Shown: in pieces, positions 1-20,000 of the stretch
Position numbering within the stretch: position 1 is the stretch's first letter
How the letters are laid out: every line of letters begins with the position of its first letter
Source of the DNA: Pseudomonadota bacterium
GTDB lineage: Bacteria > Bdellovibrionota_F > JAHFAK01 > JBDREC01
DNA length: 20,000 bases
NCBI GenBank assembly: GCA_043820105.1
Contig: JBDREC010000039.1
Coordinates: 49,793 to 69,792 of the forward strand
Direction: 5' to 3'
The notes under the pieces: generated by a model
Told to the model about the DNA's origin: nothing
Seen by the model: only the letters and a program-made list of their open reading frames with translations
Databases searched by the model: none
Made by a program: the position numbers and the translations under genes

Positions 1-1
1 G

Positions 2-466
2 AAGCCATCCATTTTCTTCATTTAAATAATAAGGATTTATTTCTCCACCAAATTTAATTATTGTTGCTGAATAAAGAGGATAGCCAGGATATGGAATTAA
101 TATATTTTCACCTTCATTTAGTAAAGCTGCAAAGCTTAAGTCAATAGCTTCAGATCCACCATTTGTGACAAAAATATCCTGAATATTATCTATTCCCATC
201 TTGCTTGCATCATTTTTTATAGCTTCAACAGCTTGGCTTGTTCCTTCTGAAGCTGAATAGCCATTAAAGTTTTTTGACATGGCTTCTGTTACAGCATTTC
301 TTAAGTATTCAGGAGTAGCAAAATCATATTGCATTGGATCACCAATATTTAGATATAATAATTTTTTGCCGGATTTTGCAGCTTCTTTTGCAACTAAAAC
401 AATGTCTCTAACTGCGTATTCGATGTTTTTGGTTCTTTTTGCTGGGGTAATTTTATTAGATAACAT
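2..466 (-). CDS. PLP-dependent aminotransferase class I/II (AlaA/AspC-like), 3'-truncated by window edge
   Basis: Not in the ORF track; translated by hand from ATG at 466: MLSNKITPAKRTKNIEYAVRDIV...LYLNIGDP...NGYSASEG...FVTNGGSEAI...IPYPGYPLY. SD AAGAGGAG just upstream. Confidence 0.9.
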   Translation of the reverse strand, partial: MLSNKITPAKRTKNIEYAVRDIVLVAKEAAKSGKKLLYLNIGDPMQYDFATPEYLRNAVTEAMSKNFNGYSASEGTSQAVEAIKNDASKMGIDNIQDIFVTNGGSEAIDLSFAALLNEGENILIPYPGYPLYSATIIKFGGEINPYYLNEENGWL

Positions 467-484
467 TTTAATCTCCTCTTTAAA

Positions 485-512
485 GTGGTAAGCGGTAAGT
501 GGTAAGTGGTAA
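485..512. repeat. Tandem heptamer array (GYGGTAA)x4
   Basis: GTGGTAA GCGGTAA GTGGTAA GTGGTAA. Confidence 0.9.
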
Positions 513-516
513 GAAT

Positions 517-590
517 GGTATTCGGTATTTAGTATTCGGTATTCAGTTAAGAATAATAACTGAATACTGATAAACAGAATACTGAATACT
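517..590. repeat. Palindromic heptamer element, copy 1
   Basis: GGTATTC GGTATTT AGTATTC GGTATTC - 17 nt - GAATACT GATAAACA GAATACT GAATACT. Confidence 0.9.
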
Positions 591-596
591 AAAAAA

Positions 597-670
597 CACG
601 CCCGGCAGGATTTGAACCTGCGACCTACTGATTAGAAGTCAGTTGCTCTATCCAGCTGAGCTACGAGCGC
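597..670 (-). tRNA. tRNA-Arg(UCU), CCA not encoded
   Basis: Reverse complement GCGCTCGTAGCTCAGCTGGATAGAGCA ACTGA-CTTCTAA-TCAGT AGGTC GCAGG-TTCAAAT-CCTGC CGGGCGTG folds as a cloverleaf with anticodon TCT. Confidence 0.97.
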
Positions 671-732
671 ATAATACTAATTCATTTGGAAAAGACAAAT
701 AAGGTTTCAGTAAATTAAAGTCAAGAAAAAGT

Positions 733-780
733 GAACAAGGGAACAAGAGCGCAAGGGAACAGGGGAAGAGGGGAACAAAA
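733..780. repeat. Degenerate octamer tandem array (~GAACARGG)x6
   Basis: GAACAAGG GAACAAGA GCGCAAGG GAACAGGG GAAGAGGG GAACAAAA. Confidence 0.75.
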
Positions 781-783
781 AGC

Positions 784-828
784 AAAAAAAAAAGGAAAAT
801 CCTTTTGCAATAAGGAACTTCCTTTTTT
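784..828 (-). terminator. Rho-independent terminator of the HU gene
   Basis: Minus strand GGAAGTTCCTT-ATTGCAA-AAGGATTTTCC followed by a T10 tract, ~30 nt after the HU stop. Confidence 0.8.
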
Positions 829-856
829 AAAATTCTTTTTAAAACCTTTTATCAGC

Positions 857-1138
857 TTATAATTTTTCTTTATAAGTTGAAGAAGGTTTAAAAGTAACAG
901 TATTTCTTGCTTTGATCTTGATCTTGTCGCCAGTTTGTGGATTTCTACCAGTTCTAGCTTTTCTTCTTTTTACTGTCCAAGTTCCGAATCCTGGATAAGT
1001 AAATCTTTTTGTCTTTTTAAGACCTTTTCCAAGTTCTGTGAAAGTTGAGTCAACGATTTCATTAATAAGAACTTTGCTCAAGCCTTTGTTTTTGCTTAAA
1101 TTCTTATACAATACATCGATTAATTCAGCCTTTGTCAT
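857..1138 (-). CDS. hup: HU family DNA-binding protein
   Basis: MTKAELID...GFGTWTVKRRKARTGRNPQTG...TVTFKPS. Start moved to ATG 1138 because GGAGGT lies at 1143-1148. Confidence 0.95.
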   Translation of the reverse strand: MTKAELIDVLYKNLSKNKGLSKVLINEIVDSTFTELGKGLKKTKRFTYPGFGTWTVKRRKARTGRNPQTGDKIKIKARNTVTFKPSSTYKEKL

Positions 1139-1378
1139 GGATACCTCCGAGTTAAAATTGTTAACAAAGTACAAAGTTTCTAAACCTTAAGCTAAAGGGT
1201 GTCAAGAGAAAACAAGCCCTAGAGTGCTTATTTTTATTGTTTTTGCTTGGCTTCTGCTGTAACCTAGCTAAAAAGGGCATTTACAGGCAATAACATAACA
1301 AAAGATAATTTATTTTCTTTTATTGATTCAATTTATATTTTTATTTAAGATAATTAAAATTAAAAAAATGGAGTTAAT

Positions 1379-1567
1379 ATGCCAATAGTTAGAATAGAAG
1401 GACCCAAATTTAAAAGCCTTGATCACAAAAGAAAAATGGTGGAAAAAATTACAGAAACCGTTTCGGAAATATTTGAAATGCCAAAAGAAACTGTAATTGT
1501 TATTTTAAAGGAGCTTGAGAAGGAAAATGTTGGGCTAAGTGGTAAGCTGGTTGTTGATAGGGATTGA
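1379..1567 (+). CDS. 4-oxalocrotonate tautomerase family protein (DmpI-like)
   Basis: 62 aa with catalytic Pro after Met (MPIVRIEGP), C-terminal ENVGLSG, SD GGAG. Confidence 0.9.
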   Translation: MPIVRIEGPKFKSLDHKRKMVEKITETVSEIFEMPKETVIVILKELEKENVGLSGKLVVDRD

Positions 1568-1569
1568 TT

Positions 1570-1878
1570 TTACTGATTTTCTTGAGTTTTTTCTTTAATT
1601 AAATCCTTTATTTTATCTGCTGTTTTTTCATCTTTAATTTCATTTAAAGTTTCTTTTGCTTTGTCAGTTGAGTCTTTTAAGGTTTCAGATATTTTTTTCA
1701 TACCTTCCTTTTTAAGTTCATTTGCTTCAATAATTATTTTTTCTGTAATGTTTTTTTGTTTCACAAATGACCTGAGATGATAAAAAATTACCTTATCATT
1801 TATTGGAATATTTAAAAACGCAAATGTTAGCACAACAGTAATTGTTAGTTTAAGTAATGCTATTGGAAGCTTTAGCAA
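1570..1878 (-). CDS. Hypothetical membrane-anchored protein
   Basis: TTG start with strong SD AAGGAGG; hydrophobic N-terminus and K/E-rich C-terminus. Confidence 0.75.
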   Translation of the reverse strand: MLKLPIALLKLTITVVLTFAFLNIPINDKVIFYHLRSFVKQKNITEKIIIEANELKKEGMKKISETLKDSTDKAKETLNEIKDEKTADKIKDLIKEKTQENQ

Positions 1879-1895
1879 GATTCCTCCTTGTTAGT

Positions 1896-1944
1896 TGCTT
1901 GATGCTCGATGCTTGATGCTCGATGCTTGATGCTCGATGCTCGG
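1896..1944. repeat. Tandem heptamer array (TGCTYGA)x7
   Basis: TGCTTGA and TGCTCGA alternate three times, then TGCTCGG. Confidence 0.95.
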
Positions 1945-1980
1945 TGTTTTAATGTCTTATAAAACTATTAAGCATTATTT

Positions 1981-2460
1981 TCATGCTTTAAGATAATTAA
2001 CCAATCCACCAGCTTCAATTATTTTTAGTACAGAATCTGGAAACGCTGCAAATTTATATTCTTTTCCGTTTTCGGTTTTTATTATACCCTCTTTAATATT
2101 AATTTCAATATTTTCGTTTTCATTGAAGTTGTCAACAAGCTCAGGGCACGAAATAGCGGGCAATCCTTCGTTTATGCAATTTCTATAATATATTCTTGCA
2201 AAGGATTTTGCTATTATAAATGAGACCCCTGAAAGTTTTAAGCATTTAACAGCCTGCTCACGAGATGAACCACAACCGAAATTTTTACCTGCGATAATAA
2301 TATCACCATTTTTTACATTCCCTGCGAACTCTGGGTCTAAATCTTCCAAAGCATATTTAGCCATTTCTGATTCTTCTGTTACAGTATAAGTATATTTTCC
2401 AGCAAAGATTACGTCAGTGTTAACATCATCACCGTATTTCCAAATTTTACTGTTTTTCAT
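1981..2460 (-). CDS. leuD: 3-isopropylmalate dehydratase/homoaconitase small subunit (LeuD/HacB type 2)
   Basis: GDDVNTDVI, AGKNFGCGSSREQA, SFARIYYRN motifs. Confidence 0.9.
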   Translation of the reverse strand: MKNSKIWKYGDDVNTDVIFAGKYTYTVTEESEMAKYALEDLDPEFAGNVKNGDIIIAGKNFGCGSSREQAVKCLKLSGVSFIIAKSFARIYYRNCINEGLPAISCPELVDNFNENENIEINIKEGIIKTENGKEYKFAAFPDSVLKIIEAGGLVNYLKA

Positions 2461-2479
2461 GCCAATCTTCTCTATTTAT

Positions 2480-2550
2480 TGTATTCAGTATTCAGTATTT
2501 AGTATTCAGTAAATACAAAACCGAATACCGAATAGTGAATACCGAATACT
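2480..2550. repeat. Palindromic heptamer element, copy 2
   Basis: TGTATTC AGTATTC AGTATTT AGTATTC - 15 nt - GAATACC GAATAGT GAATACC GAATACT; overlaps the large-subunit stop codon. Confidence 0.9.
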
Positions 2551-3802
2551 ATTTAACATTTCTCGGATCTTCAATCTTTCCACTAAGCGCACTCGCTGCT
2601 ACTGTTTCCGGACTTGCCAAATAAACCTCAGCTTCCTTACAGCCCATTCGTCCTTTAAAATTTCTGTTAGCTGTTGATAAGCAAATTTCGCCTGGAGCAA
2701 GTGTGCCTTCATGAGCACCTAAACAGGGACCGCAGCCTGGATTCATTATTACAGCTCCAGCTTCTGAGAGAACCTGGATTGTTCCATTTTTTAAGCAGTT
2801 TTGAAATACCAGGTTTGAAGCTGGGAAAATTAATAGCCTGATATTTTTATTTATTTTTTTTCCTTTTAATATTGCAGCTGCTTTTAAAAGATCGTCTTCT
2901 CTTCCGTTTGTGCAAGTGCCTATTAAACCTTGGTGAAATTCAAGACCTTTTTTTTCTGAAACTTTTAAAACATTGTCTACAGTATGTGGGCAGGCAAGCA
3001 TTGGTTCTATTTCATTTAGGTTATAATACAGTTCCCTGGCATAAGCAGCATTCTCGTCAGGGACCATTATTTCAAAATCCAATTTGCCAATATTTTTAAA
3101 ATAATTTAAAACCTCATCATTTGGAGGGAAAAAACAGTTTTTTGCTCCCATTTCAGCAGCCATATTTGCAATTGTCATTCTATCTGAGATTGAAAGATTA
3201 TTAAGACCTTCACCAAAAAATTCTACAGACATGTAATCAGCTCCATCTGATCTGATATCTGAAATTATTTTTAATACAAAATCTTTAGCGCTTACCTTTT
3301 TTTGAAAATTTCCTGACACAATAATTTTCATTGCTTCTGGAACCTTTAACCAGAGTTCTCCTGTTGCCCAAATTGCAGCTGCTTCTGTTCTGCCAATCCC
3401 AGCTGAGAAACTTCCAAAAGCTCCATAGGTTGTTGTATGAGAATCTGAACCAAGAATTAATGTGCCTGGCAGCGCAAAGCCTTCCTCGGGCAGAACCTGA
3501 TGGCAAACACCTCTGTTAATATCAAAAAAATTAGTGATTGCCTGTTCTTTTACAAACTCTCTTGCCTCTTTGTGGTTTTGGGCATATTTTTCAGTTGCAG
3601 CTGGCACACAATGGTCAAGTATTATCACAATTCTTTCAGGATATTTTACTTTTTCAACCCCAATTTTTTTAAATGTTTTGCTAATAGCGCTGGAGTTGTC
3701 GTGGGACATAATGAAGTCAGGTTTTGCAATTACAATATCCCCTGCTTTTGCATCAATTCCTGTTTTTTTACTAAGAACTTTTTCAGCAAATGTTTTTGGC
3801 AT
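2549..3802 (-). CDS. leuC: 3-isopropylmalate dehydratase/homoaconitase large subunit (LeuC/HacA type 2)
   Basis: DHCVP, GVCHQV, GSDSHTTTYGA, GTCTNGR, PGCGPCLG (4Fe-4S cysteines), STANRNFKGRMG. Confidence 0.92.
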   Translation of the reverse strand: MPKTFAEKVLSKKTGIDAKAGDIVIAKPDFIMSHDNSSAISKTFKKIGVEKVKYPERIVIILDHCVPAATEKYAQNHKEAREFVKEQAITNFFDINRGVCHQVLPEEGFALPGTLILGSDSHTTTYGAFGSFSAGIGRTEAAAIWATGELWLKVPEAMKIIVSGNFQKKVSAKDFVLKIISDIRSDGADYMSVEFFGEGLNNLSISDRMTIANMAAEMGAKNCFFPPNDEVLNYFKNIGKLDFEIMVPDENAAYARELYYNLNEIEPMLACPHTVDNVLKVSEKKGLEFHQGLIGTCTNGREDDLLKAAAILKGKKINKNIRLLIFPASNLVFQNCLKNGTIQVLSEAGAVIMNPGCGPCLGAHEGTLAPGEICLSTANRNFKGRMGCKEAEVYLASPETVAASALSGKIEDPRNVK

Positions 3803-4379
3803 ATTCCTTCCTTTTTAAACGTTCAACTCTTATAATTGCACAGATATCTTCGGCTGCTTCTTTAACTTCTGCATTTTCTACACAATAGTCATATTTGTCA
3901 ATATAACTCAGTTCTTCTTTTGCTATATCTATTCTTTTTTTAATGACCTCATCTGAGTCAAGATTTCTAAATCTTAATCTTTTTTCTAAATCCTCAAAAC
4001 TTGGAGTTAAAATATAGATTAAAATTGCATTTGAATATCTTTTTTTAATATTCATTGCACCTTGAACATCTATATCCTTTATAATATCGTATTCGCCTTC
4101 TGAAATTTCTTTTAAGGTTGTTTTGGAGCTTCCATAGGAGTTGCCATATACATTTGCATGTTCTAAAAAATCATCTTCAGCTATTTTTTTTTGGAAATTT
4201 TCATTTGATAAGAAAAAATAATCTTTCTTGTCTGTTTCACCTTCTCGCATAGGTCTTGTTGTGTGAGTAATTAGACGGCGAAGATTTTTTGATTTTTTTA
4301 AAACTTCACTAATAACAGTTGTTTTTCCAGCACCTGACGGGGCTGAGATTACAAAAAACAAGGGATCTTTATTCAACAT
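3783..4379 (-). CDS. gmk: Guanylate kinase
   Basis: SAPSGAGKTT P-loop, HTTRPMREGE, YGNSYG, DIDVQGA. Start at ATG 4379 (AAGGAG at 4390-4395), overlapping the yicC stop. Confidence 0.96.
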   Translation of the reverse strand: MLNKDPLFFVISAPSGAGKTTVISEVLKKSKNLRRLITHTTRPMREGETDKKDYFFLSNENFQKKIAEDDFLEHANVYGNSYGSSKTTLKEISEGEYDIIKDIDVQGAMNIKKRYSNAILIYILTPSFEDLEKRLRFRNLDSDEVIKKRIDIAKEELSYIDKYDYCVENAEVKEAAEDICAIIRVERLKRKEYAKNIC

Positions 4380-5244
4380 TTTGAATCTGCTCCTTGATTT
4401 TTTCAAGCTCACTTTTAATGAAAATAACATGAGATGAAATGTCAGCTTCTCTTGATTTTACTGAAAGCGTATTAAACTCTCTTTGCAGTTCTTGTAGCAA
4501 GAAATCTACTTTTCTGCCAACGTCACCTTTTGCTTCTATGAATTCATCAAATTGAGCAAGGTGACTTTTTATTCTGGTGATTTCTTCAGTGATATCTGCC
4601 TTATCTGTAATATAGGCTATCTCCTGATTAAATCTTTGTTCATCAATATCTACATCAGTTAAAAGTTTGCTTATTCTATCTTTAACTTTTTGAGTAAGCT
4701 TATTAAGCACTTCATCTTTTTTGCTTTCAATTTCAAGAAGTCGTAAAACCACATTTTCTTTGTGTTCTAATATGTCTTTTTTTAGATTTTCTCCTTCGCC
4801 CTGCCTCATTTTATTTAGGCTTTTTAGGGTTTGCTCAAAGAGCTCGGCAAAGGCTTCAAAATCTTTGTCAATATATCGATTATCCATCTCTTGAAAATTA
4901 TTTAAAAAGCCTGTTACATGATCAATTTTAACCTCGTCTTCAAGATTGCATTCAGCCTTTATACTTTTTAAGCCTTCAAGATAGTCCTTTATTGCTTTTT
5001 TATGAGCATCAGAAAAATATTTTGATTCAATATTTTTTTCAATATTCAAAAACACATCAACCCGACCTCTGCTTAAATGCTTTTTAACAAGTGGAATTAA
5101 CTGGTGTTCCCAACGCGAATAAAATCTGGGCAGTTTAAATTTCAAATCAAGATACTTGTTATTCACAGTTTTAATTTCCAAATAATAATTGGAACCATTG
5201 ATAAGTTTTGATTCTTGTGCAAATCCTGTCATACTTGTAAACAT
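4369..5244 (-). CDS. yicC: YicC/YloC family endoribonuclease
   Basis: SMTGF N-terminus; DITEEITRIKSH, GRKVDFLLQELQREFNTLSVKS, KEQIQNVE C-terminus. Confidence 0.95.
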   Translation of the reverse strand: MFTSMTGFAQESKLINGSNYYLEIKTVNNKYLDLKFKLPRFYSRWEHQLIPLVKKHLSRGRVDVFLNIEKNIESKYFSDAHKKAIKDYLEGLKSIKAECNLEDEVKIDHVTGFLNNFQEMDNRYIDKDFEAFAELFEQTLKSLNKMRQGEGENLKKDILEHKENVVLRLLEIESKKDEVLNKLTQKVKDRISKLLTDVDIDEQRFNQEIAYITDKADITEEITRIKSHLAQFDEFIEAKGDVGRKVDFLLQELQREFNTLSVKSREADISSHVIFIKSELEKIKEQIQNVE

Positions 5245-5260
5245 AGTACACCTTTGGGTT

Positions 5261-5332
5261 AGTATTCAGTATACAGGATTCGGTATTCAGTTTTATTCTT
5301 TGCTGAATACTGGCTACCGAATACAGAATACA
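5261..5332. repeat. Palindromic heptamer element, copy 3
   Basis: AGTATTC AGTATAC AGGATTC GGTATTC - 16 nt - GAATACT GGCTACC GAATACA GAATACA. Confidence 0.88.
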
Positions 5333-5340
5333 ATAGTTAG

Positions 5341-5874
5341 TTAACTTTTATTTTTTTTTAATTCAATGTAATAATCATTCCTAACTTCTTTAAAAAAATC
5401 AATTGTCTTTTTATATTTATAATCTGGATAAGTCCATTCTAGGGTGTCAAATGAGTTGTGCCTGTATATTAAAGTTGTTTCTACCCAAACCCTGTTTCCA
5501 AGCAAAACCCGATGAGCAAAGCCTTTAAATGTGCTTAACACAAGGTTGTGTAAGGTGATATAACCAGGGTCAATGTTGATGCTTCTTTTTTCTTCTTTGG
5601 AAAAAGATTGCTCAATTTCATAAGAAAGATATTTCAGATCTATTACTTTTAGATTGTCAAATAAACCTTCAAATATAATAAAACTTCTTTTTAATGAAGC
5701 TCCCATTTCTTTTTCATAATATGAAGTTTGATCAAATTCAAATAGGGGTGATATTTTTTGAATGTTTGTAAATTTTTCTTTTAAGAGGCAAATGCATTTT
5801 TCAAACTTTTCCTTATCCTTATATATAATGCCTGCAAAAAGTTTAACTGGATCTGGGTTATATGGGTGTGACAT
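5341..5874 (-). CDS. DUF4416 family protein
   Basis: TSYYEKEMG, RSINIDPGY, STFKGFAHR, WTYPDY motifs; typical position upstream of yicC. Confidence 0.9.
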   Translation of the reverse strand: MSHPYNPDPVKLFAGIIYKDKEKFEKCICLLKEKFTNIQKISPLFEFDQTSYYEKEMGASLKRSFIIFEGLFDNLKVIDLKYLSYEIEQSFSKEEKRSINIDPGYITLHNLVLSTFKGFAHRVLLGNRVWVETTLIYRHNSFDTLEWTYPDYKYKKTIDFFKEVRNDYYIELKKNKS

Positions 5875-5878
5875 AAGT

Positions 5879-7009
5879 TTACTCGATTTCTAAATTTTTA
5901 TGATAATTATTAAGGTTTTCACATCCCTTGTTTTTTATATAAACGAGATCTTCAATTCTTACTCCACCAATATCTTCATAATAAAGGCCAGGTTCAATTG
6001 ATGTTATGTTTCCCTTTTCTAAGCGAGGTCCATTGGCATTTATAATAGGTGTTTCGTGGATCTCAAGACCAATTCCATGCCCAGTTCCATGAAAAAAACC
6101 TTGATAACGATCATTTATCATGCCTGTTTTAAAACCTTGAGAGTCAAAAAATGCAAGAATTTTTTCATGAAGCCTTTTACTTTCAAGACCATCATGAATT
6201 TGATCAATGGCCATTTCTTGAGCATCTCTAACAGTTTGATGCATTTTTTTGAGCTCTTTTGAAGCTTTTCCTTTGACAAAGGTTCTAGTCATATCTCCGA
6301 AATAATTATTAATAAACGATTTTGGAGCTATATCAAAAATGATTGTTTCATTTGCTTTTATTGGACCAGATCCCGAAAGATGAGGAAAGGTTGAGTCATT
6401 TCCACAAGCAACAATCATGTCTTCACAAAACATACCCTTTGAAAACAAGTGCCCATTAATAAGGGTTTTAAGCAGCTCACTTGTTACAATTTCACCTTCA
6501 TAAAGTATATTGCCGTTCTCGATGCGTGAAGCTTTTAATAAATTTTCAGCTTTTAATAAAGCTTCCTCAATTATAGTTTGGTTTTCTTTTATAATGCATT
6601 TTTCAGCTTCTTTTTTTATTTTTCTTGCTTTAAAAAAGGGTATATCCTTATTTATTGTTATGCTAAAGCCATTTTCTTTTAGTGTGTTAAAGGTGCTTAA
6701 ATTAAAGATTTCAGGAATAATTAGATCTTTAATATTGTTATCCTTTAAAAAGGCCATAATAGCAAAAAGCTCAGGATCATGGCTTTGTTTTGTATTATAT
6801 GATTCGATTAAATTATTTATCACCAGTACTTCATCAACACTTGATTCTTTTTTTGCCCTTCCTTCCTCAATTGTCCTGGTTATATAATAAGATTTGCCAT
6901 TAAAAGATAAATATTCGCCAGGGATTTCTGTTAAAAAATTGGTCGCATAAAAAAGATCCGGGTCTTTTTTGGAGGAGCCAATTAGTAGTATTGCGGTGTT
7001 TGTAGTCAT
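5879..7009 (-). CDS. Xaa-Pro peptidase (M24B family)
   Basis: YFGDMTRT, HGTGHGIGLEIHE, SIEPGLY, GGVRIED metal-binding motifs. Confidence 0.93.
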   Translation of the reverse strand: MTTNTAILLIGSSKKDPDLFYATNFLTEIPGEYLSFNGKSYYITRTIEEGRAKKESSVDEVLVINNLIESYNTKQSHDPELFAIMAFLKDNNIKDLIIPEIFNLSTFNTLKENGFSITINKDIPFFKARKIKKEAEKCIIKENQTIIEEALLKAENLLKASRIENGNILYEGEIVTSELLKTLINGHLFSKGMFCEDMIVACGNDSTFPHLSGSGPIKANETIIFDIAPKSFINNYFGDMTRTFVKGKASKELKKMHQTVRDAQEMAIDQIHDGLESKRLHEKILAFFDSQGFKTGMINDRYQGFFHGTGHGIGLEIHETPIINANGPRLEKGNITSIEPGLYYEDIGGVRIEDLVYIKNKGCENLNNYHKNLEIE

Positions 7010-7029
7010 CTATATTTTCTTTCTTTTCA

Positions 7030-7064
7030 TTAATTATTAATTGTTAATTGTTAACTATTAATTA
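7030..7064. repeat. Tandem heptamer array (TTAAYTR)x5
   Basis: TTAATTA TTAATTG TTAATTG TTAACTA TTAATTA. Confidence 0.75.
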
Positions 7065-7143
7065 TTTTTAAAACCTCTATTTAAGATTGCAGCGATTTTA
7101 ACAAGATATCCCTTTAAATAATCAATACACTTTATTTAAACAA

Positions 7144-7174
7144 TTGACAACTATTTCTAATCTGTATAGGTAAT
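7144..7174 (+). promoter_or_regulatory. Putative sigma-70 promoter of the atp operon
   Basis: Perfect TTGACA at 7144-7149; imperfect -10 region TGTATAGGTAAT. Confidence 0.4.
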
Positions 7175-7204
7175 TTTTTCAATTTCATTGTTTAAGGGTT
7201 TGTT

Positions 7205-7624
7205 TTGATAGAATTAATTCCAAGCGAAATTTTGATTCAGTTTATTTTGTATTTTATTGTATATATAGTTATATCCAGGCTTGTATTTAAGCCAATACTT
7301 AGGATCATTGACTCCAGAAGAAAGCTTATTGATGGAAACCTGGCTAAAGCAAAAGAACTTGAATCCAAAATTGATGAAAAAATTACTCTTTATGAAACTC
7401 AGATAACTAAAGCTCGAAAAGAAGCTGTATCAAGAAAATCTACTATTGCACAAGAAGGATACTCAATTCAATCTGAAAAAATAAATAAAGCAAAAGAGGA
7501 AGCAAAAAAAGAAATACTGGAATTTAACAATAAACTTGAACTTGAAATAAACAAGGCTTCAGAAGAAATTCAAAAAGAAGCCATTATGGTAGCTGAGATG
7601 CTGGAAAACAAGCTGAATGTTTGA
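7205..7624 (+). CDS. atpF2: ATP synthase F0 subunit b'
   Basis: N-terminal TM segment, FKPILRIIDSR, coiled coil; first gene of the atp cluster. Confidence 0.85.
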   Translation: MIELIPSEILIQFILYFIVYIVISRLVFKPILRIIDSRRKLIDGNLAKAKELESKIDEKITLYETQITKARKEAVSRKSTIAQEGYSIQSEKINKAKEEAKKEILEFNNKLELEINKASEEIQKEAIMVAEMLENKLNV

Positions 7625-7677
7625 GAATGTTTTTTTTTGGCATGCGCACGTTAAAGGTTTAAGGATGATGAGAAAAA

Positions 7678-8247
7678 ATGAAAAATAGTAGCTTAAAAAT
7701 TGTGATTTTATTTTTGCTAATCAATCCTATTCTTTTGTTTGCTTCAGTTAGCAATGAAGAACATGGATTTAATATTAAAGCATTTGTTTTTGCATTAATA
7801 AATTTCTCTATATTTGTTGGAGTAATTTTTTATTTTACTAAGAAAAAAATTATTCAAGGATTAAAAGATAGAAGCCTTAAAATCAAAAAAGAAATAGAAA
7901 CAGCTACAAAACTTAAACAAGAAGCATTGGAAAAATTTGAAGAATATGATTCCAAGCTCAGTTATATTGAGACTGAAATTAATAAAATAAGCCAAGATTC
8001 TGAAAATGATGGTCTGTTATTTAAAGAAAGGCTTGCTCAGGAAGGTGATAAAATAGCTAAAAAAATAATTTCAGATGTTGAAAGCTCCTGTGAAAACGAA
8101 TTAGCAAAAGCAAAGCTTGCCATTAAAGCTGAAATTTTAAGACTAGCAGAGGCTAGTGTAATTGATAAAATGACCAAAGATTCTAAGGCTTCAGATGAAG
8201 ACATAATGAATTTGCTAAATAAGGAGAAGCTCTTTGATAACAAATGA
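7678..8247 (+). CDS. atpF: ATP synthase F0 subunit b
   Basis: Signal-like extension, INFSIFVGVIFYF TM segment, coiled coil; precedes delta. Confidence 0.88.
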   Translation: MKNSSLKIVILFLLINPILLFASVSNEEHGFNIKAFVFALINFSIFVGVIFYFTKKKIIQGLKDRSLKIKKEIETATKLKQEALEKFEEYDSKLSYIETEINKISQDSENDGLLFKERLAQEGDKIAKKIISDVESSCENELAKAKLAIKAEILRLAEASVIDKMTKDSKASDEDIMNLLNKEKLFDNK

Positions 8248-8773
8248 TATTGCCAGACGATATGCAAAGTCTTTATTTTTAATAGGGCAAGAAGATCAAA
8301 CTTTTGATATGTTAAAAGAGCAACTTGTTGACCTTGAAGCAATATTTAATGATAATTCTGTTCTTTTGAAAACTCTTGATTCTCCGATTATCGAAAAAGA
8401 AGTTAAAAAAAATATTATTATAGATCTTTGTGATAGCATGAAGTTATCAGATGAAATGAAATCCCTTTTACTCTTACTTGAAAAAAACAAAAGAATAAGC
8501 TTTTTCTCTGATATTACACGGGGATTTTGCTCTATGATTGATGCCAAAGAAAATATTGAAAGAGTTACAATCTTATCAGCAAAAGAATTAAACCAAGCAT
8601 TTAAAAATAAAATAACTTCATATTTAGAAGAAAAATTAGGCAAAAAAGTTGTTAGCACCTTTTCAATAGATAAAAAATTAATTAGTGGTTTGAAAATTCA
8701 AATTGGGACAAAGGAGCTTGATACATCTACCTTTGCTCAATTAAATCTTTTAAGAAAAAAAGTTATAAAATAA
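8234..8773 (+). CDS. atpH: ATP synthase F1 subunit delta
   Basis: IARRYAKSLF, IDKKLISGLKIQIG..LD motifs; TTG start. Confidence 0.93.
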   Translation: MITNDIARRYAKSLFLIGQEDQTFDMLKEQLVDLEAIFNDNSVLLKTLDSPIIEKEVKKNIIIDLCDSMKLSDEMKSLLLLLEKNKRISFFSDITRGFCSMIDAKENIERVTILSAKELNQAFKNKITSYLEEKLGKKVVSTFSIDKKLISGLKIQIGTKELDTSTFAQLNLLRKKVIK

Positions 8774-8791
8774 TTGTAATGGAGCCAAAAT

Positions 8792-10300
8792 ATGCAGATT
8801 AAAGTGGATGAAATCTCTCAAATTATTAAGCAACAGATAAAAGATTTTGACAAGAAAGTTGTATTAAGCGAAACAGGTAGTATCGTAACAATTGGTGATG
8901 GTATTTGCAGAGTTTATGGTTTAGAAAATGCTATGTTTGGAGAACTTCTAGAATTTCCTGGGTCAACTTTTGGACTAGTTTTGAGCTTAGAAGAAAATAA
9001 TGTTGGTGTTGCTATTATGGGCGACTCAATTCATATCAAAGAAGGTGATACTGTAAAGAGAACAGGAAAGATTATCCAAGTTCCAGTAGGTGAAGAGCTT
9101 TGCGGCAGGGTTGTTAATGCTCTTGGTCAACCAATTGATGGTTTATCAGAACTTAAAACAGATAATTATCGTCGGGTTGAACTTAAAGCTCCTGGAATTG
9201 TTGACAGAAAATCGGTTCATGAGCCACTTCAAACTGGGTTAAAATCTGTTGATTCTATGATTCCAATTGGAAGAGGCCAAAGGGAATTGATTATTGGTGA
9301 TAGGCAAATCGGCAAAACCGCAATTGCTATTGATACAATTATTAACCAGAAAAACACTGATGTTTATTGTATATATGTTGCTATTGGCCAAAAACAATCA
9401 ACGGTAGCTAGTGTAGTTGACAAATTAAAATTCTACGGAGCAATGGAATACACCACAGTTGTTACCTCTAATGCCAACGATCCTGCTCCATTGCAGTTTA
9501 TCGCTCCGTATACCGGTGCTACAATGGGCGAATATTTTAGAGACAATGGAAAGCATGCTTTAGTTATCTATGATGATTTATCAAAGCACGCGGTTGCTTA
9601 TAGACAACTATCATTGCTTTTAAGAAGACCACCAGGGCGAGAAGCTTATCCTGGTGATGTTTTTTATCTGCACTCACGCTTATTAGAAAGAGCAGCAAAG
9701 ATGAGTGATGAAAGAGGAGGTGGATCCTTAACAGCTCTTCCTATTATTGAAACTCAAGCCGGTGATGTTACAGCATATATTCCAACTAACGTAATCTCTA
9801 TTACTGATGGTCAGATTTATCTTGAACCATCCCTTTTTTATTCCGGAATTAGGCCAGCAATTAATGCTGGAATTTCAGTATCACGTGTTGGGGGTAGCGC
9901 CCAGATTAAAGCCATGAAACAAGTTGCAGGATCTTTAAGGCTTGATTTGGCGCAGTTCAGAGAACAAGAAGCCTTTGCTCAATTCGGCAGTGACCTTGAT
10001 CCTGTTACTCAAAAACAACTCGAAAGAGGTCGAAGGCTTACTGAAATTTTAAAGCAAGGACAATATGTTCCATGTGCTGTTGAAAAACAAGTTGCTATAA
10101 TTTACGCAGCTATTAATGGATATACAGATAAGGTTGCTGTTGAGAAAATAAAAACTTATGAGCAAGATCTTTTAGAATTTCTTGAAAATAAGCATAAAAA
10201 TATTCTTGATGAGATTACAGAAAAGAAAGTCTTGGATGATGATCTAAAGAAAAAGCTTAATTCAGCTCTCGAGGAATTTTCAAAGAAATTTAATGGATAA
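8792..10300 (+). CDS. atpA: ATP synthase F1 subunit alpha
   Basis: [38 protein letters not shown]. Confidence 0.99.
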
Positions 10301-10314
10301 TAAAGAATAAAATT

Positions 10315-11181
10315 ATGGCGAATCTTAGAGATATAAAAAATAGAATTGTTAGCGTAAAAAAGAGTGAAAAAACTACTCGCGCCATGAAAATGGTATCAGC
10401 TGCAAAACTTCGAAAAACGCAGGAAAGGCTAGATAGATTTGCTCATTATGCTGATGCTTATGAAGGCAGCAAGAATAGTCTTATGAGAAGAATTGGCCTT
10501 GATTTCAGATCAATCTTTTTTGACAAAAGAAATGTGAAATCTGAGGCTGTCATTCTTTTAACCTCTGACAAAGGTTTATGCGGTAGCTATAATTCAAATT
10601 TAATTAAAAAATTTGATGACTATATTTCTTCTAATCATGCTGTTGCAAAAAGATTGATTTATACAATAGGAACAAAGGGTTTTGATTTCTTTAAAAAAAG
10701 ATTAGAAATTAATGAAAATTATGAAAAAGCTTCTTTTTCAAGCATCCCAGAGATTCTAAAATTATCAAATAAATTAAAAGACTTGTTTTTAAGTAAGGAA
10801 ATTGATCAGGTTGTTTTTATTTTCAATAACCTTATTTCAAAATCCCGCTCAGAAATAGCCTTAAAAACTCTTTTACCTGTTATTATAGAAGAAGATGAAA
10901 CAAAAGATACAGCCAAATTTGCTGTGGATTATATTTACGAGCCTTCAAAGGCTGAATTAGTAGATAATTATTTTTCAAAATATGTTGATGTGCAATTTGA
11001 AAGATTTATTTATGCATCAATGGCTTCAGAGAATTTAGCAAGAATGACCGCGATGTCCATTGCATCTAAGAATTGCGAAGAATTGATTGGCGCATTAACA
11101 TTACAATATAATAAAGCAAGACAAGCTTCCATTACAAAAGAACTTCTGGAAATTATCGGAAGTGCTGAGGCGATGAGGTGA
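10315..11181 (+). CDS. atpG: ATP synthase F1 subunit gamma
   Basis: TRAMKMVSAAK, TSDKGLCG, YNKARQASITKELLEII. Confidence 0.98.
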   Translation: MANLRDIKNRIVSVKKSEKTTRAMKMVSAAKLRKTQERLDRFAHYADAYEGSKNSLMRRIGLDFRSIFFDKRNVKSEAVILLTSDKGLCGSYNSNLIKKFDDYISSNHAVAKRLIYTIGTKGFDFFKKRLEINENYEKASFSSIPEILKLSNKLKDLFLSKEIDQVVFIFNNLISKSRSEIALKTLLPVIIEEDETKDTAKFAVDYIYEPSKAELVDNYFSKYVDVQFERFIYASMASENLARMTAMSIASKNCEELIGALTLQYNKARQASITKELLEIIGSAEAMR

Positions 11182-11193
11182 GGAGTGGTTTTT

Positions 11194-11266
11194 GGTATTC
11201 AGTATTTAGTATTCGGTATTCAGTTTTTATAACTCACTGAATACTAAATACAGAATACTGCATACA
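11194..11266. repeat. Palindromic heptamer element, copy 4
   Basis: GGTATTC AGTATTT AGTATTC GGTATTC - 17 nt - GAATACT AAATACA GAATACT GCATACA, between atpG and atpD. Confidence 0.9.
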
Positions 11267-11294
11267 AATTTAAGAATAATTTTGTTTTAATTAA

Positions 11295-12713
<1,419 letters not shown>

Positions 12714-12716
12714 ACC

Positions 12717-13109
12717 ATGCTTTTAAAAATTGTAACTTCTGAAAAACTTATATTTGAAGGTGAGGTAAAAGAGCTTTCAATATCAACTGACCTAGGGCAA
12801 GTTACTATCTTAAAAGACCACTTACCACTTTTTGCTAAACTAAAACCATCAATTCTATCTTTTGTTGAGCATAATAAAACTTCTAAAATTGTTGTAAACA
12901 CTGGATTTCTTGAGATGGAAAATAACCAGATAAATATTATGACTTCACAAGTAGTTTCAGAAGAAGACGAAATCGATTCAGCTAGCAATCAAAATGAACT
13001 TAAAAATATTTATAATACGCTTGGTAATGAAGGATATTCCAATGATAATATTGAGGAGCTGCTTGCGTTGAAAGATTATTTGGAAGCTATAATTGAATTG
13101 AAGAGTTAA
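12717..13109 (+). CDS. atpC: ATP synthase F1 subunit epsilon
   Basis: LKIVTSE, GQVTILKDH, GFLEM; follows atpD. Confidence 0.92.
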   Translation: MLLKIVTSEKLIFEGEVKELSISTDLGQVTILKDHLPLFAKLKPSILSFVEHNKTSKIVVNTGFLEMENNQINIMTSQVVSEEDEIDSASNQNELKNIYNTLGNEGYSNDNIEELLALKDYLEAIIELKS

Positions 13110-13111
13110 TT

Positions 13112-13687
13112 TTATTGTCTTTTCTTAACCTGTATCTTTAATTTCCCATCTTCAACATGCACATTATATTTAACCCCTTGATTTTTAAATTTTTTCTCGA
13201 GATCAATTACCTTGTGCCTTAAAGCCTGATCGAATTTAACAAAATCAAGATTATCAATGTTTTGCCCCTTTGCGAGGCGGTGGTTAACAATATCATTGTA
13301 AAGCTTCATCGCATGTTTTTTATCTCTAACATTGTAACCTTCACGGGATCGTCTTTTTTCTTCAAGCAAGGCCTGTTCTTGCTGTTTTTGTCTAAAAAGC
13401 TCTCTTTTATAGGTTCCATCAAGAATTTGTTTTTGAATTTTATCCCAGTGTGTTTTGAAGGTTAGATACTTTGCTTTTATCATTCTTAGTTTAAACTTTA
13501 GGGAGGTGCTTTGAAAGTAAATATTGTCAATGCGCCGAAACTCTCTTTCAATTCTATCTCGTTCTTCTAGGGGTTCTCTAAATTCAAGACCAATAAAATA
13601 TTTTTCATAACTTATTTTAAGGCCACCTATTGCTTCTTCAAGCCTAATAATATCTTTTTCAATTGCTTTTTTATCTGTTAGTGCCAT
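13112..13687 (-). CDS. MXAN_5187 C-terminal domain-like protein
   Basis: LKISYEKYFIGLE..EP, WDK...I..GTY.R and C-terminal V.DGK.KI pattern, recognised from memory of this family. Confidence 0.7.
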   Translation of the reverse strand: MALTDKKAIEKDIIRLEEAIGGLKISYEKYFIGLEFREPLEERDRIEREFRRIDNIYFQSTSLKFKLRMIKAKYLTFKTHWDKIQKQILDGTYKRELFRQKQQEQALLEEKRRSREGYNVRDKKHAMKLYNDIVNHRLAKGQNIDNLDFVKFDQALRHKVIDLEKKFKNQGVKYNVHVEDGKLKIQVKKRQ

Positions 13688-13776
13688 GGGGTAAATATTA
13701 TAAAATGTTAGGATAAAAGCAAGATAAAATGATAATGGCGAGGTAAGAAGTGGTTTTTATTAATTCGACTACTTCA

Positions 13777-15159
13777 TTAATTGCTTTGTAGGTCCACTAC
13801 ATAGCCAAGTGGTGAATAATCAATTGCTGAATCCACCATACCAATTACCGCTCTTGTAAGTTCAGAATCAAAGTCACCAGTGTGCTGTGAGCCGTCAGCT
13901 TCGGTTACTTTTCCTTGGCCCTGTGGCACACCACTTACAAAGGTGCCTGTCCATTGTGAGCCATCATTAAGTGTTATTGTTCCCTGGCCGTTTGGTTTGT
14001 CATCTTTGAATTGTCCTTTGTATTTTCGGCCTTCTACTAGGGTAGCTGATCCAAAACCATTGGCTCTACCATCTCTAAATTCTCCTTGATATTGTCGACC
14101 ATCGCCATATGTCAAGGTTCCTTGTCCGTGGTAAGTTCCATTCGCAAAATCTCCAGAATAAGTAAATTCTTTAACCTTAAGAACACCTTTGCCGTGTTGC
14201 TTGCCATCTCTAAACTCTCCTTCATAATAATCAAACCCATTTATTTTCATTGTTCCGTGGCCTTGCTGTAGCCCAGAACTGTCAAGCTGACCACTAAAGG
14301 TAATGTTTTTGCCAGGTTCTTCATAAATAACTTGCCCTTGGACTGAATTGAAGCCCTCTTGCCCTGCTACTTGGCCTCTATCATCATAATTTGTATAGTC
14401 TCTTCTAATTAAGCTGCCATCTTGAAAATAATATTCTGTGACTTCTTTTTTAACACCACCTGTACGTTCTGCGAAAGTTATGCGCTTTTCTTTTAATTTA
14501 CCATCTGCACTGTAGCTAAATTCATCTGTTCTAGAGCCTTTTAAAATTTCTTGGCCATCTACTAATTCATATTCACTGGCTTCTTGAGAAACAATTTTTC
14601 CATCTTTATATTTTTTTGTTGTGGCTTTTTTTAGGTTCTTGCCAAACACACCATATTCATAGTCTATTACAACATCATTTGAACCATCGTTATCTAGGTC
14701 TTTTATTTCCTGAATAGGATTACCGTTTTCATTATAAATGACAGTATGTGTACTTAGCACTTTATCGTTTTCAATTTTTCCACAAGTCTTGGAATATGTT
14801 TTATCTTCAGAGTATTCATATCCACAAATTCTATCAACAATGCCATCACCATCAAAATCTATTTCTTCTTCTAAAATTCTTCCATTTCGATCCTTATAAA
14901 CTTTTGCTTCAGAGTCTATCCAATCACTTCCATAGGTTTCTGTGTCATGTTTTCTTATTTCAACTGCGACAAAAATGCTTGGAAGCTCTTCATCACCAAG
15001 GATAATTAGATTATCGCCAATTGCTTCAATTAACTCAACGATAATTCCCTTTTGACAGGTCTTGGTGCTTCTTTGAGTTTCTTGTGAAAAAGCGAATTGA
15101 CTCGTAAAAATTACTGATAATGCTGTAATAATTGATAACTTAAAAAATAATGCTTTCAT
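13777..15159 (-). CDS. Secreted protein with DxDxDG/YD-like repeats and C-terminal MORN repeats
   Basis: Signal peptide ending AFS-Q; DFDGDG and DLDNDG motifs; about 5-6 MORN units (YEGEFRDGKQHGKG, YSGDFANGTYHGQG, YQGEFRDGRANGFG...); SD AAGGAGG. Confidence 0.85.
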   Translation of the reverse strand: MKALFFKLSIITALSVIFTSQFAFSQETQRSTKTCQKGIIVELIEAIGDNLIILGDEELPSIFVAVEIRKHDTETYGSDWIDSEAKVYKDRNGRILEEEIDFDGDGIVDRICGYEYSEDKTYSKTCGKIENDKVLSTHTVIYNENGNPIQEIKDLDNDGSNDVVIDYEYGVFGKNLKKATTKKYKDGKIVSQEASEYELVDGQEILKGSRTDEFSYSADGKLKEKRITFAERTGGVKKEVTEYYFQDGSLIRRDYTNYDDRGQVAGQEGFNSVQGQVIYEEPGKNITFSGQLDSSGLQQGHGTMKINGFDYYEGEFRDGKQHGKGVLKVKEFTYSGDFANGTYHGQGTLTYGDGRQYQGEFRDGRANGFGSATLVEGRKYKGQFKDDKPNGQGTITLNDGSQWTGTFVSGVPQGQGKVTEADGSQHTGDFDSELTRAVIGMVDSAIDYSPLGYVVDLQSN

Positions 15160-15225
15160 ATTCCAATTCCTCCTTAATTAATAGCCATAAAGTTTTGATT
15201 ATTGCTAATCTTTGTTTATCTATAA

Positions 15226-15241
15226 AGCAGGTTTTGTGCCA
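15226..15241 (-). promoter_or_regulatory. Sigma-54 (-24/-12) promoter of the MORN gene
   Basis: Minus strand TGGCACAAAACCTGCT: GG-N10-GC. Confidence 0.8.
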
Positions 15242-15299
15242 AAAATTTTGATTTTTGATAATTCAATAAATAACAAATGCTTAGCTTGTGTTTGTGATA

Positions 15300-15345
15300 C
15301 ATTTATTAAGTTAAAACTTGTGGATTTTTTGTGGACTTGTAAAAA
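15300..15345. repeat. 46-bp exact duplicate (copy A), putative enhancer/UAS
   Basis: CATTTATTAAGTTAAAACTTGTGGATTTTTTGTGGACTTGTAAAAA, identical to 18573-18618. Confidence 0.9.
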
Positions 15346-15387
15346 GATGGCGCCCTGATAGCATTTCATCCATGGGAAACTAGCGCT

Positions 15388-15810
15388 GTGAAAGGTTTTT
15401 ATCAGAGATTTACTTCAAAAAGAAAATTATTTGGAAATTATACGATTAAAATAGATGATAATAAAGACTTAGAAGATTTCCCCAAACAATACTTTAATAA
15501 AGTAATAAAAAAGATAAAATTTGAAAACCATGAAGGAAAAGAAATTTATAATACGTATATTGGAAATAATGATGGTCAGGAGGAAACAATACCTGTTCGA
15601 TTATCAGGCGAAAAACTTGAAATAAGCTATTATCTGACAAGTGGATTTGGAAATGTAGCATCTTATACTTATTTTGGCGTATATAACCAGGACGGCTTAT
15701 TATTGAGTCCAGATGATTTTGAATTTGAAAGCGGGGTGCTTGATGAAAAGGTTCATGATATAATGGATGTTATTGTAGAAAGCTTCAATGAACCTGTTCC
15801 TAATTCCTGA
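15388..15810 (+). CDS. Hypothetical protein, probably a truncated gene remnant
   Basis: 140-aa ORF with protein-like composition. GTG start has no SD, and the frame stays open back to 15343. Confidence 0.5.
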   Translation: MKGFYQRFTSKRKLFGNYTIKIDDNKDLEDFPKQYFNKVIKKIKFENHEGKEIYNTYIGNNDGQEETIPVRLSGEKLEISYYLTSGFGNVASYTYFGVYNQDGLLLSPDDFEFESGVLDEKVHDIMDVIVESFNEPVPNS

Positions 15811-15993
15811 TCGAAAAGAAAATGTATGCCCTGTTAATGTGCCATGGGACGACAGAACAAAAAGGAACATGCGCTTTTTTCAGTTTTCAGATAATAGAAT
15901 CTTCTTATTTTAATACGCTATTGAAAATTTTGGATCATCTCCAATCTGAGTACCCACAAAGAATAATTTTTCTATAAACATAACACACTATTA

Positions 15994-16050
15994 GATTAGG
16001 ATTAGGATTAAGTTTAGGATTAAGATTAAGATTAAGATTAAGATGATTAG
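15994..16050. repeat. Tandem hexamer array (GATTAR)n, left flank of the four-helix-bundle cassette
   Basis: GATTAG GATTAG GATTAA GTTTAG GATTAA GATTAA GATTAA GATTAA GAT GATTAG. Confidence 0.92.
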
Positions 16051-16385
16051 CTCATTTTATAGAGCATTCTGACGATTTGTAGGAGTTGATCTTTGAAGTA
16101 GGAATGTAGATCTTTAGAAATGAGATTAAAAGAAAAGAGAAGATCAAATACTGCTGAGCTTTCTGATGCTGAGCCAATTGCAATTTCAAAAAATCGTTTT
16201 CGTTCAGTTGAGGACTTTCGATAGACTCCTTCTGCAATATTTAGCACGATACTCGCGAGTGCTCTTTTCAACTGATCATTGAGGTAAGCATAGCCTTTTG
16301 GCATTTTTTTTGCTAAAGCCCGATTCGCTTCTTTTGATACAAATAAACTCATTTGATAACACTTAAGTTTTTCATGAATTAGCAT
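16047..16385 (-). CDS. Four helix bundle protein (23S rRNA IVP / bAvd-like family)
   Basis: HEKL.CYQ, L.DQLKRA..SIVLNIAEG, RFFEIAIGSASE signature; SD AGGAGG. Confidence 0.92.
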   Translation of the reverse strand: MLIHEKLKCYQMSLFVSKEANRALAKKMPKGYAYLNDQLKRALASIVLNIAEGVYRKSSTERKRFFEIAIGSASESSAVFDLLFSFNLISKDLHSYFKDQLLQIVRMLYKMS

Positions 16386-16391
16386 AATTAG

Positions 16392-16451
16392 TGACCTCCT
16401 AAATTAAATTGTTCTTTCATATGTGCAAGAACAATTTAATTTAGGAGGTCA
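16392..16451. repeat. Perfect 25-bp inverted repeat (10-nt loop) containing both SD sequences
   Basis: TGACCTCCTAAATTAAATTGTTCTT-tcatatgtgc-AAGAACAATTTAATTTAGGAGGTCA. Confidence 0.97.
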
Positions 16452-16453
16452 AT

Positions 16454-16804
16454 ATGTATTACTTTAGTCATGAAAAACTTAATTGTTATCAGGAGCTTAT
16501 CGCGACATAAAAAGAAGCAATCGGGCTGGCAAAAAATATGCCAAAAGGCTATGCTTACCTCGCAGACCAACTGAAAAGAGCAGCGGTTTCATCCGTTTGT
16601 AATCTAGCTGAAGGCAATAGTAAAACAAGTCTAAAAGACAGAAGACGCTTCTTTGACATCTCACTTGGCTCAATAGCTGAAATCTGCGCCTGTCTTGACC
16701 TTCTTGACTCTTTAGATCTTGACTCTTTTTCTTCTTCTTCTTTAATCTTATCTCTAAAAAAACGATACCAATCTATCTATTCCATGATCTTCAAATTGAA
16801 ATAA
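16454..16804 (+). pseudogene. Four helix bundle protein paralogue with in-frame stop
   Basis: ATG 16454 follows AGGAGG: MYYFSHEKLNCYQELIAT*KEAIGLAKNMPKGYAYLADQLKRAAVSSVCNLAEG... The TAA at 16508-16510 aligns to TCA (Ser) in the paralogue. Confidence 0.85.
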
Positions 16805-16828
16805 ATATTTCTATATATAAAATCAATG

Positions 16829-16876
16829 GATTAAGCTTAGGATTATGATTAAGATTAAAATGAGGCTTTAGATTAT
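16829..16876. repeat. Degenerate hexamer array (GATTAR)n, right flank of the cassette
   Basis: GATTAA GCTTAG GATTAT GATTAA GATTAA AATGAG GCTTTA GATTAT; same orientation as the left array. Confidence 0.8.
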
Positions 16877-18351
16877 TCAGTTCCTTCTTTATCCAAGATA
16901 CCTCTTACCGTAACAGGTGTATATGAAGATGAATCTTCAGATCCATTACCTAATTGGCCATATTCATTGCTGCCCCAGCATTTTACTGCACCGTCTCCAT
17001 TGAGAACACAAGTGGCATATCCACCGGCTGAGATACTAACTGCCTTTTCCATTGTTGCCATTGTATAGGGAGAAGATGTCTCATCGGCTGCTTCATAGCC
17101 AAGTTGTCCATGGCTATTATAACCCCAACATTGTATATTCTTATCTGAATCGAGTGCACATGAATGAGCGCTACCTGAGGCAATCATTACAATATTCTCA
17201 ACACCATCTACAGAAGCAAAATCTTCACTGAAACTAGCTTCAGTATTTCCTAATTCCCCATGTTTATTATTACCCCAGCATACTACAGAAGAATCACGGT
17301 TTAATATTCCACATGTATGTTGTCCATGGGTTGAAATGTCTGAAAATATTAAATTTGATTTTGGGCTTGCAGGAACTAGAATGGAGTTATCACTTGGATC
17401 ATCGTCAAGGTTATCTTCTCTTCCACATTGACCATATCTATTGTCTCCCCAGCACTTTAGCTTTCCATTTTCAAGCAATGCACAGCTATGATAACTGCTT
17501 GAAAAAATAAGGCTTGCATTGGACAACCTATCAACAGGTAGTGGAATAGTAGAATAAGGAATAGATGAATCATTTATACCGAGCTCACCATGGTCATTGT
17601 ATCCCCAGCATGAAGCATCTCCATCAGATAAAACAGCACAAGTAAAATAGTTCCCGGCTGAAACTGAAAGGGCGGAAGTTATTGATAAAACTTCAACTGG
17701 CGTCGAGCTATTTGTTTTTGTTCCATCACCTAGCTGGCCATAATTATTGTGTCCCCAGCAATAGACTTTTCCTGAATCAATAACAGCGCAAGTATGAGTA
17801 GAACCCGCCGAAATTTGAGTAATATTCTCGAGATCACTGCTTTCAATAGCAGTATTTTCATAATCCTTATCACTACCTCTTCCTAATTGACCGTATTGAT
17901 TTCTTCCCCAACATTTTACTTTTCCTGTTTTTAAAAGCACGCAATTGTGGGCTGATCCACTTACTAGCATTGAAATTGGATTTTCTTCTTCAACAGTTCC
18001 ATCACCATCAGCTTCGCCATCACCGTCTCCATCGCCATCACCATCGCCATCACCGTCTCCATCGCCATCACCGTCTCCATCACCGTCGCCATCGCCATCG
18101 CCGTCTCCATCACCATCGCCGTCTCCATCACCGTCGCCATCGCCATCGCCGTCTCCATCGCCATCACCTTTAACAGCATCATTGCTCTCAACAAGGTCTA
18201 TTGTTTCAGTACTAATATTCTGACTTGAAGGGGTGTCTGCTGTTAATAACACTTGCTCTGCAAGTTCTTCTTCATTTCCTGAAGAGCAGGAAAGAGCTAT
18301 TGTCAATATTGAAATTAATAAAATTAAAATTCCTAAAAAATTTACTTTCAT
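16873..18351 (-). CDS. RCC1/BLIP-II-like beta-propeller lipoprotein with poly-GD linker
   Basis: Signal peptide ending ALS-C; (GD)25 linker; seven CWG.N..G(Q/E) repeats; SD AAGGAGG. Confidence 0.9.
18016..18168 (-). repeat. Coding hexamer repeat (GGNGAY)25 encoding (GD)25
   Basis: 150 nt of Gly-Asp codon pairs with synonymous variation. Confidence 0.95.
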
Positions 18352-18498
18352 TTCTTCCTCCTTAGAATGGTTTTTTATTTCCTTATATTTAATATGGCGT
18401 TTTTTTGCCTTTTCTTTTTAAATTAAGCAGCCAACTTATTGGCTGGCTGCTTTACTTTGGAGTAATTAAAGGTTTTTATCATCTGATTTATATCTAAA

Positions 18499-18514
18499 AG
18501 CAAGGCTTGTGCCA
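18499..18514 (-). promoter_or_regulatory. Sigma-54 (-24/-12) promoter of the RCC1 gene
   Basis: Minus strand TGGCACAAGCCTTGCT, near-consensus. Confidence 0.85.
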
Positions 18515-18572
18515 TAATTAATGATTTTGAATAATCATAAACAAAACAAAGCGTTATACATTGACAGGCTTG

Positions 18573-18618
18573 CATTTATTAAGTTAAAACTTGTGGATTT
18601 TTTGTGGACTTGTAAAAA
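18573..18618. repeat. 46-bp exact duplicate (copy B), putative enhancer/UAS
   Basis: Identical to 15300-15345, with the same 59-nt offset from the sigma-54 site. Confidence 0.9.
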
Positions 18619-18695
18619 ATATTTTGAAATAGGAAAAATGTGCACCAAAACTGTGATTGACTTTGTTTTTTATTACAATGTCACCTTAACAAAAC

Positions 18696-19999
18696 CTAGG
18701 GTAAAGGTTTAGTTCCTAAGAAATATCCTATAGCTAGTCTAACAACTTCATCAGCTTTTTTAGTTTCAACTACAGTTCCAGAACGGTGGTAATGACCTCC
18801 ACCACCTAAAGCAAGTGCAACAGTTCTACAATTTGCAGGAGCATCTTGATTATTATGATTTCGATCGGTGGATAAGAAGTATATAACTGATCTTCCGTTA
18901 TCAAGTTCTTGTATGAAAATTATTGTAGCTTCTTGTCCCGAGCTTTCTAATTTGGAAAGTGTTAATTTTAAAACAGGATCAATAATATTTATTCCTGATT
19001 CGATTTTATGCACAATTATTGTTTTATCCTGACTAATCGATTTTCCTAGAACTATTGAAGCTTGTAAACTAGAAATAGTTACTTTTGGTGTATCTTCTGT
19101 AGCTTTTGCAAAGGCTAAATCAGCATTTGATTTAATATCACTTTCTATTGTTTGATAATATTCAAAAAGGTCAGAATATTCAGTTTTCATTATTTTTAGA
19201 AAAGCTTCAGCACTTTGAGCTTGGCTAATAGCTTGAACTAATCTAACTCTTCTTTGTGCTATCTGCTCCTCTGTTTCACCTCTTTTTTCTGCTTGTCCAA
19301 GAGCATTTAGCATATCAGCAGCTTTTTGGCGATTTGAGCTGTCTCTTGCTAAGCCCATGTCTCCTCTTAAACCAACCTCTTCTTGCCATGATTCGGATAA
19401 GTCGAATAACTTTGTCACAAAAGCACTATTTGATCTTTGCCATCTTGGTTGATTAGCAGGATCTGGTATTGGATTTGGATTTGCTAGAAATTTCCATTGT
19501 TTAACCCATGGTTCATCTGGAACACCATGATGATCTAAGTAAATAAGGGTCGCTTTAAGTTTCTGCAGAGCTTGCATTTTTTTGGAATCAACATTATCTG
19601 AAGTATTATTTAGGTCGGTTGAAACAACTGCATCCGGATGAAAATTCGAAATTTCTTCTAGCTGACTATTTGTAGGAAATCTATCTCTAGTATTTATAGG
19701 TATAAATAAAAAAGATTTGCCTGTACCTGTTCCTTGGAGTTCAATAATTCTTTTTAGCATAGACGCAGATGTGATTCCATCAGCATCAGCATGAAATAAA
19801 ACAACTATTTTTTCTGCTTTTTTATTTCATTATATAGGATATCTTTCTGTCTAGTTAATAAATCTATCTGCTCCCAATAAAGATTAGCACTATTAAATGT
19901 GGCGTTATGTTCAACTAGCTTGCTTGCCCAATCCTTTCTTGCTTCAGGATTATAAACTTTACTGCCTCCACATAAAATCCCTTTCATTCTAAACAAAGA
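18696..19999 (-). pseudogene. DHH/DHHA1 family phosphoesterase split by a -1 frameshift near 19817-19823; 5' end lies outside the window
   Basis: The frame upstream of ATG 19760 reads KAEKIVVLFHADADGITSASM (DHH motif I); also STDLN, LDHH and GGGGHYHRSG. The N-terminal part (19805->19999) is in another frame. Confidence 0.75.
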
Positions 20000-20000
20000 C

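Follow-up and report, generated by a model that had tools for sequence, protein, structure and literature searches.

A damaged head-to-head pair of PF05635 four-helix-bundle genes around a central palindrome, and its relation to rRNA intervening sequences

Open reading frames of the S23p/IVS family (PF05635) are found in the intervening sequences (IVS) of rRNA genes in Leptospira, Coxiella, Xanthomonas and others, within elements that are bounded by complementary repeats and carry no recombinase. The family is very common, structures of its members have been solved, and it is related to Avd of the diversity-generating retroelements (DGRs), a relationship stated in a passage of PMC10053308. The consulted part of PMC4990558 describes the function of S23p/IVS proteins and the origin and spread of rRNA IVS as unresolved since about 1990, with a sporadic distribution of the elements and a mode of spread that is unexplained; according to the same part, three to four tandem heptamers stand ahead of the S23p ORF, at the 5' end of the Coxiella element, RNase III cuts at the first of these repeats, the ORF is apparently decaying, the Coxiella homologue expressed in E. 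coli left growth unaffected, and the family structure 2GSC is a homopentameric ring. Avd, in an excerpt of bioRxiv 10.1101/2023.10.23.563531, is a basic pentamer whose barrel-shaped oligomer makes contact with structured RNA. High association scores of PF05635 with immune genes and with CRISPR are given in passages of two surveys (PMC10053308, PMC10910872).

The locus described here (Table 1) lies in a stretch of 20,000 nucleotides, the whole of which we call the window. From the letters alone, the original prediction had seen two divergent paralogues, roughly half identical, with start codons 68 bp apart and joined by a perfect 25-bp inverted repeat, in a compact cassette, with no transposase, integrase or reverse transcriptase gene in the window. 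These features hold up: the two proteins, both matched by PF05635, are 50% identical, the start codons are separated by 16386-16453, the arms of the repeat are perfect, and a Pfam scan of 20 window ORFs found none of the three enzyme types, the neighbours of the pair being protein genes. Gene A matches PF05635 with an E-value of 3.7e-20 (72.6 bits, cut-off 33.8; Pfam profile scan) and TIGR02436 with 5.3e-18 (65.2 bits, cut-off 24), and encodes a basic product (pI 9.7, net charge +8). Its AlphaFold2 model (pLDDT 95.5) consists of four long helices and superimposes on 2GSC with a TM-score of 0.87-0.90 and an rmsd of 1.6 Å (phmmer E 8.1e-6), and on 2RLD with about 0.8. By profile and predicted fold, A is a member of the PF05635/TIGR02436 four-helix-bundle (4HB) family. 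The family had been introduced as one of undefined function with an Avd-like fold, which agrees with the literature passages and with a TM-score of 0.77 between the model of A and Avd (4DWL). Gene B is broken by its single in-frame TAA (16508-16510, codon 19), which falls inside the family match at a position where gene A has TCA. The remaining 88 residues, with a possible start at the ATG at 16538, still score above both cut-offs (PF05635, E 1.9e-13, 51 bits against 33.8; TIGR02436, 53.2 bits against 24). Within the inverted self-similarity of the pair, the 5' coding parts stand out with stretches of 24 nt (96% identity) and 54 nt (87% identity).

Table 1. Features of the locus, in window coordinates
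Feature	Position	Strand	Description
Left terminal inverted repeat	15932-15955	+	GGATCATCTCCAATCTGAGTACCC; common to MITE family of this genome
Subterminal spacer of MITE-type element	15956-15992	+	MITE positions 1-61 = window 15932-15992
Left array	15993-16044	+	AGATTA, period 6, 8.7 copies, score 76
Gene A	16047-16385	-	112 aa, intact, A-type four-helix-bundle (PF05635/TIGR02436)
Inverted self-similarity of A/B pair	16260-16582	.	79.5% over about 330 nt
Central palindrome	16392-16451	.	Perfect 25-bp arms 16392-16416 and 16427-16451; 10-nt loop 16417-16426
Gene B	16454-16804	+	B-type four-helix-bundle gene, interrupted by in-frame TAA
MITE interior (positions 61-146)	16772-16857	+	Last 33 nt of B, then spacer and array
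Right array	16828-16875	+	GATTAA type; period 12, 4.0 copies, score 47
RCC1-repeat gene	16873-18351	-	Neighbour to right of cassette

Each arm of the central palindrome holds the Shine-Dalgarno-like AGGAGG of one of the two genes, and the inverted repeat can be extended computationally to 36-nt arms at 89% identity. As RNA, it folds with -37.8 kcal/mol (z -9.05), a value reached by 0 of 200 shuffled sequences, while neither the hairpin nor the arrays match an Rfam family at gathering score. In a scan of 15850-16950, no promoter-like site was found in the 68-bp spacer and no terminator anywhere; one promoter-like site was called at 16796-16823, where shuffled sequences gave a mean of 3.5. Compared with the nearest genomes, which belong to the same order only, matches to the cassette DNA are limited to two 58-nt stretches in one of them (G020), metagenome-contig relatives of the neighbouring RCC1-repeat gene reach at most 42% identity, and an empty site was not found among these sequences.

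The arrays on the two sides differ in what they appear to belong to. Read in the sense of gene A, the left array is (TTAATC)n and begins at the A stop codon; arrays like it also follow the A-type genes at three other sites of this genome (C83, C19 and C68). The right array, alternatively called at 16829-16858 with period 6 and 5.0 copies (one of 35 tandem-repeat rows in the window), has the orientation of an A-type 3' array, which is the wrong one for B, and more plausibly belonged to a next unit that has been lost. At C83 and C19, a GATTAA-type array like the right one is indeed followed by a leftward A gene, and GATTA is absent from the 35 B-type 3' regions taken from other genomes; judged by these sequences, the right array is probably what remains of the lost next cassette unit. 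Both arrays of the window run in the same direction, as direct repeats of the plus strand, in contrast to the mirror-inverted arrangement of the canonical cassette elsewhere, so that an enclosing stem is impossible here. The window copy thus has an intact A, a nonsense-mutated B and a truncated right end; its homology to the tail of the MITE family discussed below stops near 16870, where the RCC1-repeat gene ends.

Further copies exist in the same assembly, which contains 16 PF05635 matches. C68 is a second full pair with both genes damaged and a perfect 25-bp palindrome whose arms differ from those of the window at five positions, all five compensated; its loop matches that of the window better in reverse complement (7/10) than directly (4/10). 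Template switching in palindromes could keep perfect arms and flipped loops without selection. C83, C19, C75 and C81 carry cassette remnants. The C83 copy of A is 98% identical to window A at the amino acid level (dN/dS 0.05), and intact A persists in this genome while every copy of B is broken.

In other genomes, the homologues of gene A that ranked 1, 2 and 4 sit in head-to-head pairs. Searching with the 88-residue remainder of B gave 209 pattern matches, 0 of them confirmed, and B-type loci were retrieved with an alignment of B-type proteins as query; 42 of 80 such loci are arranged head to head, 37 of the 42 with an A-type gene facing a B-type gene. Loci that come from the same MAG are not independent in these counts, which rest on crude gene calls. 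A central inverted repeat, whose frequency among divergent pairs the original prediction had proposed to count, is present in 39 of the 42 pairs with arms of at least 12 bp (at least 17 bp in 36; median 23, compared with a median arm of 6 in control windows). The arm sequences are distinct in 39 of 39 cases; the loops measure 10-14 nt in 38 and 25 nt in one. Mirror identity of the pairs is 0.96 across the first 20 nt and later falls to 0.43. The 41 A-type 3' regions contain 58 TAATC, compared with 8 in 210 control windows, and the 35 B-type 3' regions contain 78 ATCT, compared with 88 in 210 controls; mirror-inverted arrays around pairs were seen in one MAG. The canonical cassette consists of head-to-head basic A/B paralogues (median pI 9.7 and 10.0, respectively), a hairpin palindrome with arms of about 23 bp and a loop of about 12 nt bearing a TCA-N6-YGG-like motif, and hexamer arrays of NNNATC type, which start at each stop codon or shortly after it. 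It is dispersed and multicopy, and in the one MAG tested (CAYWXY) homology stops at the cassette: the sequence common to at least 11 copies extends over only about 0.8-0.87 kb, their flanks are unrelated, and no neighbour gene is conserved among the 11 copies compared. The proposed compact, repeat-associated cassette of about 0.85 kb is thereby supported, rather than a duplication by chance, as an architecture that recurs across genomes, with many copies per genome. Three multicopy MAGs hold many diverged copies with intact A and B ORFs and a median dN/dS of 0.05-0.14; in these MAGs, both proteins are under purifying selection. At an E-value of 1e-5, tblastn with A found 0 matches in 72,556 plasmid records and 0 in phages.

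The relation to rRNA IVS becomes apparent from the single-gene members of the family. In other genomes, 48 of 73 4HB ORFs have a tandem array no more than 120 bp away, compared with 90 of 263 control ORFs, and mutually complementary flanks occur at 24 of 73 4HB ORFs, compared with 1 of 141 control ORFs; in those 24, inverted arrays of short repeats enclose the single-gene relative, much as complementary repeats bound the rRNA IVS. In a comparison meant to tell pairing as RNA from pairing as DNA, G-U mismatches in the flanking stems are no commoner than A-C (G-U 18, A-C 25, other 105). The cassette is a two-gene relative of the single 4HB ORFs in the inverted repeats of rRNA intervening sequences. 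It differs from them in several respects. It has two paralogous genes and a central hairpin, where the rRNA IVS has one gene; the window copy, with its direct arrays, lacks the enclosing stem of complementary repeats; and the pair stands outside rRNA genes, since no rRNA family was matched at Rfam gathering score in the 4-kb locus around it (L081), and the same is true of each of the best 20 inverted-flank loci. Rfam matches near other 4HB genes were to tRNAs only. A search of the open-access literature (subscription papers and supplements lay outside its scope) returned no description of the pair, the hairpin or a general association with arrays, the only related report being that of the Coxiella IVS heptamers in the consulted part of PMC4990558.

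Based on these results, we conclude with moderate confidence that the window contains a copy, now decaying, of a self-contained, mirror-symmetric, IVS-like two-gene cassette that has no enzyme of its own and is dispersed. As to its function and mode of spread, we infer that Avd-like oligomers of the encoded proteins might bind the cis elements of their own cassette, namely the hairpin that bears the ribosome-binding sites and the terminal arrays, and that this binding could regulate how the proteins are expressed as well as marking where the cassette ends. In read-through transcripts of a canonical copy, the inverted arrays would pair and be cut by RNase III, as in rRNA IVS, which, it is proposed, would render the insertion little harmful. 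Spread might then proceed via host functions or a transposase supplied in trans. For an enzyme in trans, which the original prediction had also suggested, the assembly yielded neither a reverse transcriptase nor an ISL3 DDE domain.

It is also conceivable, though in our estimate unlikely, that A and B are small paralogous regulators which share a palindromic operator in an ordinary chromosomal arrangement, surrounded by generic arrays and copied by duplication rather than mobility. Such arrays are indeed common in this genome, where a crude calling of intergenic regions gave 1796, 645 of them (36%) with a short tandem array, and 34 of 49 GATTAR-like arrays lie away from cassette sequence. Inverted-array doublets enclose ORFs that look like thioredoxin (trxA), IF-1 (infA), RNA polymerase omega (rpoZ) and Rnf genes, identities that were read from the translations without a family search; the idea that these doublets hide 4HB cargo was abandoned, as ordinary-looking genes are enclosed instead. 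Since the arrays also flank ordinary, housekeeping-like genes, having arrays on both sides does not set the cassette apart in this genome; of the predicted bracketing by (GATTAR)n the presence on both sides stands, and its significance is weakened. The enrichment of arrays that the original prediction proposed to test is borne out around 4HB ORFs in other genomes; in this genome arrays are generic. A regulator pair would also be in keeping with the purifying selection on both proteins in other genomes, with the absence of a recombinase from the window and from beside the copies, and with the lack of a general terminal inverted repeat around 37 pairs (0 scored 30 or more, compared with 2 of 148 controls). 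Against it, however, TAATC-type arrays follow A-type genes also in genomes that are unrelated and differ in base composition, the copies of the MAG CAYWXY share the unit alone amid unrelated flanks, arrays and inverted flanks are enriched compared with control ORFs of the same loci, and a cassette-derived MITE and deletion derivatives exist.

This MITE family gives rise to a second alternative, which we judge equally unlikely, in which the window copy is the passenger of an ISL3-type non-autonomous transposon, with a transposase acting on the 24-bp repeats and the arrays and palindrome idle. ISL3 ends start with GG and make 8-bp duplications. The MITEs of this genome resemble ISL3 MITEs in their 24-bp terminal repeats starting with GG, in their 8-bp AT-rich duplications, and in having many near-identical copies without an internal transposase. 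In the window, the left terminal repeat lies 37 bp from the left array. The repeat has 45 matches in the genome at up to five mismatches, many of them at contig ends, and other MITE types of the genome use it as well. Complete copies are 243 bp long with both terminal inverted repeats; among about five copies whose flanks could be read, 8-bp duplications were found at C9 (TTAATTAT) and at C90, position 46607 (TAAAATAT), and one with seven of eight positions at C90:37121. At least seven copies match the reference at 97.5-100% identity, and contigs end at copies. An ISL3-like N-terminal remnant of 75 aa within the same repeats shows, in the correct order, matches to HTH_Tnp_ISL3 (E 2.2e-4, 21.1 bits) and Zn_ribbon_ISL3 (E 0.01, 16.7 bits), both below the Pfam cut-offs of 27.4 and 25.5, which weakens the case, as does the finding of 0 matches to DDE_Tnp_ISL3 (PF01610) in the 92.9%-complete assembly. 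Moreover, while the family is present in many copies, with both terminal repeats in its complete members and target duplications at some of them, the window copy is one-ended: the single match on its contig (C39) is the left one, and no right repeat was found there. Cassettes elsewhere lack these repeats, and the 37 pairs lack a general one, so the passenger reading accounts for spread in this genome only and not for the conserved cassette. On the reading preferred here, that of a dispersed IVS-like cassette, a cassette-bearing element of the present genome with ISL3-like terminal repeats probably gave rise by internal deletion to the 243-bp MITE, which has multiplied recently. In a second genome (G041), the terminal repeat is 25 bp long and imperfect, with one flanking duplication of 7-8 bp, and deletion derivatives occur. 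Mobilisation as in REP/REPIN elements (Y1/RAYT) was also considered, as both share dispersed intergenic repeats that form hairpins and the genome has 13 Y1_Tnp matches; but the cassette hairpin is central rather than terminal, no consistent adjacency of Y1 genes to the cassette or the arrays was seen, and Y1 transposases were rejected as mobilisers because just one of the 13 lies near a MITE-type repeat (190 bp away) and is broken by a TAG.

We regard it as very unlikely that the pair is a toxin-antitoxin-like or defence addiction module, autoregulated at a palindromic operator and present in many diverged copies. It would fit such a module that two small genes form a self-contained unit, that the many diverged copies each have their own palindrome with both genes under purifying selection, and that passages of the two surveys cited above rank PF05635 high in association with immune genes and CRISPR. 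Yet PADLOC assigned 0 families to four proteins (window A, window B and the pair at L004), both proteins are paralogues of one fold without a toxin-type domain, the genes are divergent rather than in an operon, the Coxiella homologue was non-toxic in E. coli according to the part of PMC4990558 consulted, and this genome keeps intact A although all copies of B are broken.

Still less probable, indeed highly improbable, is that A is an Avd-type accessory gene of a DGR or of another element dependent on a reverse transcriptase. Avd and the cassette proteins have the four-helix-bundle fold and basic charge in common, the model of A matches chains of the DGR RNP with TM-scores of 0.72-0.75 beside the value for 4DWL, and PMC10053308 relates the two as noted above. 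Sequence identity to Avd is, however, only 8%, the cassette has head-to-head paralogues with cis elements of their own, and the search for a co-occurring reverse transcriptase that the original prediction had suggested came back empty, with 0 RVT_1 matches in the assembly (92.9% complete) despite its 16 PF05635 matches, and none in the window.

Public sequencing runs bear on the integrity of the assembly. Three groundwater-metagenome runs of one study contain only low-depth contig pieces of the stretch, identical to the window over 16015-16141 and 16422-16617; the latter piece has the same stop in gene B, although its run is possibly that of the source sample; none of the contigs covers the whole pair or the centre of the palindrome, one ending at 16422, and no RNA run with the stretch was found among the public runs searched. 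One joint that 'goes back 794' and several loose ends match the genomic copies C19 and C83, and are thus evidence of neither excision nor chimera. That the head-to-head layout is an assembly chimera at a repeat, which was to overturn the original prediction, is barely credible: the assembly is fragmented (113 contigs), cassette-related repeats break contigs and the palindrome centre is uncovered, but the same architecture with a covarying palindrome recurs at C68 and in 42 loci of other assemblies, and the two run pieces given above are identical to the window.

Returning to the dispersed IVS-like cassette, a wider generalisation is possible, which we put forward as speculative rather than likely: PF05635 proteins may be the repeat-reading part of widespread enzyme-less mobile cassettes, with Avd-like rings that would bind their own arrays and hairpin and recruit host machinery, namely RNase III on transcripts and template switching or a trans-acting transposase on DNA, so that the element would be made harmless and copied into hairpin-type sites; rRNA IVS would then be a special case in rRNA helices, and the Avd of DGRs a domesticated relative. 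In plasmid systems of the omega/ParR type, small proteins bind arrays of 6-7-bp iterons cooperatively, and hexad or heptad arrays adjoin the gene of a small basic oligomer. The likeness to the cassette is an analogy only, as the fold is unrelated, there is no partition ATPase, and the plasmid records yielded no match.

Taken by itself, the window yields a modest result, an intact gene beside a pseudogene in an element that has been truncated. For the family, three regularities emerge, namely the conserved A/B pair, a hairpin with variable stem and constant loop length, and hexamer arrays that accompany the stop codons, to which the inverted arrays around single-gene relatives outside rRNA can be added. 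These regularities lead to testable predictions of defined nucleic-acid ligands, of RNase III sites and of unit boundaries for mobility.

The two four-helix-bundle (4HB) genes that lie head-to-head in the window, A and B, both belong to PF05635 and share 50% identity, as expected from the original prediction of divergent, roughly half-identical paralogues; the predicted 68-bp separation of their start codons, the perfect 25-bp inverted repeat between them and the hexamer arrays on either side were likewise all present (see table). Each palindrome arm carries AGGAGG a few bases upstream of one gene's start codon, and the predicted RNA fold of the palindrome has -37.8 kcal/mol (z -9.05). Three points had been overlooked: the arrays run as direct repeats on a single strand, to the left of the cassette lies a terminal inverted repeat of a MITE family, and codon 19 of gene B is an in-frame TAA (16508-16510), its counterpart in A being TCA. 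The same stop is found in a contig from a sequencing run, possibly of the source sample, that is identical across 16422-16617. In an AlphaFold2 model (29-sequence alignment; pLDDT 95.5), A consists of four long helices and matches 2GSC with a TM score of 0.87-0.90, 2RLD with ~0.8 and 4DWL, the structure of Avd, the accessory protein of diversity-generating retroelements, with 0.77; the modelling shows an Avd/S23p fold. No PADLOC family matched, and A had no match on plasmids or phages.

Features of the cassette copy, in window positions
Feature	Position	Strand	Description
Gene A	16047-16385	-	112-aa ORF, intact; PF05635 E 3.7e-20; TIGR02436 match
Gene B, paralogue of A	16454-16804	+	88-aa remainder: PF05635 E 1.9e-13; TIGR02436 match
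Perfect 25-bp inverted repeat in A-B spacer	arms 16392-16416, 16427-16451		10-nt loop between arms
Left hexamer array	15993-16044		8.7 copies
Right hexamer array	16828-16875		GATTAA type; downstream of B
Terminal inverted repeat of MITE family	15932-15955		left of cassette

Among the best 80 homologues of A, head-to-head pairs occupy ranks 1, 2 and 4; two of these have palindromes with GGAGG at their outer ends, and one, in a metagenome-assembled genome (MAG) labelled Myxococcales, carries (TAATCT)n at the A stop despite a protein identity of only 50%. A search with a B-type protein alignment returned 80 loci, non-independent in that several share MAGs, of which 42 hold head-to-head pairs, with start-to-start gaps mainly of 72-88 bp; 37 of these consist of an A-type and a B-type gene. 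The central inverted repeat, whose recurrence in divergent pairs the original prediction had proposed to count, has arms of at least 12 bp in 39 of the 42 (at least 17 bp in 36; median 23), compared to a median of 6 in control windows, where 12 bp was reached in 6 of 126. The arm sequences differ in all 39 palindromes, while the loops measure 10-14 nt in 38 and 25 nt in one; mirror identity of the pairs is 0.96 over the initial 20 nt, then 0.43. A TCA-N6-YGG-like loop motif occurs in either orientation, 18 of the 39 loops beginning TCA/TCG-like and 19 ending TGA/CGA-like. In two loci of one MAG (L183 and L184), the 11-nt loops are exact reverse complements and the arms differ.

The arrays, too, recur in these pairs: TAATC was counted 58 times in 41 regions 3' of A-type genes versus 8 times in 210 control windows, and ATCT 78 times in 35 regions 3' of B-type genes versus 88 times in 210, with six-base periodicity elevated 3' of both types. 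Eleven copies in one MAG have only ~0.8-0.87 kb in common, with mirror-inverted arrays. In a second genome (G041), recent copies are 85-91% identical in DNA across 0.9-1.0 kb and end, outside the arrays, in an imperfect 25-bp inverted repeat (18/25, read by eye); one has CTTTATA on either side, and two deletion derivatives exist. No general terminal repeat was detectable across 37 pairs. The encoded proteins are basic, and in three multicopy MAGs all examined A and B ORFs are intact, with a median dN/dS of 0.05-0.14. What emerges is a compact palindromic cassette of two genes that is conserved, has defined cis elements and is dispersed, with several to many copies to a genome; both of its proteins are under selection.

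For the source assembly (3.81 Mb, 113 contigs, G+C 32%), the closest of the genomes compared are relatives at the same-order level only, and its ATP synthase beta reaches at most 79% identity to delta-proteobacterial-type MAG proteins. The family search proposed earlier found 16 places matching PF05635 here, 11 of them above cut-off. Contig C68 carries a second complete head-to-head pair, ~75% identical in DNA to the window pair, whose perfect 25-bp palindrome differs at 5 arm positions, all 5 compensated, and whose loop matches the window loop at 7/10 positions as reverse complement versus 4/10 directly. Its A gene is damaged by a TAG, its B gene by an in-frame deletion of ~23 residues. On C83, an intact A gene encodes a protein 98% identical to that of the window (dN 0.008, dS 0.153, ratio 0.05); rearranged remnants lie on C19, C75 and C81. 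Every A-type copy of this genome has (TTAATC)n directly at its stop codon. Since the order on C83 and C19 is B 3' remnant, array, leftward A, we infer that the right-hand array of the window probably belonged to a lost next cassette unit. On C75 (24095-24476), the 3' half of an A-type gene, in antisense, runs straight into a B-type gene without its N-terminus, with the junction at a common short sequence; this looks like a deletion of both 5' parts and the palindrome. Two other 4HB genes appear to adjoin tRNA genes, one on C24 (37720-38025; sequence read by eye only) and one on C43 (9396-9692, locus L264; tRNA Rfam-confirmed at 207-290), the latter followed by three copies of a ~60-bp repeat made of AAATTAC heptamers. 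Weak but longer PF05635 matches at C77:11938, C36:4934 and C1:645, with open frames of 155-178 aa, form a separate subfamily with a common N-terminal extension; TRF found no flanking arrays at the C77 and C36 genes and one period-12 array ~160 bp upstream of that on C1.

Placed end to end, window segments 15932-15992 and 16772-16857 (the latter comprising the final 33 nt of B, a spacer and the array) make up nucleotides 1-146 of a 243-bp MITE with 24-bp terminal inverted repeats. Identity to the reference is 97.5-100% in at least seven full or partial copies, and the terminal repeat occurs 45 times in the genome at up to 5 mismatches, frequently at contig ends. Among ~5 readable copies, 8-bp flanking duplications are perfect at two and 7/8 at a third. 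Further elements have the same terminal repeats and other interiors, one of them holding a 75-aa remnant that matches the ISL3 zinc ribbon and HTH below threshold, in the correct order; no ISL3 DDE domain was found in the source assembly. A cassette-bearing element with ISL3-like ends therefore existed in this genome, and its deletion derivative recently multiplied. The MITE-type copy of the window has no right terminal repeat; the window cassette is decaying and tied to the MITE. Other mobile-element traces include 13 Y1_Tnp (IS200-like/RAYT-type) matches, many contig-terminal, with open frames of 230-330 aa (C19, C103, C59, C62, C92, C20, C10, C39 at 35572-35901 outside the window, C108, C74, C112, C76); the one at C108:41696 is interrupted by a TAG and has a MITE-type terminal repeat ~190 bp away. 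Between variants of these repeats, a 1.1-kb element on C65 (~827-1972 of L093, C65:48000-52000) carries a C-terminal fragment of an IS110-family transposase (Transposase_20, E 2.7e-29).

As predicted, the 20 window ORFs scanned include no transposase, integrase or reverse transcriptase (RT), and no RT was found in the source assembly either. The neighbourhood is mainly core genes (among them leuCD-type, gmk, yicC, ATP synthase operon), followed by MORN- and RCC1-repeat genes. All ATP synthase soluble-part and stalk genes form a single run at 7205-13109 (two b-type, delta, alpha, gamma, beta, epsilon), with a GTATTCA array at 11195-11224 between gamma and beta; the minus-strand RCC1-repeat gene contains a long in-frame tandem repeat (17999-18168; periods 12, 18 and 48; score up to 263). 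Heptamer/octamer intergenic arrays at 483-590, 725-778, 1896-1943, 2481-2549, 5261-5291, 7029-7066 and 11195-11224 are often inverted doublets and potential hairpins, such as GTATTCA then TGAATAC-type.

The predicted enrichment of arrays around the family held in the wider family. Among 73 4HB ORFs in 80 A-homologue loci, 48 have an array within 120 bp, compared to 90 of 263 control ORFs (Fisher 1.9e-6), a conservative test because the controls include neighbours sharing an intergenic region; arrays on both sides occur at 17/73 versus 8/263 (Fisher 2.7e-7). The source genome has 1701 merged arrays, with at least one in 645 of 1796 intergenic regions by crude gene calls. Its 921 arrays of period 6-8 form 68 inverted doublets with gaps of up to 80 bp; two 4HB genes (C30, C88) sit inside wider doublets, as do ORFs resembling thioredoxin, IF-1, RNA polymerase omega and Rnf, labels that come from translations read by eye without family search. 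Of 49 GATTAR-like arrays, 15 adjoin cassette or MITE sequence and 34 lie elsewhere; the commonest units genome-wide are AAGTGGT (148), AATAATT (94) and AAAATTC (63). With arrays so widespread, including at non-cassette genes, bracketing alone is nothing special inside this genome. In the wider family, the upstream flank is complementary to the downstream one (score of 30 or more) at 24/73 ORFs versus 1/141 non-adjacent controls (Fisher 6e-12), and the 20 best of these loci all lie outside rRNA genes. An upstream neighbour in the same orientation occurs at 48/60 versus 106/176 control adjacencies, a downstream one at 24/57. Single 4HB genes in MAGs labelled Bdellovibrionota and Proteobacteria (L021, L050) have near-identical ACGTGA/ACGTGC-type flanking arrays with the common ending ACGTACCCGA.

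PMC4990558 describes rRNA intervening sequences with complementary boundary repeats cut by RNase III, some encoding the PF05635 ORF, and that of Coxiella with tandem heptamers where the enzyme cuts; Avd, according to bioRxiv 10.1101/2023.10.23.563531, forms a basic pentamer that contacts structured RNA. In the open-access literature searched, the pair, the hairpin and a general array association were not found described. The hairpin may act either as RNA or as DNA, and its perfection may reflect either selection or template switching in palindromes. On the favoured reading, the A and B proteins would bind the central hairpin and the arrays, paired arrays would let host RNase III take the insert out of transcripts, and the cassette would spread via host functions or a transposase supplied in trans.

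Follow-up and report, generated by a model that had tools for sequence, protein, structure and literature searches.

The palindrome at positions 16392-16451 of the window, as the whole 20,000-nucleotide stretch of DNA analysed here is called, is best explained overall as the central hairpin of a small, conserved cassette of two head-to-head paralogous genes, L and R, and we hold this explanation with somewhat better than even confidence. The 60 bp between the two ribosome-binding sites would then represent two 5' leaders laid head to head. Across diverse uncultured bacteria, the 58 loci compared combine a heterotypic gene pair, a stem of about 22-25 bp, an asymmetric loop that is typically 10-13 nt long and a Shine-Dalgarno (SD) sequence on each side. 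The palindrome of the window is a somewhat atypical member of this conserved two-gene cassette.

The palindrome and its two genes

The features of the cassette in the window are the following.

15993-16044, no strand assigned: left word array, (AGATTA)x8.7, found by Tandem Repeats Finder (period 6, 86% matches)
16047-16385, minus strand: gene L, 'L-type', intact four-helix-bundle protein of 112 aa, Pfam PF05635 and TIGR02436
16354-16377, no strand assigned: left member of the inverted repeat I3, with its partner at 16468-16491, from the inverted-repeat search
16392-16416, no strand assigned: left palindrome arm, minus-strand leader and SD of gene L
16417-16426, no strand assigned: asymmetric 10-nt loop TCATATGTGC, in the 'form A' orientation, which begins with TC
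16427-16451, no strand assigned: right palindrome arm, leader and SD of gene R
16454-16804, plus strand: gene R, 'R-type' PF05635 paralogue, with an in-frame TAA at 16508-16510
16828-16875, no strand assigned: right word array GATTAA / GGATTAAGATTA, (GATTAA)x5, from repeat finding

As read from the sequence, the left arm, TGACCTCCTAAATTAAATTGTTCTT, has its exact reverse complement in the right arm, and the two are complementary at 25 of 25 positions around the loop. The SD cores, CCTCC at 16395-16399 and GGAGG at 16444-16448, both lie within the arms, 5-9 nt away from the start codons at 16385-16383 (minus strand) and 16454-16456, which bears out the description of a perfect 25-bp palindrome carrying both SD sequences that the first-pass annotation of this DNA had given. 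The palindrome is real and far beyond chance. There are exactly two occurrences of the arm 25-mer in the window, one on each strand, and none of 200 dinucleotide-preserving shuffles of the window had two matches to the arm, even with up to three mismatches. The RNA fold of 16380-16470 has a predicted energy of -37.8 kcal/mol versus -12.0 +/- 3.0 for the shuffles, none of which, out of 200, was equally stable (z = -8.75). The whole 3.81-Mb genome has just four perfect inverted repeats whose arms measure at least 25 nt and whose loops measure 3-20 nt, and two of these four are the window palindrome and its counterpart on C68 (see below).

The hairpin sits at the 5' ends of both L and R, and no site resembling an intrinsic (rho-independent) terminator was found between 15900 and 16950. 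At gathering thresholds, Rfam gave no match at the hairpin for the window and five related loci; in the window its only match was a tRNA at 597-670, with none to 23S rRNA, and the cassette thus lies outside rRNA genes. The approximately 20 nt directly outside the arms are scrambled by indels, and beyond them, in the 5' coding sequences, the 24-nt inverted repeat I3 is 96% complementary and encodes HEKLxCYQ in both L and R.

The two genes point away from each other and are paralogues, with a nucleotide identity of 80% over 323 nt and a protein identity of 50-56%, so that the earlier characterization of the adjacent coding sequences as strongly diverged was right in substance. Gene L scores 72.6 bits against PF05635 (cut-off 33.8) and 65.2 bits against TIGR02436 (cut-off 24). 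Its reading frame is uninterrupted; that of R is not, since a TAA stands where L and the R copy on C68 have TCA, a break that the first-pass annotation had not pointed out. What remains of R is an open reading frame (ORF) of 88 aa from the ATG at 16538, which still scores 51.0 bits against PF05635. A PADLOC search returned no match for the L- or R-type proteins.

The left word array follows directly after the stop codon of L, and similar arrays of hexamers or 12-mers are found 3' of the genes in many related loci. In the window the two flanking arrays are in direct orientation (duplex test, -48.4 kcal/mol direct versus -16.9 kcal/mol inverted). The cassette is bordered by an RCC1-like gene and a hypothetical gene, and the remainder of the window is ordinary chromosome, with an ATP synthase operon, aconitase-family genes, guanylate kinase and YicC. 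Among the window ORFs scanned against Pfam there was neither a recombinase gene nor a reverse transcriptase gene, and no template/variable repeat pair was seen.

Other copies in the same genome

A second head-to-head pair is located at C68:40175-40842. Its palindrome (40514-40538 and 40549-40573) is also perfect over 25 of 25 positions, with a 10-nt loop. The arms differ from those of the window locus (C39) at 5 of 25 positions, and each of these differences is mirrored in both arms. To judge from their L genes, with a pS of 0.59 and a dN/dS of 0.12, the two loci are old duplicates that were formerly under purifying selection. By eye, the C68 loop matches the window loop at 7 of 10 positions as its reverse complement and at 4 of 10 on the same strand. 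In the C68 pair, L carries a TAG and R an in-frame deletion of 24 codons. The idea that C68 represents a dead cassette with a live palindrome was weakened by dN/dS values of 0.12-0.20, which indicate that the breaks are recent.

Two further copies lack the palindrome. C75 is a pair whose centre, palindrome included, has been deleted. C83 is a solo L gene, 96% identical to the L gene of the window, whose homology ends inside the left arm; it starts 2 nt after the stop codon of an upstream ORF and has neither an SD nor a palindrome. Its dN/dS relative to the window L gene is 0.05, the mark of strong purifying selection. Judging by this copy, kept under such selection after the loss of both palindrome and SD, L does not need the hairpin.

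Head-to-head pairs in distant bacteria

The lineage of the organism is sparsely sampled, its family consisting of this genome alone and its class of four genomes. The three other genomes of the class contain no match at E <= 1e-10, and all outside comparisons are therefore drawn from distant bacteria. A scan of genome contigs with L led to 80 loci being kept, each at most 50% identical. Three of them (L018, L025 and L019) are head-to-head pairs: L018 and L025 have a central palindrome spanning SD to SD, and in L019 the centre has been replaced and both genes are cut at the same codon. A scan of metagenome contigs with an R-type alignment returned 79 loci, 62 of which are head-to-head pairs with both N-termini present, representing 54 distinct spacers. 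Among the other 17, by our reading, 12 have their match less than 130 nt from a contig end, two appear to be solo genes and three have a truncated partner. Viral contigs yielded no relative.

All 62 metagenome pairs are heterotypic, with one L-type and one R-type gene as assigned by best hit, and of the 46 pairs sequenced far enough to judge, 43 have both reading frames open. The R protein of the window belongs to an R-type clade (support 88/99). A tree of 105 proteins places the L protein of the window in an L-type clade of 29 tips (support 100), and in the same tree separate L (support 99) and R clades are formed by a second supergroup. In the middle third of the protein a signal of gene type extends across supergroups, with 0.62 for L-L and 0.61 for R-R versus 0.55 for L-R. 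The N-terminal third is most alike within a locus, with 0.639 versus 0.507 between loci of one supergroup, and in the first codons L-R identity at third positions was 0.83 within a locus versus 0.53 between loci, a difference that is confounded by shared codon bias. The N-terminal comparisons are no more than suggestive of concerted evolution. A similar repeat lies upstream of only one of 60 solo genes of the family, so the hairpin goes with the paired arrangement.

Shape and covariation of the hairpin

The 58 pair loci compared comprise the 54 metagenome spacers, the two loci from metagenome-assembled genomes (MAGs; L018 and L025), C39 and C68. Their spacers measure 72-91 nt, with one of 112 nt, and consist of little more than a single hairpin, in a common order: CAT, 5-9 nt, CCTCC, stem, loop, stem, GGAGG, 5-9 nt, ATG. 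The loop is 10-13 nt long in 55 of the 58 loci and 12 nt in 32 of them; arms are most often 23 or 24 nt long. Counted outward from the loop, the two arms are 97.0% identical over positions 1-8, 96.6% over 9-16 and 91.7% over 17-22, and further out the identity is 67.2% over 23-30 and 58.5% over 31-45. The identity between L and R goes up again to 83.8% in the first codons, then comes down to 61.8% by 201-300. Such a profile, with 58% near the spacer between SD and start codon and a return to 84% in the first codons, speaks against a simple conversion that spreads outward.

In the 49 loci whose arms align without gaps over at least 17 nt (the nine dropped have a bulge or mismatch near the loop), within-locus complementarity reaches 97.9% over 20 positions, and 35 of the 49 stems are perfect. 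Between loci, arm identity is 41.9%, as is cross-locus complementarity, and each of the 20 stem positions is occupied by at least two types of Watson-Crick pairs. In a structural alignment, which was built by means of a covariance model, is therefore fitted to the structure and includes most loci on both strands, paired cells make up 95.2% versus 56.6% after shuffling, with none of 500 shuffles as high; the covariation score is 0.926 versus 0.220, slid controls are 40-56% paired, and all 24 pairs show double-sided changes. Concerted evolution of the arms is shown by this comparison of sequences. The first-pass annotation had argued from the window that identical arms imply selection for pairing or active homogenisation, and the contrast of 97.9% within loci and 41.9% between them, along with the five mirrored differences out of five at C68, agrees with it. 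It had also named beforehand, as an outcome that would refute it, a lack of arm complementarity in homologous pairs; arm complementarity proved to be present across the related pairs.

The window hairpin is an outlier of its class in sequence, with shorter arms that are A/T-rich and continuous with the SD. The class covariance model found no match on it at E <= 0.001, and the search of its own genome was empty; the C68 hairpin scored 30.3 bits against the model (E 3.8e-4). In its architecture the window fits the class, with an L-type and an R-type gene head to head and a near-perfect repeat with a 10-nt loop between their SDs.

How the arms remain identical

The few unpaired cells of the stems comprise 14 of transversion type, 11 A:C and seven G:T, and there is thus no enrichment of wobble pairs. 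Neither strand folds consistently better: the fold favours the top strand in 30 loci, the bottom one in 28. Arm length differs between loci, and the two arms of one locus stay in register. L132 and L135, two relatives that are 93% identical, have arms of 24 and 26 nt, respectively: CTAG gives way to TTGAGC in one arm, and this length-changing replacement is mirrored by its complement in the other arm. Among 11 independent pairs of nearest relatives (mean coding identity 0.90), 28 differences are mirrored in both arms, a part of these being register shifts, versus five that affect one arm.

Taken together, the lack of G:T enrichment and of strand bias, the mirrored length changes and the mirrored differences make it probable that the arms are kept identical by copying from arm to arm at the DNA level. 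The nascent strand would fold back on itself, and one arm would serve as the template for the other, by quasipalindrome template switching or intramolecular conversion; such fold-back copying would also flip the loop and mirror indels. Quasipalindrome template switching is a known replication-linked process, in which imperfect inverted repeats are reported to be converted toward perfect ones when the nascent strand copies the other arm (PMC7202029). The footprints expected from quasipalindrome mutagenesis as it occurs in E. coli and yeast, namely mirrored substitutions, mirrored changes in length and loop flips, are of the kind found in the cassettes: changes mirrored in both arms are present in the C39/C68 comparison and, as a complex replacement, in the L132/L135 comparison, and loop flips occur between other related cassettes. 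Unlike that laboratory phenomenon, which affects arbitrary sites, the process considered here would act on one conserved element over long evolutionary time, and it is deduced from comparison.

Selection acting base pair by base pair is a less likely cause of the identity than copying at the DNA level. According to this alternative, an RNA hairpin would be preserved by selection alone through compensatory changes in the arms, with the leader, in which SD and anti-SD pair, serving as a translational switch. Strong covariation, the pairing of the SDs in all predicted folds and the conservation of stem length (mode 23-24 bp) and loop motif across distant loci are as expected from it. However, G:T pairs make up approximately 0.5% of stem cells and are no commoner than A:C or transversion mismatches, and 35 of 49 stems have no mismatch over 20 bp, even though stabilities of -40 to -70 kcal/mol would leave room for some. 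Nor does selection on an RNA readily account for a length-changing replacement that is mirrored in both arms, for the absence of a strand preference (30 versus 28) or for loops that flip, and we regard selection alone as an unlikely explanation.

The loop and its inversion

On the strand on which it starts with TC, the loop has the consensus TC(A/G)NNNGGGCGG. T1 and C2 are invariant, and G12 is found in 30 of the 31 twelve-nucleotide loops. The loop is strand-asymmetric, being G-rich on one strand. Relative to L and R, form A (top strand) occurs in 28 loci and form B (bottom strand) in 22, with eight unclear. L130 and L131 are 95.4% identical over 2.7 kb; the coding parts compared and the spacer are 100% identical, and the 12-nt loop is exactly reverse-complemented. 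The loop is likewise flipped between L122 and L123, which are 88% identical. The 11 independent close pairs comprise three with a flipped loop, six with the same orientation and two that are unclear. Given these flips among close pairs, L130/L131 and L122/L123 included, comparison indicates that loop inversion is frequent on the time scale of point substitutions. Inversion of the loop, which had been proposed from the window, is thus seen between related cassettes. For the window itself, contigs from three DNA runs offered low-depth pieces, one of which stops at the centre of the palindrome, and were uninformative as to loop orientation; no RNA run covering the region was listed. Recurrent flipping of short loops between inverted repeats is reported for close relatives in plastid non-coding DNA (PMC9653739, PMC6005162). 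These small plastid inversions resemble the present ones in that a hairpin loop flips between close relatives; they differ in that they affect organelle DNA and have neither a linked gene pair nor a conserved loop motif.

Frequent inversion raises the question of a minimal invertible switch, in which recombination between the arms would flip the 10-13-bp loop and its orientation would decide which paralogue is transcribed or translated, amounting to phase variation with no recombinase nearby. The two loop orientations are indeed similar in frequency (28 versus 22), flips between identical or near-identical cassettes are exact, and the loop is conserved, strand-asymmetric and G-rich on one strand. 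On the other hand, a recombinase gene is absent from the window, no promoter element was recognised in the loop, the two orientations are known from comparison between cassettes rather than within one strain, and any perfect hairpin can be expected to flip its loop as a side effect. We consider such a recombination switch very improbable. A related and also improbable proposal is that of a recombinase-free flip-flop in a mobile two-gene cassette, in which arm copying would keep the stem perfect, the 10-13-bp loop would invert often and its orientation would pick the paralogue to be expressed. The G-rich strand of the loop, possibly a standby site for ribosomes or a processing site, would be placed on one mRNA or the other.

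Expression of the pair and a possible role of the hairpin

How the two genes are transcribed bears on what the hairpin might do. Between 15900 and 16950 a single sigma-70-like promoter was found, at 16796-16823, and none in the spacer, in line with the earlier remark that there is almost no room for ordinary promoters in the intergenic region. A search by eye for recurrent -35/-10 motifs or sigma-54-like -24/-12 motifs gave isolated matches, confined to single clades. No terminator was predicted between the RCC1-like gene and R in the window, where a transcript reading through from the former would be antisense to the broken R gene and would continue across the hairpin into the intact L gene. 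In the 28 loci for which the orientation of the neighbours could be called, by crude ORF calling, both neighbours point into the cassette in 12, 12 are tandem and four divergent. The latter, in which both neighbours point away, do not support, as a rule, a cassette that is always promoterless and fed by read-through. Thus, the suggestion that mRNA might arrive by read-through from the RCC1 gene holds as a possibility for the window and does not extend to a general rule: read-through is possible in most loci, this one included, and is not universal. Because of the four divergent loci, and because both genes are open in most loci, internal promoters that escape recognition are probably present.

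Internal promoters would also be part of a symmetric DNA control region, with overlapping divergent promoters and a palindromic operator that balances or auto-regulates L and R; the regulator could possibly be the nucleic-acid-binding four-helix-bundle proteins themselves. Such an arrangement would fit with the lack of room for promoters outside the palindrome, the intactness of both genes in 43 of 46 pairs, the four of 28 loci with divergent neighbours that need internal promoters, the equal constraint on both strands and the conserved loop motif. It is made doubtful by the paucity of promoters, as no sigma-70-like promoter other than that at 16796-16823 lies in 15900-16950 and no recurrent motif was apparent by eye. 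Furthermore, an operator has no need of 22-25 perfect pairs in a row, the arm sequences are only 41.9% alike between loci, and loop flips and mirrored indels are left unexplained. Its probability is low in our estimation.

An alternative that dispenses with any role holds that the palindrome is a functionless by-product: the arms would be the homologous leaders of an old inverted duplication, hairpin copying would perfect their loop-proximal part, and any effect on expression would be incidental. All of the signatures of a DNA-level process apply to it as well, the C83 copy of L works without a palindrome, and cassettes are decaying in this genome, as attested by the stop codon in R and by the L stop and R deletion at C68, while their palindromes are still perfect. 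Contrary to what it would predict, stem length and loop motif are conserved over phylum-level distances, and in most loci the perfect region has a sharp end at a common position. In addition, the arms change more slowly than synonymous sites, with 5 of 25 positions different between C39 and C68 against a pS of 0.59 in the L genes, and L130 and L131, with a difference of 4.6% across their 2.7-kb loci, have an unchanged spacer. A mere by-product appears quite unlikely to us.

The uniform stem length, the conserved loop motif, the sharp outer boundary, the slow change of the arms and the unchanged L130/L131 spacer suggest a constraint beyond copying. We therefore propose, tentatively and at less than even confidence, that the hairpin is more than a by-product and acts as a leader hairpin on transcripts that cross the centre. 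Sequestration of the SD on any transcript spanning the palindrome follows from the predicted folds of the 58 loci, in which the SDs are always paired. In a transcript running across the centre, the SD would be locked in a duplex of at least 25 bp, long enough for cleavage of the RNase III type, like the stem at the termini of rRNA intervening sequences. If cleaved or melted, the duplex would release an A-rich leader with its SD; in an RNA starting within the loop or beyond it, the A-rich leader would instead be unstructured. A regulatory role of the hairpin is plausible on these sequence-based grounds.

Relation to known systems

The closest published system is that of the ORF-bearing intervening sequences (IVS) of 23S rRNA in Coxiella burnetii and Leptospira. 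The Coxiella IVS has a 28-bp terminal stem that is cut by RNase III, and it carries a gene of the PF05635 family (PMC4990558). The two systems share the protein family (PF05635, 'S23p'), a long, near-perfect stem of approximately 25-28 bp and the character of small accessory units with a scattered distribution. In terms of length, the 25-bp stem of the window would be compatible with excision by RNase III. In contrast with the cassette, which lies outside rRNA, the IVS are inserted in helix 25 or 45 of the 23S rRNA gene; they harbor one gene instead of two diverged genes head to head, and their stem encloses the ORF, whereas that of the cassette lies between the genes and holds the ribosome sites. 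The outer repeats in the window are also direct rather than inverted. An IVS-like enclosure of each gene, by pairing of the leader arm with its own 3' word array, was considered and rejected, as the mean duplex energy for the own flank (-12.2) is close to those for the reverse-complemented arm (-12.7) and for other loci (-11.6). Inverted pairing of the outer flanks was -39.6 kcal/mol within a locus versus -35.9 kcal/mol across loci (p = 0.096), and several loci, including the window, have direct flanks.

Avd, the accessory protein of diversity-generating retroelements (DGR), also belongs to PF05635 (PMC10053308). The likeness is that of the protein family; unlike in DGR, neither a reverse transcriptase, in the window ORFs scanned, nor a template/variable repeat pair accompanies the cassette.

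In site-specific invertible promoter switches such as fimS and hin, inverted repeats flank a segment that is present in both orientations. The cassette likewise has inverted repeats around a segment found in both orientations, here by comparison across loci, but the segment is 10-13 bp long, with no nearby recombinase gene and no recognisable promoter.

No description of the paired form or of its central palindrome was found in the open-access literature, and the widespread two-gene cassette of L and R with its central hairpin is apparently undescribed. No function is known for the very large PF05635 family, which, to our knowledge, is known only from rRNA intervening sequences and from the Avd proteins of DGR. 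A conserved two-gene form with a shared hairpin provides this family with a defined and testable cis element. It is also a natural example of a bacterial palindrome of regulatory size that appears to be maintained over long evolutionary time by hairpin-templated copying.

Degenerate and Incomplete Cassettes

Within the window, gene R is broken by an in-frame TAA codon at 16508-16510, where its paralogues read TCA. Translation could restart at the ATG at 16538, which would yield an 88-aa ORF devoid of the first helix. Both genes are damaged in a second pair of the source genome (C68:40175-40842; loci L003, L011, and L017), with a TAG codon in the L-type gene and an in-frame deletion of 24 codons in the R-type gene, and the central palindrome has nevertheless remained perfect.

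The center is missing from two other cassettes, which are the following:

C75:24086-24488 (L013/L014), source genome: R-type gene, from about codon 26, joined to the 3′ part of the L-type gene
L019:1124-1785, contig of another genome: spacer replaced, with a WP[RK]G codon as the shared starting point of the two genes around it

Both losses look like palindrome-centered deletions. A solo L-type gene is also present in the source genome (C83:20055-20390; L002/L010), 96% identical to gene L of the window, and its homology to the window stops within the left palindrome arm. This copy has no Shine-Dalgarno sequence and begins 2 nt past the stop codon of a small upstream ORF, an arrangement which suggests that the two are translationally coupled.

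Genomic Neighborhood

To the right of the window pair lies a gene for an RCC1-repeat protein (16873-18351), with some 35 Gly-Asp dipeptides in a run behind a signal-like N-terminus, and farther to the left one for a MORN-repeat protein (13777-15159). The sole sigma-70-like promoter match within 15900-16950 (16796-16823, 10/12) is found at the 3′ end of gene R; it is directed at the RCC1-like gene, to which it is antisense. In a metagenome-assembled genome, a pair (L025:2030-3294) is located approximately 200 nt from a gene for 5S rRNA and the 3′ end of one for 23S rRNA; it thus adjoins an rRNA operon, outside rather than within it.

The source genome harbors other hairpins. A perfect palindrome (C90:131166-131245) has 30-nt arms composed of the 7-nt words AGCTTGT/AGCTGGT and is similar to heptamer hairpins at other sites of this genome. 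A perfect 48-bp hairpin repeat (17-nt arms, 14-nt loop) occurs in six copies, in both orientations.

Sites of the 48-bp hairpin repeat
C95:101402
C63:13409
C109:39480
C103:123214
C62:3945
C47:5424

Repeats Around Cassettes and Possible Cassette Remnants

In the metagenome loci L130 and L131, the whole pair is bracketed by a 105-nt direct repeat (672-776 and 1579-1683, 98% identical), which opens with (TTAATC)n-like hexamers. In the source genome, the final 33-55 nt of gene R, together with GATTAA-type arrays (window 16750-16875), are repeated at more than 20 places.

Example sites of the R-end/GATTAA-array repeat
C90:46667
C34:57678
C5:17248
C9:8130

These copies are flanked on each side by a further conserved piece; one of the two flanking pieces is also found at window 15925-15975. 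Contig ends coincide with several of the copies. The copies look like cassette remnants that lack the genes, within a larger repeat.
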